This document shows positions 1-64,000 of a stretch of 64,000 bases of DNA, one piece after another. The position numbers were made by a program, and so were the translations under genes. Source of the stretch: an uncultured Gammaproteobacteria bacterium (lineage in GTDB: Bacteria > Pseudomonadota > Gammaproteobacteria > SZUA-229); the NCBI GenBank assembly GCA_963847575.1, contig CAWKAL010000045.1, positions 14,942 through 78,941 of the forward strand, in the 5' to 3' direction. Numbering within the stretch: the first letter of the stretch is position 1; each line of letters starts with the position of its first letter. The notes below the pieces were generated by a model. That model ran no database searches, was not told where the DNA came from, and saw nothing but the letters and a program-made list of their open reading frames with translations.

Positions 1-709
1 CACCACGCGCTGATTGGCGCCGCCGTGCAACGGACCAGCCAGGGTGCCGATGGCCGCGGCAATCACAAGGAAGGGCGACGCCAGGGTCGAACCGCACACC
101 ATGGCCGCAAAGGTTGAGGCATTGATGGTGTGTTCGGCGTGCAATACCAGGCAGGCATCTATGATGCGTGCTTCGAACGGATCTGGATCACGGCCATGCA
201 GCATATAGAGAAAATTTTCTGCATGCGTCAGGTCATGACGTGGTTCGACGGGTTCATAACCGTTACGCACGTGTTGCCACATCGCGACAATAGTAGCCAT
301 GCGCGAAATGATTTTCACTGACATGTTGTGGATGAAAAAGTCATCCTCCTGCTGATAACCATCCGCAAGACCATTCTCGCCGCCATAGAACATGCCAAGA
401 CTGGCGACTGCAGTCTGCAGCATTTCCATCGGATGCCCGGTGGCGGGCAGGTTTTTCATGATTTCGCGAACGTTGAATTTTACCCGGCGTTCACCGCGAA
501 GTTGCTGGTCAAATTCGTCGAGTTCTTCGCGGGTAGGCAATTTGCCATCGAGCAACAGCAGCGCGGTTTCTTCGAAGGTACTTTTATCAGCCAGCTCGCG
601 GATATCATAACCACGATAGGCGAGGATTCCTTTCTCGCCATCAATATCCGAAATATTCGATTTGGTTGCTGGTACACCCGCAAGGCCGGGCAAATATTCG
701 CTAGTCATA
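1..709 (-). CDS. citrate synthase / 2-methylcitrate synthase family protein; N-terminal part only, the 3' end runs off the window
   Basis: Minus-strand ATG at 709 with no stop before position 1. Translation MTSEYLPG...EKGILAYRGYDIRELA...GPLHGGANQ carries the citrate synthase GPLHGGAN signature. Confidence 0.85.
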
Positions 710-778
710 AATATTTCCTAAGCTAATACTGGCGCTTAGCTTAACAAACTCGAAGCAGGAAATGTCCATGCCTCGGCA

Positions 779-812
779 ATCAAAAAAGGACGCCAATGCG
801 CCCTTTTGTGTA
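779..812 (-). terminator. possible intrinsic terminator downstream of erpA (imperfect GC stem flanked by A/T runs)
   Basis: aaaaaaggacgccaatgcgccctttt: stem ggacgc/gcgccc with one mismatch, T-run on both strands. Confidence 0.35.
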
Positions 813-829
813 CAAATGTTTATCTTAAA

Positions 830-1207
830 TCAGATCGAAAATGACGAGCCACAGCCACAGGTTGATTTGGCATTCGGGTTGTTAATCACAAAACGCGAAC
901 CTTCGAGGCCTTCCAGGTAATCCACTTCGGAATTCGCCAGGTACTGCATGCTCATGGCATCCACCAGCATGACGACACCGTTTTTTTCAATCTGTGAATC
1001 ATCCTGTTTTACGTTTTCATCGAATTCGAAACCGTACTGGAAACCGGAACAACCGCCGCCATTAACGTAAACCCGTAACTTGAGGTCTGGATTATTTTCT
1101 TCTTCGACAAGCTGTTTGACACGCGCGGCCGCTGCATCGGAGAACTTTACCGTCGCATTTTCCGGCACCTTGGGTTTCATGGGTGCTAGCGATACCTGAA
1201 TATTCAT
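830..1207 (-). CDS. erpA: iron-sulfur cluster insertion protein ErpA (HesB/IscA A-type carrier)
   Basis: 125 aa; C-terminal CGCGSSF motif plus a conserved internal Cys, typical A-type carrier; erpA-argC-hemJ neighbourhood as in Pseudomonas. Confidence 0.9.
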
Positions 1208-1286
1208 GCCTGTGTCGAACCTCGCAATAAAACATTAGCCAAATTACATTAGATGCGGCTAATGTAGCATTACCTGACTATTTTAG

Positions 1287-1729
1287 TCAACTTTGTGCCG
1301 TGGTTGCCGCATCCATGATATGGATATTGGTCTCATCCTTTTTTGAGTGGTGCTCCAGCAGCTTTTTCTCGCGTTTGTCATGCAGCATTTTGCCGTTGAC
1401 TTCAGCACCACTGGCCATCTCGAGCAGATTGTAATGGACATCACCTACTGATGCGGGCTTTACCTGAAAGTTCAAGCTTTTCAGAGGCATAGACATTGCC
1501 CTTCACCGTGCCATTGATCACTGCATACGATACACTCACATCGCCTTCGATACAGCCGCGCTCGCTCACCACCAGTACAGATTGTTCATTGTCTTCGGCC
1601 GATACACTACCAATGATTTTGCCGTCAAGGTGCAAACCACCGCTGAATTTCACATCACCGCTAATTTCAATGCTGTTTCCAATCAGGGTGTCGATCTTGG
1701 ACTGATTTAATCTTGTTGTTGCCCCACAT
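1287..1729 (-). CDS. bactofilin family polymer-forming protein, interrupted by two apparent 1-nt frame disruptions
   Basis: Three overlapping minus-strand frames read MWGNNKIKSVQ.. / ..KIDTLIGNSIEISGDVKFSGGLHLDGKIIG...GKARIS / ..VGDVHYNLLEMASGAEVNGKMLHD. Together they give a typical bactofilin beta-helix repeat protein. Frame changes near 1693-1704 and 1441-1450. Confidence 0.6.
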
Positions 1730-1730
1730 A

Positions 1731-2471
1731 TCAGTTACCTCCCGATGTCAGGTCGACCCAGCTGTATTGCTCATCGAGTTTGTCGATAGTTTTATTGCTG
1801 GGCGTTACCACTACCCGTAAATTTTCGGGTGTGAAAGTTGTTGGCAGGCTCATGGTACCTTCGAAATTCTGAAAATACTTGAAGCCAAACTTGGTCACTT
1901 TTTTCACATTTGGAGACACTTCACTCAAGGCGAGTGTCCTCGCTTGCCCGGCATCGACACCTTCGAGTTTGATATCGATAGTGCCGCGTGCCAGCTTGTC
2001 ATTACGTCCACGCTGACTGACCATTACCTTGTAGCGGTAATCGCCACCCTCTTCCTGTTTCAGCTGTATGGTCTGAATCGCCAGGCTGCGTTTGTCCTGC
2101 TCTGGAGACACAATGCTCTTATAGAACGCGAGTTCCTTTTTGAGCGTCAGAGACTCCTGCTGAGCCTGGTTTAATGCCTGTTTGAGCTGTTTGCTGGCAT
2201 CATCATCAATCTGGCTGGTACGTTCAATCATAGCAGTTTGATGCTGACTTTCAGCATAAAGCGCCTGTATTTCTTTGAGCTGTTTTTCCAGGTTACCAAT
2301 GGCCGAAACCGCTTCACCGCGCTCATAGCCGGCAACGCGCTGACCATATATATACGCCGACCAGATAAGCAACGCCATCAGGGCGACGATAACGGCCAGC
2401 GACAGCAACCAGAGACCCGGCCGCTGAATGGTGACCAGGATTCGTGTTGGTAACGCGCTGTGCGTCATCAC
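1731..2471 (-). CDS. membrane-anchored coiled-coil protein (DUF6776-like), function unknown
   Basis: 246 aa, one N-terminal TM helix then a long coiled coil ([12 protein letters not shown]...KKELAFYK); sits between bactofilin and argC. Confidence 0.7.
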
Positions 2472-3523
2472 GGCAGCATGGCAGGCTGCTCCAGCCCGCT
2501 GGTTTCGGTTAATCCGAACATTATATTCATATTATGTAACGCCTGACCGGCGGCCCCCTTAACTAAATTATCAATCACTGATGAGACCACGACGGTATCG
2601 GACTGTTGCGGACGGAACACAGAAATCCGGCACATGTTCGACCCCCTCACACTTCGCGTTTCCGGCAACGCACCCTCAGGTAACACATCGACGAAAATTT
2701 CATCAGCATACCGCTTTGTATATAGCGCATGCAGGTCGATATCGCACTGTTTGAGTACCGCATAGAGCGTTGCCTCGATACCACGGATCATCGGCGTGAG
2801 ATGCGGCACGAAAGTCAGGCCCACATCGTGGCCTGCCGCAGCCCCCAGGGTCTGGCTGATTTCAGGTAAGTGGCGGTGGCCATTGACACCGTAGGGCTTG
2901 AAGTTTTCTGAACTTTCGGCGAGCAAATGCGCCACGCTCGCGCCGCGCCCGGCACCGCTGACACCCGACTTGGCATCAGCAATAAGGCGCCCGGTATCCA
3001 CCAGCGCATTCTCAACCAGGGGCAGAAAACCCAGCGTGACCGCGGTCGGGTAACAGCCCGGATTGGCCACCACGCGCGCACCGGCAATTGCAGCCCGGTT
3101 GATTTCGGGCATACCGTACACGGCCTCGGCGAGGATATCGGGGCAGGCATGCGCCATGCCGTACCAGTGCGCCCACAGCGCCGGATCGTGCAGCCGGAAA
3201 TCCGCCGCCAGGTCGATCACGCGACAGCCTTTTTCCAGCAAGGCTGGCACCATCTTCATGGCGGTGCCATTGGGGGTCGCAAAAAACACCAGGTCACACT
3301 CACCCAGCGCATCAACCTCAGGCTCGGTAAACACGACATCGGTGTGGCCACGCAGATTGGGGAACATGTCCGACACTTTCTGCCCGGCTTCGGAGCGCGA
3401 AGTGACCATGCGCAGTGTTACCGCCGGGTGCATGACCAGCAGGCGCAGAAGTTCAACGCCGGTGTAACCGGTACCGCCGACAACGCCGACTTTTATTGCT
3501 GCAGAATCAGGTTTGCTGTTCAT
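2468..3523 (-). CDS. argC: N-acetyl-gamma-glutamyl-phosphate reductase
   Basis: 351 aa; [23 protein letters not shown](P)-binding N-terminus and catalytic Cys region (ANPGCYPT) typical of ArgC. Confidence 0.95.
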
Positions 3524-3681
3524 TCAAATACTTCTTGCGGGTGATTAAGAGCGCGTTATTATTAACGCAGACAACAAATATAGCCAATTATTTGAGTACA
3601 CGCGTTGTGGTCTGGATTCACCTGCAGGCATGTTTGCAGGTTAAAATACCGCTTCCGCTGAACTGCAACAGGTAAACACAT

Positions 3682-4104
3682 ATGTTATGGATCAAGTCGT
3701 TCCACATTATTTTCATGGTGACCTGGTTTGCCGGACTGTTTTACCTGCCGCGCCTGTTCGTCTATCACGCCAGCGCCGATGACGAAGCCAGCAGGGCGCG
3801 CTTCAAAATCATGGAGCGCAAACTGTTCTGGGGCATTACCACGCCCGGCGGCATTATTACCATTGCACTCGGCTTCTGGCTGATTTTCGAAATCAGCCCG
3901 ACCCTGTTCGACACGCTGTGGCTGCAGATCAAACTGGCACTGGTTGCAATCCTGGTGGTCTATCACATCTGGTGCGGCAAGCTGCTGCTGGATTTCAAAC
4001 ATGACCGCAATACGCGGTCACATGTCTGGTTTCGCTGGTTCAACGAATTCCCGGTTATCCTGCTGATTGTTATCGTGTTGCTGGTCGAACTGCAACCGCT
4101 TTAA
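3682..4104 (+). CDS. hemJ: protoporphyrinogen IX oxidase HemJ (CopD-like membrane protein)
   Basis: 140 aa, MLWIKSFHIIFMVTWFAGLFYLPRLFVYHA matches the HemJ/UPF0093 N-terminus; 4 TM helices; divergent from argC. Confidence 0.85.
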   Translation: MLWIKSFHIIFMVTWFAGLFYLPRLFVYHASADDEASRARFKIMERKLFWGITTPGGIITIALGFWLIFEISPTLFDTLWLQIKLALVAILVVYHIWCGKLLLDFKHDRNTRSHVWFRWFNEFPVILLIVIVLLVELQPL

Positions 4105-4568
4105 CTGGCGTTCTCGAGCTGTTCTAAAGCCTGGCGGTAGACCTTGCGTTTGAAAAATACGATTTCCTTGACCGGTGTCCAGTAATCCACCCAGCGCCAG
4201 CTATCGAATTCCGGGGTCTCACTACAGCACAGGTTGAAATCGGATTCACTGCCGATCAGCTGCAGCCGGAACCAGATCTGTTTCTGGCCGATGCATAGCG
4301 GCTTGGATCGCCGGCGCAACAAATGGCTGGGTATGCGGTAGCGCAACCAGTCATCGGTCTGGCCGACGAGCTTGACATGTCCGGCTTGCAGGCCGGTCTC
4401 TTCGTGCAGTTCGCGGTACATCGCATCCAGCGGCGTTTCGTTTTGCTGGATGCCACCCTGAGGAAACTGCCAGGCATTCTGGCCGCAACGGCGCGCCCAG
4501 AAAACCTTGCCGTCATCATTGCTCAGGATGATACCGACGTTGGCACGGTATCCTTTTGAATCAATCAC
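4101..4568 (-). CDS. rppH: RNA pyrophosphohydrolase RppH (Nudix hydrolase)
   Basis: 155 aa; MIDSKGYRANVGIIL...WQFPQGGI...ETPLDAMYRELHEETGL Nudix box; RppH-like N-terminus. Confidence 0.9.
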   Translation of the reverse strand: MIDSKGYRANVGIILSNDDGKVFWARRCGQNAWQFPQGGIQQNETPLDAMYRELHEETGLQAGHVKLVGQTDDWLRYRIPSHLLRRRSKPLCIGQKQIWFRLQLIGSESDFNLCCSETPEFDSWRWVDYWTPVKEIVFFKRKVYRQALEQLENAS

Positions 4569-4744
4569 TTGTAAAAAACCATCTAGTCGGCAGGGACGCA
4601 GATAGTGCGTCGCGTAAGGCCGAGTTCATATTGTATGCATTGATATTAACAGACAACGCGAATAAGAAAAGTTCGAAACACATCACTGGAACCACGAATC
4701 CATAGCAGGTAGTATCGCGGCTTTGCCAGCCCGCCGGAGCACCC

Positions 4745-5401
4745 ATGCCACTCGCCCTGTTTGATCTCGACAACACCCTGCTCGCCGGGGACAGCGATTA
4801 CCTGTGGGGCTGTTTCCTGGTGGAAAAGGGCCTGGTCGATGGTCGACTCTACCAGCAGGCCAATGACCGCTTTTATGCCGAGTACGCCGAAGGCCGGCTG
4901 GATATTCACGAATTTCTGAATTTTGCGCTGACCCCGCTGGCGACATTCGATACCGAACTGCTCACCCGCCTGCATGAAGAATTTATGCAGGGCAGCATAC
5001 GCGACATTATGACCCGCGCCGGGCAGGAAAAAGTAGCCGAGCACAAGGCCATGGGGCACACCACGCTGATCATCACTGCCACCAACAGCTTCGTCACTGC
5101 GCCGATTGCACAGGCGTTTGCTGTCGATCACCTGATTGCCACCGAGCCGGAAATAATAAACGGCAAATACACCGGCAAAGTCGCAGGCGTACCCAGTTTT
5201 CAGCACGGCAAGATCACCCGCCTGCAGGCATGGATGCAGGCGCATAATGAGAACCTGGAAGACAGCTGGTTTTACAGCGATTCGCACAACGACCTGCCAC
5301 TGCTCGAACAGGTAAGCCACCCGGTGGCGGTCGACCCGGATAAACAGCTCGCCCGGATCGCCGGCGAACGTGGCTGGCAGATTACCAGTTTTAGAAACTA
5401 G
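4745..5401 (+). CDS. HAD-IB family hydrolase (phosphoserine-phosphatase-like)
   Basis: 218 aa; N-terminal LALFDLDNTLL (DxDxT) HAD motif I, C-terminal SDSHNDLPLL motif. Confidence 0.8.
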   Translation: MPLALFDLDNTLLAGDSDYLWGCFLVEKGLVDGRLYQQANDRFYAEYAEGRLDIHEFLNFALTPLATFDTELLTRLHEEFMQGSIRDIMTRAGQEKVAEHKAMGHTTLIITATNSFVTAPIAQAFAVDHLIATEPEIINGKYTGKVAGVPSFQHGKITRLQAWMQAHNENLEDSWFYSDSHNDLPLLEQVSHPVAVDPDKQLARIAGERGWQITSFRN

Positions 5402-6057
5402 TTCTCGACCAGGGGCGCGCGCAGACTGTTGAAGTTTTGCGGCGCAACATATTGCAATACTTCTTTGGCTTTATCGCCAAGCGCGATCACCAGGCCTTTT
5501 TCAGGATAGAGATAATGCTTAATGCCGTCGCCGGTTTCGATCAGCTCGGCCGGTTCACCAAAACGCTTGCGCACGATCTCATCATCAAGATTGACAGCAG
5601 GAATAAAAGCAATTGCGCGCAACACTGCGCGCATCGCCAGTGCCTTGTCAGTTTCATCGAGCGCATATTTTTTTGCAGTGCCGGTTTCCATGTAATCAGA
5701 TTTGATCGCACGCTGCTGCCACTGGCGTAACTGCTGCGCATCAGTTTCGGCGACCAGCACCATCTTTGCCGCCATCAGTCCCGCGCGATAATTGCCAAAA
5801 TACATCTCAAGGCTGATGCCGGATGCATTCTCGACAATCGCAAGCTTGTAATCATCACCCAGCACTGTCGCTGCCTGCTGCAGCGTGCTTTGCCCGGGCG
5901 TGACACCAAAAATTTTGCTATTGCCATCCGGCAATATTTCAATTTGCCACGGCAGCCCACTAAGTTTTGGCTTATCGGAATTATCCATGCCAATAAACGG
6001 ATACACCGCGAGCACCAGGATAATAATCAGAAATGTAGGGATAAAACGTCGCATCAA
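5398..6057 (-). CDS. hypothetical exported protein (N-terminal signal/TM segment)
   Basis: 219 aa ORF, hydrophobic N-terminus MMRRFIPTFLIIILVLAVYPFIG, no recognisable domain; 4-nt overlap with the convergent HAD gene. Confidence 0.6.
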   Translation of the reverse strand: MMRRFIPTFLIIILVLAVYPFIGMDNSDKPKLSGLPWQIEILPDGNSKIFGVTPGQSTLQQAATVLGDDYKLAIVENASGISLEMYFGNYRAGLMAAKMVLVAETDAQQLRQWQQRAIKSDYMETGTAKKYALDETDKALAMRAVLRAIAFIPAVNLDDEIVRKRFGEPAELIETGDGIKHYLYPEKGLVIALGDKAKEVLQYVAPQNFNSLRAPLVEN

Positions 6058-6094
6058 ATTATTTGAATGAACTTACTAACGGCAAAAGAGGCTG

Positions 6095-6226
6095 AGTCCG
6101 CAAATGAACGCGAATAAACGCAAATACGATTTCGTGTGTTACATGCTTTAATGGCATCTGACAGATTTCCAAAAATTTAGATCATACGTTTTTTTGAAAC
6201 AATAAATTCGCGTTTATTTGCGGACT
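6095..6226. repeat. MITE-like hairpin element, copy A (CGCAAATGAA-type arms)
   Basis: Left arm agtccgcaaatgaacgcgaataaacgcaaat (6095-6125); right arm attcgcgtttatttgcggact (6206-6226) is its reverse complement with one 10-nt unit fewer. AT-rich core. Shares an identical 28-mer with copy E. Confidence 0.75.
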
Positions 6227-6262
6227 AAAAAGCATTCGTGTTAAATACAACATCTGGGCATC

Positions 6263-6829
6263 TCAGGCCTTGGGCAGGGTGACACCACGCTGGCCCTGGT
6301 ATTTGCCGCTGCGGTCTGCGTATGATGTTTCGCAGACTTCGTCTGATTCGAAAAACAGCATTTGTGCCACGCCTTCGTTGGCATATATTTTTGCCGGCAG
6401 TGTCGTGGTGTTGGAAAACTCCAGCGTGACATGCCCTTCCCATTCAGGTTCCAGCGGTGTGACGTTGACAATGATGCCGCAGCGCGCATATGTCGATTTG
6501 CCCAGGCAAACCGTGAGCACATTGCGCGGGATACGAAAATATTCGACCGTGGACGCGAGCGCGAACGAGTTCGGCGGAATAATACACACCGGACCATGGA
6601 AGTCGACAAAGCTGTGCTCGGAAAAATCCTTCGGATCGACGACTGCTGAATTTATATTGGTGAAAATTTTAAAGTGGTCAGAACAACGCACGTCATAGCC
6701 GTAACTCGACGTGCCATAGGAAATCAGTTTTTCACCGTCAGCACCCGCGCGTACCTGGCCAGCCTCGAAGGGCTCGATCATGCCTTTTTCAGATTCACGC
6801 CGGATCCACCTGTCAGATTTAATACTCAC
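6263..6829 (-). CDS. dcd: dCTP deaminase
   Basis: 188 aa; [11 protein letters not shown]...NPIDPGYRGE-like dCTP deaminase family core, length as E. coli Dcd. Confidence 0.95.
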
Positions 6830-6906
6830 TCAACACTCCACCTAAGCTGTTCGATACAGACCGCGCGATTCTAACACGCGATATGCAGCTTGAGAAAAAA
6901 TGCGGC

Positions 6907-8097
6907 TCAGTGCTCGCCTGTCAGCAGTGACGATAACGGCAGATTGATTTCATCGATAACGACCGGACGATAGTGCTGCTGCACCATATCTGCCGGCAGT
7001 TGTGCCGCCATCGAGGCAGGAATCAGTTCATAGACCAGCGACACGTTTAACTGCAGCGCGTCCGAGCGCGGGGGCAACTCAAACTGTTCAGTGCGGGTCT
7101 CCAGCGGCTTCAGCGCGGTATCGAGCCAGCTCGCCACAGCTTCCCGACCATTGACCTGCAACCCGGCCTTGTTCAGGTAGGTGAATTCATACTGGCGCGT
7201 GCCGGTAGTCACCACCTCGCCTTTGTCCGTGGTCAGTCTGACCGTTAAAACCAGTCTCGCCGGATGCGCGCCGCCAGTTGGAAAATTATGCCCGGTTTTA
7301 ACATTTGACACTTTGACCACGAGCCGGGTTTTATCCTGCACCGGCATAAGCTGTATTTTCGCAGCCCCGGTTAACAACTCCGATGACGCATGTCCGCCCG
7401 GAAACCGGTGCGAGCGATGCGTCGTTTTAGCCGTGCCCGCTTCAGCATCCGCTACCACTGGCATATGACAGTCAGTACACTGGGTATGCTCGGCAAACGC
7501 ACTGCTGCGCCATTCATGATAGGTATTTTCAAGCGGCATACCATTTTGCAATACATCATGATGACATCCTGCACACAGGCTTGAATTTGTCAGCGCTTCA
7601 CTGTGCCTGATTTCGTGCCCAGCGGTAATTTTATTTTCGCCTGCACCGTACATTATCTGGCGCGGGTCCATTACCAGGAAATGCTGGCCCGCACGCTCGC
7701 GCACCTGTGCGACTTTATGGCAAACCGTACAGGTAACGCCTTCGCGACTGACTGGATTTTTAAGCTCGGTATCACCCGTCAGTAATGCCACCGGCGCATG
7801 GCAACGCAAACACGATGAAGCATCCTGTGCCTGTTGAGTTGCATACTTTTGCCAGCGTGATAAATCCTGCTGAAACACCGGGTTGCTGTATGCCTTTGAC
7901 ATCCATGACTGCTTCCATTCAGCATAGATCTGCTGATGACACTGGCGACATTGCTCGGCTGATTGAAAACTTAATGTTGGTGGCTTCTGCACCTTAGCTG
8001 GCGCGGGTGATAGCGCGTCAATCGAAGCCGCGCCCAGGCTTGCGCTGCAAAAAATCATCCCTATGGAAAAAATGCGTGCGTAGAATACGGGAGTCAT
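6907..8097 (-). CDS. pentaheme c-type cytochrome (multiheme cytochrome c family), signal-peptide bearing
   Basis: 396 aa with five CxxCH motifs (CRQCH, CLRCH, CTVCH, CAGCH, CTDCH) and an N-terminal signal sequence. Confidence 0.85.
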   Translation of the reverse strand: MTPVFYARIFSIGMIFCSASLGAASIDALSPAPAKVQKPPTLSFQSAEQCRQCHQQIYAEWKQSWMSKAYSNPVFQQDLSRWQKYATQQAQDASSCLRCHAPVALLTGDTELKNPVSREGVTCTVCHKVAQVRERAGQHFLVMDPRQIMYGAGENKITAGHEIRHSEALTNSSLCAGCHHDVLQNGMPLENTYHEWRSSAFAEHTQCTDCHMPVVADAEAGTAKTTHRSHRFPGGHASSELLTGAAKIQLMPVQDKTRLVVKVSNVKTGHNFPTGGAHPARLVLTVRLTTDKGEVVTTGTRQYEFTYLNKAGLQVNGREAVASWLDTALKPLETRTEQFELPPRSDALQLNVSLVYELIPASMAAQLPADMVQQHYRPVVIDEINLPLSSLLTGEH

Positions 8098-8125
8098 GCC
8101 GGGCGTTTATCGTTTCCAGAAAAAA

Positions 8126-8165
8126 TTCGGGCGGAGCTGTTAATACAGCTCCGCCCGTTTTATTA
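8126..8165 (-). terminator. bidirectional rho-independent terminator downstream of the PEP-CTERM gene
   Basis: gggcggagctgttaatacagctccgccc, 11-bp GC-rich stem with T-runs on both strands. Confidence 0.55.
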
Positions 8166-8201
8166 TTGCCGCTATTGAAAAATCGACAGCATAAGCTTGC
8201 G

Positions 8202-9112
8202 TTAGCTGAGCATTTTACGACGCTTGCCCGACACTGCTAACAACCCGAGCACACCACTGATCATCAACCAGGCAGCGGCAGGCACCGGCACAACTGCCAT
8301 TGCAGTTGCTGGCAGTGTTATTGCATTCTGTTCGGTCAGCACCATATCAACATCGGGCACTGAACCGGGAATATCACCAAGCGTAGTCCCAATGGAAAAA
8401 TAGGTCGCTACACGCACACTGCCATTCGATGCACGGTCCATCTGGAAGGTGCCAAAGCTGAACGGGTTCTGTACACACCGACACCGGGAATGAAGGGACT
8501 GTCAACTGAACTACCAAATTCATTTCGCAAATCCCATTGCAGGACAATGCGCTCACCCACATCCCATTCAGGAAAATCAAGAATAAAACCGTCTAATGCA
8601 TTGATCCCGCTGTCGAGCGGATCGGGTAATGGCGAAGGCGCATCCGAAAAATCCAGGTCGTTATTCGGGTCCAGGTCTATTCCGTCCAGCGGCGGCTGGT
8701 CCACGGCCAGGATCGGCCCGGCATCGCTCGGCTCTGGGCCAAACTCATTCGCCGAGTATGTCATCCTGAGGAATTCACCACCATCAAAGGCTTCTGTGAC
8801 ATTCCAGCCGTTGAGTGGCACAGGCGAATTAACATCAAACGCGCCACCGGTATTGGCGCCGCCTGGCGATTGAGAAACCTGTATGTTAGAGGCCGCTTCG
8901 CCGGTCCAGTTGAGCACCTCGAACTGAATGCGCGCGCCACCGCCTGGTAATACATCGCCGCCGGTGACTTTAAAACAGAATACCGGGGGCACATTGGTTA
9001 AATCGCCCGGCGGCAGAATGATCGGGTCTGCATTGGATGCGGTGCAGCATAACGCCGATACCACAACTGCAGCGCTTAACAGCTTATTTTTCACACGATA
9101 CGTTTCAAACAT
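8202..9112 (-). CDS. PEP-CTERM-anchored secreted protein (exosortase substrate), one apparent frameshift near 8465-8475
   Basis: Signal peptide MFETYRVKNKLLSAAVVVSALCCTASNA; Asp/Pro/Gly-rich body; second frame ends ..VPVPAAAWLMISGVLGLLAVSGKRRK, i.e. PEP-CTERM motif, TM helix, basic tail. The two frames join around FIPGVGV|QNPFSFGTFQMDRASNG. Confidence 0.7.
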
Positions 9113-9255
9113 ATATCCTCCTGTCCCATAGCTAATATGCATTGTCCAACCCACCATAGCATACCCAAGTACAGCCAAGGAGTACATTGCTTATCTGACA
9201 GGCGGTACACCGTTCTGGCGATGCAACCACGGCTGAGGGCCGAGACTATGGCGGG

Positions 9256-9284
9256 CAAAAAAGCAGCCCGCAGGCTGCTTTTTA
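9256..9284 (-). terminator. rho-independent terminator after apbC/mrp
   Basis: aaaaaagcagcccgcaggctgcttttt: 7-bp stem agcagcc/ggctgct, A-run on plus strand and T-run on minus strand. Confidence 0.55.
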
Positions 9285-9319
9285 ACGCAGAGGCTCTGTG
9301 GCCCCTGTGGCAAAACAGA

Positions 9320-10408
9320 TCAGTTGTTCTGAATCACGATATTCGGGAACTTGGCTGAATAGTCTTTCGCCTTGAGTGACAGCTTGGCCGCGGTGCGGCG
9401 CGCGATTTCGCGGTAGATCAGGCTGGCCGGGCTTTCCGGGTCATCGGCTACGCTGGGGTGACCATCATCGGCATTGACGCGAATATTGATATCCAGCGGC
9501 AGTGCGCCGAGGAAATCGACATTGTACTGCTCGCTCATGCGGTTACCGCCGCCTTCACCGAAGATATGCTCGGCGTGGCCGCACTGTGAACAGATGTGAA
9601 TACTCATGTTTTCGACGATACCCAGCACCGGCACTTCGACTTTCTCGAACATCTTCAGGCCCTTGCGCGCATCCAGCAGCGCGATGTCCTGCGGCGTGGT
9701 CACGATCACGGCACCGCTCACCGGCACTTTCTGCGCCAGCGTCAGCTGTACGTCACCGGTGCCCGGCGGCAGGTCGATGACCAGGTAATCGAGTGATTTC
9801 CAGCGGGTGTCGCGCAGTAACTGCTCCAGCGCCTGGGTGACCATCGGGCCGCGCCAGATCATCGGGGTTTCTTCGTCGATCATGAAACCGATCGACATCG
9901 CCTGCAGGCCGTGGCCGCCCATGGGTTCGAGTGATTTGCCATCTGACGATTCGGGCTTGCCATGAATACCGAGCATCCGCGGAACGCTGGGGCCGTAAAT
10001 ATCCGCATCCAGCATACCCACGCGCGCGCCTTCTTTCTGCAGCGCCAGCGCCAGGTTGACCGCGGTGGTGGATTTGCCCACGCCGCCCTTGCCGGACGCG
10101 ACAGCGATGACGTTCTTGATGCCTTCGAGCGGGTTCATGCCACCCTGCACGGTGTGGCTGGCGATTTCCCAGCTGGCCTCAACTTCAGCACTGCCGACAC
10201 CGGCGACAGCTTCGATACGTTTTTTCAGCTCATCGGAGAGTTTGTCGACGTAGCCATAGGCCGGGAAACCCAGCACGATTTTGAGCTTGACAGCATCACC
10301 CTCGATTTCGATCTTTTTGACTGCGCCGGCAGTCACCAGGTCTTTTTCGAGATAGGGATCAATGTATTGTTTGATGGCGGATTCGACTTGTTCTTTTGTA
10401 ACGCTCAT
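9320..10408 (-). CDS. apbC: iron-sulfur cluster carrier ATPase ApbC/Mrp
   Basis: 362 aa; N-terminal MIP18-like domain, Walker A ASGKGGVGKSTTAVNLA, CxxC (ICSQCGH); divergent from metG as in E. coli. Confidence 0.9.
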   Translation of the reverse strand: MSVTKEQVESAIKQYIDPYLEKDLVTAGAVKKIEIEGDAVKLKIVLGFPAYGYVDKLSDELKKRIEAVAGVGSAEVEASWEIASHTVQGGMNPLEGIKNVIAVASGKGGVGKSTTAVNLALALQKEGARVGMLDADIYGPSVPRMLGIHGKPESSDGKSLEPMGGHGLQAMSIGFMIDEETPMIWRGPMVTQALEQLLRDTRWKSLDYLVIDLPPGTGDVQLTLAQKVPVSGAVIVTTPQDIALLDARKGLKMFEKVEVPVLGIVENMSIHICSQCGHAEHIFGEGGGNRMSEQYNVDFLGALPLDINIRVNADDGHPSVADDPESPASLIYREIARRTAAKLSLKAKDYSAKFPNIVIQNN

Positions 10409-10634
10409 GGCGGAACCCTCAAAATAGATTGTGCCGCGAAAACGGACATTTATAAAAGATGGCGCATTCTACACTACCGCAGCGATGATTAACCTCAATG
10501 AAATTCTGATTAATCAGAATTCACAGCACTAACCGCAACTTAGCCAACCCGGATGTGGAACCGGGTGCTGAAAAACCATGCAAGTTGCGACGAAAATTGC
10601 TATGTTAGGCGCCCTTTTACACGCCCGAACAACA

Positions 10635-12670
10635 TGACGACTCGAACCTCTATTCCGCCGGCGCGCAATATCCTGGTCACCAGTGCACTGCCCTATGCCA
10701 ATGGCCCGATACACCTCGGCCACCTGGTGGAATATATCCAGACCGATATCTGGGCGCGGTTTCAGCGTTTGCGTGGTAACACCTGCTATTACGTCTGCGC
10801 TGACGATGCCCACGGCACCCCGATCATGCTGCGTGCGCGCCAGGACGGTATTACACCGGAAAGCCTGATCGCTGATATGCAGAAACAACATGAGGCCGAT
10901 TTCGCCGATTTCAACATCGTGTTCGATAATTACTACAGCACACACTCTGAAGAAAATCGCCAGCTCGCCAGTGACATCTATATCAAGCTGCGCGAAGACG
11001 GCCATATCGCCACGCGCACCATCAAGCAGGCCTACGATCCCGAAGCACAGATGTTTCTGCCCGACCGGTTCATCAAAGGCACCTGCCCGAAATGCGGCGC
11101 TGATGATCAGTACGGTGACAATTGCGAAGTCTGCGGTTCTACCTACGCGGCCACTGAGCTAAAAAATCCGGTGTCCGCAGTGAGTGGTGCGACCCCGATC
11201 GAAAAAGATTCAGAACAATATTTTTTCAAGCTCAGCGATTTCAGCGACATGCTCAAGCAGTGGATGAAAGCCGGCCACGTGCAGACCGAAATCGCCAACA
11301 AGCTCGATGAATGGTTGCAGGAAGGCTTGCAGGACTGGGATATTTCGCGCAATGCGCCCTACTGGGGATTTGAAATTCCCGATGCGCCCGGTAAATATTT
11401 TTATGTCTGGATGGATGCACCAATTGGCTACATGGCCAGTTTTAAAAACCTGTGCGACAAAACCGGAATTAACTTTGACGATTACTGGCGCACGAACGGC
11501 AACACCGAGCTGTATCATTTTATCGGCAAGGACATCGCACGTTTCCACACCCTGTTCTGGCCTGCCGTGCTCACCGCCGCAGGCTACCGCACACCGACAG
11601 CGGTGTACTGTCATGGCTTTCTCACCGTCAATGGCCAGAAAATGTCGAAGTCGCGCGGCACCTTCATCAAGGCGCGCACTTATCTCGATCACCTGAGCCC
11701 GGAATACCTGCGTTATTACTACGCCGCCAAACTGTCTGACAGTGTTGATGATATCGACCTGAACCTCGAAGACTTCATGCAGCGGGTGAATTCAGACCTG
11801 GTCGGCAAAGTGGTCAACATCGCCAGCCGTTGCGCCGGCTTCATCAGCAAAAAATTTGATGGCACGCTCGCCGCACAATTACCCGATGAAGCCCTGCATC
11901 AGCAACTGGTGAGCGCGGGTGACATCATCGCCGCGCATTTTGAAAACCGCGAATACAGCAAGGCGGTGCGCGAGATCATGGCGCTGGCCGATCAAGCCAA
12001 TGTGTATATCGACGAACATAAACCCTGGGCGCTGGCCAAAGAAGCCGGGCGCGAGGCCGAGGTGCACGCTATCTGCAGCCAGGGCCTGAATATGTTCCGG
12101 GTGCTCATGACCTATTTAAAACCGATCTTGCCAGCGACCGCGGCAAAATCAGAAGCCTTTCTCAATACCGAACTGAGCTGGGCAAGCTTGCCCCTACCCC
12201 TGCTCAATCACACGATTAACAAGTTCAAACCCCTGATGACCCGAATCGAAAAAACCCAGATTGACGCCATGACTGAAGATTCAAAAGAAAGCATGCAATC
12301 CGCCCCTGCCGCGACCGGCCCACTGGCTGACGATCCTGTCAGTGCCGAAATAAACTACGAGGATTTCGCCAAAATCGATTTACGCATCGCGAAAATCGTC
12401 AAGGCCGAACATGTCGAAGGCGCAGACAAATTGTTACAGCTGACACTCGATATCGGCGGTGAAACCAGGAACGTATTTGCCGGTATCAAATCGGCCTACC
12501 AGCCGGCCGATCTCGAAGGCAAGCTCACCGTGATGGTCGCCAATCTTGCGCCGCGTAAAATGCGTTTTGGCATGTCCGAAGGCATGGTGCTGGCAGCCGG
12601 CCCCGGTGGCACTGATTTATTCGTGCTGCACCCGGATGACGGCGCCCGACCCGGCATGCGTGTCAAATAG
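10635..12670 (+). CDS. metG: methionine--tRNA ligase
   Basis: Start at [31 protein letters not shown] (HIGH region); CPKCG/CEVCG zinc knuckles; KMSKS; C-terminal EMAP/tRNA-binding domain. Upstream part of the listed ORF is leader. Confidence 0.95.
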
Positions 12671-12915
12671 ACCACTGGTCCCACATCCGTAAAAGCCCGT
12701 GCCATCGCGGGCAATGCCACTCGCGCCCATTCCCGGACAATACACACAGCACGATCGAGTGGCGCCAGCCCGGGATGATGGCTTTTTCACCCGCCCGCAC
12801 GGCATCACCTATTATCCCGAAACAGCCCGATTTTCCCCTGAAATAGGCTAGGCTCCTAGTGATATACAGCGTCTTGCTGCGCTGTTACAACCGCCACCGT
12901 GTGTGAGGATTCAGA

Positions 12916-14223
12916 TTGCGAGTGCTAGTGCTAGAGAAGAGCCGCCTGTTCCAGAAAGTTCTGCGTGAACAACTGGAAGCACTCGACTGCGAGGTCGATT
13001 GTGCGCGGACTGGCGAGGACGCGCTGGAATGCCTGCACGCTAACGAATATGGCCTGATTATTGCGAGTCAGCATGCATTCGATGGCAGCTGTGCAAAATT
13101 TACCGACTACTACACCTCGATGAAAAATCGCTGCCCGGCGATGCTGCTCACCTCCGAGCCCAATGAAACCCTGCTGAACCGGGCCCGTGCTGCGGGAATT
13201 ACCGATATTTTCCCGAAATCCAACCTGGCCTATATGGCTGACAGTATTCGCTACATTGTAAACGGCGAAAGCCTGATCGACATCAAGGGCGGCCGCGTAC
13301 TCTACATCGAAGACAGCCGCGCGGTGGCACACGCGATGACGCGCTATCTTAAAAAACTCAACCTGGTGATTACGCATTACGACAATGCCGAGCAGGCGCT
13401 GAGCGATTTCAACGCCCATGACTACGACCTGGTGATTACCGATATTATGCTCGAAGGCAGCATCGACGGGGTGGCGCTGGTACGCATGATACGTGCGCAA
13501 AAAACCAACCAGTCACAAACCCCCATACTCGCCCTCACCAGCTATGACGACCCGCACCGGCGCATCGAGTTATTCCGCGCAGGCGTAAATGACTATGTCA
13601 CCAAACCACCGGTGGAAGAAGAACTCGCCGCGCGCGTCAATAATCTGATTACAAATAAACGGCTGCTTGACCATGTCCGCCAGCAGAAACATTCGCTGCT
13701 CGAGCTGGCGATGAAAGACCAGCTGACAGGCTGCCATAACCGCCACAGCCTGGCAGAATACGCCCCCAAGATGCTGGCTGATGCGGAACGCTATAAATAT
13801 TCGTTGTCAATTTTGATTCTTGACCTGGACCATTTCAAAATCATAAATGACGAGTACGGCCATACCGTCGGTGACGATGTACTCGCGGATGTCGGCAAGC
13901 AGCTCCGCTCCTGTTGCAGGCAGGGCGATTTCATTTGCCGACTCGGTGGTGAGGAATTTATCCTGCTATTACCGCATTGCGATGCCATCCACGCATTGAA
14001 CAAGGCCGAGGAAATTCGCGGCCAGATTGAAAACAGCATGCCGGCAGGTATTCGAATCACGGCAAGCATAGGCGTAACAACATTCAGCGAAAGTCATAAA
14101 CTGAATTTTGACAACCTTTACAAGGAAGCCGATGAAGCGGTCTATCATTCCAAGGAAACCGGCCGCAACAAGGTAAGCAAGGCAGTGCCGAAGGCAACAT
14201 CAGTCAAGCATGCTAATCACTAA
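12916..14223 (+). CDS. response regulator with two receiver domains and a GGDEF diguanylate cyclase domain
   Basis: 435 aa; REC1 (MRVLVLEKS...), REC2 (RVLYIEDS...DLVITDIMLEG), then GGDEF domain with RLGGEEF active site. Confidence 0.85.
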   Translation: MRVLVLEKSRLFQKVLREQLEALDCEVDCARTGEDALECLHANEYGLIIASQHAFDGSCAKFTDYYTSMKNRCPAMLLTSEPNETLLNRARAAGITDIFPKSNLAYMADSIRYIVNGESLIDIKGGRVLYIEDSRAVAHAMTRYLKKLNLVITHYDNAEQALSDFNAHDYDLVITDIMLEGSIDGVALVRMIRAQKTNQSQTPILALTSYDDPHRRIELFRAGVNDYVTKPPVEEELAARVNNLITNKRLLDHVRQQKHSLLELAMKDQLTGCHNRHSLAEYAPKMLADAERYKYSLSILILDLDHFKIINDEYGHTVGDDVLADVGKQLRSCCRQGDFICRLGGEEFILLLPHCDAIHALNKAEEIRGQIENSMPAGIRITASIGVTTFSESHKLNFDNLYKEADEAVYHSKETGRNKVSKAVPKATSVKHANH

Positions 14224-14465
14224 CAACACCTGAACTGAAAAACCGCGAGAAACCACAGCGCGCTCATCATGCGACTGGCCCACGCTGCTTTCGCCTCGGT
14301 ATGGCCATACGGGTCCCCCATCGCCGACACCACACTCTGCTCCCACATACGATTGAGAATATAGGACAGACACAACAATGTTGTCATCGCGACAGTCATC
14401 AATAAGCAGAACATTTCAGGGTTTGAATTTATTAACACGGCAATGTCCTTACTTGTCAGTAACAT
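14220..14465 (-). CDS. small hypothetical ORF (81 aa), doubtful
   Basis: Only ORF evidence; overlaps the 3' end of the GGDEF regulator; no recognisable motif. Confidence 0.2.
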   Translation of the reverse strand: MLLTSKDIAVLINSNPEMFCLLMTVAMTTLLCLSYILNRMWEQSVVSAMGDPYGHTEAKAAWASRMMSALWFLAVFQFRCC

Positions 14466-14913
14466 TTAATACAGCTGCCTGGTAAGCGTGCAGCAAGGCG
14501 GGATTATCAATCGAGCCGTGGTGATGAAGTTGTCGCCAGACTGAATCAACGCGCTGGTAAATGCGCGTAGTGCGAATCGCCAGCGCGAGCTGCACATCAT
14601 TTTTTTTAAACCAGCCACGCTCGCGACCAACGGCACAGAACATATCGCCGGTTTGATTGATACTAAAATCATGGAACTCGACATAAACCTGTGCCGGTCC
14701 GTTAAACAGCTTCAGATATACCGTTTCGATTTGAGGCCAGCCATGTTTCACATCACCCAGCGGATTTGACATCGATGCCGATGCTGACGGCCACCAGTTA
14801 TCCGCCATGCGCGATATATCACGCTGGTTAAACGCCTTATAAAAATTCACCAGCGCGGCATAGGGCGTACCCGCGTCCGCATCCGTTTCGGATCCATTGA
14901 TGGTATTTTGCAT
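14449..14913 (-). CDS. NTF2/SnoaL-like fold protein (DUF4440-like)
   Basis: Probable start MQNTINGSETDA..YAALVNFYKAFNQRDISRMADNW; size and motifs fit the SnoaL-like family. Confidence 0.65.
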   Translation of the reverse strand: MQNTINGSETDADAGTPYAALVNFYKAFNQRDISRMADNWWPSASASMSNPLGDVKHGWPQIETVYLKLFNGPAQVYVEFHDFSINQTGDMFCAVGRERGWFKKNDVQLALAIRTTRIYQRVDSVWRQLHHHGSIDNPALLHAYQAAVLNVTDK

Positions 14914-14971
14914 CGCTCGCCTCATAAGTTGTATATACAACTGTTACAATAAAAAAATACATCAGCCTGAT

Positions 14972-15379
14972 TCATTGCAGCCGGTTACCGGTTTCACGCA
15001 TGCGTGCGACCAGCTCGTTCAGGCTCGATTTACCCATGGTCTTGAGCATTTCCTGGTACAGCGCATCACCTTTTTTATTGAGACGGGTTTTGATTTTTTT
15101 TGCCTGCAGCGTCGGCTTAACCATAGTTTCACGTCCTGTCCTGGTTCGCGTTACCAGCTGTTTGTCTTCGAGCACATTGATAAATCGTGTGACGGTGGAT
15201 TTTTCAAGCTTGAGTTCGCCCGCTATGCGCGTCTGGGTAATGCCCGGGTTCTCCAGTACCAGGCGTAACAGGTAGGCGTGCGCAGGCGACAGGTCAAACT
15301 CGGCGAACGCTTGATCCCAGATAGCATTCACCTTGCGCGCCAGCGCGTTCACATTGAAATACAGGCAACGTTCAAACAT
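14972..15379 (-). CDS. MarR family transcriptional regulator
   Basis: 135 aa; winged helix LSPAHAYLLRLVLENPGITQTRIAGELKLEKSTVTRFINVLEDKQLV. Confidence 0.85.
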   Translation of the reverse strand: MFERCLYFNVNALARKVNAIWDQAFAEFDLSPAHAYLLRLVLENPGITQTRIAGELKLEKSTVTRFINVLEDKQLVTRTRTGRETMVKPTLQAKKIKTRLNKKGDALYQEMLKTMGKSSLNELVARMRETGNRLQ

Positions 15380-15446
15380 GATGTGAGTCTAGACCAAATT
15401 AGTTGTACGTACAACTTTTATTGCAGAATCACGAGCGACGCCTGGT

Positions 15447-16553
15447 TTAATCAGCCACCACGCGATTGCGCCCGAGCTGCTTGGCACGCATCAGCGCCTT
15501 GTCTGCCTTATTGAGGATTTGTTCAGAAATTTCCGCAGCATCGCCGATGCTGGCTTTCACCGGCATAAAGCTGGCGAGGCCTATTGATATGGTGATGAGT
15601 ATTTTATTCCCCGTGCTGACTTCGACAGGCGTATTCAGAATGGTTTTGCGAACACGCTCGGCAGTCTCCATGGCAACACGATTATCTGCACCGGGCAGCA
15701 TGATGACAAATTCCTCGCCACCATAACGCGCTACCACGTCACCCAGCCGCACCACATGCATCATGATGTCCGACACTGCCTGCAGCACCTGGTCACCGAC
15801 ATCATGCCCATGGGTATCATTGACCTGTTTGAAATAATCCACATCGAGGTAGAGGCACGACAGGGGTTTGCCTTCACGCAAGGTACGGCTGACTTCGATG
15901 CCCATGCGGCGTTCCAGCTCGCGCCGGTTGGACAGGCCGGTGAGTGCGTCGGTAAAACTCAGTCGGCGTAATTGTTCGTAATGCAGGCAGTTTTCGACGC
16001 AAATGGCGGCAATAATACTCAGCCGTTGCAGAAATTCTGTCGCCGCACCGGGCTGGTATCGGTCCAGCCGTTTGCTGAACATGGCGAGACAACCAATGAT
16101 GCTGTCGCGTCTTATCAGCGGCAGCAACGCGACGCTGCCGGGGCCTTGCGGCGACGCATCGAACAGCCAGCCATGCTGGTATTCATCATAGCTGGCAAGT
16201 ACCGGCGCGTGGCCGAAGCCGAGCAGGCGCTCAATACTGGACATTCTGTTGAGCAGCAGGATGCCACCGGAACGTTCGTCATCGGGCTGGGTGCCGAGGA
16301 TATTGCGGATGATGTCACCATCATCGGCCAGCGCCAGGCAGACCGCATCAAGATCAGCCAGTGCCCTGAAATCACCGCGCAGGTAACTCGATATCGCGGC
16401 AAAATCCTGTGCTGCCAGCAGCGCAAATTCAATCGACTGAAACCGGTTATGGACCGATTCGTTATGACGCGCAGCACTCAACAGCTCCCTGACCTGTTTG
16501 CGCAGACGCTCAACATCCTGGTCAATCTCCAGCAGCTCACCGCTCTCGCTCAT
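15447..16553 (-). CDS. sensor (GAF/DUF484-like) diguanylate cyclase, GGDEF domain
   Basis: 368 aa; C-terminal GGDEF with RYGGEEF, N-terminal GAF-like sensor region. Confidence 0.85.
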   Translation of the reverse strand: MSESGELLEIDQDVERLRKQVRELLSAARHNESVHNRFQSIEFALLAAQDFAAISSYLRGDFRALADLDAVCLALADDGDIIRNILGTQPDDERSGGILLLNRMSSIERLLGFGHAPVLASYDEYQHGWLFDASPQGPGSVALLPLIRRDSIIGCLAMFSKRLDRYQPGAATEFLQRLSIIAAICVENCLHYEQLRRLSFTDALTGLSNRRELERRMGIEVSRTLREGKPLSCLYLDVDYFKQVNDTHGHDVGDQVLQAVSDIMMHVVRLGDVVARYGGEEFVIMLPGADNRVAMETAERVRKTILNTPVEVSTGNKILITISIGLASFMPVKASIGDAAEISEQILNKADKALMRAKQLGRNRVVAD

Positions 16554-16724
16554 AGCATTGCACTCCCGTCTCTAGCCAAATGTACTGAAACCCGGATCAA
16601 CTGGCGCCAATCATATCCGCTTTTGCGCGCGCTGGCAGCATTCACGTGCCGGCTGACTATTCCCCCAATCGTGCAGATGATTTACTGCACACTTATATAG
16701 TGTTCTTTTTGATACACTTGCGCG

Positions 16725-17306
16725 ATGACAGAATACGCCCTCATCCTGCTCAGCACCATCCTGGTGAATAATTTCGTGCTGGTGAAATTTCTTGGCCTGT
16801 GCCCGTTTATGGGTGTGTCGCGCAAGCTCGAAACCGCCATGGGCATGGCGCTGGCGACCACCTTTGTGCTTACCCTGTCTTCGGTCAGCGCCTACCTGGT
16901 GAATGAATTCATCCTGGCGCCGCTCGGCATCGAGTTCATGCGTACCATCATGTTCATCCTGGTCATCGCAGTCGTGGTGCAGTTCACCGAAATGGTGGTG
17001 CATAAAACCAGCCCGCTGCTGTACAACGTGCTGGGTATATTTCTGCCGCTGATCACCACCAACTGCGCCGTGCTCGGTGTCGCCCTGCTCAACGTCCAGC
17101 AACAACACGGTTTCCTGGAATCACTATTCTATGGATTCGGCGCCGCAGCGGGCTTCTCCATGGTGCTGATCCTGTTTGCTGCCATGCGTGAACGCATAAA
17201 CACCGCTGACGTACCGGAAATTTTTCAGGGTACATCTATCGCACTGATTACCGCCGGCATCATGTCGCTGGCTTTTATGGGCTTTGCAGGCCTGATCAAG
17301 GTCTGA
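16725..17306 (+). CDS. rnfA: Rnf/Rsx electron transport complex subunit A
   Basis: 193 aa polytopic protein, [32 protein letters not shown] typical of RnfA/RsxA. Confidence 0.95.
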
Positions 17307-17366
17307 ATAACAATTGATAACGACTATGTGGCCCGTGACAGAAACTGAATTCCGCCCGCTACGCGC

Positions 17367-17930
17367 ATGCTAACCGTGGTCATCACGCTTGCTGTGATCT
17401 CGGCAGTCTTCGGCCTGGTGCTGGGGTATTCGGCGATCCGCTTCAAGATCGAAGGCGACCCCGTGGTCGAACAGATCGACTCAATACTGCCGCAGACCCA
17501 GTGCGGCCAGTGCACCTATGCCGGTTGCCGGCCCTATGCCGAAGCCATTGCCCGCGGTGAAGCCGATATCAACCAGTGCCCACCCGGTGGTGAAGCCACC
17601 ATCGTCGCGCTCGCCGATTTGCTCGGCGTCGAAGTCAAACCGTTGAACGCCGAACACGGCACAGTCAAAGAAGTCAAAACCGTGGTGCGTATCGACGAGC
17701 AGGTATGTATCGGCTGCACACTGTGTATCCAGGCCTGTCCGGTGGATGCGATACTTGGCGCCGCCAAACACATGCATACCGTCATCACCAGTGAATGCAC
17801 CGGCTGCGATTTATGTATACCGCCCTGCCCGGTCGACTGCATTTATGTTGAAACCGTCGAACCCACACTCAACACCTGGAAATGGGAACTGCCCGCCGCC
17901 GACCACGTCGCACCGAGGCCAGCCAAATGA
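17367..17930 (+). CDS. rnfB: Rnf complex subunit B (ferredoxin-like, 4Fe-4S)
   Basis: 187 aa; N-terminal TM anchor, CGQCTYAGC and two CxxCxxCxxxCP ferredoxin motifs. Confidence 0.95.
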
Positions 17931-19639
17931 GCATGCCCGCAGAGCCAACAGGCGCACTATCACAGTTTCACGGCGGGCTTAAACTCGAAGGCCACAAGCA
18001 CCTGTCCACGCGCACCCCGATTGCACAAATGCCACCGCAAGATCGTTACATTATCCCGCTGATGCAACACATCGGCCAGGCGGGGGATGTACTGGTGCAC
18101 ACCGGGGAACGTGTGCTCAAGGGGCAGATGCTGGCACAACCGCACCAGCTGGTGAGCGCAGCGATTCATTCACCTGTGTCGGGCACGGTACGTGATATCG
18201 GCAACTACCCGGTGCCGCATCCTTCCGGCATCAGTGCGCAATGCATCGTGATTGATAACGACTACAAGGACGAGTGGGTCGAACACAGCGCTGTGGGTGA
18301 AGAATGTTTTCACATGACATCAACTGCGCTGCGCCGGATCATTCGTGACGCCGGCATTGTCGGCCTCGGTGGCGCAGGTTTTCCGACCGCGGTCAAACAA
18401 ACTGAAATTGATATTCACACGCTGATTATCAACGGTGTTGAATGCGAACCCTATATCAGCTGCGACGATATGCTCATGCGCGAACGTGCGCGTGAAATCG
18501 TCGCCGGTAGTGAAGTCATTGGACACATTATTAAAGCGCGCGAAATCATAATCGCGATTGAAGACAACAAACCTGAAGCCATCGCTGCAATGCAGGCCGC
18601 GATCGAAGAAGACACCACCGGTTATTTCCGGTTACAGGCCGTGCCGACAATTTATCCCAGCGGCGGCGAAAAGCAGATCATCAAGGTGGTGCTCGACAAA
18701 GAAGTCCCGATCAACGGACTGCCCAATGACATCGGCGTGCTGTGCCAGAACGTGGGCACGGCGTATGCGATCTGCCGCGCAATTTACCACGGCGAGCCCC
18801 TGCTCTCGCGCATTGTCACCATTACCGGTCACGGGGTGCAGCACCCGCAAAATCTCGACGTCGCAATCGGTACGCCCATGCAGGCCTGCATAGATTATTG
18901 CGGCGGTTATAACGAACAACACAGCCGCATGATTATGGGCGGACCGATGATGGGCTTCGCGGTGCAAAGCGACCAGATGCCCATTATCAAGCTGACCAAC
19001 TGTTTACTGGTCACGGGCGATGAAGATACACCGGCGTTGCCCGCCTCGACGGCGCACCTGCCCTGCATACGCTGCGCGCGCTGTGTCGATGTCTGTCCCG
19101 CCAACCTGCTGCCGCAGCAACTGTACTGGTACGCGGCAGCACAAAATTTTGAACGCGTGGTGGACTATCACCTGTTCGACTGTATCGAATGTGGCTGCTG
19201 TGCCTATGTCTGCCCGAGCCGAATTCCGCTGGTGCAGTATTTCCGTTTTGCAAAATCAGAAATCTGGGAGCAGGAGCGTCAGCGCAAGAAAGCGGATATC
19301 GCACGCGAACGTCACGAAGCACACCAGGCACGACTGGAAAAACAGAAACAGGAACGCGAAGAAAAGCTGCGCAAAAAACGTGAAGCATTGAAAGCCAGGC
19401 CTGCCAGTAGCACAGCCGTTGACGCCAAGAAAGCCGCGATCGCCGCCGCGCTTGCACGGGTTGAAGCTAAAAAGAAACAACAGGGAGTGGCGCCAAAGAA
19501 CATGGACAATCTCAGCGAAGAACAGCAACAACTGATTGAAGCCGTCGAGAAACGTCGGGCCCAGGCTATTAACGAGGCCAACAATGAGGCTAACAACCTG
19601 GCCACCGATCAGGCCCACACTTCAGCGGACAAACATTGA
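17927..19639 (+). CDS. rnfC: Rnf complex subunit C (NADH-binding, 4Fe-4S)
   Basis: ATGA overlap with the rnfB stop; MSMPAEPTG..; [12 protein letters not shown] and [12 protein letters not shown] motifs; Lys/Glu/Ala-rich C-terminal tail. Confidence 0.9.
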
Positions 19640-19653
19640 GGATCTGATGACAC

Positions 19654-20697
19654 ATGTTGTTCAGTAAATCCAGTTCACCATTCGTGCTTGACGATAGCAG
19701 CGTACAGGGCATTATGCTTAAAGTGCTGTATGCGCTTGTCCCCGGGACGCTTGCCGCGATCTGGTTCTTCGGCTGGGGCGTACTGATCAATTTAATCCTG
19801 GTGTCTATCACCTGCATCGCGGCCGAAGCCTGGGTGTTGTGGGTACGCGATCGCGCGATCAAATCTACATTATTCGACGGCAGCGCACTGGTTACCGCGT
19901 GCCTGCTTGCACTCGCGCTGCCACCGCTGGCACCGTGGTGGCTAAGCGTGATTGCCGCGCTGTTTGCGATCCTGGTGGCAAAACATCTTTACGGCGGTCT
20001 CGGTTTTAATCCATTCAACCCGGCCATGGTCGGTTACGTCGTGGTGATGATTTCGTTCCCGCGTGAAATGACGTTCTGGACGCCACCACTCGGCGTTGCC
20101 CAGGGCTGGCCGAATTTTGTCGATACCCTGCAGATTATATTTGCCAGCACAGTGCCCGCCGGTGAAACTATCGACAGCATCACCATGGCCACCCCGATCG
20201 ATACTATTAAAACCCAGCTCGGGCTGGAAAATGACATCGAGTCGACGCGAACCAGCGTGCAATATGGCCCGTTGTTCGGCGCTATCAGTGGCACCGGCTG
20301 GCAATGGATTAATGCACTGTTCCTGCTCGGCGGACTCTGGCTGGCAAAACAGAAAGTCATCGACTGGCGTATACCGACATCTTTCCTGCTCAGCCTGGTG
20401 CTGATATCCAATATTTTCGCGGTCTACGATTACGCCAGCTTCAGTTCATCCCTGTTCCACCTGTTCAGCGGCGGCACCATGCTGGCTGCATTTTTTATTG
20501 CGACCGACCCGGTCAGCGCATCGACCACCCCGCGCGGTCGCTGGATTTACGCCGCCGGTATCGCGGCACTGGTTTATATCATCCGTACCTGGGGCGGTTA
20601 TCCTGATGGTATCGCATTCGCCGTCGTGTTAATGAATATGGCGGTGCCGTTGATTGACTATTACACCCAGCCGCGCACCTTCGGTAAAACCCTGTAA
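19654..20697 (+). CDS. rnfD: Rnf complex subunit D (NqrB-like, FMN-binding membrane subunit)
   Basis: 347 aa polytopic membrane protein with RnfD-like N-terminus and a conserved SGGT region. Confidence 0.95.
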   Translation: MLFSKSSSPFVLDDSSVQGIMLKVLYALVPGTLAAIWFFGWGVLINLILVSITCIAAEAWVLWVRDRAIKSTLFDGSALVTACLLALALPPLAPWWLSVIAALFAILVAKHLYGGLGFNPFNPAMVGYVVVMISFPREMTFWTPPLGVAQGWPNFVDTLQIIFASTVPAGETIDSITMATPIDTIKTQLGLENDIESTRTSVQYGPLFGAISGTGWQWINALFLLGGLWLAKQKVIDWRIPTSFLLSLVLISNIFAVYDYASFSSSLFHLFSGGTMLAAFFIATDPVSASTTPRGRWIYAAGIAALVYIIRTWGGYPDGIAFAVVLMNMAVPLIDYYTQPRTFGKTL

Positions 20698-21395
20698 TGA
20701 ACCTGCATCGACAAGTCACTACCACGGCTGTGCTACTCATGCTGTTCGCTGCTACCGGCGCGGCCCTGGTAGGACTGACGCATGACACGACTGCAGACAC
20801 CATTCTGCATAACGAGAAACTCACCCTGTTGCGCAAGCTCAACACCCTGGTGCCAGCCGATAAATATGATAATGATTTACTCGATGACACAATACAGGTA
20901 GCGGCGAATGATTTGCTTGGCACCAGCGAAGTCTCCACCGTGTACCGCGCGCGTAAACAGGATCAGCCGGTCGCCGTGGTGCTGTCTCCAGTTGCACCCG
21001 GTGGTTACAACGGATCGATAGAACTGCTGGTCGGGATTTATGCCGATGGCACGCTCGCCGGCGTGCGCGTGGTAAAGCACCGCGAGACACCCGGCCTGGG
21101 CGATGCTGTCGAAGTGTCGCGTTCTGACTGGATACTGGGTTTTACCGGTAAATCGTTGAACAACCCCGCAGAAAAACGCTGGAAAGTAACACGCGATGGC
21201 GGTGACTTCGACCAGTTTACCGGCGCCACGATTACCCCGCGCGCCGTGGTGAAAGCCGTGCACACCGCTCTGGTATACTTCAACGAACACCAGAAAATGT
21301 TGTTTGCCCGGCTTGAGCCCGCCGCAAACAAACCCGCTGACACTGCACCGACGGATACAACAGTAACAACACAGACACCAGAACATGGCAGCTGA
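20697..21395 (+). CDS. rnfG: Rnf complex subunit G (FMN-binding)
   Basis: 232 aa, single N-terminal TM, FMN-binding domain ([12 protein letters not shown]...PGLGD). Confidence 0.9.
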
Positions 21396-22068
21396 ACAAA
21401 CCAAAATCATCAAGGACGGCCTCTGGACCAACAATGTTGCGCTGGTGCAACTGCTGGGCCTGTGCCCGCTGCTTGCGGTCACCGGCAGTTTTATCAATGG
21501 CCTCGGCCTCGGCCTGGCGACCATGATGACACTGATATTGTCGAACACCTGTGTTTCGCTTATTCGCCACTGGACACGTCCCGAAGTCCGCATACCTATA
21601 TTTGTACTCATCATCGCATCGATTGTGACCAGCATCGAACTCGCGATGAATGCCTGGTTTCACGAACTCTACCTGGTGCTGGGGATTTTTATTCCGCTGA
21701 TTGTCACCAACTGCTCGATCATCGCACGCGCCGAAGCATTTGCATCGCGTAACACAGTGTTTGATTCCGCGCTCGACGGTTTTATGATGGGCCTGGGTTT
21801 CCTGCTGGTGCTGGTCACACTGGGGAGCCTGCGCGAAATCATCGGCCAGGGTTCATTGTTTGCCAATGCGCATTTGATGTTCGGCGAAAGCGCGCGCAGT
21901 GTCGAACTCACGCTCGGCGAAAGCTACCCGGGATTTTTGCTCGCCATCCTGCCACCCGGCGCATTCATCGGGCTCGGCCTGCTGATCGCGCTCAAGAACA
22001 CCATTGACCGCCGCAGCAAACAAAAACAGGCAGTCAAGCTCACAGGCAGCCAGCCCGCAAGTGCATAA
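21385..22068 (+). CDS. rnfE: Rnf complex subunit E
   Basis: 227 aa; ..[22 protein letters not shown].. RnfE/NqrD family. Confidence 0.95.
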
Positions 22069-22082
22069 CGCAGATCAGCTGA

Positions 22083-22718
22083 ATGAATGCACAAAAACGC
22101 CACGAGATATTTTCGCGTCTGAGAAAGAACAACCCCGAACCCACCACCGAACTCAAATACGACACGCCCTTTGAGTTACTGATTGCGGTAATCCTTTCCG
22201 CACAGGCCACCGATGTCAGCGTCAACAAGGCAACAACAAAACTCTTCCCCGTTGCAAACACACCGAAAGCGATTTACAAACTCGGTGAGGCCGGCCTGAA
22301 AAAATACATAAAGACCATTGGCCTATATAACAGCAAGGCCGCTAACATTATCAAGACCTGCAGAATACTCGTCGATGAATACAACAGCGAAGTACCGCAG
22401 GAGCAGCAGCAGCTCGAAGCCCTGCCCGGTGTCGGCCGCAAGACTGCCAACGTGGTACGTAACACCGCGTTTGGCCATCCGACGATTGCAGTGGACACCC
22501 ATATCTTTCGTGTATCCAATCGCACAAAAATCGCGCCCGGCAAAACCGTGCTCGAAGTCGAAAAGAAATTAATTAAATTTGTCCCCGAAGAATTCAAAAA
22601 AGACGCGCATCACTGGCTGATTCTGCACGGACGTTACACCTGCATCGCGCGCAAGCCACGTTGTGGTTCGTGCGTGATTGAGGATTTATGTGAATACAAG
22701 GACAAACAAATCGAATAA
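22083..22718 (+). CDS. nth: endonuclease III
   Basis: 211 aa; HhH-GPD domain, LPGVGRKTANVV, C-terminal CX6CX2CX5C 4Fe-4S cluster; last gene of the rnf operon as in E. coli rsx-nth. Confidence 0.95.
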   Translation: MNAQKRHEIFSRLRKNNPEPTTELKYDTPFELLIAVILSAQATDVSVNKATTKLFPVANTPKAIYKLGEAGLKKYIKTIGLYNSKAANIIKTCRILVDEYNSEVPQEQQQLEALPGVGRKTANVVRNTAFGHPTIAVDTHIFRVSNRTKIAPGKTVLEVEKKLIKFVPEEFKKDAHHWLILHGRYTCIARKPRCGSCVIEDLCEYKDKQIE

Positions 22719-22729
22719 AAATAATCAGT

Positions 22730-22868
22730 CTACGGATGAACGCAAATGAACACGGATGTAAGATTAGTAAAACAGCACTGCAGTATCAATGCGGACTGTG
22801 CACCAGTATTGCGAAGAAAGATTCTACATTGAATTTATCTGTGTTCATCCGCGTTCATCCGTGGATAA
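22730..22868. repeat. MITE-like hairpin element, copy C (CRGATGAAC-type arms)
   Basis: Left arm ctacggatgaacgcaaatgaacacggatgtaa (22730-22761); right arm ttatctgtgttcatccgcgttcatccgtggataa (22835-22868) is its near reverse complement. Begins 12 nt after the nth stop. Confidence 0.75.
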
Positions 22869-22920
22869 TTATTTCATTACCTCTGTTAAACTGGTGCACA
22901 ACCCAACCACAGTAATCATC

Positions 22921-23370
22921 ATGTTCGGTAACGACCGCAATCAGCTCAGAAAAGTTTTCTACGACTGCTGGCAGGCTAAACAGTCGGGTGCTCCGCTGGA
23001 CGCCATGCAGCAGATGATTGCGCGCATTATCGAACTTCACCCCGAATATCACAGCTTGCTACAAAACCCTGACGCGCTGGATCGCGACTACCTGCCCGAG
23101 CATGGCGAGACCAATCCCTTCCTGCACATGAGCATGCACATCGCACTGGGTGAACAGCTGGCAATAGACCGCCCTGCGGGCATTCTGAGCTGCTATCAAA
23201 CACTGACAGACAAGGCCGGCTCGGCCCACGAAGCCGAGCATGAAATGATGGAATGCCTGGCCGAGGCGCTGTGGCAGGCTCAGCGCCAGCAACAAATGCC
23301 GGATGAGGCGGCCTACCTCGACTGCATACGCATCCGCGCGGGATTGAAAAAAAAATCAGACAAGGTGTGA
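22921..23370 (+). CDS. DUF1841 family protein
   Basis: Probable start MFGNDRNQLRKVFYDCWQAK..; ..HPEYHSLLQNPDAL..GETNPFLHMSMHIALGEQLAIDRPAGI..EAEHEMMECLAEALWQAQR matches the DUF1841 pattern. The listed longer ORF overlaps repeat C. Confidence 0.75.
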   Translation: MFGNDRNQLRKVFYDCWQAKQSGAPLDAMQQMIARIIELHPEYHSLLQNPDALDRDYLPEHGETNPFLHMSMHIALGEQLAIDRPAGILSCYQTLTDKAGSAHEAEHEMMECLAEALWQAQRQQQMPDEAAYLDCIRIRAGLKKKSDKV

Positions 23371-23468
23371 ACTCATCAATTCGGCCATTGTCTTTGAAAG
23401 CGTGAACAATGTACACTCGGTTTCCCAAATGGGGAGACTTAGCCATCTAAAACTGGAGAACTTAAATA

Positions 23469-23792
23469 ATGTCAAACAACACACTCAAAAAATCTCTTGC
23501 TGTTGCCATGGGCGCAAGCTTCGCAGCAGCAATGGCCGTATCACCTGTTGCCAATGCTGACAGCAACCCGTTCGGCATGAGCAAGCTGTCAAGCGGTTAC
23601 ATGCAAGTAGCAGAAGGCAAATGCGGTGAAGGCAAGTGCGGCGAAGGCAAGACAAAGAAAGAAGGCAAATGCGGTGAAGGCAAATGTGGCGAAGGCAAGA
23701 AAGCCGAAGGCAAATGCGGTGAAGGCAAATGCGGCGAAGACAAAATGAAGAAAGAAGGCAAATGTGGCGGTGAAAAAGAAGACGCTGAATAA
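23469..23792 (+). CDS. RiPP precursor: Sec-signal peptide followed by EGKCG cysteine repeats (HvfA/bufferin-like metallophore precursor)
   Basis: 107 aa; signal peptide ..AMAVSPVANA|DS; core has seven Cys in Gly-Lys-Cys-Gly contexts (mostly EGKCG; GKCGE x3, GKCGEG x3, GKCGG x1) as tandem decapeptides separated by K-rich linkers; the DNA shows a 30-nt tandem repeat. Lies 4 genes upstream of the DUF692/DUF2063 pair. Confidence 0.8.
   Translation: MSNNTLKKSLAVAMGASFAAAMAVSPVANADSNPFGMSKLSSGYMQVAEGKCGEGKCGEGKTKKEGKCGEGKCGEGKKAEGKCGEGKCGEDKMKKEGKCGGEKEDAE
23619..23750 (+). repeat. intragenic tandem repeat (about 30-33 nt unit, gaaggcaaatgcggtgaaggcaa(a/g)tg(c/t)ggc) encoding the EGKCGEGKCG units
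   Basis: Visible directly in the sequence; also produces the mirror-image ORFs in the other frames. Confidence 0.7.
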
Positions 23793-23816
23793 GCCCTTCA
23801 AACATTGCATACTAAA

Positions 23817-23845
23817 AAGCCCCGGCATTGTCCGGGGTTTTTTTA
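23817..23845 (+). terminator. rho-independent terminator just after the precursor gene
   Basis: aagccccggcattgtccggggttttttt: 6-bp GC stem ccccgg/ccgggg, 6-nt loop, T7 run. Confidence 0.75.
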
Positions 23846-23978
23846 TGTTCATTTACCAGTAAATATGTTACACATTTAAATCCGCACCAGGTTAACGCTG
23901 ATATCTGCACAAGAATAACAAGCATAACAGGCAGCCTTGAATATCAGGGTTTACTTATAAACGAGGAGGAATATCAGC

Positions 23979-25514
23979 ATGTTTTCAGGTGAGTCAGTAG
24001 GACTGGAAATTCTTGGCTGGATGACAACGCTATTCATCGTTGCCGTCGGCGGCTTTATACTTTTTCTGATCGGCGTTTATATCTCCGATGTCACCCAGAC
24101 CAAGCAGGCAATTCGGCGCAACTACCCGATCATTGGCCATTTCCGTTATTACTTCGAGCACATGGGTACGTTCTTCCGCCAGTATTTTTTCGCCATGGAT
24201 CGCGAAGAAATGCCATTCAACCGCGCGCAACGTTCATGGGTGTATCGTGCCGCCAAGGACATCGATAACACGGTTGCCTTCGGCTCTACACGCGATCTGC
24301 GGCCTGCAGGCACCATGCTGTTTGTGAATTGCGCCTTCCCCACACTGGGTCAGGATGCGGTTGATCCCGAGCCGGTCACTATCGGCGAAGGCTATTGCGA
24401 GAAACCCTATACCACGTCCTCGCTGATCAATATTTCCGGCATGAGCTACGGCGCCATTTCCAAACCCGCGGTACAGGCACTGTCCTATGGCGCGATGAAA
24501 GCGGGCAGCTGGATTAACACCGGTGAAGGCGGACTTTCACCCTATCACCTCGAAGGCGGCGCGGACATCGTGCTGCAGATCGGCACGGCAAAATACGGTG
24601 TGCGCGATGAAGCCGGAAACCTGTCGGATGAAAAACTGCGCGAAGCCGCTGCCCACGAGCAGGTTCGCATGTTCGAAATCAAGATGTCGCAGGGCGCCAA
24701 GCCCGGCAAGGGCGGCATGTTGCCTGGTGCCAAGGTCGATGCTGAAATTTCAGCCATACGCGGCATCCCCATCGGTACCGATTCCATTAGCCCAAACCGT
24801 CACACTGAAATTACTTCTAACGACGCATTGCTGGACATGATCGAACGCGTGCGCACGGTCACCGGAAAACCGACCGGCTTCAAGGTGGTGCTGGGTGATG
24901 ACATCTGGATCAATGAACTCTGCGCCTGCATCGTGAAACGCGGCATTGCATCCGCGCCTGACTTTATTACCGTGGACAGCTCCGACGGCGGCACCGGCGC
25001 GGCCCCGATGAGCCTGCTGGATTATGTCGGCCTGCCGGTGACAGAAAGCCTGCCGCTACTGGTCGATGCACTCAATCGTCACGGCCTGCGTCCGCGCGTG
25101 CGCGTGGTAGCTTCCGGCAAGTTGATTAACCCCAGCGATGTCGCCTGGGCATTGTGCGCGGGAACGGATTTCGTCACTTCTGCGCGCGGCTTCATGTTTG
25201 CACTTGGCTGTATCCAGGCACTGCAATGCAACAAGAACACCTGCCCCACCGGTATCACCACGCACGACAAAAAACTGCAAAAAGGCCTGGTGGCCGAGCA
25301 GAAATCCACACGCGTACTCAATTTCATCAAGAACATTGAATATGAAGTCGGCGTGATCGCGCATTCATGCGGCGTACGCTCACCGCGCGACCTGAAACGT
25401 CAGCACGTCCGCATCGTGCAGGACAACGGTCATACCGTCGCGCTCAGCCAGTTGTGGCCCGATATAAGCCCACTCGCAGAACCGCTGGCCTCACAGGTAT
25501 CACAGGCGCATTGA
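23979..25514 (+). CDS. membrane-anchored FMN-binding glutamate-synthase-family oxidoreductase (GltB central-domain homologue with 3Fe-4S motif)
   Basis: 511 aa; N-terminal TM helix; ISGMSYGAIS...NTGEGG and QGAKPGKGGMLPGAKV FMN-domain motifs (PF01645-like); Cys triad CIQALQCNKNTCP. Confidence 0.85.
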   Translation: MFSGESVGLEILGWMTTLFIVAVGGFILFLIGVYISDVTQTKQAIRRNYPIIGHFRYYFEHMGTFFRQYFFAMDREEMPFNRAQRSWVYRAAKDIDNTVAFGSTRDLRPAGTMLFVNCAFPTLGQDAVDPEPVTIGEGYCEKPYTTSSLINISGMSYGAISKPAVQALSYGAMKAGSWINTGEGGLSPYHLEGGADIVLQIGTAKYGVRDEAGNLSDEKLREAAAHEQVRMFEIKMSQGAKPGKGGMLPGAKVDAEISAIRGIPIGTDSISPNRHTEITSNDALLDMIERVRTVTGKPTGFKVVLGDDIWINELCACIVKRGIASAPDFITVDSSDGGTGAAPMSLLDYVGLPVTESLPLLVDALNRHGLRPRVRVVASGKLINPSDVAWALCAGTDFVTSARGFMFALGCIQALQCNKNTCPTGITTHDKKLQKGLVAEQKSTRVLNFIKNIEYEVGVIAHSCGVRSPRDLKRQHVRIVQDNGHTVALSQLWPDISPLAEPLASQVSQAH

Positions 25515-25592
25515 ACTCGACGCGACACATCCAGTCCATAGCTGGGTGTACGCATTAAATAATAACTACCAATAGTAAAAGGGGAATCTAAT

Positions 25593-26060
25593 ATGCAAGC
25601 CATCATCTCACTCGGATGCGGTATACACGGTCTACTGAACAAACTGGGCGGGTGGTTGCCACAACTGGGGCTGCGTTTCCTGCTGGCATACGAATTCTGG
25701 GAAGCAGGCATTGAAAAATTCAATGGCAGCAACTGGTTCGTTGATTTTGCTGATCAATTTCCATTTCCTTTTAATATCATTCCACCCGACATCAGCTGGT
25801 TCCTGGCGACCTGGACTGAACTCCTCGGTGCTGCTGCGCTGGTCATCGGGCTGGGCACGCGCTTTGCGGCCGCTTCATTAATCATCCTTGACCTGGTTGC
25901 ATGGTATAGCGTGCATGCCGACAGTGGATACAATGTGTGCAGCAACGGCTTTAAACTGCCCCTGATATACCTGGTGATGTTTATACCGCTGTTGCTAAGC
26001 GGCCCTGGTAAGGCCAGTATTGATCACTTGCTGGCTAAACGCTTTGGCTGCAATTCTTAA
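25593..26060 (+). CDS. DoxX family membrane protein
   Basis: 155 aa, 4 TM helices, LRFLLAYEFWEAGIEKF DoxX-like core; common partner in DUF692/DUF2063 RiPP operons. Confidence 0.8.
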   Translation: MQAIISLGCGIHGLLNKLGGWLPQLGLRFLLAYEFWEAGIEKFNGSNWFVDFADQFPFPFNIIPPDISWFLATWTELLGAAALVIGLGTRFAAASLIILDLVAWYSVHADSGYNVCSNGFKLPLIYLVMFIPLLLSGPGKASIDHLLAKRFGCNS

Positions 26061-26078
26061 TACGCAAAGGGTTTTTGT

Positions 26079-26942
26079 ATGAAAACACAACACTACCCGG
26101 TACAGGGGGCAGGCCTCGGACTGCGGCGCGAGATCATGGATGACATGCTCGCGGCCTCACTCGACCAGGTCAGCTTCATGGAAGTGGCGCCTGAAAACTG
26201 GATTGGTGTTGGCGGAAAATTTGGCAAACAATTGCGCGCATTTACCGAGCGTTTTGATTTCGTCTGTCACGGCCTGTCACTTTCCATCGGCAGCCCTTCG
26301 GGTCTCGATGAAGCATTCGTCAAACAGGTTGGGATTTTTCTGCGTGAACATGGCGTGAAGTATTACAGCGAGCATCTGACTTATTGCTCTGACGATGGCC
26401 ATTTGTACGACCTGCTACCGATACCGTTCACCGAAGAAGCCGTGCATTATGTGGCTGAGCGCATTCGTCGTGTGCAGGACATTCTTGGCCAGCAGATTGC
26501 CATGGAAAATGCATCTTATTATTCGCCAGCACCCGGCAGCGACATGAGTGAAATTGATTTTATCAATGCTGTGCTCACAGAAGCTGATTGCGGCTTACTG
26601 ATCGACGTGAATAATATTTATGTCAATTCAGTCAATCACGCGTATGACCCGATTGAATTTATGAAGCAACTGCCAGCAGAACGCATCAGGTATGCGCATA
26701 TTGCCGGCCATTACAATGAGGCTGCTGACCTGATTGTTGATACCCACGGCGCAGATGTAATTGACCCGGTATGGGATATCCTTGACAAAGCCTATGCACA
26801 CTTCGGTGTGTTTCCAACATTGCTGGAACGCGATTTTAATATTCCGCCAGTCACCGAATTACTTGGTGAAGTCGATACTATCATTGAGTACCAGGACAAA
26901 TGGAAACACGATAAAACGCGACAGGGCCGCGCGCATGGCTAA
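26079..26942 (+). CDS. MNIO-family (DUF692, MbnB-like) RiPP maturase
   Basis: 287 aa; TIM-barrel DUF692/UPF0276 pattern (GLGLRRE..., EVAPENW, HGLSLSIGS, YSEHLTY, AMENASYY, YAHIAGH, VDTHGA). Confidence 0.85.
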   Translation: MKTQHYPVQGAGLGLRREIMDDMLAASLDQVSFMEVAPENWIGVGGKFGKQLRAFTERFDFVCHGLSLSIGSPSGLDEAFVKQVGIFLREHGVKYYSEHLTYCSDDGHLYDLLPIPFTEEAVHYVAERIRRVQDILGQQIAMENASYYSPAPGSDMSEIDFINAVLTEADCGLLIDVNNIYVNSVNHAYDPIEFMKQLPAERIRYAHIAGHYNEAADLIVDTHGADVIDPVWDILDKAYAHFGVFPTLLERDFNIPPVTELLGEVDTIIEYQDKWKHDKTRQGRAHG

Positions 26943-27705
26943 CAGTTCACTGCCCGGATTTAAACAGACGCAATACGAATTAACAGCACACCTGCGTGAT
27001 CCGAAGCACAACCCCGCGCCGGCAAATATCGAAGATCGTCGCCTGGCTATTTACCGCGAGCTGATTTATAACAACATCGAAGGTTTCCTTTCCAACGGAT
27101 TCCCGGTGATCCGGTCAATCTACAGCGACGACCACTGGCACAGCATGGTTCGTGATTTTCTCGCCCGCCACCAGTCAAACTCTCCCTATTTCCTGGAAAT
27201 TTCCCAGGAGTTCCTGGCCTACCTGGATAATGAACGAGAGCCTCAGCCTGAAGATCCCACAGGCCTGCTCGAGCTTGCGCATTACGAGTGGGTCGAACTG
27301 GCTCTCAGCGTGGCAGATGAATCGATCGACATGACAGCTGTCGATCCGAACGCCGACCTGCTCGAAGGCCATCCGTTACTGTCGCCTGTCGCCTGGCCGC
27401 TGGCTTACCAGTTTCCGGTACACAAGATGTCAGCAGACTATCTGCCCGAGGTTGCGCCCGAACAACCGACCTATCTCGTGGTCTATCGCAACCGTAACGA
27501 TGAAGTTAAGTTTATGGAGACCAATCCTGTCACCGCACGTCTGCTGCACTTGATACAGCAAAATCCGTCAATCACCGGCAGACAGGCGATTGAACAGATT
27601 GCCGTCGAAATGCAACACCCTAATCCTGACATCGTCATGCAGGGTGGACAAGCTGCACTGCACGAACTGCAGGCGTCCGGCATACTGACGGGGTGCCAGA
27701 AGTGA
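26935..27705 (+). CDS. DUF2063 (MbnC-like) RiPP maturation partner protein
   Basis: 8-nt overlap with the DUF692 gene; MANSSLPGFKQTQYELTAHLRDP..IYRELIYNNIEGFLSNGFP matches the DUF2063 N-terminal domain. Confidence 0.8.
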   Translation: MANSSLPGFKQTQYELTAHLRDPKHNPAPANIEDRRLAIYRELIYNNIEGFLSNGFPVIRSIYSDDHWHSMVRDFLARHQSNSPYFLEISQEFLAYLDNEREPQPEDPTGLLELAHYEWVELALSVADESIDMTAVDPNADLLEGHPLLSPVAWPLAYQFPVHKMSADYLPEVAPEQPTYLVVYRNRNDEVKFMETNPVTARLLHLIQQNPSITGRQAIEQIAVEMQHPNPDIVMQGGQAALHELQASGILTGCQK

Positions 27706-27777
27706 CTCTACAGCATCGATAACGTGATGCCCGTCATGGCTTGAACACATGTTTTTGGATAAAATGCGACATCTGGA

Positions 27778-28200
27778 TTGTCATTGCCCGACGAGAAATG
27801 GAGCAGAATCTTGAATACATTCGAACTCAATTTTGCCAGGATCAACCTGTTAAGAGATGATATTGCCGAAGTCATCATTCATAACGGGATTGAACTCAAT
27901 GTTGACATGGTCAATGAGTACCATGACTTTCTCATTACCCATCTAACGCCGCCGTTTTCATTATTGATCAACAAGGTAAATTCATATACCTACGATTTTG
28001 ATGCACAGCAAACGCTGGCCACGATTGAACACATAAACGCCATGGCAGTCGTTGCCTACAAACGAAGTGCAGTCATTACCACCGAGTACCTGGCTTCTCA
28101 GCCGCGTGAAAAACAATGGAACCTGCAAATATTTTCAGATCGCGAATCCGCAATGCAATGGCTCACAACAGAACAGGATTCCTGTGCGACGCCCGCCTGA
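27778..28200 (+). CDS. hypothetical protein, possibly STAS/DUF3478-like
   Basis: 140 aa ORF, no strong motif; start uncertain (possible TTG at 27823). Confidence 0.45.
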   Translation: MSLPDEKWSRILNTFELNFARINLLRDDIAEVIIHNGIELNVDMVNEYHDFLITHLTPPFSLLINKVNSYTYDFDAQQTLATIEHINAMAVVAYKRSAVITTEYLASQPREKQWNLQIFSDRESAMQWLTTEQDSCATPA

Positions 28201-28259
28201 GGCCTAACCGAGTTAAAGCTGCCAAATTGACTCGTACTAGCGCCAGCTTCTGGAGTATC

Positions 28260-28841
28260 ATGATTCTGATGAAAAATAATGTACTGCTGATAACAACGCT
28301 GTTCACCGTGTTCGCAACGACCCTGTCTATCGCCGGCGGGACAATCGTTAAGGTTCATGAAAATCCCGACAGCCACCTGCTGACCTGGACAGCTGAAGAC
28401 GATGGTTTCAGCATAGAGCTCATTCAGCTGCTGCCGGATTTCGTACGCGCCATCTACAGTAACCACCACTTCCCTGAAAAAGAAGTTGAGGAAATTGCCG
28501 GTTACTGTGTATTTGGCAGCATTATAAAAAACACTTCCGACAAAACGCTCACGTACAAAGTTGCCGACTGGCGATATGTTGCTGACAATAGCACGCCTAT
28601 GCCGGTTAAAACAAAAAGCCAGTGGCTCGAACAATGGCGCAAGTCAGGCATTACATTTTCCTGGACCCTGCTTCCCGATGCCGGCACTTTCTATGTCGGT
28701 GACTGGCAACAGGGCTTTACCACGATAAAACTGCCGCGTAACAGCGAATTCGACCTGATCTTCAAATGGCAACTTGATGGTAAAGAACATGTCGGAAAAA
28801 TCGAGAAGTTGCGCTGCCCACCTGCCACCTTAGGTCAATGA
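28260..28841 (+). CDS. hypothetical secreted protein
   Basis: Probable start MILMKNNVLLITTLFTVFATTLSIAGG (signal peptide); no recognised domain. Confidence 0.6.
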   Translation: MILMKNNVLLITTLFTVFATTLSIAGGTIVKVHENPDSHLLTWTAEDDGFSIELIQLLPDFVRAIYSNHHFPEKEVEEIAGYCVFGSIIKNTSDKTLTYKVADWRYVADNSTPMPVKTKSQWLEQWRKSGITFSWTLLPDAGTFYVGDWQQGFTTIKLPRNSEFDLIFKWQLDGKEHVGKIEKLRCPPATLGQ

Positions 28842-28845
28842 TGGT

Positions 28846-29379
28846 ATGAAAATAAAATTGATAGTTTCCGTTATTCTACTGCTGCTGGCTGGCACATTGT
28901 CCGCCGCCTGGGAACAACCCGAACTCGGCCACGAACTGACACCATTGCCCTCAGCTGTAGCGGCACCGGATTTCGCCCTGAGTGATATGGATGATGAAGC
29001 TCACAGCCTTGCCGACCACCGGGGCAAGGTCATCATGCTCAATTTCTGGGCGACATGGTGCCCACCCTGCCGACGTGAAATGCCCTCAATGGAACGCCTG
29101 CATCAGAACATGAACGCAAAAGACTTCGTGGTAATCGCGATTAACCAGATGGAGACTGCGGATCATGTATTCGCCTATACCGGGCAGCTCGATGTTGACC
29201 CTACGTTCACTATTCTTTTTGACAAGGACAGCGCGGTGTCGCAGGCATACCAGGTCAAGGGTTTGCCGACATCGTACCTCATCGATAAAAAAGGCAATAT
29301 TCGTTACCGTGCCGTGGGTGGCCGTGAGTTTGATCACCCGGCCGTAGAAAAACAGATACGGGATTTAATTAACGAATGA
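28846..29379 (+). CDS. TlpA-family thiol:disulfide oxidoreductase (thioredoxin fold, periplasmic)
   Basis: 177 aa; signal peptide; WATWCPPCRRE active site; AhpC/TSA-like fold. Confidence 0.85.
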   Translation: MKIKLIVSVILLLLAGTLSAAWEQPELGHELTPLPSAVAAPDFALSDMDDEAHSLADHRGKVIMLNFWATWCPPCRREMPSMERLHQNMNAKDFVVIAINQMETADHVFAYTGQLDVDPTFTILFDKDSAVSQAYQVKGLPTSYLIDKKGNIRYRAVGGREFDHPAVEKQIRDLINE

Positions 29380-29579
29380 AGCACAGAACACCAATAATCT
29401 TATCTTTACTAATTCTTATAGCTGCATGCAGCAGCGCAAACTGGTACCAGAGTGGAAAAACCCGCGGTGAAATCGAATGCCGCAAGCAGCCCGAGGGCCG
29501 CTACGATGAATGCATGCGTGAGTATGAAACCACTTATGAACAATACAAACAGCAACGCGAGGACGCCATTCAGAAATAA
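29376..29579 (+). CDS. small lipoprotein, hypothetical
   Basis: 67 aa; lipobox LILIAAC|SS; ATGA overlap with the tlpA-like stop. Confidence 0.5.
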   Translation: MKHRTPIILSLLILIAACSSANWYQSGKTRGEIECRKQPEGRYDECMREYETTYEQYKQQREDAIQK

Positions 29580-29762
29580 ATTCATTCGTCAGTCCCCACC
29601 ATAAGCACCTGGCGTAATATCCTGCACCCGCAGCAAGCATCCCCGGCTTGATACATATCAACACGAAATAGAATTTTTCCGCCATTATTGACAGCGATCC
29701 TGTAAGTGAATGTTTCCAGATTTAAGTTTTGCATAGAGGCGTAGTTAATATAGGAGGTAGTT

Positions 29763-30143
29763 ATGAACATCGTAAGACACGGATTATCAATTGGCATCGA
29801 ACATACCGGACATGATTTTTGCATGACGCTAAAAGTGGCGGGTAAGCTCACACACGAAGACTATGAAGTCATGGTGCCGATGCTTGAATCGGCGATCGCA
29901 GGCATCAAGCATCCCGAAATAAAAGCCTTGATCGACGCCACCGAGCTTGAAGGCTGGGAACTGCGTGCGGCCTGGGATGATTTAAAGCTTGGCCTCAAGC
30001 ACGGCAAGGAATTCAAAAAAATTGCCGTGCTCGGCAACAGTAAATGGCAGAAATACGCCAGCAAGATCGGCACGTGGTTTACCTCGGCTGATATAAAATA
30101 TTTCGAGGATACTACTGAAGCGCTAAGCTGGCTTGATGACTAA
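29763..30143 (+). CDS. STAS/SEC14-like DUF3478 family protein
   Basis: 126 aa; ..KVAGKLTHEDYEVMVPMLESAI...ELEGWELRAAWDDLKLGLKHGKEFKKIAVLGN pattern typical of DUF3478. Confidence 0.65.
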   Translation: MNIVRHGLSIGIEHTGHDFCMTLKVAGKLTHEDYEVMVPMLESAIAGIKHPEIKALIDATELEGWELRAAWDDLKLGLKHGKEFKKIAVLGNSKWQKYASKIGTWFTSADIKYFEDTTEALSWLDD

Positions 30144-30168
30144 CTGATTTGAAAAACAGAAGCTTTAG

Positions 30169-30332
30169 ATCCACAGATGAACGCAGATGAACACAGATAA
30201 CGACAAAAAAATCAGGCCGCAAAAAACGCAAAGAACGCGAATCAATAAATAATTATTTTTCGCGCTCTTTGCGTATTTCGCGGCAAATTATTCAGCTTTT
30301 ATCCGTGTTCATCTGCGTTCATCTGCGGATAA
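30169..30332. repeat. MITE-like hairpin element, copy B: composite, with an inner CGCAAA-type hairpin (30216-30284) nested inside CAGATGAAC-type outer arms
   Basis: Outer arms atccacagatgaacgcagatgaacacagataa / ttatccgtgttcatctgcgttcatctgcggataa (2 mismatches in 32). Inner arms gccgcaaaaaacgcaaagaacgcgaa / ttcgcgctctttgcgtatttcgcggc. Confidence 0.75.
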
Positions 30333-30344
30333 GTTGACAGGGAA

Positions 30345-30785
30345 CTACTTGAAAATTTTCTGCCACCAGCGTTGGCGGTTTTTTGGATAGAGCGCGGGCT
30401 CCAGCTCAATGGGGGGAATGCGTGAAAGAATCCAGCCCGGTAACGGTGGTTTTTCGCTGAAACCACAGGTCACACCCAGGTTATTCGGATCGAATATCTT
30501 GATGAAGCCGGGTGTTTGCTGGTGGTCGGCGTAGACAATTCCACAATATTCTTCTTCGTGTTCGCGCCGCAACAGGGCATCCACTTCACTGATAAATGTC
30601 AGCACATCCTGTTGCTTCGACGGATGTTCCGGTGGCGTTTCACCAACGGCATAAATATACCAGCCGTCATCCACCTGGGATTTCAAGCTCGTCCAGAATT
30701 CATCAAGCTGCGGCCAGCGCATTACCGATGTAAAACTGCCACGAAATGCATCCAGAAAACTTTGTTCAACAGAAACATCCATCAC
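30345..30785 (-). CDS. hypothetical protein
   Basis: 146 aa ORF, no recognised motif; convergent with the DUF3478 gene across repeat B. Confidence 0.55.
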   Translation of the reverse strand: MMDVSVEQSFLDAFRGSFTSVMRWPQLDEFWTSLKSQVDDGWYIYAVGETPPEHPSKQQDVLTFISEVDALLRREHEEEYCGIVYADHQQTPGFIKIFDPNNLGVTCGFSEKPPLPGWILSRIPPIELEPALYPKNRQRWWQKIFK

Positions 30786-30825
30786 TTAACCTCGTTCAGC
30801 TCGCACTTATTACTGTGTAAATAGC

Positions 30826-31398
30826 TCAATTCACCAGCAGTTTGTCCACCCAGGTTTTTACATCTTCCAGTCCGCGATGCATATAGGCCTTGTCCTTGAA
30901 TGCGCAGGCCATCACAGAAACGCCCTGCATGCGCGCCAGCATATCCATCGCCCTGTCCTGCGCATGCTCGAGCCCGGCCTCGCTGAAATTTTTCGCCACC
31001 CAGTCGCGCAACAGTTCGAATATTTCGCGCGACTTTTCCTGTAAATGCGGCTCGTCTTTCGCCAGCTCCGAAGTGAGTGTGCCAATAGGACAGCCCACCT
31101 CGACCACGCCGTCTTCAAATTTTTCAAGCATGCTGGCAAATGCGCGCAGGCGGTCACGCGGATTGCTCGCTGCAGCATCACATTGCGCCAGCATATCGGT
31201 ATAAAATTTCAGCCGCGAATCCACCACGGCACCAAGAATGTCGTCCTTGGTTTTGAAATAATAATAAAAATTCCCACGCGGGATGCCCGTGATATCGGAA
31301 ATATCGCGGAACGATGTCTGATTGTAGCCACGCGTATAAAACAGCTGGTCGGCTGCATCGACAATACGCTGGCGGTTGTTATCACCTTTACTGCCCAT
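30826..31398 (-). CDS. TetR/AcrR family transcriptional regulator
   Basis: 190 aa; N-terminal HTH ..RQRIVDAADQLFYTRGYNQTSFRDISDITGIPRGNFYYYF. Confidence 0.85.
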   Translation of the reverse strand: MGSKGDNNRQRIVDAADQLFYTRGYNQTSFRDISDITGIPRGNFYYYFKTKDDILGAVVDSRLKFYTDMLAQCDAAASNPRDRLRAFASMLEKFEDGVVEVGCPIGTLTSELAKDEPHLQEKSREIFELLRDWVAKNFSEAGLEHAQDRAMDMLARMQGVSVMACAFKDKAYMHRGLEDVKTWVDKLLVN

Positions 31399-31601
31399 AT
31401 TCTGTCACTGTGTAATTCACGGTCGGTGTCGCTCTTCGAAATATTAGACGGGTGTATGACTAATGTAAACCAATAATTCTAATCGATCTGTATTTTTATG
31501 ATTTTACTGACAATTCCACCTCAGCTACAGACCTGACTTGCCAGCGCCCTCGTCAGGCTTTACTTTACCTCCCTCATTAACACTGGAATCTGACTCTTGT
31601 C

Positions 31602-32522
31602 ATGTACGCGTTAAAAATTGAAGACTTACGCAAAACCTACCGCAACGGCGTGCAAGCCCTGTGTGGCGCCAATCTTGAAGTCGCAGAAGGCGATTTTTTT
31701 GCCCTGCTCGGTCCCAACGGCGCTGGAAAATCGACCACCATCGGTATTATCTGCTCCTTGATCAACAAGACCTCAGGCCATGTCAGCGTATTCGGCACCG
31801 ATATTGACAAAGACCCGGCAGCCGCTCGTCAGCATATCGGGCTGGTGCCGCAGGAATTCAATTTCAATATATTCGAGCCGGTGATCGAAATCCTGATCAA
31901 CCAGGCCGGGTATTACGGCATCGACCGTGATACCGCCGGCGAGCGCGCCGAACGTTACCTGAAACAGCTGGATTTATGGAGCAAGCGTTACGTCATGGCG
32001 CGTGAACTGTCAGGCGGCATGAAACGGCGTTTGATGATCGCACGCGCGCTGGTACACGAACCAAAACTGATGATCCTTGATGAACCTACCGCGGGCGTCG
32101 ATATTGAAATCCGACGTTCAATGTGGGAGTTCATGCGCGAGATTAATGCCCGTGGCACGACCATCATTTTAACCACGCACTACCTCGAGGAAGCCGAGAA
32201 CCTGTGTAACAACATTGCCATTATCGACAACGGCATTACGATCGAACAAACCAGCATGCGTGAATTGCTCGACCGTCTACACGCCGAAACGTTTGTGCTC
32301 TATATTGAAAATGAACTGAGCGTATTGCCCGACTGCGGTGATTATGAAGTGACATTAATTGACAGCAATACGCTGGAAGTCGTGTTGCACAAGGGTCAGA
32401 AACTGAATGCGATATACAGGAAACTCAGCGAGTGCGGTATCGAAATCGTCAGCATGCGCAACAAGAGCAACCGGCTCGAACAGTTGTTTGTTTCACTGCT
32501 GCACAAGCCGGTGGCGGCATGA
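31602..32522 (+). CDS. ABC transporter ATP-binding protein (ABC-2 exporter type)
   Basis: 306 aa; Walker A GPNGAGKST, signature LSGGMKRR, Walker B LMILDEPT. Confidence 0.9.
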   Translation: MYALKIEDLRKTYRNGVQALCGANLEVAEGDFFALLGPNGAGKSTTIGIICSLINKTSGHVSVFGTDIDKDPAAARQHIGLVPQEFNFNIFEPVIEILINQAGYYGIDRDTAGERAERYLKQLDLWSKRYVMARELSGGMKRRLMIARALVHEPKLMILDEPTAGVDIEIRRSMWEFMREINARGTTIILTTHYLEEAENLCNNIAIIDNGITIEQTSMRELLDRLHAETFVLYIENELSVLPDCGDYEVTLIDSNTLEVVLHKGQKLNAIYRKLSECGIEIVSMRNKSNRLEQLFVSLLHKPVAA

Positions 32523-33292
32523 GTATTTACCAGCAATGGGTCGCGCTCAAAACCATTATGCGGCGCGAATTTATGCGCTTTATCCGTATATGGATCCAGA
32601 CCGTACTGCCGCCGGTGATTACCGTAAGCCTGTATTTCATTATCTTCGGCCAGCTGATTGGCACCCAGATCGGCGACATCGATGGTTTTCGTTACATGGA
32701 TTACATCGTACCCGGACTGATCCTGATGTCGGTCATCAGTAATTCCTACGCCAACGTGGTGTCGTCATTTTTCAGCGCCAAGTTTCATCGCAGCGTGGAA
32801 GAAATGCTGGTTTCCCCTGTACCCAATTACATTATCCTGCTGGGTTATGTCAGCGGCGGGGTATTGCGCGGCGTCGTGGTCGGGATCACCGTCACCCTGG
32901 TGTCGATGTTTTTTTCAGAACTGCGCATGCACCACGTCGGCATCAGTCTCGCAGTATTCGTACTCACCGCGGCATTGTTCTCACTCGCCGGTTTTATTAA
33001 TGCCGTCTATGGCCGCAGCTTTGATGATATTACGATCATACCGACATTCGTACTTACGCCGCTGACGTATCTCGGCGGGATTTTTTATTCCATTAAAATG
33101 CTGCCAGACTTCTGGCAATCGGTGAGCCAGTTCAACCCGATCCTGTACATGATCAACGCGTTTCGTTATGGCTTTATCGGCGTATCCGACATTGACCTCA
33201 CCACCGCCTTCCTGATCATCCTGGTTTTCGTCGGCGTGCTATTTGCATTCGCATTGTCATTACTCAACCGCGGTGTTGGCATCAAGGAATAA
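32519..33292 (+). CDS. ABC-2 family transporter permease
   Basis: ATGA overlap with the ATPase; MSIYQQWVALKTIMRREFMRF..; 6 TM helices. Confidence 0.85.
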   Translation: MSIYQQWVALKTIMRREFMRFIRIWIQTVLPPVITVSLYFIIFGQLIGTQIGDIDGFRYMDYIVPGLILMSVISNSYANVVSSFFSAKFHRSVEEMLVSPVPNYIILLGYVSGGVLRGVVVGITVTLVSMFFSELRMHHVGISLAVFVLTAALFSLAGFINAVYGRSFDDITIIPTFVLTPLTYLGGIFYSIKMLPDFWQSVSQFNPILYMINAFRYGFIGVSDIDLTTAFLIILVFVGVLFAFALSLLNRGVGIKE

Positions 33293-34191
33293 TCCGCGCT
33301 GCCGAACAAGCTGGCCGAGTTCGCCAGGGCGTCGACAAACCACGCCAGCGCCCGCCCCCTGTTGTCACTGCGCCAGGCAATACTCATCTCGATCGGTGGC
33401 GGCGGAGTTTTAAGCGCGATGATTTTCAGCCGGCCCTGTTGTTGCTGATAGTGCGCCAGCGCTTTCGGCAAGGTACCCACACCCAGGCCGGCGATCTGCA
33501 TTTCACACTTGGCGGCAAGATCAGGCACCACCAGGCGCGACTGCGCACTGAGCACACTGGAGGTACGTGGCAATAACTGTCGAGAGCTGTCGGCGATGAC
33601 TACGGCGCGGTAGCGCTCAATATCGGCCTCACTCAGCGGCGCCGGCAGGGCTGCCAGCGGATGCGAGGGCGCCACCGCGAACACCATCTCGATACGTGTC
33701 AGCGCCCGGCTACGGTAACCGCCGCCCGCTGGGCCCTCACCCGCGGCACCAATAGCAAGATCACAGCGCCCGGTGGCAAGTGCGTCCCAGCTGCCGCCGA
33801 AAACTTCCTCCTGGAGTCGCAGTTGAGTGCCGCACTCGATGGCATCAAACTGCTCGATCACGGGTGCGAGCGCTGCCACCGGCAGCAAGGTGTCCAGCGC
33901 CAGGCGCAGTTCGCTCTCCCAGCCGGTGGCGATGCGTTTCGCCCGGCTTTCCATGGCCTCGACGGCCTCAAGCAAGCGGCGGCCATCTTCCAGCAAACTT
34001 CGACCCGCATCGGTGAGCACGGATTTTTTACCCTGTTTGGCGAACAGGCGGATACCCAGGTCGGCTTCCAGCTTCTGCACGCTGTAGGTGAGCGCCGAGG
34101 TGACGCGAAACAGTTCTGTTGCAGCGGCTGCAAAGCTGCCGCGACGATCTATCGCATCCAGCACGCGCAAACCATCGAGTGTCAGTTTCAT
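33166..34191 (-). CDS. LysR family transcriptional regulator; the 3' end overlaps the convergent permease gene by about 126 nt
   Basis: 341 aa; N-terminal HTH LDGLRVLDAIDRRGSFAAAATELFRVTSALTYSVQKLE; LysR substrate-binding domain; unusually long C-terminal tail. Confidence 0.8.
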   Translation of the reverse strand: MKLTLDGLRVLDAIDRRGSFAAAATELFRVTSALTYSVQKLEADLGIRLFAKQGKKSVLTDAGRSLLEDGRRLLEAVEAMESRAKRIATGWESELRLALDTLLPVAALAPVIEQFDAIECGTQLRLQEEVFGGSWDALATGRCDLAIGAAGEGPAGGGYRSRALTRIEMVFAVAPSHPLAALPAPLSEADIERYRAVVIADSSRQLLPRTSSVLSAQSRLVVPDLAAKCEMQIAGLGVGTLPKALAHYQQQQGRLKIIALKTPPPPIEMSIAWRSDNRGRALAWFVDALANSASLFGSADYSLMPTPRLSNDNANANSTPTKTRMIRKAVVRSMSDTPIKP

Positions 34192-34341
34192 CCGGAATTA
34201 TTGTTCATATTATTTGAATAATACATCCAATATATTTCATTATATTATTTATATAGCATTATTTATCATATAGTTAATTATTGCAATATATTGATTAGTT
34301 ATATCCAAGATACCCTTACCCGCCTCGAGAGGAGACACCCC

Positions 34342-34932
34342 ATGAACCACAAACAGCCCGACACCCAACAGCCGATCCACGCCCTGCTGGCCGAGCGCTG
34401 GAGCCCGCGCGCATTTGATATCGACAGACCGATTGAAGCGGAAAAACGCCAGGCATTGCTCGAGGCAGCTCGCTGGGCGCCGTCATGTTTCAATGATCAG
34501 CCCTGGCGCTTTATTGTCTGCAACCGTCATACCAATGAAGCCGCGTGGGAAACCGCGGTTGCCGTACTCGCTGACAAAAACCAGCTCTGGGCGCGACAGG
34601 CGCCGCTACTCATCCTGGTGTGTAGCGAGGATTTATTCAGTCACAACGGCAATGAAAATCGCTGGGCACACTATGACACCGGTGCAGCCGGACTGAGTAT
34701 CTGCCTGCAGGCAACTGCACTGGGATTATTCACCCACCAGATGGGTGGCTTTGATCTGGATGCGGCAAGAACAGCCTTTGCGATTCCCGATTCAGTGACG
34801 CCTATGGCGATGATGGCCGTGGGCTACCAGGGAAGGATTGAAAATCTGGATGCCGGGTTTGTCGACGCCGAGCAGCAGGCGCGGGCTCGCAAACCTGTGG
34901 ATAAAATTGTATTCGAAGGACGCTGGGGCTAA
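34342..34932 (+). CDS. nitroreductase family protein
   Basis: Start MNHKQPDT.. preceded by gaggaga RBS; ..LLAERWSPRAF...APSCFNDQPW.. nitroreductase fold; divergent from the LysR gene with an AT-rich intergenic. Confidence 0.85.
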   Translation: MNHKQPDTQQPIHALLAERWSPRAFDIDRPIEAEKRQALLEAARWAPSCFNDQPWRFIVCNRHTNEAAWETAVAVLADKNQLWARQAPLLILVCSEDLFSHNGNENRWAHYDTGAAGLSICLQATALGLFTHQMGGFDLDAARTAFAIPDSVTPMAMMAVGYQGRIENLDAGFVDAEQQARARKPVDKIVFEGRWG

Positions 34933-34949
34933 AGGCTAAAACGCAAACA

Positions 34950-35474
34950 CTAGCCGTGGGATACAGAATCGGCCTGCATCCAGCCAGCGCGCTTACGCAA
35001 CAGGGCATACCCGCCGAACAGCAAGGCAGAAAAGAACAGGTTACCCAGCAGCGTATTCTGGAAGAACGGAATGCCCGCAGCGTAGGCCTGTGACAGGCCC
35101 TGCAATGTCATCGGGTAGAGCGCCGAAGTCAGCCACACGCCGAGATTGGTGAGCAGGAAAAATACGACTGAAGTACCGACAACCGACGCCGCTATAACAC
35201 TAACGCGCCGGGTATTACGCAACGCGAAACCGGCCAGCACAGTCAGGCCAAAAGCAAAATAAACAAATACCATGGTGTCGTGCAGGCCAATCAGCAAATC
35301 ACCGGCAAACAATGCAGCAAAGGGCACCAGGAATGCCGCGCGCTTATCACTGAAGCTGGCGCCGGCGAACAGGGCCATGGCCGCAATCGGTGACACATTG
35401 GGCGGGTGCGGCAAATAGCGAAACAACGCAACCGATATAATGATGGCAACAAGGGTAATAAAGCGAGCATTCAT
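34950..35474 (-). CDS. polytopic inner-membrane protein of unknown function (DUF6580 / ECF-S-component-like)
   Basis: 174 aa, 5-6 predicted TM helices, conserved RYLPHPPNVSPI N-terminal motif. Confidence 0.5.
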   Translation of the reverse strand: MNARFITLVAIIISVALFRYLPHPPNVSPIAAMALFAGASFSDKRAAFLVPFAALFAGDLLIGLHDTMVFVYFAFGLTVLAGFALRNTRRVSVIAASVVGTSVVFFLLTNLGVWLTSALYPMTLQGLSQAYAAGIPFFQNTLLGNLFFSALLFGGYALLRKRAGWMQADSVSHG

Positions 35475-35698
35475 GGCTGTGTCTCGTAACAGGGCTAATC
35501 CAGATGAAACACGATTCTAACACAGGCCAGCCACAGGATTGCACTGCTGATAACCCGCAAGCGCTGCGTAGCAGCAGCATGCGATCGACAACGCGGGCGC
35601 CTCGAATATTGGCATCAGCTACCGATAAGCTTATAGTGTCGGCTCACGTCGTCGCTACATCATTCATGCACCACAAACAATAACGTATAAGGATTGCC

Positions 35699-37354
35699 AT
35701 GAAAGCCTCTGATCTATTCGTCAAATGTCTCGAAGCTGAAGGTATTGAATATATCTTCGGCGTACCCGGCGAAGAAAACGCCGATTTCATGATCTCGCTG
35801 GAAGAATCCGAGACCATCAAGTTCATCCTGTGCCGTCATGAACAGGGCGCAGCATTTATGGCGGAAATCTACGGCCGTCTCACCGGTCAGCCTGCCGGCT
35901 GTCTCGGTACGCTCGGCCCGGGCGCCACCAACCTGATTACCGGGGTTGCTGATTCCAATATGGATCGCTCACCCATGCTGGTACTCACCGGCCAGGGCTC
36001 GACCGAAAGACTGCACAAGGAATCACACCAGATCATGGACGTGGTGCACATGTTCGAACCGGTGACCAAGTGGGCGACCACGGTCCTGCACCAGGACAAT
36101 ATCCCGGAAATCGTACGCAAGGCAGTACGCCTGGCGCGCACTGAAAAACCCGGCGCGGTGCATATCGAACTGCCCGAAGACATCGCCAGCAACGACGCCA
36201 AAACCAGCCCGATGCAGCCACGCCGTTTCAGGCGCCCGGTGCCTGACGACAAAATCGTCGACCAGGCATACCAGATCCTGAAAAAAGCCAAACGACCGAT
36301 CATCCTTGCCGGCAACGGCTGTATTCGTAAACGCGCCAGCAAACAGCTGCGCGCCTTTTGTGAAAAAACCGGCATCGGCGTAATCAGCACCTTCATGGCC
36401 AAGGGCTGCGTCGACATGAATGCTGACTACTGCCTGTATACCATCGGCCTGCAGGCCAAGGACGTGGTCGCCTGCGCCATCGATGCCGCGGACGTGGTGC
36501 TATGCCTCGGCTACGACATGGTGGAATACCATCCTGAACTGTGGAATTCAAAACGCGACAAGCACATTATTCATGCCGACTTTTTACCGGCTGAAATCGA
36601 TGAATTTTTTCACCCCGAAACCGAAGTGGTCGGTGACCTGGCGCACGCGCTGTGGATGCTCAACGAACGCGTGGCTGCCGAACAGACACCGCTCAAGTTC
36701 GATTTATCACAACAGGCCGCCACCCGCCGCGACATGAGTGCCGAACTGGAAATGTACAAGGACGACAAAACCAGCGGTGTCATCAAACCGCAAAAAGTGC
36801 TGTGGGACGTACGCCAGGTGATGGGCCGCCACGACGTGCTGCTGTCCGATGTCGGCGCACATAAAATGTGGATTGCTCGGCATTATCAGTGCCACGAACC
36901 CAATACCTGCTTAATACCCAATGGTTTTTGCTCGATGGGCTTTGCCCTGCCCGGCGCGATCGCCGCCGATATCGTGTTCCCGCAAAAACGCATCCTCGCG
37001 ATCTGCGGTGATGCCGGCTTCATGATGAACATGCAGGAAATGGAAACTGCACGACGGCTGAATTCAGACATCGTTGTCATGGTGTGGGAAGACAAGGAAT
37101 ACGGCCTGATCGCCTGGAAACAACAGGCACATTTCGGCAAGCACACCGATCTGTCATTTGGTAACCCCGACTGGCTGAAACTGGCCGAAGCCTTCGGCTG
37201 GCACGGCCACTTCGTCGACAACAGCGAGAACCTGGTCGACACCCTGGAAACCGCGTTCGAAGAAATGGGCCCAAGCCTGGTGGTGATACCGATCGACTAC
37301 GACGAAAACATGAAACTCACCAAACGGCTGGGTGATATTGCGTGCCCGATTTGA
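35699..37354 (+). CDS. acetolactate-synthase-like thiamine-pyrophosphate enzyme (AlsS family)
   Basis: 551 aa; TPP N-domain (FGVPGEEN..RHEQGAAFMAEIYGRLTGQPAGCLGTLGPGATN) and C-terminal TPP-binding GDAGFMMN motif. Confidence 0.85.
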   Translation: MKASDLFVKCLEAEGIEYIFGVPGEENADFMISLEESETIKFILCRHEQGAAFMAEIYGRLTGQPAGCLGTLGPGATNLITGVADSNMDRSPMLVLTGQGSTERLHKESHQIMDVVHMFEPVTKWATTVLHQDNIPEIVRKAVRLARTEKPGAVHIELPEDIASNDAKTSPMQPRRFRRPVPDDKIVDQAYQILKKAKRPIILAGNGCIRKRASKQLRAFCEKTGIGVISTFMAKGCVDMNADYCLYTIGLQAKDVVACAIDAADVVLCLGYDMVEYHPELWNSKRDKHIIHADFLPAEIDEFFHPETEVVGDLAHALWMLNERVAAEQTPLKFDLSQQAATRRDMSAELEMYKDDKTSGVIKPQKVLWDVRQVMGRHDVLLSDVGAHKMWIARHYQCHEPNTCLIPNGFCSMGFALPGAIAADIVFPQKRILAICGDAGFMMNMQEMETARRLNSDIVVMVWEDKEYGLIAWKQQAHFGKHTDLSFGNPDWLKLAEAFGWHGHFVDNSENLVDTLETAFEEMGPSLVVIPIDYDENMKLTKRLGDIACPI

Positions 37355-37374
37355 TGTGATGAAAAACTTCATAA

Positions 37375-37547
37375 GCGAAACCACAGAGGCACAGAGTACA
37401 CAGAGGGAAAACAATTACTGTTGTTTAAAGCATTTGAAATATTGTATTTATTCAACCAAAATAATTGCGTCTAACTTGCGTATGGTTTATTTGACTTACA
37501 ATAAATTATTGTTTTCTCTGTGTACTCTGTGCCTCTGTGGTTTCGCC
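37375..37547. repeat. MITE-like hairpin element, copy F (CACAGAGG-type arms)
   Basis: Arms gcgaaaccacagaggcacagagtacacagag(ggaaaac) at 37375-37411 and gttttctctgtgtactctgtgcctctgtggtttcgcc at 37511-37547: a 31-nt perfect inverted repeat flanking an AT-rich core. Confidence 0.8.
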
Positions 37548-37627
37548 TTTTGCTTTTATATTCACATACACTACTTTGCGAATACGCGGTGCATTATTGT
37601 TAAAATCTGTGATTAACAGGAAATATT

Positions 37628-39065
37628 ATGTCTGACCATTTCAAAATGCTTGTCCCCGGCGCCACGCCCAGCGGCAAGGTGGATGTCACCGCGCCGTTTG
37701 ACGGCGCGCATATTGCAACCATCGAAACCGGCGACAACAATGCCGTTGACATGGCGCTTGCCACTGCCGACGCTTTATATAGAGACAGGAAAAACTGGCT
37801 GAGCGCAGAACAACGCATCAAGGTGCTGGATAAAACCGCAGACATCATGCAATCACGGGCTGAAGCGCTCGCGCTTGAAGCCGCGCGCGAAGGCGGCAAA
37901 CCCCTGATCGATTCACGCGTCGAAGTCGCGCGCGCCATCGACGGCATTAAAAACTGCATCGAAGTTTTACGCAGCGGGCACGGCGAAGAAATTCCCATGC
38001 AGAAAAATGCCGCATCGATGAACCGGCTGGCCTTCACCACGCACGAACCCATCGGCGTGGTGGTTGCAGTGAGTGCATTCAATCATCCACTGAATCTTGC
38101 GGTACACCAGGTCGGGCCCGCCATTGCCGCAGGCTGCCCGGTCATTATCAAACCGGCGGGCGATACGCCATTCTCGTGTTTTCGCCTGATCAGTATTCTA
38201 CGCGAAGCCGGCCTGCCCGATGGCTGGTGCCAGGGCATTGTCACCGACGCACGCGAAGCCGCGACCCGGCTGGTGACAGATGCGCGCGTTGGATTTTTCA
38301 GTTTTATCGGCAGCGCAAAAGTCGGCTGGATGCTGCGCTCACAACTTGCACCGGGAGCGCGCTGCGCACTCGAACACGGCGGTGTCGCACCGGTGATTGT
38401 CGCAGAAGACGCCGATCTTGAAGACGCTATCCCGTTACTCGCCAAGGCCGGCTTCTATCACGCCGGCCAGGTCTGTGTTTCAGTACAACGCGTGTATGCG
38501 CATAAATCGATTGCACGCACAGCTCGCGAACAACATTGCCGATATCGGCAATAAAATGAAAGTGGGCGACCCCACCCTGGCGGACACCGATGTTGGCCCG
38601 CTGATTCGCGAATCGGAAACCGATCGCATTCACGCCTGGGTAAGCGAAGCGGTGCAGGAAGGGGCGGAATTAATCTGTGGTGGAAAAAATATCACCGCCA
38701 GCACTTACCAGCCTACGGTGCTTTTCAATGCACCCGATGATGCCACCATTTCGCGCAATGAAATATTCGGCCCGGTGATCCAGGTCTACGAATACGACAA
38801 TATTGACGACGCAATCAGGCGCGCAAACGCACTCGATGTTTCATTCCAGGCATCGGTATTTTCCAGCAACATCAACACCTGCCTGTATGCATTCAAACAT
38901 CTCAACGGTTCTGCCATCATGGTAAACGACCACACCGCCTTCCGGGTCGACTGGATGCCATTCGCCGGCCTGAAACATTCCGGTCACGGTGTCGGCGGCA
39001 TCCCGCACACATTCAAGGACATGCAAATCGAAAAAATGATGGTGATACGCTCAAAGCTGCTCTAG
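37628..39065 (+). CDS. NAD(P)-dependent aldehyde dehydrogenase family protein, with an apparent frameshift near 38500-38530
   Basis: First frame has ALDH N-terminal and catalytic regions up to ..GQVCVSVQRVYAHKSIA; second frame continues ..LANNIADIGNKMKVGDP...EIFGPV...; joined length about 478 aa is typical. Confidence 0.75.
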
Positions 39066-39122
39066 TAACTATTTTATTACTAATTATTCATTATTAATTT
39101 TTCATTATTCATTGCATAAAAC

Positions 39123-40520
39123 ATGCCTTCGTCCAGCCAGTTTGACCTGTTAATTATCGGTAGCGGAGTAACCGGCTCGGCGCTGTTTTATCTCGCCGCA
39201 AAATACAGTGACATTGAACACATCGGGCTGATCGAAAAATACGCCGCGCCTGCGCGGGTGAATTCGCTTTCCAGCAACAACAGCCAGACCCTGCACCGCG
39301 GTGATATCGAAACCAATTACTCGCTCGACAAAGCCCTCAAGGTAAAACGTGCTGCATGTATGCTGGAAAATTACGCCGCCAGCCAGCCTGACAGCCATCA
39401 CATTATTTTCAAATATCCCAAAATGGTGCTCGGCATAGGCGATAAAGAATGCAGTTACCTGCGAAAAAGATACGAGGTGTTCAAACAGCATTACCCGCAA
39501 CTGCGCCTGCTGGAAAAAAAAGACATCGCCAGGATTGAACCCGAAGTCGCAATGAAGAACGGCAAATTTCGCGAAGACGAAATTGTCGCGCTCGGTTCCA
39601 CCGATGAGTATACCGCGGTCAATTACGAAGCCCTGAGTCGTTCATTTGTCCGCCAGGCCGGTTTTGTCGAAAACAAACGCGTACGCATACATTACAATGA
39701 AGAAGTGCTGCACATTACCATTGAGAATGACCTGTTCAAGGTCGAGACCCGCAACACCTGCTACCAGACGCGCTCACTCGTAGTATGCGCCGGCGGCCAC
39801 AGTCTTAAACTTGCGCACGATCTTGGTTACGGCCTGCACTATTCGTGCCTGCCCGTCGCCGGCAGTTACTATTTCACACCGCATGTACTCAACGGCAAGG
39901 TGTACACCGTGCAGAACGATGCCCTGCCTTTCGCCGCGATCCACGGTGATCCGGATGTGCTGGTGCCGGGCAAAACCCGTTTCGGCCCGACTGCCCTGGT
40001 GCTGCCGATTCTCGAACGTTACAACCTGAGCACCCTGCCGGATTTTTTCCGCGTGTTTCGCTTCGATCGCAAAGTCGCAAAAGCATTATGGGACCTGCTC
40101 AAGGTCAGTGACATCAGGAACTACATGCTGAAAAACATGCTGTTCGAAATCCCGCTGATTCGAAAAGTCCTGTTCCTGAAAGATGCGCGCAAGATCGTAC
40201 CTTCATTAAAAATTGGTGACCTGAGCTTCGCGCACCATGTCGGCGGCATACGCCCGCAGTTAATCGACAAGAACGACGGCAAGCTGCTTATGGGCGAAGC
40301 AAAAATCAATTCCGGCATCGGCGCCATATTCAACATGACACCATCGCCTGGCGGGACCTCATGCGTAGAAAATGCGGAACTTGACCTGCGCATCATTGCC
40401 GAACATCTGGGTGCGAAGATTGACGAAACCGCATTCAAGCGTGATATTCTCAGAGAAGACAGGCAACATGGTGTTGCCGATTACCCCGGTCGCGTACTCA
40501 GCGACGGCGATGCCGCCTGA
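39123..40520 (+). CDS. FAD-dependent oxidoreductase, probably malate:quinone oxidoreductase (MQO) family
   Basis: 465 aa; GxGxxG (IGSGVTGS); SSNNSQTLHRGDIETNYS resembles the MQO SSxxWNNAGTGHxALCELNYT region. Confidence 0.5.
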   Translation: MPSSSQFDLLIIGSGVTGSALFYLAAKYSDIEHIGLIEKYAAPARVNSLSSNNSQTLHRGDIETNYSLDKALKVKRAACMLENYAASQPDSHHIIFKYPKMVLGIGDKECSYLRKRYEVFKQHYPQLRLLEKKDIARIEPEVAMKNGKFREDEIVALGSTDEYTAVNYEALSRSFVRQAGFVENKRVRIHYNEEVLHITIENDLFKVETRNTCYQTRSLVVCAGGHSLKLAHDLGYGLHYSCLPVAGSYYFTPHVLNGKVYTVQNDALPFAAIHGDPDVLVPGKTRFGPTALVLPILERYNLSTLPDFFRVFRFDRKVAKALWDLLKVSDIRNYMLKNMLFEIPLIRKVLFLKDARKIVPSLKIGDLSFAHHVGGIRPQLIDKNDGKLLMGEAKINSGIGAIFNMTPSPGGTSCVENAELDLRIIAEHLGAKIDETAFKRDILREDRQHGVADYPGRVLSDGDAA

Positions 40521-40641
40521 TAAATCAGCGCACGGCTCATACCAGCAAGCAAATGCACAAAAAAACAGACCCGTTTCACAGCATTACCAGGCACACTGAC
40601 CTATTCTTCTGGCTGGTAATAACTCTACAGGACGCAATAGA

Positions 40642-41361
40642 ATGAACAAGTTATTGATAACTGCATTTACCTCGCTCACCCTGCTAAGCAGCACTGCAAA
40701 CGCTGATTTTCTCGGTTTATATGTTGGTGGCGGCAGCTGGAGCCACGACCCTTCCGGGGGTTTCCAGTCACAGGATCCCGGCAGTGACAACATCTCGATG
40801 CAAAACTCGCTGGGTTTATCCGATGAGAGTGAAGGCTATGCCTATATCGCATTCGACCACCCGCTACCCCTGCTGCCCAATGTTCGACTTGAAACAACTG
40901 CACTGACTCATAACGGTGTTTCCAGCGGCGTAAACTTCAACGGCCAGACCGGACTGGCAGGCAATGCTGTGGTTTCTCTCGACAGCACCGACCTGACCTT
41001 GTACTGGCGCCTGCTCGATAACTGGGTCAACCTCGATGTTGGGCTCACGCTCAGAAAGTTCGACGGTGAATTTACCATCGCAACTGAAACCCTGCTGCTC
41101 GAAGAAACCATCCCGATGATTTATGCGGCTGCCCAGTTTGATTTGCCTTTTACAGGTTTATCAGTGGGTGGTGACATCAACGTGATCAGCGTAAGCGGAA
41201 ATACATTGTCAGACACGCGAGTTCGCCTGTTGTATGAATTCGGCCTGGTTGGCGTAGAAGCTGGACTGAGATCCACTGCCATAGAGCTGGACGACGTTGA
41301 TAACGTCACCACAGATATTTCTTTTGATGGATTGTTTGTGGGCGCATTCCTGCACTTCTAA
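40642..41361 (+). CDS. outer-membrane beta-barrel protein (TIGR04219-like), secreted
   Basis: 239 aa; signal peptide ..SSTANA; alternating amphipathic beta-strands; C-terminal Phe. Confidence 0.7.
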   Translation: MNKLLITAFTSLTLLSSTANADFLGLYVGGGSWSHDPSGGFQSQDPGSDNISMQNSLGLSDESEGYAYIAFDHPLPLLPNVRLETTALTHNGVSSGVNFNGQTGLAGNAVVSLDSTDLTLYWRLLDNWVNLDVGLTLRKFDGEFTIATETLLLEETIPMIYAAAQFDLPFTGLSVGGDINVISVSGNTLSDTRVRLLYEFGLVGVEAGLRSTAIELDDVDNVTTDISFDGLFVGAFLHF

Positions 41362-41447
41362 GCTGTCAAAATGAAACTTCTGGCTATGGATTTATTTTCG
41401 AAACCATAAACTTCACCCAATGCACCAAAAATTATACGGAGAATAAA

Positions 41448-41858
41448 GTGAAATATGCAGCCATTATATTCTTATTAATTACACCCCTGCTCAGCCATGC
41501 CGGCCCCTATGACGGCGCGGGCAACCCATACATGGGTATGGACCCCGCAAAAATGCAGCAAATGGTCATGGAAATGCAGAGCTGTATGCAAAACATCAAC
41601 ATGGACGAAATGGAGAAACTAAAAGTACGCGGCCAGGCGATGGAACAGGAAATAAAAACCCTGTGCAGAAACGGCGAGCGTGACAAGGCCATGAGTAAAG
41701 CGATGGCATTCAGTAAAGAAATCAGCGCCGCACCGGAACTGGCGAAAATCCGCAAATGCAGCGAAAAAGCCCGCAGCATGATGCCGAACACCATGCAGTT
41801 CGAAAAATTCAGCGAAGAAAGTTTCAAAAACTCGCACATCTGCGATGAAATGAAATAG
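41448..41858 (+). CDS. hypothetical secreted Met/Cys-containing protein
   Basis: 136 aa; signal peptide MKYAAIIFLLITPLLSHA; Met-rich with 4 Cys; no recognised domain. Confidence 0.55.
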   Translation: MKYAAIIFLLITPLLSHAGPYDGAGNPYMGMDPAKMQQMVMEMQSCMQNINMDEMEKLKVRGQAMEQEIKTLCRNGERDKAMSKAMAFSKEISAAPELAKIRKCSEKARSMMPNTMQFEKFSEESFKNSHICDEMK

Positions 41859-41882
41859 CTGGCAGCAGAAATAAAATAATTC

Positions 41883-41986
41883 TAGCCGCAAATGAACGCG
41901 AATAAACGCAAATAAAGATGATTAGTATAGTGCGCCGCAGGCGCAGAATAAAACATTTTGCGTTCATTCGCGTTCATTTGCGGCTA
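41883..41986. repeat. MITE-like hairpin element, copy E (CGCAAATGAA-type arms, same subfamily as copy A)
   Basis: Arms tagccgcaaatgaacgcgaataaacgcaaa / tttgcgttcattcgcgttcatttgcggcta: 30-nt inverted repeat with 1 mismatch; small GC hairpin (tgcgccgcaggcgca) in the core. Confidence 0.8.
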
Positions 41987-42010
41987 AATAATTCTGACCT
42001 TCATAGAAAA

Positions 42011-42901
42011 TCACCACAACCAGGCGGCACCGCGCACGCCGGATGAATCGCCGAATTTTGGTGCTGACAAACGGGTTTCAACCCGGTCAGAAAAAACATA
42101 CCTGCCCCACAAGTCGGGTATGTTTTTATACAGTCGCTTGATATTGCCCATACCGCCGCCCAGCACAATCACATCCGGGTCGATGATATTGATAACATGC
42201 GCAAGCCCGCGTGCAAGTCTATCTTCATAGCGTTGCATGGTTTCAAGTGCATCCTCATCACCAAACCTGGCTTTCGCGACAATGGTTTCCGACTCCAGGA
42301 TAACATTGGCATATAACTCGTGATCACGCGTCATACCCGGCCCTGATACAAAGGTTTCGATACAACCCTGTTTGCCGCAATAGCACTCCGGCCCCGGCAG
42401 CTCTATGTCCAGCGGCCAGGGCAGCGGATTATGGCCCCATTCGCCCGCAATCGCGTTGCGGCCGACAAGAATTTTCCCGTCGACCACAATACCCGCACCG
42501 GTACCGGTGCCGATAATAACGCCGAACACGGTACGCGCGCCGTGCGCGACCCCATCGGTGGCTTCCGATAATGCAAAACAGTTGGCGTCATTAGCTATAC
42601 GTATGTCGCGCTGCAATACCGTGGTCAAGTCCTGCAATAACGGCTTGCCATTCATGCAGACTGAATTTGAGTTTTTCATCAGGCTGGTGACGGGAGAAAT
42701 CGCACCGGGTGTTCCGATGCCGACAGTACCGGTTTGCGCTGCCGAGGTTTCTATATGTGTAACCAGTTGCTTAATCGCATCTAGTGTAGCTTCGTAATTT
42801 CCCTGTGGCGTAGCCACGCGATGATGTACCAGTTCGGCACCGTTGTCATCGAGCGCAATGCCCTCGATTTTAGTGCCGCCCAGATCAATGCCAATTTTCA
42901 T
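42011..42901 (-). CDS. ROK family sugar kinase (N-acetylglucosamine kinase NagK / fructokinase Mak-like)
   Basis: 296 aa; MKIGIDLGGTKIE..; zinc motif CYCGKQGCIE; similarity across the full length to E. coli NagK. Confidence 0.85.
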   Translation of the reverse strand: MKIGIDLGGTKIEGIALDDNGAELVHHRVATPQGNYEATLDAIKQLVTHIETSAAQTGTVGIGTPGAISPVTSLMKNSNSVCMNGKPLLQDLTTVLQRDIRIANDANCFALSEATDGVAHGARTVFGVIIGTGTGAGIVVDGKILVGRNAIAGEWGHNPLPWPLDIELPGPECYCGKQGCIETFVSGPGMTRDHELYANVILESETIVAKARFGDEDALETMQRYEDRLARGLAHVINIIDPDVIVLGGGMGNIKRLYKNIPDLWGRYVFSDRVETRLSAPKFGDSSGVRGAAWLW

Positions 42902-42907
42902 TTTAAT

Positions 42908-43137
42908 CAGTCCACATATGAACGCGGATGAACACAGATTAAAAATAAGTATGTTGTTAGATAATTAGAATGACGATATTTATTGTGATAATAGTGTGCA
43001 GATTGTCGGAGATTTAGTAGTCGCATAACGCCCTCGCTTTTACCTTAAATATATTTACTTCCGCAGCCGCTTAATAATTTTAACTTCTATTTTTCTGTAC
43101 AGCATTCATCTGCGTTTATCTGCGTTCATCCGTGGAC
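42908..43137. repeat. MITE-like hairpin element, copy D (CRGATGAAC-type arms, largest core)
   Basis: Arms agtccacatatgaacgcggatgaacacagat / atctgcgtttatctgcgttcatccgtggact; 165-bp AT-rich core; the right arm ends exactly at the stop codon of the adenosyltransferase gene. Confidence 0.75.
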
Positions 43138-43674
43138 TTATTTATTCTTTTCAGACTTCCAGTAAATTTCATCTGTGTCATTTAAAACCCTGGCGAACAC
43201 AAACAGCAGGTCAGAAAGTCGGTTTACATAGGCCAGCGAGACCGGGCTGAGACTGGTGCTGCGGTTGAGTGCTACCATGCTGCGTTCGGTTCTGCGACAC
43301 ACGGCTCTTGCGAGGTGACATAATGCACCTGCCTCGTTTCCGCCCGGCAGAATAAATTCTTTCAGCGGCTGCAGCTTTGTATTGAATGCATCAATGCGAT
43401 GCTCAAGCGCATCGACCTGTTTCTGCTTGAGTATTGGCTGTCCCAGGCTGATCTCACCGCCGATATCGAACAGCGCATGCTGTATATCTCGAATCACAGC
43501 AAGATTGTCACCTGTCAGATTGACCGCCAGCACACCGAGCTGACAGTTAAGCTCATCGACTTCGCCCTGTACCTGCATCAGCGGGTCATCTTTTGGCAAA
43601 CGGGCCCCGCTTGCGGTGCCGGTTTCACCTTTGTCACCGGTGCGCGTATATATCCTGGTCAGTCGATTAGCCAT
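43138..43674 (-). CDS. cob(I)yrinic acid a,c-diamide adenosyltransferase, PduO type
   Basis: 178 aa; ..IYTRTGDKGETG..GEVDELNCQLG.. PduO/MMAB family. Confidence 0.85.
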   Translation of the reverse strand: MANRLTRIYTRTGDKGETGTASGARLPKDDPLMQVQGEVDELNCQLGVLAVNLTGDNLAVIRDIQHALFDIGGEISLGQPILKQKQVDALEHRIDAFNTKLQPLKEFILPGGNEAGALCHLARAVCRRTERSMVALNRSTSLSPVSLAYVNRLSDLLFVFARVLNDTDEIYWKSEKNK

Positions 43675-43714
43675 TGTGGGTGTTGTCGTTATGTTCCTAA
43701 ATAGTTAATGTGCA

Positions 43715-43975
43715 GCTTACCGCAGGTGCCTGTTGTAGAGCCATTCTGCAACAGGTTAAACGGGAAGTCAGTAAGCGATTCTGGAGTCACTGAATATTTT
43801 TTCAGCGATCTCGAGTAGTTACAAACGCAATTCTGACGCTGCCCCCGCAACGGTGATTGAGTCAAAGCCCTGTCGTACACCACTGTAAGCATGCTTATGG
43901 GAAGGTGACAGGCGCAAAGTCGCAAGACACTCATCAGCCCGGAGACCGGCCCGTGGTGCCCTCTAACTTACACGC
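43715..43975 (+). promoter_or_regulatory. cobalamin (AdoCbl) riboswitch in the btuB leader
   Basis: Core-like cgggaagtcagtaagcgattctggagtcactg; cactg...gggaaggtg; B12 box agcccggagaccggcc at 43936-43951; GC hairpin overlapping the btuB RBS. Confidence 0.55.
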
Positions 43976-44000
43976 GCGGCGGGCGCGGGAGCAATACCCC

Positions 44001-45825
44001 ATGATTAAACCTCTCTGCGTTGCCATACTGGCAACACTCTGTCTGCAGGCGCAGGCTGAAACACGACTACATCCGATCATTACTTCATCACGCGTGGCAC
44101 AAAGCGCCGACCAGACCATGACGGCCGTCAGTGTGTTAACACGTGAAGATATCGCGCAAAGCCAGTCGCAATCAACCGTTGAATTATTGCGCGAGCGCAT
44201 TCCGGGACTGGACTTCCTTACCACTGGCGGCAGCGGCCACCAGGTAAGCACGTTTTTACGCGGCACCAGCTCTGACCAGTTCCTGTTGATGATCGATGGC
44301 AATATCGTCGGCTCGGCCACCACCGGCTCGGCCGCAATCGAACTGATCCCGCTTGATAATATCGAGCGCATCGAAGTGATCCGCGGACCGCGCTCATCGC
44401 TGTACGGCTCCGAAGCCATCGGCGGCGTGATCCAGGTGTTTACCCGCAGTGATAATAAAACCACGGCGTCGATCACCAGCGGATCACTGCATACCGCGGC
44501 CGCAAGCGCAGCCACCCAGTTTGGCAATGACAGTACCACGCTTAACATCGCGGTGAATCATTACCAGACTGAAGGTTTCGATGTCACCAACGACACCGAA
44601 AACGACAGCGATGGCTACGACAACGACTCGGTCAACCTGCGTTTGCAACATGCGCTCAATCCACGTACGCGGTTATTTGCCAATGCCCTGTATGCCGACG
44701 GCAATACCCGGTTTGATAATGACACGTTTGATAATGCATCGGATTCGATCCAGCAAAACTACCAGCTGGGCGCCGACACCGATGTGAATTCAGCCTGGAA
44801 CAGCCGGTTTGAAATCGGCCAGAGCAAGGACGAACTTGTCACCGTGCGCAACAGCCGTGATTTTTTTACGCCCGGCCTTATTAATAATGAAGTCACGCTG
44901 TTCATCACCCGGCGCGACCAGGCACACTGGATCAATACGCTTAATTTTGGTGACACCGGCCAGGCCAGTCTCGGCGCTGATTACATTAATGACAAGGTTG
45001 AAGCTACCACGCCATACACGGAAAACCAGCGCAGCAATCGCGCGGTGTATGCCCTGGTGCAGGACAAGTTCGGCCGCAATCAGCTGCAACTGGCGGCACG
45101 ACTCGATGACAATGAAGCCTTTGGTAGTCACACCACCGGCAGCATCGCCTGGGCGTATGACATTAGTGCCAGTGAACGCATTCGGCTTTCACAGGGCACG
45201 GCGTTTATCGCACCATCGTTCAATGACCTGTATTTTGTCGATCCGTTTTTCAGCGGCAACCCGGATCTTGAACCGGAAACATCACGCACATCGGAAATTG
45301 CCTTTACCACCAGCCAGCCCTGGGGCAGCTGGCAACTGAATGTGTATCGCACCCTGATCAAAAACCTGATCGTGCTCAACAACAGCTTCACCTCGGTGGA
45401 AAACGCCGCGCGCGCCAGCATTCGCGGGGTTGAATCCGAGCTCGATGTCCGCCGTGATGCCTGGAACCTGAATTTCAACCTGTCAGTGATCGACCCGGTG
45501 GATAAAACCACGCGGCCTGGTGTTGCAGGGCCGCGCGAAACAAACCCTCAAGCTCAGTGCTGCACGCAATTTTGGCAGTGTCCAGTTGGGCACCAGTGTG
45601 CTGGCACAGGGCCCGCGCTATGCCAACGCGAGCAACAGCATCGAGCTGCCGGGATACGGCATTATCAATCTGACGGCTGCTAAAACCATCGACCAGCACT
45701 GGCAGCTGAAAGCACGGCTAGAGAACCTGCTGGACAAGGAATATTCGACCTCGATCGATTTTTTCCAGAACACCAGCAACAACACGCCGATTGCACTGTT
45801 TGTCAGCCTGCATTACCAGCAATAA
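44001..45825 (+). CDS. btuB: TonB-dependent vitamin B12 receptor BtuB, with an apparent frameshift near 45510-45540
   Basis: Start MIKPLCVAILATLCLQAQA (signal peptide); TonB box region; plug domain; C-terminal barrel continues in a second frame (..LQGRAKQTLKLSAARNFG...LFVSLHYQQ). The longer listed ORF start lies inside the riboswitch. Confidence 0.8.
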
Positions 45826-46095
45826 ACCACAGTAACCGGCGGCCGGAGAAAATCCCGGGCGCCGGCCTCTTGAATTCATCGAATCAGTCCCTAAATCAGC
45901 ACACAAAGGCTGTACAATGTGCGCCAGCGTGCGGCTGAACTTCAATGCGTTAATTCAGTCGATACTCACAACCCTTCCGGCCCCGGTAACGGGGCAACAT
46001 GAATATTTTTGTGAGTATGAAATACGGGTGTATTCCATCCAGCAGGTTCGAACACAAGACAACAATAATAATCGCGAAACATGGCAACCCAATAA

Positions 46096-47076
<981 letters not shown>

Positions 47077-47084
47077 AAAATATT

Positions 47085-47236
47085 AACCGCAGAGGCGCAG
47101 AGGACGCAGAGAAAACATAATTATTGTTAACAGCAATAATTAATAAAAATATTATTACAAACCCTGGACATACATAATCAAGTGTTTTTGTTTTTACATA
47201 AAAATCCTTCTCTGCGTCCTCTGCGTCTCCGCGGTT
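47085..47236. repeat. MITE-like hairpin element, copy G (CGCAGAGG-type arms)
   Basis: Arms aaccgcagaggcgcagaggacgcagagaa / ttctctgcgtcctctgcgtctccgcggttt, 27/29 complementary; 90-bp AT-rich core; starts 9 nt after the moxR stop. Confidence 0.8.
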
Positions 47237-47265
47237 TAGGCTTTTTTTGTTTCTAAAGAATCAAC

Positions 47266-48246
47266 ATGCAGCAACCTGACCCAACAGACAACATCACCAG
47301 CGTCAGTGCGCAGTCGTTGATTCGGTTGCGTCAGCTTGCGGCGCAACTGCCGTTGCAAAGCGGCAAGATACACGCGCGCCAGGGCGGCGCTTACCAGTCA
47401 TCGTTCAAGGGCCGCGGTATGGAATTCGAAGAATCGCGCATCTACCTGCCCGGCGATGACATTCGCAACATGGACTGGCGCGTCACTGCACGCACCGGCA
47501 CTGCGCACACCAAGGTGTTTGAGGAAGAACGCGAACGTCCGGTGATTCTCTGGCTGGATTTGAATGACCCGATGTTTTTCGCCACCCGCGGTGCATACAA
47601 ATCCGTGATCGCCACCCAGGCCGCGACTTTGATTGCCTGGAGTGCGTGCAACAATAACGATCGCCTCGGCGCGCTGGTGTTTGCCGGTGATGAACACAGT
47701 GAAATACGACCGCGGCGTGGCAAGTCAGCCGTGCTCGACCTGATCGGCAACATCTGCAAGCACGGCGCCTGGCAACGTACTGCCGCACAGCGCCAGGCTA
47801 AAACTCCGCGCCAGATGGACAAGGCCATGGCCCGGTTACGCAAGGTCGCGCGCCCCGGAAGCCTGATTTTCATGTTCAGTGATTTTCGTGATGACGGCGG
47901 CCACACTCTAAACGGCAGTTCGCGCGCGCACCTGGTCAACACCGCGCGGCATAACGATGTAGTGCTGGTGCAGGTGTACGATCCACTCGAAGCCGGCCTG
48001 CCACCGCCGGGACACTACCGACTAAGTGACGGCACACGCGAGATTCAACTCAACACCCGTGACAACGAGCTGCGCCAGCATTATCAGCAGCGTTTTGAAC
48101 AGCACCAGGACAGCCTGCGCAAACTCTGCCAGCAGCACCGCATGTATTTGTTACCGCTGTGCACCCACGATGATGTGCTCAGCAGCCTGCAACACGGCCT
48201 TGGTGTGCGCGCCGGCCAGCACAGCCAGTTTCGCGCGGCCACCTGA
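47266..48246 (+). CDS. DUF58 domain protein (vWA-like, MoxR-associated)
   Basis: 326 aa; ..FKGRGMEFEESRIYLPGDDIRNMDWRV.. DUF58 signature. Confidence 0.85.
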   Translation: MQQPDPTDNITSVSAQSLIRLRQLAAQLPLQSGKIHARQGGAYQSSFKGRGMEFEESRIYLPGDDIRNMDWRVTARTGTAHTKVFEEERERPVILWLDLNDPMFFATRGAYKSVIATQAATLIAWSACNNNDRLGALVFAGDEHSEIRPRRGKSAVLDLIGNICKHGAWQRTAAQRQAKTPRQMDKAMARLRKVARPGSLIFMFSDFRDDGGHTLNGSSRAHLVNTARHNDVVLVQVYDPLEAGLPPPGHYRLSDGTREIQLNTRDNELRQHYQQRFEQHQDSLRKLCQQHRMYLLPLCTHDDVLSSLQHGLGVRAGQHSQFRAAT

Positions 48247-48261
48247 ACCGGTCTGACCGCC

Positions 48262-48789
48262 ATGAATGAAACTGCCGCGACTCTGCCATTACGCGATATT
48301 CATCTGCCGGAACCGGTTTCATGGTGGCCGCCGGCGCCCGGCTGGTGGCTACTCATATTTGCACTTATCGTACTCGGCATATCAATCTGGCTGGGCATTC
48401 GGCGCTGGCAAAAAAAACAGCGCCACCGTGACAGCCTGAAAGCACTCAAAACTATCCGCGCACAATTTGAGCAACACCGGGATGTAACCACACTGTTACG
48501 CGAACTCTCGGTACTGATGCGTCGCGCCAGTATTTCGTTTTATCCAAGGCATACCGCCGCAAGTCTGACCGGCGATGCCTGGCTGCAATTTCTGGATGAC
48601 ACGTCACGCGCGCGCAAAAACAGCAACAGCTTTGAACTGGGCAATGGCAAATGGCTGGCGACAGCGCCTTACCTGCCGAACACTGCCACGCCCGACATTG
48701 ACAGCGCAGCCTTACTCGCTCTGTGCGAACGCTGGCTAAGCGCACAACCGAACAAACGCGCGGACGTTGCCGGGAAGAAAACGCCATGA
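48262..48789 (+). CDS. DUF4381 domain membrane protein
   Basis: 175 aa; single TM WWLLIFALIVLGISIWL; position between the DUF58 and batA genes. Confidence 0.6.
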   Translation: MNETAATLPLRDIHLPEPVSWWPPAPGWWLLIFALIVLGISIWLGIRRWQKKQRHRDSLKALKTIRAQFEQHRDVTTLLRELSVLMRRASISFYPRHTAASLTGDAWLQFLDDTSRARKNSNSFELGNGKWLATAPYLPNTATPDIDSAALLALCERWLSAQPNKRADVAGKKTP

Positions 48790-49727
48790 TCGAATTCGAA
48801 TGGCCCTGGGTGGTTTACCTGCTGCCGCTGCCGATGATCCTGCGCCTGCTGTTGCCGCGCGCCACTGATGCAAACGATGCCGCACTGCGGGTGCCGTATT
48901 TGCAGGATTTTGAACTGGCTGCACAGTCAAAACAACGCAACGGCAAACGCCAGTGGCCGTTGTTGCTGTTTTTTCTTGCCTGGTGTTGCCTGTTGCTCGC
49001 AGCATCACGCCCGCAATGGATTGGTGCTGCGATTGAACTGCCGGTGAGCGGACGCGACCTGATGCTGGCGATCGACCTGTCAGAAAGCATGAACCAGGAA
49101 TTCACCTATGGTTTTCGCAGCGTTAGTAAACTCGAAGCCACCCGCGCTGTTGCCGGCGAATTCATCGAACAACGTGTGGGCGATCGCATCGGCCTGATTT
49201 TATTTGGCGAACAGGCCTACGTGCAGGCACCGCTGACGTTCGATCGCGCCACGGTGAAAACACTTTTAGGCGAAGCCGTCACCGGCCTCGCCGGTCGCGC
49301 CACTGCCATCGGTGATGCCATCGGCCTCGCGGTGAAACGGCTGGATGCGACCGGCAGCAACGACCGCGTATTAATACTGCTCACCGACGGTGTTAGCAAT
49401 GCCGGTGAAATCGGCCCCGAACGCGCCGCACAAATCGCCGCGCGCAAGCAACTTAAAATTCACACCATCGGTATTGGTCCTCGCGGCAGCCGCGACCTGA
49501 ATGAAGCCACTTTGAAAAAAGTGTCAGACATCACCGGCGGGAAATACTTTCGCGCACATGATGTAAAAGAACTGCAAAAAATTTACCAGCTGATCGATAA
49601 ACTCGAACCGGTCGAACGTGACAGCCGCAGTTACCGGCCGACCTGGTCGCTGTTCTACCTGCCACTGGCGGCTGCGCTGGTACTCGCCAGCCTGCTCGGA
49701 CTTTTCAGACAGGTGGGCTGGGCATGA
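48786..49727 (+). CDS. von Willebrand factor A domain membrane protein (BatA-like)
   Basis: ATGA overlap with the DUF4381 stop; MIEFEWPWVVYLL..; vWA MIDAS DLSESM; C-terminal TM. Confidence 0.85.
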   Translation: MIEFEWPWVVYLLPLPMILRLLLPRATDANDAALRVPYLQDFELAAQSKQRNGKRQWPLLLFFLAWCCLLLAASRPQWIGAAIELPVSGRDLMLAIDLSESMNQEFTYGFRSVSKLEATRAVAGEFIEQRVGDRIGLILFGEQAYVQAPLTFDRATVKTLLGEAVTGLAGRATAIGDAIGLAVKRLDATGSNDRVLILLTDGVSNAGEIGPERAAQIAARKQLKIHTIGIGPRGSRDLNEATLKKVSDITGGKYFRAHDVKELQKIYQLIDKLEPVERDSRSYRPTWSLFYLPLAAALVLASLLGLFRQVGWA

Positions 49728-51609
49728 TCGATATTATGGACGTCATCGACAAGCTGCAATTTCTACGGCCTGAATGGTTTTTTACCTTCATCCCGTTATT
49801 ACTCTACATCGTGTTTGCTGTGCGGCGTAAAACCACCAGCGTTAGCTGGCAGTCAGTATGCGATGCGAATTTACTGCCGCACCTGCTCAGCGATACCACG
49901 CACAAACACAGTCGCTGGCCGTTATTTATTATTGCGCTTGCAGCCAGCCTGAGCATAATTGCCATGGCCGGCCCGGTGTTACACAAACTGCCGCAACCGG
50001 TGTTTCGTGAAACTTCATCACTGGTAATCGCGCTTGATGTTTCGCAGTCGATGGATGCAGCCGACATCAAGCCCTCGCGGCTTGAACGCGCAAAACTCAA
50101 ACTGCTCGACATACTCGCTATGCGCAAGGGCGGACAAACCGCACTGATTGTGTACGCCGCCGATGCTTTTACGGTAACGCCGTTGACTGATGACACCGCC
50201 ACCATTGCCAACCTTGTGCCCGCGCTTGAAACCTCGTTGATGCCGGCACAGGGCAGTCGCGCGACCAAAGCCATAAAAAAGGCGCGCGAGTTATTACTGC
50301 AGTCAGGCGCCAGCAACGGTGACATTCTGTTGATGACCGACGGCATTCGTGCCAGCGACCTCGAGGCTATCGAACCCCTGCCCGCGCAATACATTCGCCT
50401 CTCGATGCTCGGTTTCGGTACGCCTGAAGGCGGGCCGATTCCGCTCGAAACCGGCTTTCTGCAGGATCGCAATGGCGCTATCGTGATTCCAAAACTTGAA
50501 CCTGGGCTGTTGCAGTCCGCGGCAAAACTCGGCGGCGGGCTGTATCTCAACATGCAGGCCGATGACACTGACATTAAACGCCTCGGCAAACTGTTCAATA
50601 ATGTACGCGCGCGTCAGAACAGCACCGCCACCGAACTCACTGCTGACAGCTGGCGCGAAGAAGGCCCGTGGTTATTATTGCTGGTGATCCCGCTTGCAGC
50701 ACTCGGCGCTCGCCGCGGCTGGCTGGCATCAGTGGTTTTATTGTTCATCTCTGTCCATATCCCGCAACCTGCCTACGCAGCCGACAGCATGCTCGATGCT
50801 TTAAAACTTGATCCGCAATACCTGTGGCTGACACCGGACCAGAAAGCCGCACGCAGACTCGAACAGGGCGATGCGGCCAGTGCCGCAGAGATGTTCCAGC
50901 AACCACACTGGAAAGCCGCGGCGCAATACCGTGCGGGACAATACGAACAGGCCTTAGACACCCTGCCCGAAGCGCAAAGCGCTGACACGTATTACAACCG
51001 CGGCAATGCCCTGGCGCAATTGAAACGCTACGAAGAAGCGCTTGCCGCCTACGATGAAGCGCTGAAACTGGCGCCCGATCTCGATGATGCAAAATACAAT
51101 CGTGACCTGGTCGAAAAAGAACTTGAAAAGCAGCAGGCACAACAACAAAACCCGCAACAGGGACAACAACAGGATCAGGATCAGGACAAGCAACAACAGG
51201 ACAGCCAGCAGCAAGATCAACAACAACAGGACCAGCAGTCGGCGCAGCAGAATCAGTCAGAACGGGATTCACAATCCGAAAGCGAGCAGCCATCCGAACA
51301 GGAACCAGAACAGCAGCAAGACCCGTCGAGCGATCAGGCAAAACAGGAACAAATGCCCGAGACCGAAAAAGAAAAAGATGACTTAAGGGCCGAGCAGGAC
51401 AAACCTGACGAGGAAAACACCGAACAACAGGACACGCAGGAACAAATGCAGGCCGACTACAAGGACAATGCCGAAGCCAGTGAAGATGAACAGGCTAGCG
51501 AGCAATGGTTGCGCCGGATTCCCGATGACCCGGTGGCCTGTTGCGTCGCAAATTTATTTATCAGTACGGCCGCCTGCCGGACCAGGTCGAGGATGAACAA
51601 CCATGGTAA
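49724..51609 (+). CDS. vWA plus TPR protein (BatB-like) with Gln/Asp/Glu-rich linker; apparent 1-nt frame disruption near 51533
   Basis: vWA MIDAS DVSQSM; TPR repeats (YYNRGNALAQLKRYEEALAAYDEALKL); after ..QWLRRIPDDP the conserved ending GGLLRRKFIYQYGRLPDQVEDEQPW* is in the +1 frame ending at 51609. Confidence 0.75.
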
Positions 51610-53308
51610 AGCGTTTCCAGTTAATCAGCACCGTGTTGTGCATTATATGTGTCGGCTTCGTCGGCAGTGCGCAGGCGGCCAACATTACCGCCAAACTCAG
51701 CCGCAACCCGGTATTGCTGGACGAATCGTTTCATCTGATATATGAAAGCCGACAGCAATGTGGATGATCCTGACTTCAGCGCACTCACCCAGAATTTTGA
51801 TATTCTAAATAGTTCACAAAGCACCAACATGCGTTCGATCAATGGCAACTGGAGCTTAAAAAAATCCTGGGACCTCGCCCTGATCAGTAAAGCGGCCGGC
51901 ATATTTACCATTCCGCCGATTCCATTTGGCAATGACATGAGTCCGTCGCTGCGCATCACTGTTAAACATTCCAATCCACAAGAATGCACCGCAAAAACCC
52001 GGCGACCCTGGCGCAAATATTTATATCGAGGTTGAAACCGACGTTAAACAGGCCTGGGTGCAATCACAAATTGTCTACACCATTCGGCTGTTCAGTAATA
52101 TCCCGGTCGGCCGCCCCACGCTAAGCGAACCCGAAACCGATAATCCCGATACAATTTTCTTCAAGCTGGGCGATGTGAATAATTACGAAGCGTTTCGCAA
52201 TGGTGAACGCTTTGCCGTGAGTGAACTCAAGTTTGCCGCCTTCGCGCAGCACAGCGGTGAGCTGACCTTCAAGCCGGTATTGTTCGAAGGCCTGGTGTCC
52301 AGCGGTAAACCCAGATCATTATTCGACAGCCTGACTCAACGCGGCACGGTCAAGCGCCTGCGCTCTAAACCGGTCAGCGTGAAAATAAAACCCATCCCGG
52401 CACAGCAGGACGTCAGCCAGTGGTTACCTGCAAACCAGATCACCCTGGTCGAAGAATGGTCGGATGACATCACCGCGCTCAGGGCCGGTGAACCGGTGAC
52501 CCGCACAATCACCTTGATTGCCAAAGGCCTCACCGCGGAGCAACTGCCCGAACTCAAGTTCGCGGACATCAAGGGGCTGAAACAATACCCGGACCAGGCC
52601 GCTCAGGAAAACGAAAACACCAGCGAAGGTGTGATCGGCACACGCACCATGAAAGTGGCGCTGATCCCCGGTGCGCGTGGTGAATACCGTTTGCCTGCGC
52701 TGAACATTCCGTGGTGGAACACACAAACCGGCAAGGCTGAAATGGCCACACTGCCGGAAACCGTGCTGCGGGTCAGCGGTGTGGCCAACATTCTGTCGAA
52801 TCCACCGCAGCTACAAACACCGGTGACAGCACCTGCACAAAACCAGCCTGCCGCAACCGCAGGCAGTGTGGTTGAAGACCCGCGTGCAGAGTACTGGCGC
52901 GGGTTGAGCATCGCCCTCGGTATCGGCTGGATACTGACCCTGATTCTGCTGCTGCGCAAACGCGCAGGCACTCCACGGCCGTCGAACAAAACCGCGTCAC
53001 TGGCAACACTTGCGCGCGCGGTGCAAAAACACAGCAAGGCCAACCAGCCGAGCGAAACGCGCCAGGCATTGCTGGACTGGGCGAAAACCAAATGGCCGCT
53101 GGCGCACATCGCCAACCTTGCCGATGTGGCACAGCATTGTGATGCCGAACTCGGCGCTGCAATTCGTGCATTGAACTCGGCGCTCTACAGCGCCACGCCC
53201 GGGCATTGGCAAGGCGAAGCACTCGCCAGCGCGTTTAGCCGGTTTCGCGATACACCCGATACCGGCGGGCGCACACCAGGCGCCACGCTGGAACCACTGT
53301 ATAAATAA
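51604..53308 (+). CDS. BatD-like oxygen-tolerance protein, with two apparent frame disruptions (about 51750 and about 52030)
   Basis: Three consecutive frames: MVKRFQLISTVLCIICVGFVGSAQA..FHLIYESR / ..SNVDDPDFSALTQNFDIL..FTIPPIPFGNDMSPSLRITVK / ..VYTIRLFSNIPVGRPTLSEP.. to the end. Together they form a BatD-family protein with signal peptide and C-terminal TM. Confidence 0.65.
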
Positions 53309-53465
53309 AGCATTATGCAGGCACACGCCAGTCAAACTTAAATCCGAACCGGTTTGGTGGTAAAGTTGGCGCCTGGCGTAGCACTTCGCACGCCCCGAAA
53401 TAACAGCCTGCGAAGACTACACACGGTAGAGTTTCCGGCCATTATCATCATCACTGGAGTCCACC

Positions 53466-54692
53466 ATGAATTTGTCTCTCGGTAACGAAATACTCGTATG
53501 GGCATTTGTGCTCGCCTTCGTTATTGGCGCAATCGCCAGCCGGAGTAATTTTTGCACCATGGGTGCGGTGTCTGACTGGGTCAACATGGGTGACAAAAAC
53601 CGCCTGCGTTCGTGGTTTCTCGCGATTGCCGTCGCCATTGCCGGGGTCGCCTGGATGGAATACGCCGGGCTGGTCGACATGAGCCTCACCACCAATAACG
53701 CGACGTCCAATCCGCCCTACCGGGTGAGCACTGTTGTCTGGCTGCGCTATATCGTCGGCGGCATCCTGTTTGGCATCGGCATGACCTTCGGCAGCGGCTG
53801 CGGAAATAAAACCCTGGTACGCCTCGGCGGCGGCAATGGCAAATCACTGGTGCTGCTGGTGTTCATCGGCATCGCCGCGTCGCTAATGATGTTTACCAGT
53901 TTTGACCACCTGGTATTCCTGCAATGGATGACCCCGCTGGCGACCGATCTTTCATTACACGAAATCCCCGGCCAGTCACTCGGCCAGATCGCGGCGGGGC
54001 TCACCGGATCAGACGCAGCTGACATAATGAACCCGCTGCTGGGCGCAATCATCGCACTGCTGATCGCGGTATGGGTTTTCAAGTCAGCGGATTTTCGTAG
54101 CAGTTATGACCTGGTTGCCGCCGGACTTCTAATCGGTGGCGCCATCGCTGTGGCGTGGTACATCACCGCCGGCGCTACCGGTCAGAGCTATCTCGAAGAA
54201 CTCGAATTTGCCGAAGTACGCCCCTATGCTGTCGGTGCGCAATCGTATACCTTCATTGCCCCGCCGGCACACGCATACCAGTATATCGAACAGGGCTTCA
54301 ATAAAAACTTTCTGAGCTTTGCACTGGTGGGCGCAATTGGCGTGCTGGTCGGCGCGTTTGTATATTCAGTGCTGTCGCACAATTTCCGTTTTGAATGGTT
54401 CAGCTCGATGAAAGATTTCATCACCCATGTCATCGGCGGATTATTGATGGGCACCGGCGGCGTACTCGGCATGGGTTGCACCATTGGCCAGGGCATCACC
54501 GGCACCTCGACGCTGGCGGTGGGTTCTTTTATCACCCTGGTGTCGATTATATTTGGCAGTGCACTCACCATGAAAATCCAGTACTACAAACTGGTGTACG
54601 AAGAAGAAGCGTCATTTGGCAAAGCGCTTGTAACATCGCTGGTGGACATGAAACTGCTGCCGGGCGTCATGCGTAAACTCGACGCGGTATGA
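53466..54692 (+). CDS. YeeE/YedE family sulfur-compound (thiosulfate-type) transporter
   Basis: 408 aa polytopic; two conserved Cys-loops GSGCGN and GMGCTIG characteristic of the YeeE/YedE (TsuA-like) family. Confidence 0.85.
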   Translation: MNLSLGNEILVWAFVLAFVIGAIASRSNFCTMGAVSDWVNMGDKNRLRSWFLAIAVAIAGVAWMEYAGLVDMSLTTNNATSNPPYRVSTVVWLRYIVGGILFGIGMTFGSGCGNKTLVRLGGGNGKSLVLLVFIGIAASLMMFTSFDHLVFLQWMTPLATDLSLHEIPGQSLGQIAAGLTGSDAADIMNPLLGAIIALLIAVWVFKSADFRSSYDLVAAGLLIGGAIAVAWYITAGATGQSYLEELEFAEVRPYAVGAQSYTFIAPPAHAYQYIEQGFNKNFLSFALVGAIGVLVGAFVYSVLSHNFRFEWFSSMKDFITHVIGGLLMGTGGVLGMGCTIGQGITGTSTLAVGSFITLVSIIFGSALTMKIQYYKLVYEEEASFGKALVTSLVDMKLLPGVMRKLDAV

Positions 54693-54866
54693 TACGCGCC
54701 CGGGCACTGTCTCAGTGCAGGCCGGCCCGGCGTGCACTGTCATGATAATCACGGCACAGCTGCAACGCTGATACACATGGGTTTATTATTTGTATATGAT
54801 GCTTTGTATGCAACCACGTCGCCCGCATCCTGTCAGACTATCCTTTAAGCCAACCAAGAAAGCGTA

Positions 54867-56607
54867 ATGCACATAATGCAGCGCGTGCTGCTCATCCTGC
54901 TGTTCTGCATGTGTTCAACCACAGTGTTTGCGCAGACCAGCGTTACTGTCGACATCAGCGGTGTCTCACAACCACTGGTAGATAACATTCGGCTGTTTCT
55001 CAGTATTGAACAACAAAAAGACAACGCCTTATTGAGCGAAGGACGCCTGCGCCGGCTGCATAAAAAAGCCCTGGCTGAAATTACCAGTGCCCTGCAACCC
55101 TTCGGCTATTATCGTCCCGTGGTCGCATCCAGCCTGATGATGGTCAGCCCGGAACGCTGGAAAGCCAGCTACCAGGTCGACCCCGGCCCGGCACTGCGCA
55201 TTGCACAACTGAACATTAGCATCAGCGAGCCGATGCGTAGCGATCCCGAATTTGAAACCCTGCTCAGCAAGCTGCCACTTCACACCGGCGACGTGTTTGA
55301 TCACCTGCTCTACGAAAAAATCAAATCCAGCCTGGCACGGCTGGCCGCCGAGCGTGGTTACTTTAATGCACAGTTTGTAGAGCACCGTGTCGAGATTGAT
55401 CTTGACGCCTACGAAGCGCGTGTATTTCTCAAATATGAAGGCGCTGTGCGTTATCGTTTCGGTGAAGTCTCCCTGCAACAGGATGTACTCGATGAAGATT
55501 TGTTACGGCGCTATATCCCGTTTGAAACCGGTTCACCCTACACCCTGGGTGAGTTAATAGATTTTCAGCAGGCGCTTAACGACAGCGATTATTTTCGCAC
55601 CGTTGAAGTATCCCCCGGCCAGGCACTGGCCGACAGTGATGAAATTCCGGTCAACGTGTCACTGACACCGCGCAAACGCCATCGCTTTAGTATCGGCCTG
55701 GGCTACGGTACTGACTCGGGTGCGCGCACCAAGTTCGGCTGGCAGATTCCGCGGGTGAATACCAAAGGCCACCGCTTTGATACCGAAATCAAACTGTCCC
55801 AGATCGGTTACAGCCTGAGTGCAAATTACCGCGTGCCGGTGCTCAACCCGCGCACTGATCAAATGATTTATAGCGCCGGTGTCATCAATGAAAAAACCGA
55901 CACCAGTGACAGCACCGTGCGCACTGTCGGTGCCAGCCTCAAACGCAGCCGTGGCGAATGGCGTGAATCCATTTCACTCAACTATCAGCAGGAAGATTAT
56001 ATTATCGCCGACACCAGCGGTGATTCCACCCTGCTGATGCCCGGCGTGAGCTGGAGCCGCACCTGGGGCGACAGTTTTATCTACGCCATCGACGGCCTGC
56101 GGTTTGACATCAGCCTGCGCGGCGCCAACGACAAGTATGTGTCCGATACCAGTTTTTTCCAGGCCCAGGGCGGCATCAAGGCGATTAACACGCCGATACG
56201 TAACAACCGAATTATCGCGCGTGGCAGCATCGGTAGCACCTGGACCAATAACTTCGACCAGCTGCCGTCATCAGTGCGTTTCTTTACCGGCGGTTCGCAG
56301 AGTGTGCGTGGTTATGCTTATCAGATCACTCGGCCCGGTCGATGAAGACGGTGATGTCATCGGGGGCAAGTATTTGATGACCGGCAGCATCGAGTTCGAA
56401 CACTATTTTGAAAGCAAGTGGGGTGCGGCGGTGTTTTATGATGCCGGTAATGCGATGGATGATTTCAGCGACAAGCTCGCCCGCGGTGTTGGCTTTGGCA
56501 TGCGCTGGCAATCGCCCATCGGCACGGTGCGCATTGATCTTGCCAGCGCGCTGACGCTGGACGGCAATCCCTGGCGCATACACATTAATATCGGGCCGGA
56601 CTTGTGA
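54867..56607 (+). CDS. tamA: translocation and assembly module outer-membrane subunit TamA, with an apparent frameshift near 56320-56335
   Basis: Signal peptide; POTRA domains; Omp85 barrel. First frame ends ..SVRGYAYQITRPGR*; second continues ..SLGPVDEDGDVIGGKYLMTGSIEFEHYF...RIHINIGPDL. Confidence 0.8.
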
Positions 56608-59600
56608 AACGCTGGCGCCTGGTAATCCTGCTAGTACTGTTGTTGCCGGTGATTGCACTGGGCTGGCTACTGGCCACCGAAAGCGGTTTGCAATGGGCGT
56701 ATCGACAGGCGCAGCCGTACCTGCCTGAAACATTCAGTATGCAACAACTCTCGGGCAGCCTCGCCGGCCCGATGACGCTTGATGCTGTGCGATACACGCA
56801 GGACGGCGTGCAGGTCAATGCTGAAACCATCATCATCGACCTGCGACTGCTTTCCTTGCTCACTGCCAATATTGATATCAGCCGACTGACCATCAAATCG
56901 CTCGATATCGTGTTAGCGAAAACCCCGACACCTGAGCAGACACAAACGCAAATAGACAAAATCACCCTGCCCGACATCAGCCTGCCCTGGCTCACCGTGA
57001 TAAGACAGGCCGAGGTGGACGGCTTTAGCCTGACGCAGGATGAACAAAATTTTACGCTTAATCAGATCAAACTCAGTGCGAGCACGCTGTTCAGTCAAAT
57101 CGATATCAAACAGCTCGATGTCATTGCAGAGTCATTCAGTTTTAATCTCAGGGGAAAACTCAAAGCCGAGAAGCGCTATAAACATACGCTGAAGCTGGAC
57201 TGGCAAACGACCCTGCCTTCCAGCGAACTGCTCAAAGGCAGTGGACAGCTCAAGGGCGACATACACGCTACGCAGTTAACACAGAAATTGTCCGGGCCGT
57301 TGCAGTTAAGTCTCGATGGCAATATTAACGACCTGCTTGATCAGCTCAACTGGCAGGCCAGTGTCGATGCCAGCGCGTTTGATCTGCAGAAACTCGACCC
57401 CGGCCTGCCGCCACTCAGCGGCGCATTAAAATTTAAAGCCCGGGGCGACCTCGCTACCGCAACCGCGTCGGGAACGCTCGACGGCAACACCCCCGAGACC
57501 GGCGCGTTCGATGCCGCGTTTGAACTGCAACGCCTGGCGGATAACAAGATTAAAATTAAACAGCTAACGTTGCATTCAGCCATCACCCAGACGCAGCTCG
57601 CAGCCAACGGTCGCTGGCAACCGGCGAGCAACGGCGGTGACGTCGAGCTTGCACTCAAGTGGACAAATTTACGCTGGCCCATGCTGAGCGAACCGACCTG
57701 GTTTAACAGCGCCAGCGGCGATGGCACGATTGCCGGTTCGCTTGATAGCTATCGCATCGAGTTGAATACCGACAGCCCCTGGCCAGAGTACATCCCGTCT
57801 GCATGGCAGGCGAAGGCGACCGGCAATCTCGAGGGACTCGAATTCCAGTCTTTGCATATCAATACGCTCGAGGGTGAAGTCAATGCAACTGCAAAACTCG
57901 ACTGGAAAACCAGATTCAACTGGACCGCCGACATCACCGCCGCCAATATCGACCCCGCGGGATTACTGCCGCAATGGCCGGGAAAACTCAACGCAAAACT
58001 GAGCAGCACCGGCCGCTATGAAAACGACCAGTTAATCGCAGAGGCTGACATCAGCAAATTGAGCGGCGTGTTGCGCGGCTACCCGGTTGCATTGCGCAGT
58101 CGGCTTGGCTGGAAAAACGACAGCCTGGCTATTTCGCAACTCAATTTTAATTCCGGCAAGTCGCAGCTCACACTCAACGGACAGGCCGGCGATAGTCTTA
58201 AACTCGACTGGACAATTAACTCCAGCAACCTCGCCGAACTCTATCCCCAGGCTCAGGGCACATTGCAGGCAAAGGGCCAGCTCGACGGGCCACGCGATAC
58301 CCCGGTGGTGAAAGCCAGCTTCAATGGTAAAGATATAAAATTGCCCGGTGTTGCGCTCGGCCTGATCGAGGGCACGGTGGCGATAGACCTGTTCAAGTGG
58401 CAGCAGATAGATGCCAGGGTAAACGCGCAGGCGCTCAATCTAAGTGGCAACCAGCTGCAAACACTGAGCATTAATGCCAATAACCAGCACATGCAGGCCA
58501 AGGCCGTTTCAAAACTGGCCACCACCGTGATCGAGCTCAAGGGCGAATCCTGGGCGCAGGGCTGGCGCGGTCAGCTGGTTCAATTTAATGTGAACAGCAC
58601 GCAATTTGATAACTGGCAACTCGACAAACCCGTCGCACTCGATATCAGCCAGGATCGTTTTATTGCCGATACGCTCTGCTGGCACAGCACTAAAGCTGCG
58701 AGCTTGTGTACCACGCTTGAACAAAAACAAAGCGCCTGGCACGCCAGCATAAAAGCACAAAAACTTCCCCTGCTTGTATTCAGCCCGTGGCTACCGCCCG
58801 ACATGAAACTTGAAGGCCTCGCCAATGCAACCGCCACGCTGCAATACCAGGCACCGGACCAGCTGCTCGGCGAAGCCAGTATCGATTTGCCTGCAGGCGT
58901 GGTCAGTTATCCCTTGCTGGAAGGTGAACGCGAACGCTGGGAATACCGCACCGGCAAACTGCTGGTTTCACTCAATCAAAAAGCCATCGATGCCAGCGCA
59001 GATTTCGCCATGACCAATGGCGATCGCCTGCACGCCGAACTGACCTTGCCGGGTGCAAACCTGCTGAGCATGGATACGTCACAGACTATACAGGCGAGCG
59101 CGCAACTGGGCATCCACGAACTCGGCATCATCGAAGCACTGGTGCCGGAAATTCAGGACCTGCAGGGCGAAGTTGAAGTCAGTATTTCCGCTGCCGGCAG
59201 CCTGGCCCAGCCCCGGTTCAAGGGCAGTGCCCAGTTACTCAAGGGCGGCCTGCGCATTCCACGCCTCGGGCTGGATGTAAAACAGCTAAGCCTGAACGCA
59301 CAGAGTGACGGCTTTGAAAAACTCAACTTTAAACTTAGCGCGAACTCCGGTGATGGCACCCTGGTGCTGGCGGGCGTCACCCGGCTCGACAGCGCTGCCG
59401 GCTGGCCGACCGAAATCACCATCAAGGGCGACAATGTTGAAGTCTCGCGCATTCCCGAAGCACGCGTGAACGTCACACCTGATCTGAATATCAAACTGCA
59501 ACACCGCACGCTCGATATCAGCGGCAAAATCCATGTGCCCTACGCCAAACTGCAACCCAAAGACATCACCACCGCCGCGCGCACGTCTGATGATGCAGTG

Positions 59601-60341
59601 ATCATCGGCGGACAACAGCTGGCTGAACAGAAATGGACCACGGTCACAAAAGTCCGCGTCACCCTCGGCGAGCGCGTGAACTTTAATGGCTTTGGTTTTG
59701 AAGGCCGCTTCGGCGGCAGCCTGCTGGTCGAAGACGAACCCGGACAACTAACCCGTGCCACGGGTGAAATCACCGTGCCCGAAGGCCGTTATCGCGCCTA
59801 CGGCCAGCGCCTCGAAGTCGAACACGGCCGCGTGCTGTTTACTGGCGGCCCCCTGACCAACCCCGGGCTGGATCTGCGCGCCGTGCGCCGGGTGAATAAC
59901 GTGACCGCTGGCCTCAGGGTCAAGGGCAGCCTGAATCAACCGGTGCTGGAACTGTTCTCCATCCCGACCATGGGTGAAACCGATGTACTGTCTTACCTGT
60001 TACTCGGCCGCCCGATCGAAAACGCTTCCGACGAAGAAGGCGCGATGATGGCAAAAGCCACGCTCGCGCTCGGCCTCAGCGGCGGTGATCGTATTGCACG
60101 ATTACTGGGCGACCGTTTCGGGCTGGATGAAATGCGTGTCGAAAGCAGCGAAAGCGGTGACCAGGCATCACTGGTGGTCGGGCGTTATCTTTCGCCCAAA
60201 CTCTACGTGAGTTATGGCGTTGGCCTGATCGAAGCCATCAACACCCTGACCGTGCGTTACCAGATCAGCCAGAAATGGCAACTCAAGGCTGAAAGCGGCG
60301 AAGCCCATGGCGCGGATATTCTGTATACCTTCGAACGTTAA
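56604..60341 (+). CDS. tamB: translocation and assembly module inner-membrane subunit TamB (DUF490)
   Basis: 1245 aa; N-terminal signal-anchor MKRWRLVILLVLLLPVIALGWLLA; long beta-rich repeats; conserved C-terminal DUF490 (..LYVSYGVGL...RYQISQKWQLKAESG); GTG start overlapping the tamA stop. Confidence 0.9.
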   Translation: MKRWRLVILLVLLLPVIALGWLLATESGLQWAYRQAQPYLPETFSMQQLSGSLAGPMTLDAVRYTQDGVQVNAETIIIDLRLLSLLTANIDISRLTIKSLDIVLAKTPTPEQTQTQIDKITLPDISLPWLTVIRQAEVDGFSLTQDEQNFTLNQIKLSASTLFSQIDIKQLDVIAESFSFNLRGKLKAEKRYKHTLKLDWQTTLPSSELLKGSGQLKGDIHATQLTQKLSGPLQLSLDGNINDLLDQLNWQASVDASAFDLQKLDPGLPPLSGALKFKARGDLATATASGTLDGNTPETGAFDAAFELQRLADNKIKIKQLTLHSAITQTQLAANGRWQPASNGGDVELALKWTNLRWPMLSEPTWFNSASGDGTIAGSLDSYRIELNTDSPWPEYIPSAWQAKATGNLEGLEFQSLHINTLEGEVNATAKLDWKTRFNWTADITAANIDPAGLLPQWPGKLNAKLSSTGRYENDQLIAEADISKLSGVLRGYPVALRSRLGWKNDSLAISQLNFNSGKSQLTLNGQAGDSLKLDWTINSSNLAELYPQAQGTLQAKGQLDGPRDTPVVKASFNGKDIKLPGVALGLIEGTVAIDLFKWQQIDARVNAQALNLSGNQLQTLSINANNQHMQAKAVSKLATTVIELKGESWAQGWRGQLVQFNVNSTQFDNWQLDKPVALDISQDRFIADTLCWHSTKAASLCTTLEQKQSAWHASIKAQKLPLLVFSPWLPPDMKLEGLANATATLQYQAPDQLLGEASIDLPAGVVSYPLLEGERERWEYRTGKLLVSLNQKAIDASADFAMTNGDRLHAELTLPGANLLSMDTSQTIQASAQLGIHELGIIEALVPEIQDLQGEVEVSISAAGSLAQPRFKGSAQLLKGGLRIPRLGLDVKQLSLNAQSDGFEKLNFKLSANSGDGTLVLAGVTRLDSAAGWPTEITIKGDNVEVSRIPEARVNVTPDLNIKLQHRTLDISGKIHVPYAKLQPKDITTAARTSDDAVIIGGQQLAEQKWTTVTKVRVTLGERVNFNGFGFEGRFGGSLLVEDEPGQLTRATGEITVPEGRYRAYGQRLEVEHGRVLFTGGPLTNPGLDLRAVRRVNNVTAGLRVKGSLNQPVLELFSIPTMGETDVLSYLLLGRPIENASDEEGAMMAKATLALGLSGGDRIARLLGDRFGLDEMRVESSESGDQASLVVGRYLSPKLYVSYGVGLIEAINTLTVRYQISQKWQLKAESGEAHGADILYTFER

Positions 60342-60651
60342 TAAGTTACTTGCCGGCTGTTTTCAGCACTCGATGTTGTTCCCAGCTGGCTGGATACATT
60401 CTCGGCCCGCAGCTATCGGCCTGATTAGACTGCAGGTATCGATATCGCGCTTCGGTTCGCTTTTTCATTGAACCTCAACCGGAGCTGGATCATGCTGATG
60501 CGAAAATTGACCCGCAGATAGCGTCCTGCTGCGAAATTCAGTGAACCCTTGCGCCCCCGGGCGGTCTACCGGAGCCGATAATAATCGATTTCTTATGGCA
60601 TACTGCCCGTTATATCATTGAAAATCCCATAAATTAAAGTGAGTATTAAAT

Positions 60652-61326
60652 ATGAATAAAACCCTGATTGCTGCGTTTACCGCGCTGTCTGTTCTCTCTG
60701 GCTGCACCACGTTTGACGCCTATACCGGCGAAGAAAAAGTCTCCAGCACCGCCAAGGGCGCCGGCATCGGCGCAGGTATCGGCGCGGTGGTTTCTTACGT
60801 TAAAAACAAGGACGCCAGCAGTGCCGACCGCCGCAAACGTATGCTCACCGCCGCCGGTATCGGCGCAGTCGCGGGTGGCAGCGTGGGTTACTACATGGAC
60901 ACCCAGGAAGCCAAGCTGCGCAAACAGTTACGCGGTTCAGGCGTTAGCGTAGTGCGCGAAGGTGACAACATCAACCTGGTGATGCCGGGCAATATCACCT
61001 TCAATACCGGCAATGCGATGATCAACAGCAACTTCTACGATGTACTGAATTCAGTCGGCATCGTGCTGGAAGAATTCGACAAAACCATCGTCGCTGTTTC
61101 GGGTCACACTGACAGCACGGGCGCCAGCAGCTTTAACCAGGGCCTGTCGGAACAACGCGCGCAGTCGGTCGCAAACTACCTGAAATCGCGCAAAGTGGTT
61201 GATGCACGCATCGAAGTCATCGGCTTTGGCGAAAACCAGCCGATTGCTGACAACGGCACCGCGGAAGGCCGCGAACAGAACCGTCGTGTAGAACTGACAT
61301 TGTTACCGATCGTCGAAGAGTCTTGA
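60652..61326 (+). CDS. OmpA-family lipoprotein (YiaD-like)
   Basis: 224 aa; lipobox LSVLSGC; glycine-zipper; C-terminal OmpA domain (..GHTDSTGASSFNQGLSEQRAQSVANYL..NRRVEL). Confidence 0.85.
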   Translation: MNKTLIAAFTALSVLSGCTTFDAYTGEEKVSSTAKGAGIGAGIGAVVSYVKNKDASSADRRKRMLTAAGIGAVAGGSVGYYMDTQEAKLRKQLRGSGVSVVREGDNINLVMPGNITFNTGNAMINSNFYDVLNSVGIVLEEFDKTIVAVSGHTDSTGASSFNQGLSEQRAQSVANYLKSRKVVDARIEVIGFGENQPIADNGTAEGREQNRRVELTLLPIVEES

Positions 61327-61348
61327 TAGCCCACAGGGCATAAGGTAC

Positions 61349-61376
61349 AAAGGGAGGCACTGCCTCCCTTTTTATT
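61349..61376 (+). terminator. rho-independent terminator after the ompA-like gene
   Basis: aaagggaggcactgcctcccttttt: 9-bp stem agggaggca/tgcctccct followed by a T-run. Confidence 0.8.
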
Positions 61377-61447
61377 GCCTGCTGCTTAAGCGAGAATAAA
61401 ACCAGGGCTTAATGAGTCTAATACTGATCAGAGCCGAGGAGATCACT

Positions 61448-61918
61448 ATGACGCGTTACATATTTCTGCTGCTGTTACTCAGCATGCAATCCATCGCCTT
61501 TGCAGCTGAACCTGCGTGGGGCCGTGCAAAACTCACCGAGACCGAATACAAACCGCAGAAAGTGGTGTACGACGTTTCCGTAGACACCGTTAAAAAAGTG
61601 GAATCGGTCCTCGATCGCGCCAGTTACCTCAGCACCATCACCGGCGCCGACCCGTTCGATTCATCCATCGTGCTGGTATTGCACGGCAACGAGATCCCGT
61701 TCTTCGCTATCAAGAACAGCGAAAAATATCACGCTATCATGCAACGCGCCGCAAGCCTGGTCACCAGCGAAGTACTCAAAATCAAGATGTGCAAAATCGC
61801 CGCCGAAGGCAAGGGCCTGCAGCCGAAAGACATTCACGGCTTTGTCGAAATGGTGCCGATGGGCGATGCTGAAATTATTAGACTGCAAAACGAGGAAAAC
61901 CATGCCTATATGCGCTAA
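61448..61918 (+). CDS. DsrE/DsrF-like (YchN fold) family protein, putative; exported
   Basis: Start MTRYIFLLLLLSMQSIAFA (signal); ..VLVLHGNEIPFF...KMCKIAAEGKGL pattern reminiscent of the DsrE/DsrF-like family. Weak assignment. Confidence 0.4.
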   Translation: MTRYIFLLLLLSMQSIAFAAEPAWGRAKLTETEYKPQKVVYDVSVDTVKKVESVLDRASYLSTITGADPFDSSIVLVLHGNEIPFFAIKNSEKYHAIMQRAASLVTSEVLKIKMCKIAAEGKGLQPKDIHGFVEMVPMGDAEIIRLQNEENHAYMR

Positions 61919-62945
61919 CACCAGGACCGATCTATCTGTCGGCCTGCTACTCATCGGCCTTTCACTAGCTGCCTGCACACCTGAATCGGATTCTGATAAA
62001 TCAGCTGTCGCAGCTGCTGAAAAAACCATCGCCGTTTCAACTGACAAACTCGCCAGCTATGCGCCTATTTCAGTACCGATGGAAATCAAAAAGGTTTCCG
62101 AACACGTCTATTACGTAGAAGGTGAAGCCGGCATTGCCACCGATAACCAGGGCTTTATTTCCAACGCCGGTTTTGTAATCACCGGTGATGGCGTGGTGAT
62201 ATTTGATGCACTTGGTACGCCCTCGCTGGCCGCGCACATGGTGGCTGAAATTCGCAAGCTCACCGACCAGCCGATCAAGCGCGTCATTGTCAGCCATTAT
62301 CATGCTGATCATATTTATGGCCTGCAGGTGTTCGAAGAACTCGGCGCCAAAATCAGCGCACCCGAAGGCGCCTATGTCTACATCAATTCACCCCAGGCAA
62401 AGGAACGTCTCGAAGAACGCCAGTTCTCACTCGAACCGTGGGTGAATGAAAACACCCACGTGGTGTTGCCGGATGAAATTATCAGCACATCGAACAGCTT
62501 CAAAATGGGCGATGTCACATTCACCATTAACTACCAGGGCAAGGCACATTCAGACGGTGACATGGCCATGCTGGTCGAACCCGACAAGGTGCTGTTCTCC
62601 GGTGACATCATCTTCGAAGGCCGCGTGCCCTTTGTCGGCAATGCCGACACCAAACACTGGCTGCAGGTGATGGAAAAACTGGAAACCACCGGGCTGAACG
62701 TGCTCATCCCCGGCCACGGCCCGGCCTCGAAAAACCCGGCAAAAACCATCGCCCTCACCCGCAAATACCTCGCTTACATGCGCGAGAAAATGGGCGCGGC
62801 TGTGCAGGACTTTGAAGCCTTCGACGAAGTCTATGCAAACACCGACTGGTCCGAGTTTGAGAACCTGCCGGCGTTTGAAGCCGGTAACCGGATTAATGCC
62901 TACCAGGTGTATTTGTCGATGGAGGCGGAGTTGCTGGCAAAGTAA
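61902..62945 (+). CDS. MBL-fold metallo-hydrolase lipoprotein
   Basis: Start MPICANTRTDLSVGLLLIGLSLAAC (lipobox), 17-nt overlap with the upstream gene; HxHxDH motif SHYHADHIYG; later His/Asp ligands. Confidence 0.8.
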   Translation: MPICANTRTDLSVGLLLIGLSLAACTPESDSDKSAVAAAEKTIAVSTDKLASYAPISVPMEIKKVSEHVYYVEGEAGIATDNQGFISNAGFVITGDGVVIFDALGTPSLAAHMVAEIRKLTDQPIKRVIVSHYHADHIYGLQVFEELGAKISAPEGAYVYINSPQAKERLEERQFSLEPWVNENTHVVLPDEIISTSNSFKMGDVTFTINYQGKAHSDGDMAMLVEPDKVLFSGDIIFEGRVPFVGNADTKHWLQVMEKLETTGLNVLIPGHGPASKNPAKTIALTRKYLAYMREKMGAAVQDFEAFDEVYANTDWSEFENLPAFEAGNRINAYQVYLSMEAELLAK

Positions 62946-63458
62946 TTATTGTGAGTGGCAGGCAGGTGGCTGCGCTTCGACTGCGTCGGTGTTGTCAGTC
63001 GTGCGAATACGTCTTCTGCCTATCACCCCCAGGTTTTCGTAAATTCAGCCACCTCATTAACAGCTAGTCGGTGGCCTGAATGCGTCTTTATAAATCTCGC
63101 TACACGCTTTAGCTGTAGCGAGCGGCACTGTAGGACACCGCACAGGGTACTGTTTTTTTGAGATATATTTGTCACAGAAACAGGATAACTGATCATCCAT
63201 GCGCATCGCCCCTTTAGTCTTGAATTTGCAGCTCTACCGCAATTAGTATTATATTCCAGCATTGATATCGCCAAATGAAATACAGAATTCTGTATTTGTC
63301 AGTTTCAGGCACACCAGGTGACAGGGAAATAGTTTATGAAAACAAATGGATGCAACAATCTCTCAGACATATTCTCACGGGATATACAGAATTATGTAAT
63401 ATCCGATATACCTACCTTCTGCATAGTTAACTGTTATGCGTCTCGAGGGAAGTGCTGA

Positions 63459-63806
63459 GTGATAGTCTTTATTCTAATCGTGTCTGTTATTGCTATGGCA
63501 CTTATTCTTCCCGGGTGGCTTTGGGCAAAGAGACTACGGCCACAAAGTTTTTGGTTGCTATTCCTGCCTATTTTTGGCATTGCATTCTGGTTCTTTCTGG
63601 CTGTGTTACGCGTCGGACCGCAAAGCCTATCGAACCTAATCGAAATCCCAATGGTTGCAATCATTGCAGTCGCGGCGGCCTATCTTAAAATATTGGCTCT
63701 TGATACGCGTCTAAAAAAACATGCTCATGGGGTGGCAATTGCCTACGTAATTGTGGCTTTCGTTACTCTTGGGTTAAGACTGTTCATGCCGCTATTGCCG
63801 GAGTGA
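63459..63806 (+). CDS. small hypothetical membrane protein in an AT-rich segment
   Basis: 115 aa, 3-4 TM helices; local GC well below the window average; no motif. Confidence 0.4.
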   Translation: MIVFILIVSVIAMALILPGWLWAKRLRPQSFWLLFLPIFGIAFWFFLAVLRVGPQSLSNLIEIPMVAIIAVAAAYLKILALDTRLKKHAHGVAIAYVIVAFVTLGLRLFMPLLPE

Positions 63807-63937
63807 TAAATGAAACAAAGCAATGAAAAAACGCATAACAAGCGGGTCAACATGGACTGGCAATTCCGCTGCGCTACATTGCCATCCAGTTACCCTAGTC
63901 GTTATATATAGAGCACCAATTAAATGAGGGCGCCTTA

Positions 63938-64000
63938 TGATAAAGATTTCTGTAAGCATTGACGTCTCTAACTTGAAGCAAGCGGAGGCTTTTTATATTG
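63938..64000 (+). CDS. start of an ORF (MIKISVSIDVSNLKQAEAFYI..), possibly VOC/glyoxalase-fold; truncated by the window end
   Basis: Only 21 codons visible; N-terminal pattern resembles the VOC-family beta1 strand. Confidence 0.2.

Follow-up and report, generated by a model that had tools for sequence, protein, structure and literature searches.

Seven hairpin elements among housekeeping genes

The window, by which we mean the whole 64-kb stretch of DNA analysed here, carries seven intergenic hairpin elements (A to G) spaced at intervals of 1-16 kb between housekeeping genes; each follows the end of at least one gene. They share one arm design: about three tandem units of the form C-R-C-R-R-A-T-R-A-A or CRCAGAGG with CC before them, set as an inverted pair that runs unit, core, reverse-complement unit. 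Element A (6095-6226) pairs 21 nt of arm at 95% complementarity (6095-6115 with 6206-6226), belongs to the CGCAAATGAA/CGCGAATAAA subfamily and has an AT-rich core; its neighbours are dcd (6263-6829, minus strand) and a 219-aa ORF (5398-6057, minus strand), and its folding z-scores are -6.5 as RNA and -4.8 as DNA. Element C (22729-22868) has units CGGATGAAC/CAAATGAAC, pairs 29 nt at 86% (22729-22757 with 22837-22865; RNA z -7.9) and sits between nth, which ends at 22718, and a DUF1841 gene. Element B, counted earlier as one copy, is a nested pair of elements. Its outer hairpin (30169-30332), of the canonical CAGATGAAC type, pairs 32 nt at 94% (30169-30200 with 30299-30330; RNA z -16.5) and is flanked by convergent genes, a SpoIIAA-like gene at 29763-30143 on the plus strand and a gene at 30345-30785 on the minus strand. 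The inner hairpin lies within the core of the outer one at 30216-30284, has units of the CGCAAAGAA/CGCGAA type and pairs 26 nt at 88% (30216-30241 with 30259-30284; DNA z -6.3).

Element F (37375-37547), whose neighbours are genes for a TPP enzyme and an aldehyde dehydrogenase, is built from 8-9-nt units CACAGAGG with the terminus GCGAAACC; its complementarity extends out to 37354-37567, giving 52 nt paired at 83% (37354-37405 with 37516-37567; RNA z -13.8). Element E (41883-41986) is of the subfamily of A, pairs 30 nt at 97% (41883-41912 with 41957-41986; DNA z -11) and holds in its core a small GCGCCGCAGGCGC hairpin, a motif that recurs in loci L004 and L029; it too has convergent neighbours, a gene at 41448-41858 on the plus strand and a ROK gene at 42011-42901 on the minus strand. 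On the other side of the ROK gene is element D (42908-43141; arms at about 42911-42944 and 43105-43141), with units CGGATGAAC/CAGATAAAC around a 170-nt AT-rich core and 27 nt paired at 78% (42916-42942 with 43115-43141; RNA z -5.2). Between the end of its left arm and the start codon of ROK there are 7 nt; its right arm abuts the stop codon of a cobalamin adenosyltransferase gene. Element G (47085-47236), within a moxR-DUF58 operon, has units CGCAGAGG and complementarity out to 47075-47246, with 39 nt paired at 85% (47075-47113 with 47208-47246; RNA z -11.7).

Several observations show that these hairpins, first recognised in a sequence-only reading of the window, are real. First, 9 of the 10 strongest inverted repeats in the whole 64 kb (arms no more than 400 nt apart) fall within them, and the arms are indeed composed of two or three tandem 8-10-nt units in the seven copies. 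Second, the arms pair in all elements when folded, far better than in shuffled sequences (z from -5.2 to -16.5 as RNA and from -4.8 to -11 as DNA). Third, they are not artefacts of assembly: the elements themselves recur, at corresponding sites, in independent assemblies of the close relatives L001 (ENA), L002 (JGI), L003 (Logan) and L237 (NCBI). The degree of complementarity proposed earlier, 27-31 of 30 positions, needs qualification, as it fails for A (21 nt, two units) and for D (78%). The pattern CRCRRATRAAC occurs 18 times in the window against 0.73 expected, a count reached in 0 of 100 shuffles, and 17 of the 18 occurrences are inside the elements; tandem CRCAGAGK units are confined within the window to F and G. 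A search of Rfam 15 gave no relevant match, the only one at gathering score being a cobalamin riboswitch, and at E values up to 5 elements E and D gave only chance matches to plant miRNA precursors. Promoters were not enriched in a consensus scan of 29.5-48 kb; the single promoter-like sites in the cores of F and G are weak evidence. Elsewhere in the window, a weak blastx match at 13081-13260 is due to chance, the real gene there, on the opposite strand, encoding a GGDEF-domain response regulator.

How the arms stay matched

The arms in the window split into subfamilies (A/E; B/C/D; F/G; inner B), each of which recurs elsewhere with the same sequence, and an arm often resembles one in a different copy as closely as it does its partner. 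The idea that unit sequences differ between copies while the two arms of a copy covary has to be divided by scale. Across the family it is correct: in 48 arm pairs from many phyla, the position pair 5/70 is A-U in 24, G-C in 23 and mismatched in 1, and the covariation score of 0.196 (0.119 in shuffles) was reached by 0 of 500 shuffles. Within the window, the pattern is mainly that of three or four co-existing subfamilies.

Concerted evolution, also suggested earlier, can be seen directly in three kinds of change. The whole of element E is inverted in a 96% relative (loci L001 and L002), with 101 of 104 positions matching when it is flipped and 91 when it is not. Unit and arm copy number differ between L127 and L128, which come from near-identical genomes. 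In orthologous carA-carB elements all six units change together, from CAGATGAA to CAAATGAA. The two arms of a copy remain alike in part through descent from a master copy whose arms matched, and in part because arms recombine or switch templates with one another and units slip. There is no sign of selection specific to RNA, another of the causes first considered: arm mismatches are of the G.T type in 63 cases and A.C in 62, and the two are mixed within elements, both occurring together in 26.

A family found across bacterial phyla

The dispersed, intergenic family with tandem-unit arms that was recognised in the window extends far beyond the source genome. A search of one-genome-per-species contigs with CAGATGAACRCAGATGAAC found at least 120 loci in many phyla, against an estimated chance expectation of about 9. 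The canonical arm, NCC-(RCAGATGAAC)x2-RCRGAT, is nearly unchanged in Acidobacteriota, Planctomycetota, Cyanobacteria, Proteobacteria, NC10 and others, and the outer arm of element B is of a type identical to arms from many phyla. Nearly all arms have exactly three units. Among the matches listed, an inverted partner (at least 24 of 31 positions, within 600 nt) is present at 58 of 120, and the polarity is 5'-CAGATGAAC...GTTCATCTG-3' except in L020, L072 and L122. The cores are unrelated between copies, and the outer flanks 3' of the stem are A-rich in most members. Arms without a detected partner are still canonical three-unit arms among the matches listed; about 45 of the 120 stand alone, in many cases immediately upstream of an ordinary gene, which would not be expected of a purely "two-ended transposon".

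Position relative to genes follows a pattern as well. Of 59 elements, 51 have the 3' end of an ORF (120 aa or longer) no more than 40 nt away, and many such ORFs stop within the arm. Read inward, arms have stop codons in two or three frames in 109 of 118 cases, compared with 31% of shuffled arms; arms of the F/G type are without stop codons.

Association with GxxExxY nuclease genes

Some members of the family have a gene as their core. At L033, L057 and L062 the core encodes proteins of the GxxExxY family (TIGR04256/PF13366; E about 1e-43) whose ATG is inside the arm, and the same arrangement was recorded for L095, L132 and L135, with flanking arms of another unit type in the case of L095. The arm-encoded start, ATGAACrCAGAT, reads Met-Asn-Ala/Thr-Asp, and an arm-encoded start of the form M[NDH][AT][DN] is found in 57 of 120 GxxExxY homologues, including the MNAN that corresponds to the A/E unit of the window. 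The association also holds when approached from the gene: in an unbiased sample of metagenome loci picked by the GxxExxY protein alone, 46 of 77 genes are flanked by a significant inverted repeat of tandem units of about 10 nt. In L210, for example, the GxxExxY gene has flanking arms of the inner-B unit type. For arms of the F/G type (CRCAGAGG), no ORF partner was found among the loci examined. L139 is merely a GC-rich cluster of arms. GxxExxY is the only type of gene found between such arms, and never a transposase. These two observations, near-identical arms across phyla and arms that form the flanks and start-codon region of GxxExxY genes, are new here and had been missed in the sequence-only reading.

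GxxExxY proteins, of about 125 aa, form a PD-(D/E)XK nuclease family with a fold like that of RecB, Cas4 and lambda exonuclease. The motif D...ExK...QxxxY is intact, the residues D68, E78, K80, Q92 and Y96 are invariant, and the AlphaFold model (pLDDT 94) has Cas4 SSO0001 and lambda exonuclease as its best PDB matches, so that, judged by motif and model, the nuclease looks active. Comparison with PADLOC, PHROGs and PDB sequences gave no matches. In the literature searched, GxxExxY, PDDEXK_3 and PF13366/TIGR04256 had passing mentions only, with no report found of activity or mobility, and no paper was found on the link between hairpin and gene or containing the exact repeat strings. A search with the arm-encoded peptide returned only unrelated papers that matched a different string, and one on cyanobacterial small dispersed repeats brought up nothing about the hairpin repeat. 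The MITEs of Thiomargarita have direct-repeat ends and belong to a different family.

Within the 64-kb window there is no GxxExxY homologue, and no copy holds an ORF. A translated search of the window cores for remnants of the nuclease gene matched only the first 10 or so residues, which are encoded by the arm. Since their cores are without ORF or GxxExxY gene, the window copies are the gene-less form; since the cores are also non-homologous and hold no nuclease remnant, short copies are not simple deletion derivatives.

Insertion, turnover and persistence

The mobility implied by the earlier comparison with MITEs and BIMEs is supported by empty sites in relatives and by nested copies. Site C is filled in L237 (a 96% relative) and empty in L238 and L239, where nth and the DUF1841 gene overlap by 4 nt; site G is empty in L131, where moxR and DUF58 likewise overlap by 4 nt. 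The relatives with empty sites are too diverged for exact insertion boundaries to be recovered. Nested elements occur in B, in the counterparts of F in L004 and of E in L127 and L129, and in L075 (where the nested element is of the inner-B unit type) and L077, and CAGATGAAC elements sit inside F-type arms in L028, L029 and L136. Insertion appears to leave no target-site duplication: across 51 elements and offsets of 0-15, direct-repeat identity of the flanks equals that of shuffled controls at nearly all offsets, with the largest excess (about 2 SD) at offset 3. Only E has a possible flanking repeat, the 10-nt AAATAATTCT, which overlaps a palindrome.

Once inserted, copies keep their intergenic position for a long time. 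Sites D, E, F and G, the four that were compared, all hold an element in relatives with protein identity as low as 79%, which argues for long persistence and not for frequent movement. Site F is occupied in L001, L004, L005 and L127-L129, and at site D every relative examined has an arm-like sequence beside the ROK start, including those with a different upstream neighbour. Compared with L001, element F differs at 1 of 169 positions and element G is identical; over the two, 1 of 321 positions differs, whereas at third codon positions the difference amounts to 9.3%. This near-invariance could reflect a function at the level of the host. Some copies decay: element B differs from its counterpart in L237 at 24 of 149 positions, and that counterpart carries uncompensated changes.

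Origin of the elements

We consider the seven loci to be REPIN- or MITE-like non-autonomous copies of a nuclease-associated hairpin element, a reading to which we assign a probability of roughly 55%. The window copies would then be gene-less forms, either non-autonomous or relic, of a dispersed "foldback" hairpin element. Such an element has CC and a few paired bases outermost, followed by tandem-unit arms of about 30-40 nt and an arbitrary, usually AT-rich core; in the full-length form the core is a GxxExxY gene with its start codon in the arm. The GxxExxY nuclease, encoded elsewhere in the genome, might recognise the iterated units or their single-stranded-DNA hairpin, and could promote copying or insertion by a break-and-repair route that produces no target-site duplication. 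Short gene junctions and the loops of existing hairpins would be the preferred sites of insertion.

A different view is that the elements act on RNA for the benefit of the host, with long stem-loops directly behind stop codons that stabilise 3' ends, are processed by RNase III or insulate cistrons from one another, in the manner of enterobacterial REP/BIME hairpins, and with mobility explaining only their origin. The placement behind gene ends in the window and in the wider family, the inward stop codons, the strong folding as RNA, the continued occupation of sites D, E, F and G across relatives and the near-invariance of F and G would all be expected of such a role. However, no strand-specific preference for G.U over A.C is seen; the stems as a rule have no U-tract, and a terminator scan of 29.5-48 kb never picks the long stem. 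The decay of B in a 96% relative, the empty sites at which genes overlap instead and the lack of stop codons in F/G-type arms also count against it, and it leaves both the near-identical arms across phyla and the nuclease gene unexplained. We regard this role as unlikely to be the main explanation.

Classical MITEs, which derive from a DDE-type insertion sequence by internal deletion and are moved by a transposase encoded elsewhere, would likewise be small, intergenic and present in several copies with terminal inverted repeats, and would account for nested insertions and empty sites. They are nevertheless very improbable here, given that the flanks of 51 elements show no target-site duplication at any offset, that cores are unrelated between copies, that the gene between the arms is only ever GxxExxY and that the window ORFs tested are all housekeeping genes. 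Spread by a RAYT (an IS200/IS605-like Y1 HUH transposase), as for REP/REPIN-type elements, would fit the architecture of an inverted-repeat hairpin with many gene-less copies and one protein gene with the same flanking repeats, and also the intergenic location, vertical persistence and absence of target-site duplication. Yet the flanked gene encodes a PD-(D/E)XK protein and not a Y1 transposase, the arms are arrays of tandem units and not short imperfect palindromes, and they end in NNCC-RC... without a GTAG/CGTC tag. The suggestion that a RAYT or transposase matching the units might be present also found no support among the 30 window ORFs scanned or between arms, and we give this origin almost no credence. 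As far as tested, no RAYT or classical transposase is involved. Finally, it is just as hard to credit that the arms are iteron-like or binding arrays for a host DNA-binding protein (nucleoid-associated or a regulator), with three sites per arm, one helical turn apart, in inverted pairs around AT-rich DNA: a 10-nt period would put the repeated unit on one helix face, and the exactly three units of nearly all arms, the very high conservation of the unit across phyla and the solo arms upstream of genes agree with this, but the unit varies within one genome (CAGATGAAC, CAAATGAAC, CACAGAGG, CGCAAAGAA) with a period of 8-10 nt, the covariation of paired positions points to pairing rather than to one fixed recognition sequence, and no host factor is known to be shared by all these phyla and to read such a site.

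If the nuclease-associated origin is taken further, GxxExxY proteins may, tentatively, be the nucleases of an unrecognised class of selfish hairpin cassettes that is spread across prokaryotic phyla. Cassettes of this class would have arms of three iterated 10-nt units that supply both the start codon of the cassette itself and stop codons against incoming ribosomes, would insert without target-site duplication at gene junctions or in the loops of older hairpins, and would leave thousands of gene-less hairpins behind. We hold this generalisation to be possible but less probable than not.

Significance

Dispersed intergenic hairpins such as REP, BIME and MITE elements shape operon expression and genome rearrangement, and they have so far been traced to two classes of enzyme, DDE and HUH transposases. 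Here the same 30-nt arm is found in phyla as distant as Acidobacteriota, Planctomycetota, Cyanobacteria and Proteobacteria, and it is physically linked to genes of a small RecB/Cas4-like nuclease. The link gives the GxxExxY family (TIGR04256/PF13366), which is very large and has no assigned function, a testable role. If the cassette proposal is correct, it would add a third enzymatic route to REP/MITE-like repeats. The arms also explain a common source of spurious "hypothetical proteins" (MNADERR..., ...FICVHLRSSAV). With flipping, slippage and nesting all visible between close relatives, the family offers a system for studying how inverted repeats of tandem units stay matched.

Comparison with known systems

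Intrinsic terminators and integron attC sites were considered and set aside. Intrinsic terminators have a short GC-rich stem with a U-tract immediately behind it and loops of 3-8 nt, compared with 40-170 nt here, and the scan placed only short sub-hairpins in the arms, at 43119-43136 (D) and 47100-47087 (G). Integron attC sites share imperfect inverted repeats whose structure is better conserved than their sequence and whose active form is a folded single strand, but the arm ends have no R''/L''/L'/R' core (GTTRRRY), and the elements neither form a cassette array nor have an integrase nearby.

Other systems resemble the family in part. The intervening sequences of 23S rRNA carry a small ORF within stem-forming inverted repeats and are tolerated inside a transcript; their ORF is a four-helix-bundle protein (PF05635) and not PF13366, and their target is rRNA helices. 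Drosophila Foldback (FB) elements have long inverted arms of short tandem repeats, with a variable centre and a variable number of units. The likeness is architectural only, as FB elements are eukaryotic, far larger and make target-site duplications. Enterobacterial REP/BIME hairpins also lie just after stop codons inside operons, where they may stabilise upstream mRNA, but their sequence architecture is different, the arms of the present family pairing over at least 30 nt across a long loop. Bacterial MITEs (Correia, Nezha, ERIC) are similarly small, hairpin-forming and intergenic or within operons, with terminal inverted repeats and nested insertion; the hairpin family differs in having no target-site duplication, no shared internal sequence and a parent-like form with a nuclease instead of a transposase.

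The best functional analogy is with REPIN/RAYT systems, reportedly described by Bertels and Rainey in 2011. Both consist of short gene-less inverted-repeat hairpins plus one gene with the same flanking repeats, and both are intergenic, lack target-site duplications and persist vertically for long periods. They differ in the enzyme, which is the PD-(D/E)XK protein GxxExxY (RecB/Cas4-like) and not a Y1 HUH transposase, and in the repeat, which is three tandem 8-10-nt units around long, unrelated spacers of 40-170 nt and not a short palindrome with a GTAG/CGTC tag (reported at one end of most REPs; PMC3733652). They also differ in range: REPs are lineage-specific, whereas the arms of the hairpin family are nearly the same across phyla.

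Seven hairpins in an ordinary chromosome

Elements A (6095-6226), C (22729-22868), B (30169-30332), F (37375-37547), E (41883-41986), D (42908-43141) and G (47085-47236), together with inner B (a second hairpin in the core of B, 30216-30284), make up nine of the ten strongest inverted repeats in a scan of the window for arms at most 400 nt apart. The window has 18 instances of the unit CRCRRATRAAC where 0.73 are expected, 17 of them within elements, and tandem CRCAGAGK units are confined there to F and G. RNA folding pairs the arms of every element (z from -5.2 for D to -16.5 for B), and single-stranded DNA folding of A, C, E and inner B gives z of -4.8 to -11. The sequence-only reading had described all seven copies as paired, and they are real hairpins whose arms pair on folding in each case, although A pairs over 21 nt only and the arms of D are only 78% complementary. 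The elements are not assembly artefacts, a risk raised by the same reading, since four independently produced assemblies of close relatives have them at the corresponding sites.

The window is ordinary chromosome of an uncultured gammaproteobacterium, its closest named relatives being 'Thiotrichaceae' and 'Gammaproteobacteria' MAGs. Housekeeping genes flank the elements: dcd, nth, rnf, ROK kinase, cobalamin adenosyltransferase, moxR/DUF58, TPP enzyme and aldehyde dehydrogenase. At least one gene end lies upstream of each of the seven copies, G is located within the moxR-DUF58 operon, and no transposase is present among the 30 window ORFs scanned.

Some local features concern the genes themselves. 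Compared with L001 (L numbers denote loci from other genomes or assemblies), a relative at 96% protein identity, the window has single-base insertions at 38521, 44000 and 45513, reflecting true pseudogenes or, alternatively, long-read assembly indel errors. They split the aldehyde dehydrogenase, a single 478-aa gene in relatives, into ORFs 37628-38554 and 38397-39065, and a TonB-dependent receptor into 43857-45683 and 45520-45825. A cobalamin riboswitch (43707-43968; Rfam RF00174, 93 bits) lies upstream of this receptor, adjoining the cobalamin adenosyltransferase gene; it spans 43857, so the mechanical ORF start there falls inside the riboswitch and is probably wrong. A pirin gene found between a LysR regulator and a nitroreductase in L001, L004, L005 and L127 is missing from the window, where only a very AT-rich spacer of about 100 nt (34192-34290) occupies its position.

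Arm pairing and covariation

The arms had been said to covary between copies. In a set of 48 arm pairs drawn from many phyla, 88.9% of cells are paired. The set scores 0.196 for covariation and its shuffles 0.119, none of 500 reaching the observed value; shifting the partner by 1-3 columns lowers pairing to 26-41%. The polymorphic positions covary strongly: columns 2/73 (A-U 19, G-C 16, U-A 10), 5/70 (A-U 24, G-C 23, one wobble), 15/60 (G-C 26, A-U 17) and 25/50 (G-C 22, A-U 16). Arms within the window cluster by subfamily, and the closest relative of an arm is sometimes not its partner. Because of this score and this grouping, covariation is real at the level of the family, while the variation among the seven window copies mostly reflects different subfamilies. 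Stem pairing is weaker toward the core, with columns 27/48 mismatched in most elements. The third unit (CRC-R-GAT) has its second purine at this position, near the inner end of the stem, and a Watson-Crick pair is lacking there in 29 of 48 elements (12 of the 29 are G.U wobbles); typically there is G in one arm and A in the other, with all neighbouring pairs kept.

Spread across phyla

A scan for CAGATGAACRCAGATGAAC in one genome per species returned at least 120 loci, against an estimated chance expectation of about 9 in 596 Gb. The matches listed include Acidobacteriota, Planctomycetota, Verrucomicrobia, Cyanobacteria, Alpha-, Beta-, Gamma- and Deltaproteobacteria, Gemmatimonadota, Latescibacterota, NC10 and WOR-3, as well as one Methanoperedens MAG, possibly through contamination. 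Among these matches, 58 of 120 have an inverted partner at most 600 nt away; the paired loci share the window polarity (exceptions L020, L072 and L122), and their cores, of 30-430 nt, are unrelated. When aligned at their outer ends, nearly all arms consist of exactly three units and follow NN-CC-RCAGATGAAC-RCAGATGAAC-RCRGAT. Paired F/G-type arms are present in other phyla too, and arm stretches in viral contigs number only 21.

About 45 of the listed loci have a canonical arm that lacks a partner for at least 4 kb. Such solo arms are often found directly upstream of ordinary genes, in frame, and gene callers will lengthen the genes behind them by MNADERR-type N-termini. Solo three-unit arms are seen at L008, L049, L055, L081, L093, L096 and some 40 other loci; genes a few codons 3' of them include an ArgC-like gene, an ABC ATPase and a TetR regulator. 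A different arrangement of the CAGATGAACG unit occurs in a Firmicute: the Alicyclobacillus mengziensis chromosome (L042, about 7140-7290) has a head-to-tail array of at least seven such units without an inverted partner.

A nuclease gene between the arms

The evidence best supports placing the seven hairpins, as copies without a gene, in a family of hairpin elements that in complete form include a GxxExxY nuclease. In three paired elements the core, about 400 nt long, is a single 120-126-aa ORF with matches to TIGR04256 'GxxExxY protein' and PF13366 PDDEXK_3 (E about 1e-43); its ATG start lies inside the arm. Arms of CCGCAGATCT-type units enclose a fourth GxxExxY gene, in L095. The translated unit appears as an N-terminus M[NDH][AT][DN] in 57 of 120 database homologues, and the MNAN... 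N-termini among these are the translation of the window A/E unit. When 80 metagenome loci were picked by protein similarity alone, 46 of the 77 usable ones had a significant inverted repeat around the gene, with arms that nearly always consist of roughly 10-nt tandem units: CAGATGAAC, CAAATGAAC, ACAGGATKAAC, CACCGATGAA and the CGCGAATAACGCAAAAGACGCGAAA type of inner B. The 64-kb window contains no GxxExxY gene, and the cores of its elements no remnant of one.

Wenzhouxiangella spp. and an unrelated stromatolite MAG carry a GxxExxY cassette between carA and carB (L057, 1168-1595; L135, 2480-2915; L132, 1345-1820), with the carA stop and the GxxExxY ATG overlapping (ATGA) inside the arm. Two of these genomes have CAGATGAAC x3 arms and the third has CAAATGAAC x3 arms, all six units having changed together. 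The presence of the cassette between carA and carB goes back either to an insertion of great age or to preferential homing there.

The high-confidence protein model (pLDDT 94) is structurally closest to Cas4 SSO0001, lambda exonuclease and MGME1, and D68, E78, K80, Q92 and Y96, which make up the RecB-type motif, are invariant. By sequence, there was no match to defence-system families, phage families or solved structures. In a 2012 survey of PD-(D/E)XK families, PF13366 is entered as 'Unknown' and as having been transferred multiple times from one bacterial division to another.

Insertion sites and turnover

No target-site duplication was found at any offset tested. Element-specific inverted complementarity runs about 10-20 nt past the units, which fits insertion into existing palindromes or hairpin loops, or a mobile unit with variable outer ends. 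Only E has a flanking 10-nt direct repeat, AAATAATTCT (41874-41883 and 41986-41995), which overlaps the palindrome AGAATTCT, is not seen at other copies and may be chance.

Of 59 elements, 51 lie at most 40 nt from the 3' end of an ORF of 120 aa or longer. Many of these ORFs have their stop codon in the arm, at positions spaced by 10 nt. The 10-nt unit holds AGATGA and GATAA, so that three units give stop codons in two or three frames: 109 of 118 arms read inward have this property (31% of shuffled arms), and 100 of 118 read outward are open in all frames. F/G-type arms are without it. Three independent elements occupy the junctions nth|DUF1841, moxR|DUF58 and carA|carB, which are, or probably were, overlapping or tightly coupled.

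Copies and empty sites were both found in syntenic loci at 96% (L001-L003, L237), 86% (L004) and 76-80% (L005, L127-L131) protein identity and in further genomes, as the sequence-only reading had proposed to check. Site G is empty in L131, where moxR and DUF58 overlap by 4 nt, and site C in L238/L239, where nth and DUF1841 do likewise. Sites D, E, F and G are filled in nearly all syntenic relatives, often by a different subfamily: at E the unit is CAAATGAAC in the window, CAGATGAAC in L004 and CACAGAG in L005, L127 and L129. Nesting is common: besides B, the F site of L004 has a CAGATGAAC-type element within a decayed F-type element, and the E sites of L129 and L127 have F-type within F-type. 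With collinear flanks, E is reversed in L001 and L002 (101 of 104 positions match the window flipped, 91 unflipped), and L127 and L128 share an identical ROK protein yet differ in how many units and how many complete arms they carry.

Two side observations concern these spacers. The ROK start codon lies 7-13 nt from the outer arm end (GTGGAC/GCGGAC) in the window (42901-42916), L001, L004, L005, L127 and L129, even with a different upstream neighbour gene, and the arm end may supply its ribosome-binding region. A second, unrelated hairpin repeat (GTCGTCATTCCGG...CCGGAATGACG type) occurs at the D and F sites of L005 and the D site of L127, sometimes within cores of the elements studied, and also in the L017 core.

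Selfish repeats or host function

The chief rival is that the host keeps the copies because they act at the RNA level at the ends of genes, which is compatible with a selfish origin too. Its best argument is the near-identity of F and G between relatives. Against the 96% relatives, and with indels additional to these counts, differences amount to 1/169 in F, 0/152 in G, 10/221 in D, 8/140 in C and 24/149 in B, third codon positions differing by 9.3%. Constraint thus varies: decay affects some copies, and two others are exceptionally well preserved. An RNA stem was among the structures suggested from the sequence; the arm mismatches lend no support to selection acting on a single RNA strand, with G.T at 63, A.C at 62 and both types in 26 elements. 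For the reading of the hairpins as gene-less relatives of a GxxExxY cassette, uncertainty comes mainly from cores unrelated between copies, the existence of solo arms, the persistence of sites over long evolutionary distances and the absence of a GxxExxY gene from the part of the source genome covered by the window.

Open-access papers and preprints yielded no literature on these repeat sequences or on the genomic context of GxxExxY, and an earlier description elsewhere is possible. On the GxxExxY reading, the window hairpins resemble REPINs with their RAYT, and MITEs with their transposase, in combining gene-less copies with an enzyme-bearing full form, but they differ from both in the class of the enzyme and in the design of the arms.

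Follow-up and report, generated by a model that had tools for sequence, protein, structure and literature searches.

The 64,000-nucleotide stretch of DNA analysed here (the window), from an uncultured gammaproteobacterium, almost certainly carries the core of an hvf-type ('oxazolin'/captophorin) RiPP metallophore operon, and within this operon lies an additional gene for a membrane-anchored flavoenzyme that resembles the FMN domain of glutamate synthase (GltS). The core is an already characterised operon family for a copper-binding modified peptide, and only the extra flavoenzyme gene is unusual. We show herein that recurrent linkage of this flavoenzyme to hvfX and to MNIO gene clusters is real and, apparently, unreported. 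With a probability of about 0.6, the locus as a whole can be read as an hvf-type metallophore operon in which the flavoenzyme, as an optional redox accessory, acts together with HvfX.

An earlier note on this DNA had described five co-oriented genes, that is, a Cys-modifying MNIO/DUF2063 metallophore cluster of HvfA/EGKCG type that includes a DoxX gene and is joined by an FMN/3Fe-4S glutamate-synthase-like enzyme. All of the open reading frames were found at the coordinates claimed (Table 1), each matches its family in Pfam, NCBIfam or both, and the model matches bear out the type of cluster. In HMM searches of the five proteins, the DUF692 and DUF2063 proteins scored above the cutoffs of the HvfB and HvfC models: HvfB matched PF05114 at E 6e-104 and the HvfB model NF003818 with 433.2 bits (cutoff 360), and HvfC, which contains a DUF2063 (PF09836) and an NGO1945_C (PF22106) domain, matched NF050145 with 334 bits (cutoff 142). 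HvfX matched PF07681 at E 7.7e-20 and the HvfX family NF050144 with 138.9 bits (cutoff 80). Matches among known structures were 3BWW, a Histophilus MNIO, for HvfB (E 8.5e-78) and 3DEE for HvfC (E 5e-9). As had been noted, the end of hvfB and the start of hvfC share 8 nucleotides (ATGGCTAA), an arrangement suggestive of translational coupling. With four curated equivalog or domain models above cutoff in one operon, the cluster is far beyond chance. The proximity of a TlpA gene had also been taken to fit a metal or redox role; the neighbour is indeed present, but it forms one half of a conserved gene pair that exists independently and is also found without hvf, and so speaks only weakly for a link to the operon.

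Table 1. Coordinates of the hvf operon and of its non-coding elements in the window
Feature	Position	Strand	Description	Models
Promoter-like element, conserved	23369..23418	+	TGAACT-N15-TTGTCTTT-N16-TGTACACTC, upstream of hvfA	
5' UTR stem-loop	23419..23442	+	At or near predicted hvfA transcript start	
hvfA	23469..23792	+	Sec-signal RiPP precursor, 107 aa, 7 Cys in EGKCG-type repeats	NF050137
Intrinsic terminator/attenuator	23814..23850	+	Hairpin with T-run, separating hvfA from the enzyme genes	
Flavoenzyme (accessory) gene	23979..25514	+	511 aa, stand-alone Glu_synthase FMN/3Fe-4S domain, membrane-anchored	PF01645
hvfX	25593..26060	+	Integral membrane protein of the DoxX family, 155 aa (short type)	PF07681, NF050144
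hvfB	26079..26942	+	MNIO (DUF692) multi-iron oxidase	PF05114, NF003818
hvfC	26935..27705	+	DUF2063/RRE-type partner protein (PME1)	PF09836, PF22106, NF050145

The precursor, HvfA, begins with a Sec-type N-terminus whose n, h and c regions can be read from the sequence (MSNNTLKKSLAVAMGASFAAAMAVSPVANA/DS, VANA/D), and every one of its Cys residues sits inside a GKCG pentapeptide. Its gene contains tandem repeats with periods of 15 nt (8.6 copies) and 48 nt (3.3 copies). HvfA scored 49.6 bits on NF050137 ('KCGExKCG_twice, HvfA family'; cutoff 19.5) and 36.6 bits on the H. influenzae HvfA equivalog NF050188, below the cutoff of 95; judged by these scores, it is a member of the HvfA family, not an HvfA equivalog. 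Pfam and NCBIfam model searches gave no DUF2282 or BufA2 match for it. In dozens of loci, a homologous precursor is found at the equivalent position. The earlier note held that the EGKCG class is known essentially only from genome mining, which is not so: a reconstitution of H. influenzae HvfABC appeared in 2024 (PMC11252979), the modification was re-assigned to 5-thiooxazole in 2026 (PMC13097082; bioRxiv 10.64898/2026.06.05.730506), about 2,000 precursors of the class have been catalogued (PMC12452194), and Hvf/oxazolin, fontiphorin and gonophorin were biochemically characterised in 2024-2026.

These last three systems, hvfABCX (H. influenzae oxazolin), fonABC (fontiphorin) and ngoABC (gonophorin), jointly termed captophorins, share with the window a Sec-signal EGKCG-repeat precursor, an HvfB-family MNIO, a DUF2063/RRE partner and a DoxX-family HvfX, the window's proteins scoring above the NCBIfam Hvf cutoffs; HvfX is frequent but not universal in Hvf/EGKCG clusters. 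In the homologues, each Cys is converted to a 5-thiooxazole with a loss of 4 Da per Cys, an absorbance near 305 nm and Cu(I) binding (PMC11252979; PMC13097082; bioRxiv 10.64898/2026.06.05.730506), and by analogy the same conversion, followed by binding of Cu(I), is expected here. Unlike captophorin clusters, the window has hvfA first, with its own terminator; its precursor offers seven modifiable Cys residues instead of six, and lacks an N-terminal Cys pair. A GltS-like FMN/3Fe-4S gene between hvfA and hvfX likewise sets it apart from the characterised captophorin clusters. Bufferins (bufABCD of Caulobacter vibrioides and others) also combine an MNIO, a DUF2063 partner and, optionally, a DoxX; their precursor, too, is Cys-rich and exported by Sec, and by analogy the function in copper stress may be shared. 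The same flavoenzyme family is found beside BufA1 and BufA2 clusters. However, the window's precursor is of the EGKCG type rather than DUF2282/BufA2, no ECF sigma/anti-sigma pair is present, and a bufferin identity was rejected, as HvfB scored 262.3 bits on the BufB equivalog NF050167 (cutoff 310). In methanobactin biosynthesis (MbnABC), an MNIO and its partner similarly oxidise Cys residues of a ribosomal peptide to copper-binding heterocycles, but there the precursor carries a leader peptide in place of a Sec signal, and the oxazolone/thioamide product is a secreted chalkophore for copper acquisition; this identity was rejected as well (46.2 bits on MbnB TIGR04159, cutoff 325).

Several non-coding elements surround hvfA. 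In the promoter-like element, the blocks TGAACT, TGTCTT and CAnTGTAsACTC are invariant or near-invariant in an alignment of 12 related loci; a simple consensus scan did not call it. Two readings of the element are possible, as a sigma-70 type promoter (TTGTCT, an 18-nt spacer, TACACT) or as an ECF/sigmaE-like promoter (GAACT-N16-GTCT), and we infer either sigma-factor assignment from these motifs. The stem-loop that follows has a predicted folding energy of -12.2 kcal/mol (z = -2.56). A hairpin is predicted at this position in all 12 related loci, with differing stem sequences, and RNAalifold found no consensus structure for it on a MAFFT alignment of these loci because the loops fail to align. 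The terminator downstream of hvfA has a 12-bp stem and a T-run of 7 (-18.7 kcal/mol, z = -4.57), and its CCCCGG...CCGGGG hairpin is kept in loci L091 and L098. From this layout, the conserved promoter would give rise to a short hvfA mRNA with the 5' hairpin at one end and the intrinsic terminator at the other, and read-through past the latter would give lower-level expression of the enzyme genes. In the cytoplasm, HvfB, presumably a di/tri-iron oxidase, would act in complex with HvfC and use O2 for the four-electron oxidation of each EGKCG-motif Cys to 5-thiooxazole. The Sec signal would then export modified HvfA to the periplasm, where the thiooxazoles would bind Cu(I) and buffer copper stress. 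The enzymatic and export steps are known in the homologues of H. influenzae, Fontimonas and Neisseria, and are presumed here from family membership.

The extra enzyme proved to be GltS-like, as had been claimed: Glu_synthase (PF01645, E 4.7e-86) is the sole domain found in its 511 residues, and the protein aligns to the FMN domain of GltS alpha in 1EA0, 1LLW and 7MFM. It shares with GltS alpha (GltB/Fd-GltS) the TIM barrel and the C-x5-C-x4-C-P 3Fe-4S motif, with C411, C417 and C422 corresponding to the cluster ligands Cys1102, 1108 and 1113 of Azospirillum GltS alpha (1EA0). Across 84 orthologues, no variation is seen at E183, Q238, K241, R261, C411 and C417, and C422 is kept in 99%. The first four are the equivalents of Synechocystis GltS E903, Q969, K972 and R992, which, together with Q978, we take to be glutamate/2-oxoglutarate-site or catalytic residues; four of these five are thus retained in the alignment, and the Q978 position is M247 in the window's enzyme and Ile in most orthologues. 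Unlike GltS alpha, the enzyme has an N-terminal membrane anchor, and model searches found no class II amidotransferase, central or GXGXG beta-helix domain in it, which means that it is no genuine glutamate synthase (134.6 bits on the GltB equivalog NF008730, cutoff 1047). The anchor, a hydrophobic helix at about residues 10-36, is followed by a positive-inside bias in the sequence, and is poorly conserved (0.45 vs. about 0.8 for the domain in the orthologue alignment), which argues against a specific intramembrane contact. The gene, preceded by a strong Shine-Dalgarno sequence (GAGGAGG), is co-oriented with its neighbours between the hvfA terminator and hvfX-B-C, and past it no terminator is predicted before the end of hvfC. 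We found no functional characterisation of the stand-alone enzyme in the searchable literature, and the searchable MNIO papers and supplements neither mention its gene nor describe it for any characterised cluster.

Orthologues of the enzyme, which form a tightly conserved group, occur in at least 596 species. Among 80 species loci anchored on it (63-85% identity; neighbours within 7 kb), HvfX was present in 19, directly adjacent in 15 of these, an MNIO gene in 16 and a DUF2063 partner in 15, so that 16-19 of the 80 sampled species carry it beside an hvf or bufferin cluster; by our estimate, two genes of a ~3.5-Mb genome would fall within 7 kb of each other by chance in roughly 0.4% of cases. 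At least eight architectures were found across hvf and bufferin types (FMN denotes the flavoenzyme): A-FMN-X-B-C, A-B-C-FMN-X, A-B-C-X-FMN, FMN-X-antiporter-B-C, A-TPP-FMN-X-B-C, A-B-C-TPP-ALDH-FMN-X, and layouts in which a BufA2 or BufA1 bufferin cluster is divergent or close by. With EGKCG contexts on the one hand and BufA1/BufA2 contexts on the other (L023, L048, L039), the link thus spans three precursor classes. The gene is co-oriented in hvf clusters and divergent only beside the bufferin clusters L023 and L048. In same-strand clusters it nearly always abuts hvfX, as it does in 17 of the 18 metagenome loci that were anchored on HvfB and contain the flavoenzyme; in L097, where HvfX is absent, it lies directly 5' of the MNIO gene. 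The hvf-linked enzymes fall in at least five separate places on a neighbour-joining tree. Many of the linked loci belong to related Gammaproteobacteria, most of them uncultured, from samples of marine sediment, hydrothermal sites and symbionts; part of the linkage is therefore inherited synteny. The co-presence of flavoenzyme and HvfX, in loci that are not phylogenetically independent, was not significant (Fisher p = 0.078). Sixteen HvfB-anchored loci with full flanks have no flavoenzyme gene, and in L098, a close relative, the gene is cleanly deleted from an otherwise identical cluster. On this evidence, the flavoenzyme is probably linked in function to the metallophore system.

The strongest rival holds that it is not, and that the flavoenzyme is a conserved metabolic glutamate/2-oxoacid oxidoreductase, acting with an ALS-like TPP enzyme and an aldehyde dehydrogenase, that has only a neighbourhood, or at most a stress regulon, in common with hvf in one group of Gammaproteobacteria. 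The TPP enzyme (13/80), the aldehyde dehydrogenase (10/80) and a CPA1 antiporter (12/80) flank the gene about as often as hvf does, which hints at a metabolic role; the first two occur also in alphaproteobacterial loci without hvf (L054, L057, L075), and the window has its own TPP-ALDH pair 8 kb downstream. None of the recurrent partners (MNIO, HvfX, TPP enzyme, aldehyde dehydrogenase, antiporter) lies near the gene in 43 of the 80 loci; among the loci, also 43 in number, whose flanks reach 5 kb or more in both directions, 26 lack them all. Sequence similarity hardly differs between linked and unlinked copies (63-72% identity), and hence the enzyme has a general function of its own. The retention of the presumed GltS substrate-site residues, the tolerated deletion in L098 and the rnf-nth-DUF1841 synteny common to many linked loci point the same way. 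Against this, the adjacency persists through at least eight gene orders and several unrelated flanks, bufferin clusters included; the gene is co-oriented in hvf clusters, nearly always touching hvfX, and in the window it sits inside the operon, 3' of the hvfA terminator and 5' of hvfX-B-C. We regard a purely metabolic role as improbable.

Somewhat less probable still is that the flavoenzyme serves the cytoplasmic maturase as its own reductive activase or maintenance reductase, in which case single electrons from FMN and the 3Fe-4S centre would restore the active mixed-valent Fe(II)/Fe(III) cofactor of HvfB-HvfC, or the Cys residues of HvfA would be kept reduced at the membrane before Sec export. 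HvfBC in vitro is inactive without a reductant, which is needed for the active Fe(II)/Fe(III) state and for reduced HvfA thiols, and its mixed-valent fraction is only ~20% even after ascorbate treatment (bioRxiv 10.64898/2026.07.17.739211). The predicted 3Fe-4S centre is one-electron-capable and faces the cytoplasm, the association with MNIO clusters of three precursor types suggests a tie to their common enzyme rather than to a specific peptide, and in L097 the gene directly precedes the MNIO gene. However, elsewhere it abuts hvfX and not hvfB, most orthologues are distant from any MNIO gene, L098 has lost it, and E. coli with hvfABC alone makes fully modified peptide, which counts against a requirement for it (PMC13097082).

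Flavoenzymes are common among RiPP tailoring enzymes, and the gene directly follows that of the precursor in the operon, but a tailoring role, with further chemistry on HvfA (for example, reduction or oxidation of the heterocycle or of a neighbouring residue) and a product different from oxazolin, is very improbable, given that the active site retains the residues presumed to bind free amino acids and 2-oxoacids in GltS, that the gene is associated with three unrelated precursor classes, that enzymes 63-72% identical occur in genomes without a nearby MNIO cluster, that L098 lost the gene without other change, and that precursors from flavoenzyme-positive and -negative clusters are indistinguishable, those of L098 and L091 being near-identical across signal peptide, N-region and first EGKCG repeats. 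The earlier note's inference that, because of the extra enzyme, the chemistry of the seven Cys residues is an open question is likewise unsupported, given the L098 deletion, the indistinguishable precursors and the location of most orthologues away from any MNIO cluster.

Together, the many partnerless orthologues, the L098 deletion, the indistinguishable precursors and the hvfX adjacency make an optional redox accessory, not a tailoring enzyme, the most likely reading, and the need of HvfBC for a reductant in vitro is counted in its support. The flavoenzyme would be a cytoplasm-facing, single-pass membrane-anchored GltS FMN domain with a 3Fe-4S cluster that oxidises a glutamate-like substrate or reduces a 2-oxo or imino acid. 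Its FMN and 3Fe-4S cluster may exchange electrons with HvfX and the membrane, and in this way feed reducing equivalents into the metallophore system or draw them off. A specific pairing with HvfX for electron transfer is a tentative proposal. DoxD/DoxA thiosulfate:quinone oxidoreductase and M. tuberculosis DoxX-SodA-SseA (precedents cited in PMC11626156 and PMC11252979), in which a DoxX-family membrane protein partners a redox enzyme, serve as its model, but here the proposed partner would be a GltS-like flavo-iron-sulfur protein. Long homologues yielded no flavoenzyme-DoxX fusion, and in Caulobacter DoxX is dispensable for both the modification and copper protection, which counts against a joint role (PMC11626156).

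More speculatively still, the flavoenzyme and HvfX might form a previously unrecognised membrane electron-transfer module that couples cytoplasmic amino-acid/2-oxoacid oxidation to captophorin and bufferin systems, and that would either re-reduce periplasmic thiooxazole thiols or Cu(II), or keep the MNIO cofactor mixed-valent. The role of HvfX has explicitly been given as unexplained (PMC11252979; PMC13097082). If true, such a module would provide the long-unexplained DoxX of hvf, buf and gig operons with a biochemical role, and would give a function to a conserved family of orphan flavoenzymes.

The five co-oriented open reading frames that an earlier note had read from this DNA lie where it placed them, as does the 8-nt overlap of hvfB (MNIO gene) and hvfC (DUF2063 gene), and in profile searches the DUF692, DUF2063, DoxX and precursor proteins all pass the cutoffs of the Hvf-family models (see the table of features). 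Among solved structures, HvfB matched the Histophilus somni MNIO 3BWW (E 8.5e-78) and HvfC matched NGO1945 (3DEE). The precursor, HvfA, opens with two Lys, a hydrophobic stretch and VANA/D, as is typical of Sec signals, and continues with a conserved segment, NPFGM..L..GYMQVAEG; the rest consists of (E)GKCG pentapeptides with Lys-rich linkers between them, giving seven Cys in total, and its DNA is a tandem repeat with periods of 15 nt (8.6 copies) and 48 nt (3.3 copies). It scores below the level of H. influenzae HvfA orthologues (36.6 versus 95 bits). Judged by sequence, the cluster agrees with the family in every respect, bar orthologue-level identity to H. influenzae HvfA. Its MNIO enzyme falls far under the MbnB model of methanobactin (46 versus 325 bits) and slightly under the BufB model of bufferin (262 versus 310 bits).

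Reconstitution of HvfABC from nontypeable H. influenzae, in 2024, yielded a product that was named oxazolin (PMC11252979). The modification has been re-assigned from oxazolone/thioamide to 5-thiooxazole, which was also assigned for the Fontimonas and Neisseria homologues, collectively called "captophorins" (PMC13097082; bioRxiv 10.64898/2026.06.05.730506). A survey catalogued ~2,000 "Buf_EGKCG/oxazolin" precursors in clusters of RiPP, MNIO, DUF2063 and DoxX genes (PMC12452194). The class had been described in the earlier note as known essentially only from genome mining, a view superseded by the biochemistry of oxazolin and its homologues. The operon is thus a further member of a known, biochemically characterised EGKCG/oxazolin family of ~2,000 members, and its core adds nothing new.

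Features of the window and of related loci (L-numbers, fetched for comparison); bit scores are followed by model cutoffs
Feature	Coordinates	Match or remark
DUF1841 gene	22789-23370	directly 5' of hvfA, same strand
Promoter-like motif, then 5' hairpin	23369-23445	upstream of hvfA; 12 related loci compared
hvfA (precursor)	23469-23792	107 aa; NF050137 "HvfA family", 49.6 bits (19.5)
Intrinsic-terminator hairpin and T-run	23814-23850	3' of hvfA; -18.7 kcal/mol, z = -4.6
Flavoenzyme gene	23979-25514	Glu_synthase PF01645, E 4.7e-86
hvfX (DoxX)	25593-26060	NF050144, 138.9 bits (80)
hvfB (MNIO)	26079-26942	NF003818, 433 bits (360); PF05114, E 6e-104
hvfC	26935-27705	NF050145, 334 bits (142); DUF2063 + NGO1945_C
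p140	27778-28200	140-aa ORF between hvfC and the p193-TlpA pair; weak DUF7793 match
p193	probably 28260-28841	193 aa, signal peptide; no Pfam match; ~950 homologues
TlpA/ResA-like thioredoxin	28846-29379	forms a conserved gene pair with p193
ALS-like TPP enzyme	35699-37354	eight kb further downstream
Aldehyde dehydrogenase	37628-39065	frameshift near 38.5 kb; two ORFs, 37628-38554 and 38397-39065
Cobalamin riboswitch RF00174	43707-43968 (+)	93.4 bits; unrelated to the hvf/flavoenzyme finding
CPA1-type exchanger, examples	L008:9202-10419; L015:9276-10508; L046:9353-10588; L048:8545-9756; others	PF00999
HvfX of the second type	L002:9746-10351	compared with window hvfX
Precursor with EF-hand-like insert	L068:2943-3467	linked to a flavoenzyme

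What sets the window operon apart from known family members is an embedded gene, between hvfA and hvfX, for a stand-alone GltS-like flavo-iron-sulfur protein (FMN/3Fe-4S), referred to here as the flavoenzyme. A single hydrophobic helix forms its N-terminus and a basic stretch comes next, which should place the catalytic domain on the cytoplasmic side. Alignments to GltS structures (1EA0, 2VDC, 7MFM, 1LLW) match the protein to the alpha-subunit FMN domain. Its motif C411-x5-C417-x4-C422-P coincides with Cys1102/1108/1113 of Azospirillum GltS (numbers verified on the alignment), the 3Fe-4S ligands of that enzyme. Likewise, E183, Q238, K241 and R261 correspond to E903, Q969, K972 and R992 of Synechocystis GltS (numbering verified), and the position of Q978 is occupied by Met in the window and by Ile in most orthologues; in the Synechocystis enzyme these five are 2-oxoglutarate-site or catalytic residues. 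Across 84 orthologues, the three Cys and the GltS-equivalent positions show no or almost no variation. The flavoenzyme lacks the amidotransferase, central and beta-helix domains of GltS, and the GltB equivalog model gives 134.6 versus 1047 bits; the protein is therefore not a glutamate synthase. It probably still acts on a substrate that resembles glutamate or a 2-oxoacid.

The flavoenzyme belongs to a large family with tight sequence conservation: over 8,000 clusters at 90% identity were retrieved, the top 120 being at least 74% identical. In the genome collection, a relative is encoded in at least 596 species, and the nearest orthologue there (85% identity) belongs to a Thiotrichaceae MAG. 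In a library clustered at 50% identity, the lone full-length match above 50% was one representative at 65%, the remaining full-length matches being 31-49% identical. Our literature search found no functional study of the family, and an AlphaFold2 model built from a 10-sequence alignment (mean pLDDT 57.5) was too poor for a fold search.

To describe its genomic setting, the best 80 species loci (63-85% flavoenzyme identity) with 7-kb flanks were searched by tblastn, purpose-built HMMs and a GKCG regular expression. HvfX was encoded within 7 kb of the flavoenzyme in 19 of the 80 loci (directly adjacent in 15), an MNIO enzyme in 16, its DUF2063 partner in 15, an ALS-like TPP enzyme in 13, a CPA1 Na+/H+ exchanger in 12 and an aldehyde dehydrogenase in 10; none of these six was nearby in 43. 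When at least 5 kb was available on both sides (n = 43), an MNIO gene was present in 10 loci, and all of the listed features were missing from 26. For two genes to fall within 7 kb of each other, the crude chance is ~0.4% in a 3-4 Mb genome, versus 20-24% observed. The linked loci differ in arrangement and are not copies of a single one, and their flavoenzymes occupy at least five separate places in a neighbour-joining tree drawn without branch support values. In clusters that carry both genes on the same strand, hvfX and the flavoenzyme gene are always direct neighbours, with either one first. The link is thus too frequent and too rearrangement-resistant to be due to chance.

Arrangements of flavoenzyme-linked clusters (A, B, C, X = hvfA, hvfB, hvfC, hvfX; FMN = flavoenzyme; ALDH = aldehyde dehydrogenase)
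Order	Loci
A-FMN-X-B-C	window, L001, L002, L005-L007
A-B-C-FMN-X	L008, L011, L022
A-B-C-X-FMN	L012, L021, L061
FMN-X-antiporter-B-C	L015
FMN-X-B-C, A displaced	L036, L068
A-TPP-FMN-X-B-C	L114, L125, L126
A-B-C-TPP-ALDH-FMN-X-antiporter	L046
BufA2-BufB-DUF2063-HvfX cluster, divergent from FMN	L048
DUF2282-type bufferin clusters, 2-4 kb from FMN	L023, L039

Three side observations came from these loci. The CPA1-type exchanger stands directly beside the flavoenzyme/HvfX pair in its 12 of 80 loci, some of which have no hvf genes (L019, L034, L038, L070). Two types of HvfX, only ~25-32% identical, occur in otherwise closely related clusters, one of ~155 aa (window, L001, L005, L125) and one of ~200 aa (L002, L007, L091), which suggests replacement of the DoxX gene. 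The precursor of L068 has an EF-hand-like insert (DADGDGSISKDEF...DANNDGVLSKDEM) between EGKCG blocks and corresponds to the second precursor type of PMC12452194.

A complementary survey was anchored on HvfB (80 metagenome contigs, 65-80% identity). The flavoenzyme gene was present on 18 contigs, 17 of which also carried hvfX, and absent from 16 contigs whose flanks reach 3.5 kb or more on each side; its co-presence with HvfX was not significant (Fisher test, p = 0.078). The clearest case is L098, a close relative, which shares the window synteny nth-DUF1841-hvfA-hvfX-hvfB-hvfC-p193-tlpA without the flavoenzyme gene. Aligned with the flavoenzyme-bearing L091, 189 nt (L098:3500-3688) replace 1,764 nt (L091:3421-5184). 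The remnant, of 20 codons, comprises the flavoenzyme N-terminus, beginning ATG TTC CAA GGT GAA TCT TTT GG (MFQGESFG), and the 3' end of the gene, and the remaining hvf cluster and flanks are intact; this relative has therefore lost the gene by deletion but retained the cluster. Precursor architecture is the same in clusters with and without the flavoenzyme, and the L098 and L091 precursors are near-identical across the signal peptide, N-region and first EGKCG repeats.

The hvfA gene itself is enclosed by putative regulatory elements. Upstream, a bipartite promoter-like motif common to 12 related loci, TGAACT-N15-TTGTCTTT-N16-TGTAsACTC, could be read as a sigma-70 or an ECF/sigmaE-like promoter. 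A hairpin directly after it was predicted in 12/12 of these loci with varying stem sequences; RNAalifold gave no consensus structure because the loops fail to align, so that the support comes from per-sequence folds. The terminator 3' of hvfA is strong, and its CCCCGG/CCGGGG stem is kept in related contigs. Such a layout would be anticipated if the precursor mRNA were abundant and stable and the enzyme genes were transcribed by attenuated read-through. Rfam searches revealed no RNA family within or near the cluster.

Upstream of the cluster lie rnfG, rnfE, nth and the DUF1841 gene. In 20 of the 46 loci that could be evaluated, the DUF1841 gene is the immediate upstream neighbour of hvfA, in the same orientation, and nth is not beside it in 6 of 15 loci with sufficient upstream flank; the adjacency could reflect synteny or a further accessory gene. 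On the other side, p140 is probably a local insertion, no homologue having been found in the flavoenzyme-anchored loci. The p193-TlpA pair adjoins hvfC in the closest relatives and is also conserved in unrelated contexts without hvf genes (L164, L166, L168); the proximity of TlpA, which the earlier note used as support for a periplasmic metal or redox-stress role, is therefore weak support, and we rejected both proteins as cluster members. Searches with PADLOC defence models gave no hits. The TPP enzyme and aldehyde dehydrogenase of the window, the latter either a pseudogene or an assembly error, belong to the same families that flank the flavoenzyme elsewhere and are inserted within hvf clusters in seven loci (L016, L036, L046, L068, L114, L125, L126).

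The flavoenzyme is optional and has the same sequence whether linked or unlinked; moreover, the precursor classes that it accompanies are three and unrelated, and it retains an active site of the small-molecule type. These traits speak for an accessory role connected with the shared cluster components and against tailoring of the peptide. The best-supported specific model is that the flavoenzyme, with its 3Fe-4S centre, and HvfX would form a redox pair, since the two genes consistently touch and both products are membrane proteins. A redox partner is plausible because HvfBC requires a reductant in vitro, both for its mixed-valent active state and for reduced HvfA thiols (bioRxiv 10.64898/2026.07.17.739211), and because DoxX/HvfX is without known function according to three recent papers; in Caulobacter, DoxX is dispensable for the post-translational modification and for copper protection (PMC11626156). 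The model is weakened on four counts: no fusion is seen, as none of ten long homologues (580-833 aa) from a 1.8-billion-protein search contains a DoxX domain; the transmembrane helix of the flavoenzyme is poorly conserved; co-presence with HvfX is non-significant; and the counts are not independent, as related Gammaproteobacteria, most of them uncultured and sampled from marine sediment, hydrothermal sites and symbionts, contribute many of the linked loci.

The same need for a reductant would also suit a direct role, in which the flavoenzyme may be the reductive activator of HvfBC. Alternatively, it may be no more than a metabolic enzyme of a TPP-ALDH pathway, with a neighbourhood or regulon in common with hvf, as the 13/80 and 10/80 loci in which the TPP enzyme and aldehyde dehydrogenase adjoin it would allow. 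Extra chemistry on the seven Cys, a question that the earlier note had raised because of the added enzyme, finds no counterpart in the precursors, which are alike with and without the gene, or in L098, from which it was deleted.

The searched papers and supplements on the MNIO landscape, HvfA and fontiphorin do not mention glutamate synthase, PF01645 or FMN, and a wider literature search pairing the flavoenzyme with DoxX, DUF692, bufferin or oxazolin found nothing. Within the literature searched, the repeated occurrence of this gene with hvfX and MNIO clusters is thus unreported. The published survey admitted unrelated genes only at ≤10 bp from a known cluster gene (PMC12452194) and would have missed the flavoenzyme, whose gaps to the neighbouring cluster genes are 186 and 78 nt. 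Nothing in the window operon overturns prior knowledge, and the significance is moderate. The useful finding is that hvfX/MNIO clusters, whichever of the three precursor classes they carry, have a rearrangement-resistant link to a highly conserved flavo-iron-sulfur enzyme of the membrane. This enzyme is a specific, testable candidate for the missing redox partner and bears on the DoxX question, and natural presence/absence variants such as L091 and L098 can serve for comparison.

Follow-up and report, generated by a model that had tools for sequence, protein, structure and literature searches.

Hvf/oxazolin and bufferin systems are copper-binding RiPPs of a widespread class that was defined only recently. 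The published Hvf core set consists of a precursor, an MNIO, a DUF2063 protein and a DoxX protein, with oxidored_molybd and ferric-reductase domains as reported extras (PMC11252979, PMC12452194). The characterised H. influenzae hvf operon, as described in PMC11252979, contains hvfX and no GltB-like gene, and HvfX is called uncharacterised by the Hvf authors. The 64,000-nucleotide stretch of DNA analysed here (the window) carries a cluster of the same Hvf/oxazolin type (Buf_EGKCG; hvfX-A-B-C in H. influenzae), with all four canonical genes above NCBIfam cut-offs (hvfA by domain model). Unlike the published Hvf clusters, that of the window has a GltB-like gene (G in the gene orders below) between hvfA and hvfX. 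Such a gene is not mentioned in the MNIO literature searched (the main texts of PMC12452194, PMC11252979 and 10.1101/2025.11.18.689057, and the supplements of two of them), in keeping with the original prediction that it lies outside the canonical gene set. The literature search returned nothing relevant joining MNIO/DUF692 with glutamate synthase, and what it gave for the "FMN-binding glutamate synthase family" was either a list of annotations or concerned N-methylglutamate synthase, which is unrelated. The features of the locus are as follows.

hvfA: 23469-23792, forward strand, precursor of 107 aa that bears a signal peptide and seven Cys motifs of the EGKCG type.
Terminator-like hairpin: 23814-23843, forward strand, 12 bp with 6 GC pairs followed by a T-run, 3' of hvfA.
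GltB-like gene: 23979-25514, forward strand, 511-aa predicted membrane-anchored FMN/[3Fe-4S] oxidoreductase.
N-terminal TM helix of the GltB-like protein: 23991-24095, forward strand, residues ~5-39, predicted from AlphaFold2 and hydrophobic sequence and kept in orthologs.
FMN-binding TIM-barrel domain of the GltB-like protein: 24372-25376, forward strand, residues 132-466, PF01645.
Cys triad of the GltB-like protein: 25209-25244, forward strand, C411-x5-C417-x4-C422-P, presumed [3Fe-4S] ligands.
hvfX: 25593-26060, forward strand, DoxX-family membrane protein (Pfam DoxX, 7.7e-20).
hvfB: 26079-26942, forward strand, MNIO (DUF692) maturase (PF05114, 6e-104).
hvfC: 26935-27705, forward strand, DUF2063/RRE partner (PF09836 and PF22106).

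The HvfA-type precursor, HvfB, HvfC and HvfX together make up a complete Hvf/oxazolin (EGKCG) MNIO set. HvfB scored 433 bits against the HvfB family model NF003818 (cut-off 360) and HvfX scored 138.9 bits against NF050144 (cut-off 80), with a weak additional match to Pfam DoxD. The precursor reached 49.6 bits against the KCGExKCG_twice model NF050137 (cut-off 19.5) and fell below the cut-off of the full-length equivalog NF050188 (36.6 versus 95). The match of HvfC to NF050145 (333 versus a cut-off of 142) begins at residue 70 of a longer, TTG-started ORF (26761-27705); the probable start is the ATG at 26935, which overlaps the hvfB stop by 8 nt and from which the translation opens MANSSLPGFKQTQY. 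A TlpA-like thiol:disulfide oxidoreductase is encoded downstream in the window.

The GltB-like gene starts with an ATG preceded by GAGGAGG, and is separated from hvfA by 186 nt and from hvfX by 78 nt, with 18 nt between hvfX and hvfB; these gaps are exactly those originally given, and the terminator-like hairpin noted behind the precursor gene is likewise present. The hairpin may be an attenuator or else mark an operon boundary, and it is kept both in loci that carry the GltB-like gene (L001, L002, L005, L007, L009 and L092) and in loci that do not (L086 and L093). The gap between hvfA and the GltB-like gene showed no sigma-70-like promoter, the two gaps that flank hvfX no terminator-like site, and the region 22500-30000 no match to Rfam at E values up to 0.1. 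The palindrome ATGTTACACAT (23865-23875) is conserved among close relatives and shows no enrichment in the window. Given the short gaps and the lack of terminator-like sites around hvfX, the GltB-like gene is most probably co-transcribed with hvfX, hvfB and hvfC downstream of the hvfA hairpin, as had been proposed.

Its product contains a single Pfam domain, PF01645 (Glu_synthase, residues 132-466, E = 4.7e-86), and the Pfam scan detected none of the amidotransferase, central and GXGXG domains that GltB/GlsF possess. The protein has 511 aa versus about 1500 for GltB/GlsF, and scores 134.6 bits against the NCBIfam GltB equivalog NF008730, far from the cut-off of 1047. Together with the motifs GMSYGAIS, NTGEGG and QGAKPGKGGMLPGAKV in the translation, this domain content bears out the earlier description of a stand-alone GltB-domain protein; the N-terminal TM helix that formed part of the same description agrees with the hydrophobic sequence and with the AlphaFold2 model (pLDDT 73.6), in which a helix spanning residues 5-39 precedes a TIM barrel. 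The best Foldseek matches to the model are GltB FMN domains (1ofe/1ofd/1llw, E = 2e-19), the only solved relatives of the protein. Because a K/R-rich stretch follows the helix (positive-inside rule) and because of the cofactor requirement, the catalytic domain would lie in the cytoplasm.

The gene is under strong constraint: the database proteins that are at least 74% identical number more than 100, and a 35-sequence alignment has a mean column identity of 80%. One homologue is 98% identical (MGB5396922.1), and the closest ortholog from a named MAG comes from Thiotrichaceae. The protein fits an orthogroup characterised by a length of ~500 aa, an N-terminal TM helix, the juxtamembrane motifs HFRYYFEH/FFRQYFF and identities of at least ~63%; this orthogroup corresponds to a single 50%-identity cluster (P0121), beyond which the next relatives drop to 49% or less. 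Among ten longer homologues (590-833 aa) one carries a GreA/Rnk fusion, and none contains an extra informative redox domain of the Rosetta-stone kind. Judged from its sequence, the protein consists of a membrane-anchored GltB FMN/Fe-S domain that stands alone, and it belongs to one tight proteobacterial orthogroup.

The active-site and cluster residues of glutamate synthase are retained. Residues E183, Q238, K241 and R261 align with E903, Q969, K972 and R992 in Fd-GltS of Synechocystis (numbered by alignment to 1llw_A), which are 2-oxoglutarate-site residues. C411, C417 and C422 align exactly with C1102, C1108 and C1113 of A. brasilense GltB (2vdc_A, numbered from that alignment), its 3Fe-4S cysteines, which upholds the predicted Cx5Cx4CP triad. 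Both sets are invariant in 79 orthologs, and binding of a cluster by the triad is presumed from sequence. The fold and PF01645 are common to the GltB-like protein and the GltB/GlsF FMN domains (1ea0, 2vdc, 1llw/1ofd, 7mfm) at about 24-25% identity over about 320 residues, as are the QGAKPG and GEGG motifs, whereas the TM helix and a conserved juxtamembrane segment of roughly 90 residues occur only in the former. In addition, Met/Ile stands in place of Q978 of GltB, Lys takes the position of the Glu in GAKPGEGG, and no gltD-like partner gene lies beside the gene in the window. The split, glutamate-synthase-like systems of the N-methylglutamate synthase kind, MgsABC and GlxBCD, are soluble and need adjacent genes for amidotransferase-like and GXGXG subunits; the present protein is membrane-anchored, with neither partner gene present and with hvfA and hvfX as its neighbours.

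We compared about 160 related loci, comprising 79 species-level loci of the orthogroup (scan patterns for orthologs were built from the juxtamembrane motifs) and the 80 closest hvfB loci, with flanks searched up to 10 kb per locus, some contigs being shorter. In 17 of the 79 GltB-like loci, hvfB and hvfC are encoded on the same strand no more than 6 kb away, a count that overstates the number of independent events because the loci are related by descent; among loci with flanks of at least 3 kb the figure is 14 of 48. Three more of the 79 are near BufB-type MNIO clusters, and 59 have no MNIO gene within the searched flanks (up to 10 kb, less on shorter contigs). The hvf-linked loci span at least two chromosomal contexts and several gene orders (A-G-X-B-C, A-B-C-G-X, A-B-C-X-G, G-X-CPA1-B-C and A-B-C-ALS-ALDH-G-X-CPA1), so that the co-occurrence with MNIO clusters proposed as a check on the original prediction was indeed found.

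By the same comparison, the protein is not an accessory enzyme dedicated to the pathway. Most orthologs, 63-73% identical, lie elsewhere, about three-quarters of equally similar ones being free of MNIO genes over 10 kb, and the GltB-like gene is present in 10 of the 80 closest hvfB loci (5 of 27 informative ones). Two loci with matching DUF1841-hvfA-hvfX-hvfB-hvfC synteny, L086 and L093, have no GltB-like gene, nor does L087, which also lacks hvfX; conversely, in L006 (85% identical) the gene follows DUF1841 with neither hvfA nor hvfX beside it. The GC3 of the GltB-like gene (0.66) resembles that of the rnf and DUF1841 core genes, compared with 0.48-0.57 for hvfA, hvfX and hvfB. A per-column contrast of the 79 orthologs yielded no residue diagnostic of hvf-linked copies (the best column differed in frequency by only 0.49), and linked copies are interspersed among unlinked ones in an NJ tree; a specialised hvf subfamily was rejected on these grounds. 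The gene is a facultative add-on, recruited into Hvf operons in roughly one fifth of the sampled species, either by itself or in company with the AlsS-like, ALDH21-like and CPA1 genes described below.

Where the gene is linked to hvf, its association is specifically with hvfX, which it directly adjoins in 26 of 27 linked loci (17 found from the GltB-like side and 10 from the hvfB side, where 9 of 10 show the adjacency). When hvfX precedes hvfB, the GltB-like gene lies between hvfA and hvfX; when hvfX follows hvfC, it lies immediately before or after hvfX. HvfX is present in all 10 hvfB loci with the gene versus 16 of 28 informative loci without it (Fisher p = 0.016). The pair can stand apart from hvfBC, by 1.5-3.4 kb with other genes between, in L017, L058 and L153 (in the last, 3.4 kb from hvfC). 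Five kilobases separate the GltB-like gene from hvfX in L108, and hvfX adjoins an ALS-like gene instead in L018 and L063. The adjacency could partly reflect the position of hvfX at the cluster edge. A gene for HvfX or another DoxX protein is missing beside about 75% of the orthologs, so the GltB-like protein must also work without HvfX. Most Hvf clusters, for their part, have hvfX without the GltB-like gene.

Elsewhere, the recurrent companions are genes for an AlsS-like ThDP enzyme, an ALDH21-like aldehyde dehydrogenase and a CPA1 antiporter, each of which accompanies the GltB-like gene in about 10-12 of the 79 loci. Near hvfB they occur in 3 of 10 loci with the GltB-like gene versus none of 70 without it. 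In three unlinked orthologs, the gene immediately upstream is NorW/rubredoxin-reductase-like. The best solved relatives of the AlsS-like neighbour are catabolic acetolactate synthases, which leaves assignment of the companions to a 2-oxoglutarate decarboxylase pathway unproven.

We favour, with a probability of roughly 0.4, a reading in which the GltB-like protein is a membrane dehydrogenase for a small molecule of the glutamate/2-oxoglutarate type that serves as an optional redox accessory exchanging electrons with HvfX; here we infer the substrate class, the direction of electron flow and the physical or functional coupling to HvfX. The FMN site would oxidise, or reversibly reduce, a small amino or oxo acid resembling glutamate or 2-oxoglutarate, and the 3Fe-4S cluster would hand the electrons on to the membrane, with the DoxX-family HvfX as the partner there. 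The DoxX family includes DoxD, a quinone-oxidoreductase subunit. The protein could thereby give Hvf a source or sink of electrons that is dedicated but optional, for example to hold periplasmic thiooxazole thiolates or copper in the reduced state; it would leave HvfA unmodified and would not be needed for the core Cys-to-heterocycle chemistry. More tentatively, the protein and HvfX may form a two-component membrane redox module in which electrons run from a glutamate-type fuel through HvfX into the quinone pool or out to the periplasmic face; the copper-binding thiooxazole peptide, or the copper it carries, may in this way stay reduced. A need for reducing power is documented for HvfBC, which in vitro requires a reductant for its active mixed-valent state and for reduced HvfA thiols (10.64898/2026.07.17.739211), and other EGKCG clusters include oxidored_molybd or ferric-reductase genes (PMC12452194); the TlpA-like oxidoreductase gene downstream in the window points the same way. 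Thiosulfate:quinone oxidoreductase DoxDA and the M. tuberculosis DoxX-SseA-SodA complex (cited in PMC11252979) follow a similar logic, pairing a redox enzyme with a DoxX-family membrane protein; the GltB-like protein has no homology to DoxA, SseA or SodA, and its pairing with HvfX is proposed from gene adjacency alone. Of the roles originally suggested, that of a dehydrogenase acting on the peptide appears unlikely, given the invariant 2-oxoglutarate residues of GltB and the small-molecule-enzyme companions outside hvf.

It is possible, if doubtful, that the protein is a co-regulated enzyme of stress metabolism with no direct tie to the Hvf proteins, placed at the locus for co-expression or by neighbourhood inheritance. 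It would then serve a route from glutamate through 2-oxoglutarate and succinic semialdehyde to succinate, or the reverse, glutamate-forming direction, often with the AlsS-like and ALDH21-like enzymes, and such a route would be useful under metallophore conditions, for example upon copper damage to GOGAT or lipoyl enzymes. This explanation accommodates the many MNIO-unlinked orthologs and the absence of any column that marks linked copies, the invariant 2-oxoglutarate site, the confinement of ALS-like, ALDH and CPA1 genes near hvfB to loci with the GltB-like gene, its core-genome-like GC3 and its retention without hvf neighbours in L006. It also has a precedent in the cyanobacterial bypass formed by a ThDP 2-oxoglutarate decarboxylase and SSADH (PMC10418658), although the AlsS-like protein is nearest to catabolic acetolactate synthases among solved structures. 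What it leaves unexplained is the adjacency to hvfX across architectures and the placement of the gene inside the cluster in orders such as A-G-X-B-C and A-B-C-G-X.

Two further explanations tie the protein directly to the maturation machinery. FMN enzymes act as tailoring dehydrogenases in other RiPP classes, and the position of the gene between precursor and maturases inside a RiPP operon would suit an enzyme that adds or removes a modification on HvfA or its heterocycles. We regard this as highly improbable: the orthogroup occurs mostly without RiPP genes, subfamily-specific residues are absent, the residues of GltB that bind small-molecule carboxylates are invariant, the EGKCG repeats of HvfA are alike in clusters with and without the gene, and the Pfam scan found no RRE or peptide-binding domain in the protein. 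Improbable to a lesser degree is a reductive activase of the MNIO, in which the reduced protein (FMNH2/3Fe-4S) would convert diferric or triferric HvfBC to the Fe(II)/Fe(III) state in place of DTT or ascorbate. HvfBC is indeed reductant-dependent and only about 20% mixed-valent even after ascorbate (10.64898/2026.07.17.739211), and a predicted cytoplasm-facing, one-electron-capable Fe-S flavoprotein in an operon with hvfBC would be well placed for the task; the three orthologs downstream of NorW/rubredoxin-reductase-like genes are also compatible with electron transfer. However, the GltB-like gene tracks hvfX rather than hvfB or hvfC, as seen where the pair lies apart from hvfBC, about 80% of close hvfB relatives do without it, and its full substrate site is conserved, which would be superfluous in a pure electron shuttle.

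The recurrence of the GltB-like gene beside hvfX in several gene orders offers a testable handle on the role of HvfX and on the in vivo electron supply for HvfBC. It also gives a very large orphan family, the stand-alone GltB FMN-domain proteins with a membrane anchor, its first genomic context, which has two sides: MNIO/DoxX clusters on the one hand and the pair of AlsS-like and ALDH21-like enzymes on the other. If the gene and hvfX are only co-regulated, the association would still point to a glutamate/2-oxoglutarate side route at copper-stress loci. Should the proposed redox module be true, it would provide the first function for the HvfX/DoxX proteins of MNIO metallophore clusters and the first physiological role for the "glutamate synthase domain 2" orphan family.

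The GltB-like gene, whose ATG lies 8 bases past GAGGAGG, encodes a protein with PF01645 ("conserved region in glutamate synthase"; residues 132–466, E = 4.7e-86) as its sole Pfam domain. With 134.6 bits against the NCBIfam GltB equivalog (cut-off 1047), the protein falls outside the large subunits of glutamate synthase. Its solved sequence relatives are GltB/GlsF FMN domains only (E about 1e-32), and the AlphaFold2 model (pLDDT 73.6, pTM 0.74), a long N-terminal helix (residues 5–39) with a confident TIM barrel, has 1ofe, 1ofd, 1llw, 7mfm, and 1ea0 as top PDB fold matches (E 2e-19 to 8e-17), with alpha-hydroxy-acid oxidases next. By positions counted in HMMER alignments, C411/C417/C422 correspond to C1102/C1108/C1113 of A. 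brasilense GltB, which we take to be the [3Fe-4S] ligands of that structure, and E183/Q238/K241/R261 to E903/Q969/K972/R992 of Synechocystis Fd-GltS, which presumably line the 2-oxoglutarate/FMN site. All seven residues are invariant across 79 orthologs; the GltS Q978 position is Met or Ile, and the Glu of GAKPGEGG is replaced by Lys. The gene is genuine and under constraint, carrying the GltB FMN/Fe-S domain alone together with a membrane anchor, and the positive-inside rule and cofactor needs place the catalytic domain, by inference, in the cytoplasm. The motifs and distances of the original prediction were all correct on re-check. The gene lies among the following features.

Features of the cluster in the window
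23469–23792, hvfA precursor gene, upstream of the GltB-like gene; signal peptide, seven EGKCG Cys motifs, NF050137
23814–23843, strong hairpin with T-run, after hvfA
23979–25514, + strand, GltB-like gene, 511 aa
25593–26060, hvfX (DoxX family), downstream of the GltB-like gene; NF050144, 138.9 versus 80 bits
26079–26942, hvfB (MNIO), downstream of the GltB-like gene; NF003818, 433 versus 360
26935–27705, hvfC (DUF2063 partner), downstream of the GltB-like gene; NF050145, 333 versus 142

This is a copper-binding RiPP cluster of the Hvf/oxazolin or "Buf_EGKCG" type (PMC11252979, PMC12452194), in which the GltB-like gene is embedded in operon-like fashion. The hairpin after hvfA is kept in sequence and position in all examined clusters with hvfA set apart from hvfX-hvfB-hvfC, with or without the GltB-like gene; hvfA-hvfB-hvfC clusters have a 10–40-nt gap between hvfA and hvfB and no such hairpin. 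The 135 nt between hairpin and GltB-like gene gave neither a sigma-70 consensus nor an Rfam match, and the gaps on either side of hvfX have no terminator-like site. The hairpin would act by attenuation, or by termination with a downstream promoter, and under either the GltB-like gene shares the fate of hvfX-hvfB-hvfC.

About 20 nt past the T-run lies the palindrome ATGTTACACAT (23865–23875, + strand), which the related loci L001 and L007 conserve, L002 in part. The rest of the window shows no enrichment of it (2 matches at ≤1 mismatch versus 1.06 expected), and it is a possible operator or promoter site for the downstream genes. The hvfC ORF as called mechanically (26761–27705) has a TTG start and a 182-nt overlap with hvfB, and matches its family only from residue 70; the real start is likely the ATG at 26935 (MANSSLPGFKQ...), whose 8-nt overlap with the hvfB stop suggests translational coupling. 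Directly 5′ of hvfA, after rnfD/G/E-nth, is a DUF1841 gene (22921–23370, + strand; ORF listed from 22789); many related loci share this DUF1841-hvfA order, whether or not they have the GltB-like gene (e.g., L001, L002, L007, L009, L013, L086, L087, L093, L097, L102). Downstream of hvfC are a secreted protein with no assigned function (28116–28841, + strand; listed as 241 aa, its start probably the internal MILMKNN... signal peptide) and, right after it, a TlpA/ResA-like thiol:disulfide oxidoreductase (28846–29379, + strand). The two genes recur 3′ of hvfC in L001, L007, L009, L088, L089, L093, and L094; in L019, L126, L138, and L162 they are close by but on the other strand. They may form a further periplasmic redox module that Hvf clusters can carry or lack. 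The 76% identical locus L005 has a heavy-metal P-type ATPase fragment (3128–4228, − strand; YHS, HMBD, E1-E2_ATPase) a few kb 5′ of hvfA and a ZnuA/ABC-3 metal transporter and catalase downstream, which fits a metal-stress neighbourhood.

Over 100 proteins in the database share at least 74% identity with the GltB-like protein, and a library reduced to 50%-identity clusters has its orthogroup as a single representative (65%), the next identities being ≤49%. A one-genome-per-species scan gave 80 loci (63–85% identity; Gamma- and Alphaproteobacteria); with three loci from exact look-up, tblastn and ORF clustering left 79 distinct loci in which an ortholog was called. Hvf-type hvfB and hvfC lay no more than 6 kb away, on the same strand, in 17 of these 79 (14/48 where both flanks reached 3 kb), and in all 17 an HvfX-type DoxX gene directly adjoins the GltB-like gene.

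Gene orders in hvf-linked loci (A, X, B, C, hvf genes; G, GltB-like gene; ALS, AlsS-like ThDP enzyme; ALDH, ALDH21-like aldehyde dehydrogenase; CPA1, Na+/H+ antiporter)
A-G-X-B-C: window, L001, L002, L005, L007–L009
A-B-C-G-X: L010, L013, L027, L070
A-B-C-X-G: L014, L019, L026, L083
G-X-CPA1-B-C: L017
A-B-C-ALS-ALDH-G-X-CPA1: L058

Their chromosomal context varies, some lying 3′ of rnf-nth-DUF1841 as in the window and others, for example, after lysS (L010, L027, L058). Under random placement, well below 1% of genomes would have a gene that close (≤6 kb) to a given cluster; thus the association is real, with shared ancestry allowed for, and the co-occurrence with MNIO clusters implied by the original prediction is recurrent. 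BufB-type MNIO/DUF2063/DoxX clusters lie 1–6 kb from the GltB-like gene in L028, L049, and L063. Those of L063 (6469–9049, − strand) and L028 (5436–7646, − strand), bufferin operons 1–2 kb 5′ of the gene and on the opposite strand to it, show that the association reaches beyond the Hvf subtype. In L063 an AlsS-like gene comes next after the DoxX gene.

On a count starting from hvfB, 10 of the 80 metagenomic loci nearest in HvfB sequence to the window (63–80% identity) had the GltB-like gene (5/27 with informative flanks). Two of the closest clusters lacking it, L086 and L093, keep the window synteny, DUF1841-hvfA-hairpin-hvfX-hvfB-hvfC (-241-aa ORF-TlpA), so the gene is dispensable for the Hvf system; L087, also lacking it, is similar but without hvfX. 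By profile search, HvfX was present in 10/10 hvfB loci with the GltB-like gene versus 16/28 informative loci without it (Fisher p = 0.016), and adjoined it in nine of the ten, including L153, where an ALS-ALDH-G-X block follows hvfC. The position of the gene therefore follows that of hvfX: between hvfA and hvfX when hvfX precedes hvfB, and immediately before or after hvfX when hvfX follows hvfC. Linkage to Hvf clusters is recurrent but facultative, occasionally involves Buf clusters, and is constant in its adjacency to hvfX.

The GltB-like gene also has a separate association with small-molecule enzymes, independent of hvf. Recurrent same-strand neighbours are CPA1 (12 loci), the AlsS-like enzyme (NF006187, 790 bits) with an aldehyde dehydrogenase (about 11 loci), and a NorW/rubredoxin-reductase-like flavoprotein (three loci); partners of the ALS/ALDH/CPA1 type occur near hvfB in 3/10 loci with the GltB-like gene versus 0/70 without. 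The module ALS-ALDH-G(-HvfX)-CPA1 (L058, 6.8–13.5 kb; L078, 10.0–15.9 kb; L153, 2.1–7.7 kb; L018; L073) is found joined to MNIO clusters as well as at a distance from them. It may represent a glutamate/2-oxoglutarate to succinic semialdehyde to succinate route; in cyanobacteria a ThDP 2-oxoglutarate decarboxylase is coupled with SSADH (PMC10418658). The invariant 2-oxoglutarate-site residues and the partner genes suggest a small-molecule substrate of the glutamate/2-oxoglutarate type, short of proof because the best solved relatives of the ThDP partner are acetolactate synthases.

A specialised hvf clade of the gene was rejected: in the NJ tree hvf-linked copies are mixed among unlinked ones, and no alignment column separates the two (largest frequency difference 0.49). 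In L006 (85% identical) the order is DUF1841-G-VIT1-like, with neither hvfA nor hvfX beside the gene. Within window positions 19654–27705, GC3 is 0.66 for the GltB-like gene, 0.61–0.69 for rnfD/G/E and DUF1841, and 0.48–0.57 for hvfA/X/B, a contrast hinting that the GltB-like gene differs from the hvf genes in history or expression level. Five orthologs (L025, L027, L039, L035, L038; 67–73% identical) filed under Bathyarchaeota, Planctomycetota, Klebsiella pneumoniae, Enterobacteriaceae, or Shewanella MAG bins probably come from mis-binned contigs, given their gammaproteobacterial gene content.

We tentatively favor, at a probability of roughly 40%, a redox accessory, optional to the system, that works together with HvfX and whose own 3Fe-4S cluster would exchange electrons with a membrane partner. 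The Hvf pathway's need for reducing power (10.64898/2026.07.17.739211), the other redox accessories in EGKCG clusters (oxidored_molybd, ferric reductase; PMC12452194), and the TlpA-like gene downstream of hvfC in the window all fit this reading. Its main rival, a stress-metabolism enzyme merely co-regulated with hvf, we regard as doubtful but a serious contender. A direct MNIO reductase would suit the biochemistry but is mismatched with the gene-order pattern, and we think it improbable. The dehydrogenase acting on the peptide that the original prediction also offered, like any peptide-tailoring role, is contradicted by both distribution and active site and is very hard to credit.

Hvf clusters and GltB FMN domains have both been described before; no paper or supplement among those searched reports the two combined, either in this frequency or in the fixed place beside hvfX. 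Roughly one cluster in five within this gammaproteobacterial neighbourhood has the GltB-like gene, and, as read from comparative genomics alone, its place beside hvfX gives a useful, testable clue to what HvfX does and to how electrons are supplied in vivo.

Follow-up and report, generated by a model that had tools for sequence, protein, structure and literature searches.

Nested hairpins with tandem-unit arms between the converging ends of two gammaproteobacterial genes

Repeats of the REP, REPIN, MITE and STRR kinds have been known for decades. In Drosophila and other eukaryotes, Foldback (FB) elements carry inverted arms of tandem repeats, variable in length, around a middle that varies or is absent, and they tend to cause inversions; they are much larger than the elements described here, some copies have ORFs, and they make target duplications. 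Among the bacterial systems, REPINs are extragenic, form hairpins in single-stranded DNA or mRNA, show compensatory changes in their stems and no target duplications, and occur in hundreds of copies, with tandem clusters (PMC3116915). Bacterial MITEs (Nezha, Correia/NEMIS, ERIC, RUP and Chunjie) are small, non-coding, intergenic and multi-copy, with inverted-repeat ends and a highly structured predicted RNA (PMC3184786). The TAACTGA repeats of Beggiatoaceae, Cyanobacteria and Bacteroidetes have a unit common to distant phyla, with no known mechanism, and are sets of direct repeats just upstream of start codons, only one indirect repeat having been described (PMC4679880).

Here we analyse an intergenic element, B, in a 64,000-nt stretch of DNA from an uncultured gammaproteobacterium (the window), together with the family it belongs to, which we file among the interspersed palindromic repeats. 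REPINs are the closest known system: like them, the elements have two inverted conserved ends around a less conserved spacer, form a hairpin with compensatory changes, leave no target duplications, reach hundreds of copies, form tandem clusters and are extragenic. Unlike REPINs, their arms are direct arrays of 8-10-nt units that are not self-palindromic, their cores are variable, and several unit types coexist and stack. With MITEs they share small size, a non-coding and intergenic nature, multiple copies, terminal inverted repeats and a structured predicted RNA, but the direct target duplications of MITEs were not found here, nor were their IS-shared ends in ~2 Mb of loci, and the cores of our elements differ widely. 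Short units (7-10 nt) arranged head to tail, intergenic position and sharing across phyla recall the cyanobacterial STRR heptamers and the TAACTGA repeats, and heptamers of that kind (CAGTTGG and ATAACTG-like) occupy the very site of B in relatives; the units of B itself, however, are 9 and 10 nt long rather than 7, and the arrays here form inverted hairpin pairs downstream of stop codons, with nesting. The resemblance to FB elements is one of architectural analogy, not homology.

Anatomy and fold of element B

Element B occupies 162 bases (30169-30330) in the gap separating the stop codons of a convergent gene pair and consists of a hairpin with a second hairpin nested at its tip (Table 1). 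A repeat finder paired its outer arms at 30 of 32 positions (94% complementary, with 98 nt between the arms) and its inner arms, at 30216-30284, at 23 of 26 (88%, with a loop of 17 nt), confirming the nested inverted repeats reported by the initial annotation of this locus. The segment 30150-30345, folded as RNA, had z-scores of -12.0 (plus strand, -85.2 kcal/mol) and -17.6 (minus strand, -106.7 kcal/mol), and none of 200 shuffles attained the real folding energy. The minus-strand fold is better by 21 kcal/mol because the mismatches become G.U on that strand; there the spacers also pair, so that the whole element is one nearly continuous hairpin. The inner hairpin had been described as lying asymmetrically in the core, but with spacers of 15 and 14 nt it is in fact centred.

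The two layers of B are built from two distinct unit types, the decamer CRCRGATGAA outside and the nonamer CGCRAADAA inside. The unit and the terminal CCRC motif of the outer left arm are common to 76 elements of other genomes. The inner arms had been assigned to the type of elements A and E, which does not fit their period: as read from the sequence, CGC recurs every 9 nt in B (CGCAAAAAA CGCAAAGAA CGCGAA), whereas the arms of A and E have a period of 10 nt (CGCAAATGAA), and within the window the nonamer arm type is confined to B. The composite nature of the element is real and, as had been proposed, does link the subfamilies. We lean towards reading B as a copy of a two-layer foldback repeat, in which a nonamer hairpin at the apex of a decamer hairpin makes a single long stem-loop just past the ends of two converging genes.

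Table 1. Positions, in the window, of the parts of element B, the two genes beside it and the other members of the family
Feature	Position	Strand	Description
Member A	6095-6226		decamer arms, CGCAAATGAA variant
Member C	22729-22865		decamer arms
Upstream convergent gene	29763-30143	+	STAS/SpoIIAA-like protein, PF11964; stop codon 26 nt before B
Outer left arm of B	30169-30200		ATCCAC, then decamer units CAGATGAACG, CAGATGAACA, CAGATAA; 32-nt inverted repeat
Left spacer of B	30201-30215		15 nt, A-rich, CGACAAAAAAATCAG, read from the sequence; partial pairing with the right spacer in the minus-strand fold
Inner left arm of B	30216-30241		GCCGC, then nonamer units CGCAAAAAA, CGCAAAGAA, CGCGAA; 26-nt inverted repeat
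Apical loop of the inner hairpin of B	30242-30258		17 nt, AT-rich
Inner right arm of B	30259-30284		26-nt inverted-repeat partner
Right spacer of B	30285-30298		14 nt, AAATTATTCAGCTT
10-mer TTCAGCTTTT in B	30290-30299		last base is the first base of the outer right arm
Outer right arm of B	30299-30330		32-nt inverted-repeat partner
Downstream convergent gene	30345-30785	-	145/146-aa protein, no Pfam match; stop codon 15 nt from B
Member 37k	37354-37567		CACAGAGNN units, long outer stem
Member E	41883-41986		decamer arms; mini-hairpin GCGCCGCAGGCGC in core
Member D	42910-43137		decamer arms; core of ~165 nt that an 86%-aa relative retains
Member 47k	47075-47246		CGCAGAGG units between an A-run and a T-run

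The family in the window and in other genomes

Seven elements of B-like build lie in the window, at a density of one per ~9 kb. When the true (non-overlapping) inverted repeats of the window are ranked by length, the first ten all come from them. Their arms start with NCCRC and continue with 2-4 tandem units of 8-10 nt, each a CRC with a purine-rich tail; related arrays also have units of 7 nt and reach up to ~15 copies. CRCRRATGAA units occur in five of the seven elements and CRCAGAGNN units in the other two, and the cores are AT-rich and mutually unrelated. The arms of A and E and those of B, C and D are variants, at two purine positions, of one decamer family, CRCRRATGAA. At the site orthologous to E in an 86%-aa relative (L382), the element has a core homologous to that of E and CAGATGAAC arms, which differ from the CGCAAATGAA arms of the window only where each unit has its two purines, in the left and the right arm alike.

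An anchored alignment of 44 copies was put to a covariation test against 500 shuffles. In this alignment 90% of the cells were paired, and changes on both sides of the stem were seen in 17 of 32 pairs, a result matched by 0 of 500 shuffles. The base pair just outside CCRC was AU in 18 copies, GC in 16 and UA in 8, with one mispair. The outer bases thus vary among copies yet stay complementary, indicating that the hairpin itself is what is kept.

One alternative for B is classical nested MITE insertion: a DDE transposase would have moved a small cut-and-paste element, bounded by terminal inverted repeats, into a second MITE, with duplication of the target. Both layers of B do have terminal inverted repeats and each exists independently; moreover, the inner hairpin of B lies between AAAAAAATCAG and AAATTATTCAG, which are identical at 9 of 11 positions, and E, as the sole exception in the family, lies between the two copies of a perfect direct repeat of 10 nt, AAATAATTCT. 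We nonetheless consider this origin very unlikely. In 76 decamer and 74 nonamer elements, left flanks resembled right flanks no more than in shuffled pairs, and the target-site duplications for which the initial annotation had proposed a search around 30216/30284 were found neither there, where the flanks score 6 of 9, nor family-wide. The AAAAAAATCAG/AAATTATTCAG repeat is absent from the ortholog of B in a ~96% DNA-identical strain (L001), and the outermost bases of the elements vary but are complementary rather than direct. In ~2 Mb of loci we found no IS or ORF-bearing copy with these ends: arm pairs 0.7-4 kb apart merely flank ordinary genes or are separate elements, not autonomous copies, and the ORFs adjoining the arm arrays encode a peptidase, a decarboxylase, an AraC-type regulator and similar proteins, with no transposase among them. 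The 10-nt repeat around E counts against the view that the family never duplicates its targets.

Both unit types are found well beyond the window. A degenerate 17-mer of the decamer arm occurs at at least 119 loci in species-representative genomes. By our own arithmetic ~550 single matches would arise by chance in 596 Gb; among the matches listed, however, 57 loci have 71 inverted pairs of 56-580 bp and B-like build. The carriers of the decamer are Planctomycetota, Acidobacteriota, Verrucomicrobiota and Alpha-, Beta- and Gammaproteobacteria. The nonamer-arm pattern was present at at least 120 metagenome loci, with an inverted partner for 79 among the matches listed. In Ca. Thiodictyon syntrophicum Cad16T, a cultured organism with a complete genome, NZ_CP020372.1 carries copies of the family; on plasmid pTs485, two elements that bear no annotation lie within an operon, in the interval from fwdB to fwdA. 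Single arms of both types lie on plasmids of the cultured cyanobacteria Gloeothece PCC 7424 and Calothrix PCC 7716. Searches of Rfam, at the gathering score on the window and 18 loci and at a permissive E-value on the element, returned nothing relevant; the matches obtained were a cobalamin riboswitch, tRNA, the unrelated Acido-Lenti-1 and chance miRNA-hairpin matches. Exact 16- to 18-mers of the arm types were absent from the searchable literature, and no exact match to the STAS protein of the window is on record. The family is a very widespread and apparently uncatalogued class of bacterial intergenic repeats, and both layers of B belong to this superfamily of intergenic hairpins.

All seven window elements are intergenic, and the distance from a stop codon to the start of the element is 0 to 38 nt. 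Two of them are in convergent spacers, five in tandem spacers and none in a divergent one. By crude ORF calls, the cross-phylum elements lie in 22 convergent, 27 tandem and 8 divergent spacers. Most elements adjoin the 3' end of a gene. Outside the window, for tandem spacers and again by crude ORF calls, arm mismatches on the sense strand were G.U in 26 cases versus A.C in 10; among the window's own elements the sense-strand folding bias is inconsistent.

On a purely functional account, B would be a bidirectional terminator or RNA-stabilising hairpin of convergent genes, with the inner hairpin and the A7/T7 run at 30205-30211 acting as the terminator of the minus-strand gene, and the likeness of the copies would be convergent or selected. 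The element does lie 15 and 26 nt from two stop codons, its very stable fold is better on the minus strand, where a T7 run follows the inner hairpin, convergent regions are enriched, and arms are kept at orthologous sites, with one type replaced by another. Like intrinsic terminators, the elements are stem-loops just after stop codons, some of them between A and T runs (47075-47246 and, read on the minus strand, B with its inner hairpin). Unlike intrinsic (Rho-independent) terminators, however, they have stems of 26-32 bp or more, large loops, mostly no U-tract and a conserved periodic sequence; in place of a short GC-rich stem and small loop before a U-tract, the T7 of B follows a 26-bp stem with a 17-nt loop. 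A terminator scan found no site within 30169-30330, although canonical short terminators exist elsewhere in the window. Furthermore, termination requires no conserved 9-10-nt unit, the strand bias is inconsistent in the window, and elements flip between strains. We regard an exclusively functional origin as quite improbable. With a U-tract missing after most elements, no scan hit in B and the Thiodictyon copies inside an operon, simple termination is no more than a candidate.

In our main reading of B, the location of the elements, the stability of their folds and the retention of their arms at orthologous sites would suggest a role as an RNA 3'-end hairpin that may insulate, end or stabilise the flanking transcripts.

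Change at orthologous sites

Six elements could be compared between the window and a ~96% DNA-identical strain (loci L001-L004 and L379-L381). Element 47k is 100% identical, 37k is 97.7% identical, and D is 92.1% identical with one unit lost. Element C matches at 97.1% only as its reverse complement, the whole element being inverted, and E matches at 88.6% as its reverse complement, with the core inverted and one extra unit. With C and E flipped, two of the six elements, whole-element inversion between the arms is frequent.

Such flips are what an inverton would produce, that is, an element whose arms are recombinase sites and whose core promoter controls a neighbouring gene through its orientation. 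A scan of the cores of B, C and E found no promoter-like site, though, and B and E lie between gene 3' ends; there is one element per ~9 kb, and B itself is in forward orientation in the ~96% strain. Promoter inversion is, in our estimation, an extremely improbable basis for the family.

At the site beside the STAS gene (the STAS site), the ~96% strain retains a two-layer element, strongly altered. B is the most diverged of the six elements, with 69% identity over the alignment and 86% of window positions matched, compared with 92-100% identity for D, 37k and 47k, which align forward as B does. One 10-nt unit has been gained or is missing, varying with the contig, and there is an additional partial right arm. 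The ends of the inner hairpin read GCCGC/GCGGC in the window and GTCCGC/GCGGAC in L001, an indel mirrored across the arms. Unit number changes readily between strains.

More distant relatives differ further at the STAS site. An 84%-aa relative (L131) has outer arms as in B, but the nonamer hairpin is missing from its core, where a 13-nt mini-hairpin, GCGCCTGCGGCGC, stands in its place. An 81% relative has no repeat-armed element at this site. In 75-77%-aa relatives the site holds CAGTTGG heptamer arrays (2.5 to ~15 units) facing inverted CCAACTG units, and TTCAGCTTTT is found just inside the right arm there too, despite the other arm type. These different arm types indicate that the STAS site has been repeatedly occupied by hairpins of varied unit types. 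At the 37k site, a ~76%-aa relative keeps the arms and the outer stem GCGAAACCACAGAGGCACAGAG around an unrelated core, and in L382 decayed CACAGAGG-type arms enclose an intact decamer element with a mini-hairpin core. Over larger distances, arms persist at orthologous sites; cores and flanks do not.

An alternative without any mobility is that slippage made units in one arm, intrastrand template switching copied them to the other, and the layers were successive growth phases of a local palindrome, for example an old terminator. Consistent with such growth in place, unit number varies between strains and between arms, the arms change in concert, the STAS site carries either decamer arms or CAGTTGG arrays around the common TTCAGCTTTT, and the outer stems resemble locus-specific extensions. 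Growth of this kind predicts locus-specific units, yet the same units recur across phyla; near-identical arms together with their core are found at unrelated loci (the B site of L131, the E and 37k sites of L382, and L056), and the whole composite occurs again in L228. We consider it unlikely that the elements arose by local growth without copying between loci.

Nesting, copying and a possible machinery

Among the matches listed, the nonamer hairpin stands alone at most loci. It also lies within decamer arms (L144, L167, L170, L194, L214, L219, L228, L251 and L258), within CGCAAATGAA arms (L155, L213 and L229), within CACAGAGG arms (L148, L202 and L216), within heptamer or hexamer arrays (L181, L246 and L233) and within classical REP doublets (L199 and L231), and the reverse nesting order is seen in L146 and L180. 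A strict test asked for an outer complement, exact over at least 11 nt, no more than 80 nt away; 14.5% of nonamer hairpins had one, versus 1% in the control (~14-fold). Visual inspection gives at least 24 nested hairpins out of 69. One locus, L228, carries a B-like two-layer unit with 81-83% identity to B over ~174 nt including the spacers, between genes of 230 and 362 aa that are unlike the STAS pair of B. A further composite subfamily (L144, L194, L219 and L251) has the right spacer ACAAATAACATGTTTAATATC in common, in flanking regions that are non-homologous.

The initial annotation had offered two explanations for B, the insertion of one family member into another and a modular architecture of stacked hairpins, and both hold in part. 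For insertion, the nonamer hairpin is common as a stand-alone element, is nested elsewhere, is missing from the core in L131 and is usually absent from decamer elements, and in L382 an intact decamer element lies inside decayed arms; against it, there are no target-site duplications and no clean empty site. Copies of B type without the inner hairpin do exist, at the same site in L131, as C and D, and among the 76 elements from 57 loci, decamer-armed elements being usually without it. For a modular architecture, the two-layer unit recurs at the unrelated locus L228 and a second composite subfamily has a spacer in common across non-homologous loci. On our reading, a hairpin of one type came to lie at the tip of the other and the combined unit was then copied, which gives each explanation a share, although the process leaves no duplication and differs from classical transposition.

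REPINs offer a described route to such a result, in which the arms would be REPs, a single-copy RAYT (an IS200-like tyrosine transposase) would move the doublet as a single-stranded hairpin, and nesting would be insertion into single-stranded loops. The likenesses extend from the hairpin of inverted conserved ends, the less conserved spacer and the compensatory changes to extragenic position, the lack of duplications and tandem clusters, which here occur in L043 and L251 (PMC3116915), and two nonamer hairpins lie inside classical REP doublets, in L199 and L231. The REPs adjacent to RAYTs, however, are themselves short palindromes (Table S2, PMC3116915), whereas the arms here are direct tandem units with no internal palindrome. 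REPIN spacing is fixed, but the core length of our elements ranges from ~14 to >400 nt (56-580 bp for the elements overall), and no RAYT was seen in the sequence around them. Movement by a RAYT has, in our view, little probability.

Returning to B as a copied two-layer foldback repeat, we envisage that one hairpin type is placed at the centre of another, in its apical loop or core, as would happen very frequently in this family, and that the resulting composite may then be copied to other loci. No insertion with a clean empty site was found, so placement into the centre is inferred from the distribution of nested copies. Evolution after placement is visible in the strain comparison, as gain and loss of units, arm-matched changes, whole-element inversion and core replacement. 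The substrate would probably be a single-stranded or cruciform (extruded) hairpin. Breakage or template switching at that hairpin, with the opposite arm or another member of the family as the repair template, could give rise to flips, homogenised arms, unit gain or loss and replaced cores or centres, all without duplications.

Identical decamer and nonamer units in distant phyla are more than a purely structural or recombinational process explains; that these 9- and 10-nt units recur so widely points to a trans-acting factor common to the carriers, or to machinery that moves horizontally. A tentative extension, which we regard as possible but doubtful, is that the hairpins mark the activity of a system, undescribed so far and exchanged horizontally, that recognises CRC-periodic arms as a hairpin and inserts copies into the tips of other hairpins, be they family members, REP doublets or terminators, with no duplication of the target. 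Such a system would leave palindromes nested like the layers of an onion at gene 3' ends in Planctomycetota, Acidobacteriota, Verrucomicrobiota, Proteobacteria and probably Cyanobacteria (single arms so far), and the heptamer STRR and TAACTGA repeats might be a further output of a similar process.

The B locus is a concrete handle on the origin and cross-phylum spread of interspersed palindromic repeats, for which the family has useful features: easily recognised periodic arms, a cultured carrier in Thiodictyon, complementary arms, no target duplications, preferential stacking inside other hairpins and a change of orientation between near-identical strains. Should a single machinery underlie the family, DNA mobility or repair targeted by structure would have a new route. 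In practice, the elements break metagenome assemblies at fixed points, are open to misreading as terminators or small RNAs, and may serve as fine-scale strain markers.

Some smaller resemblances were also considered. By eye, the arms recall DnaA boxes, CsrA sites, attC and Mu ends, and these candidates were dropped, as they fit only some variants. The mini-hairpin GCGCCGCAGGCGC was rejected as a stand-alone repeat, since it occurs only within element cores. Canonical short terminators of the window lie at 8121-8164 and 9246-9275.

Element E and the decamer-armed unit

The hairpin repeat element E has the 10-nt sequence AAATAATTCT on either side (window positions 41873-41882 and 41987-41996), as a perfect direct repeat that is present in both strains, and among the about 150 elements tested E is the sole one with such a flanking repeat. 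Its core carries a 13-nt mini-hairpin that we found confined to the cores of elements with decamer arms (CRCRRATGAA units). Together, decamer arms and mini-hairpin core make up a unit of about 115 nt, which occurs at three or four separate loci in related genomes. The positions of these and the other features are collected in the table.

Hairpin elements, arrays and neighbouring features
Feature	Locus and position	Strand	Remarks
13-nt mini-hairpin GCGCCGCAGGCGC	window 41932-41944; L056 1662-1674; L131 851-863; L382 (86%-aa relative), E site and 37k site
Tandem array of four complete elements	L043 5430-6568		309-nt period; Wenzhouxiangellaceae
Left arm and spacer, three copies	L251, left flank of element		~37-nt period
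Six decamer units in a row	L093 7225-7290
CAGTTGG heptamer arrays	L134 10385-10438; L135 2540-2625; L136 10385-10445; L138 2967-3020
Canonical bidirectional terminator AAAAAAGCAGCCCGCAGGCTGCTTTTT	window 9240-9315		followed at once, within this span, by degenerate CRCAGAG-like units CGCAGAGGCTCTGTGGCCCCTGTGG
Cobalamin riboswitch RF00174	window 43707-43968	+	Rfam, 93 bits
DoxX, MbnB/TglH/ChrH-family (DUF692) and HvfC-like gene cluster	window 25593-27705		upstream of thioredoxin-like and STAS genes; gene names transferred from orthologous locus L001

Arrays and assembly breaks

At the site orthologous to that of element B, the four tabulated CAGTTGG arrays begin 0-2 nt past the STAS stop codon, and the number of units ranges from 2.5 to about 15 across related contigs. 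Two contigs stop partway through the array, and these repeats thus break assemblies. A public 1178-nt contig from the same strain as the window (L385), identical to it in sequence, starts at the exact inner edge of the right arm of E (window ~41958) and ends within the right arm of element D (~43135); its breaks at arm boundaries fit assembly forks that are either repeat-induced or orientation-induced.

Unit types and their occurrence in other contigs

Many more unit types exist than the three present in the window. Nonamer hairpins (CGCRAADAA arms) lie in the spacer of doublets of the classical REP-like type, formed by GTAGGAGCGGCTTTAGCCGCGAAT with its inverse, at L199 (~930-1090), L231 (~2350-2520) and the left flank of L258, and the REP 3' half, AGCCGCGAAT, is identical to the beginning of the E-type arm in L379, the strain ~96% identical to the window (TAGCCGCGAATGAAC). 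In metagenome loci (L161, L181, L188 and L246), nonamer hairpins are flanked by further short-unit arrays of TTGCGGA, GGCTTG, CCAAAAT/CCGCAAT and GGGACTC. Within the window, the degenerate CRCAGAG-like units next to the terminator at 9240-9315 may represent the decayed remains of a family member, with the terminator itself being an ordinary one.

The decamer arm pattern also matches at least 120 loci in IMG/VR contigs (L259-L378), which are viral by prediction and could be phage DNA or host fragments. Of the 120 loci among the matches listed, 14 carry decamer arms as a close inverted pair and 45 a tandem-unit arm alone. Tandem units of the decamer type were also seen in an archaeal MAG contig (Ca. 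Methanoperedens, L020 1912-2397), at two sites and on one strand only.

Genes adjoining the riboswitch

Downstream of the cobalamin riboswitch lies a TonB-dependent receptor gene (about 43857-45683), and a cob(I)alamin adenosyltransferase-family gene adjoins it on the opposite strand.
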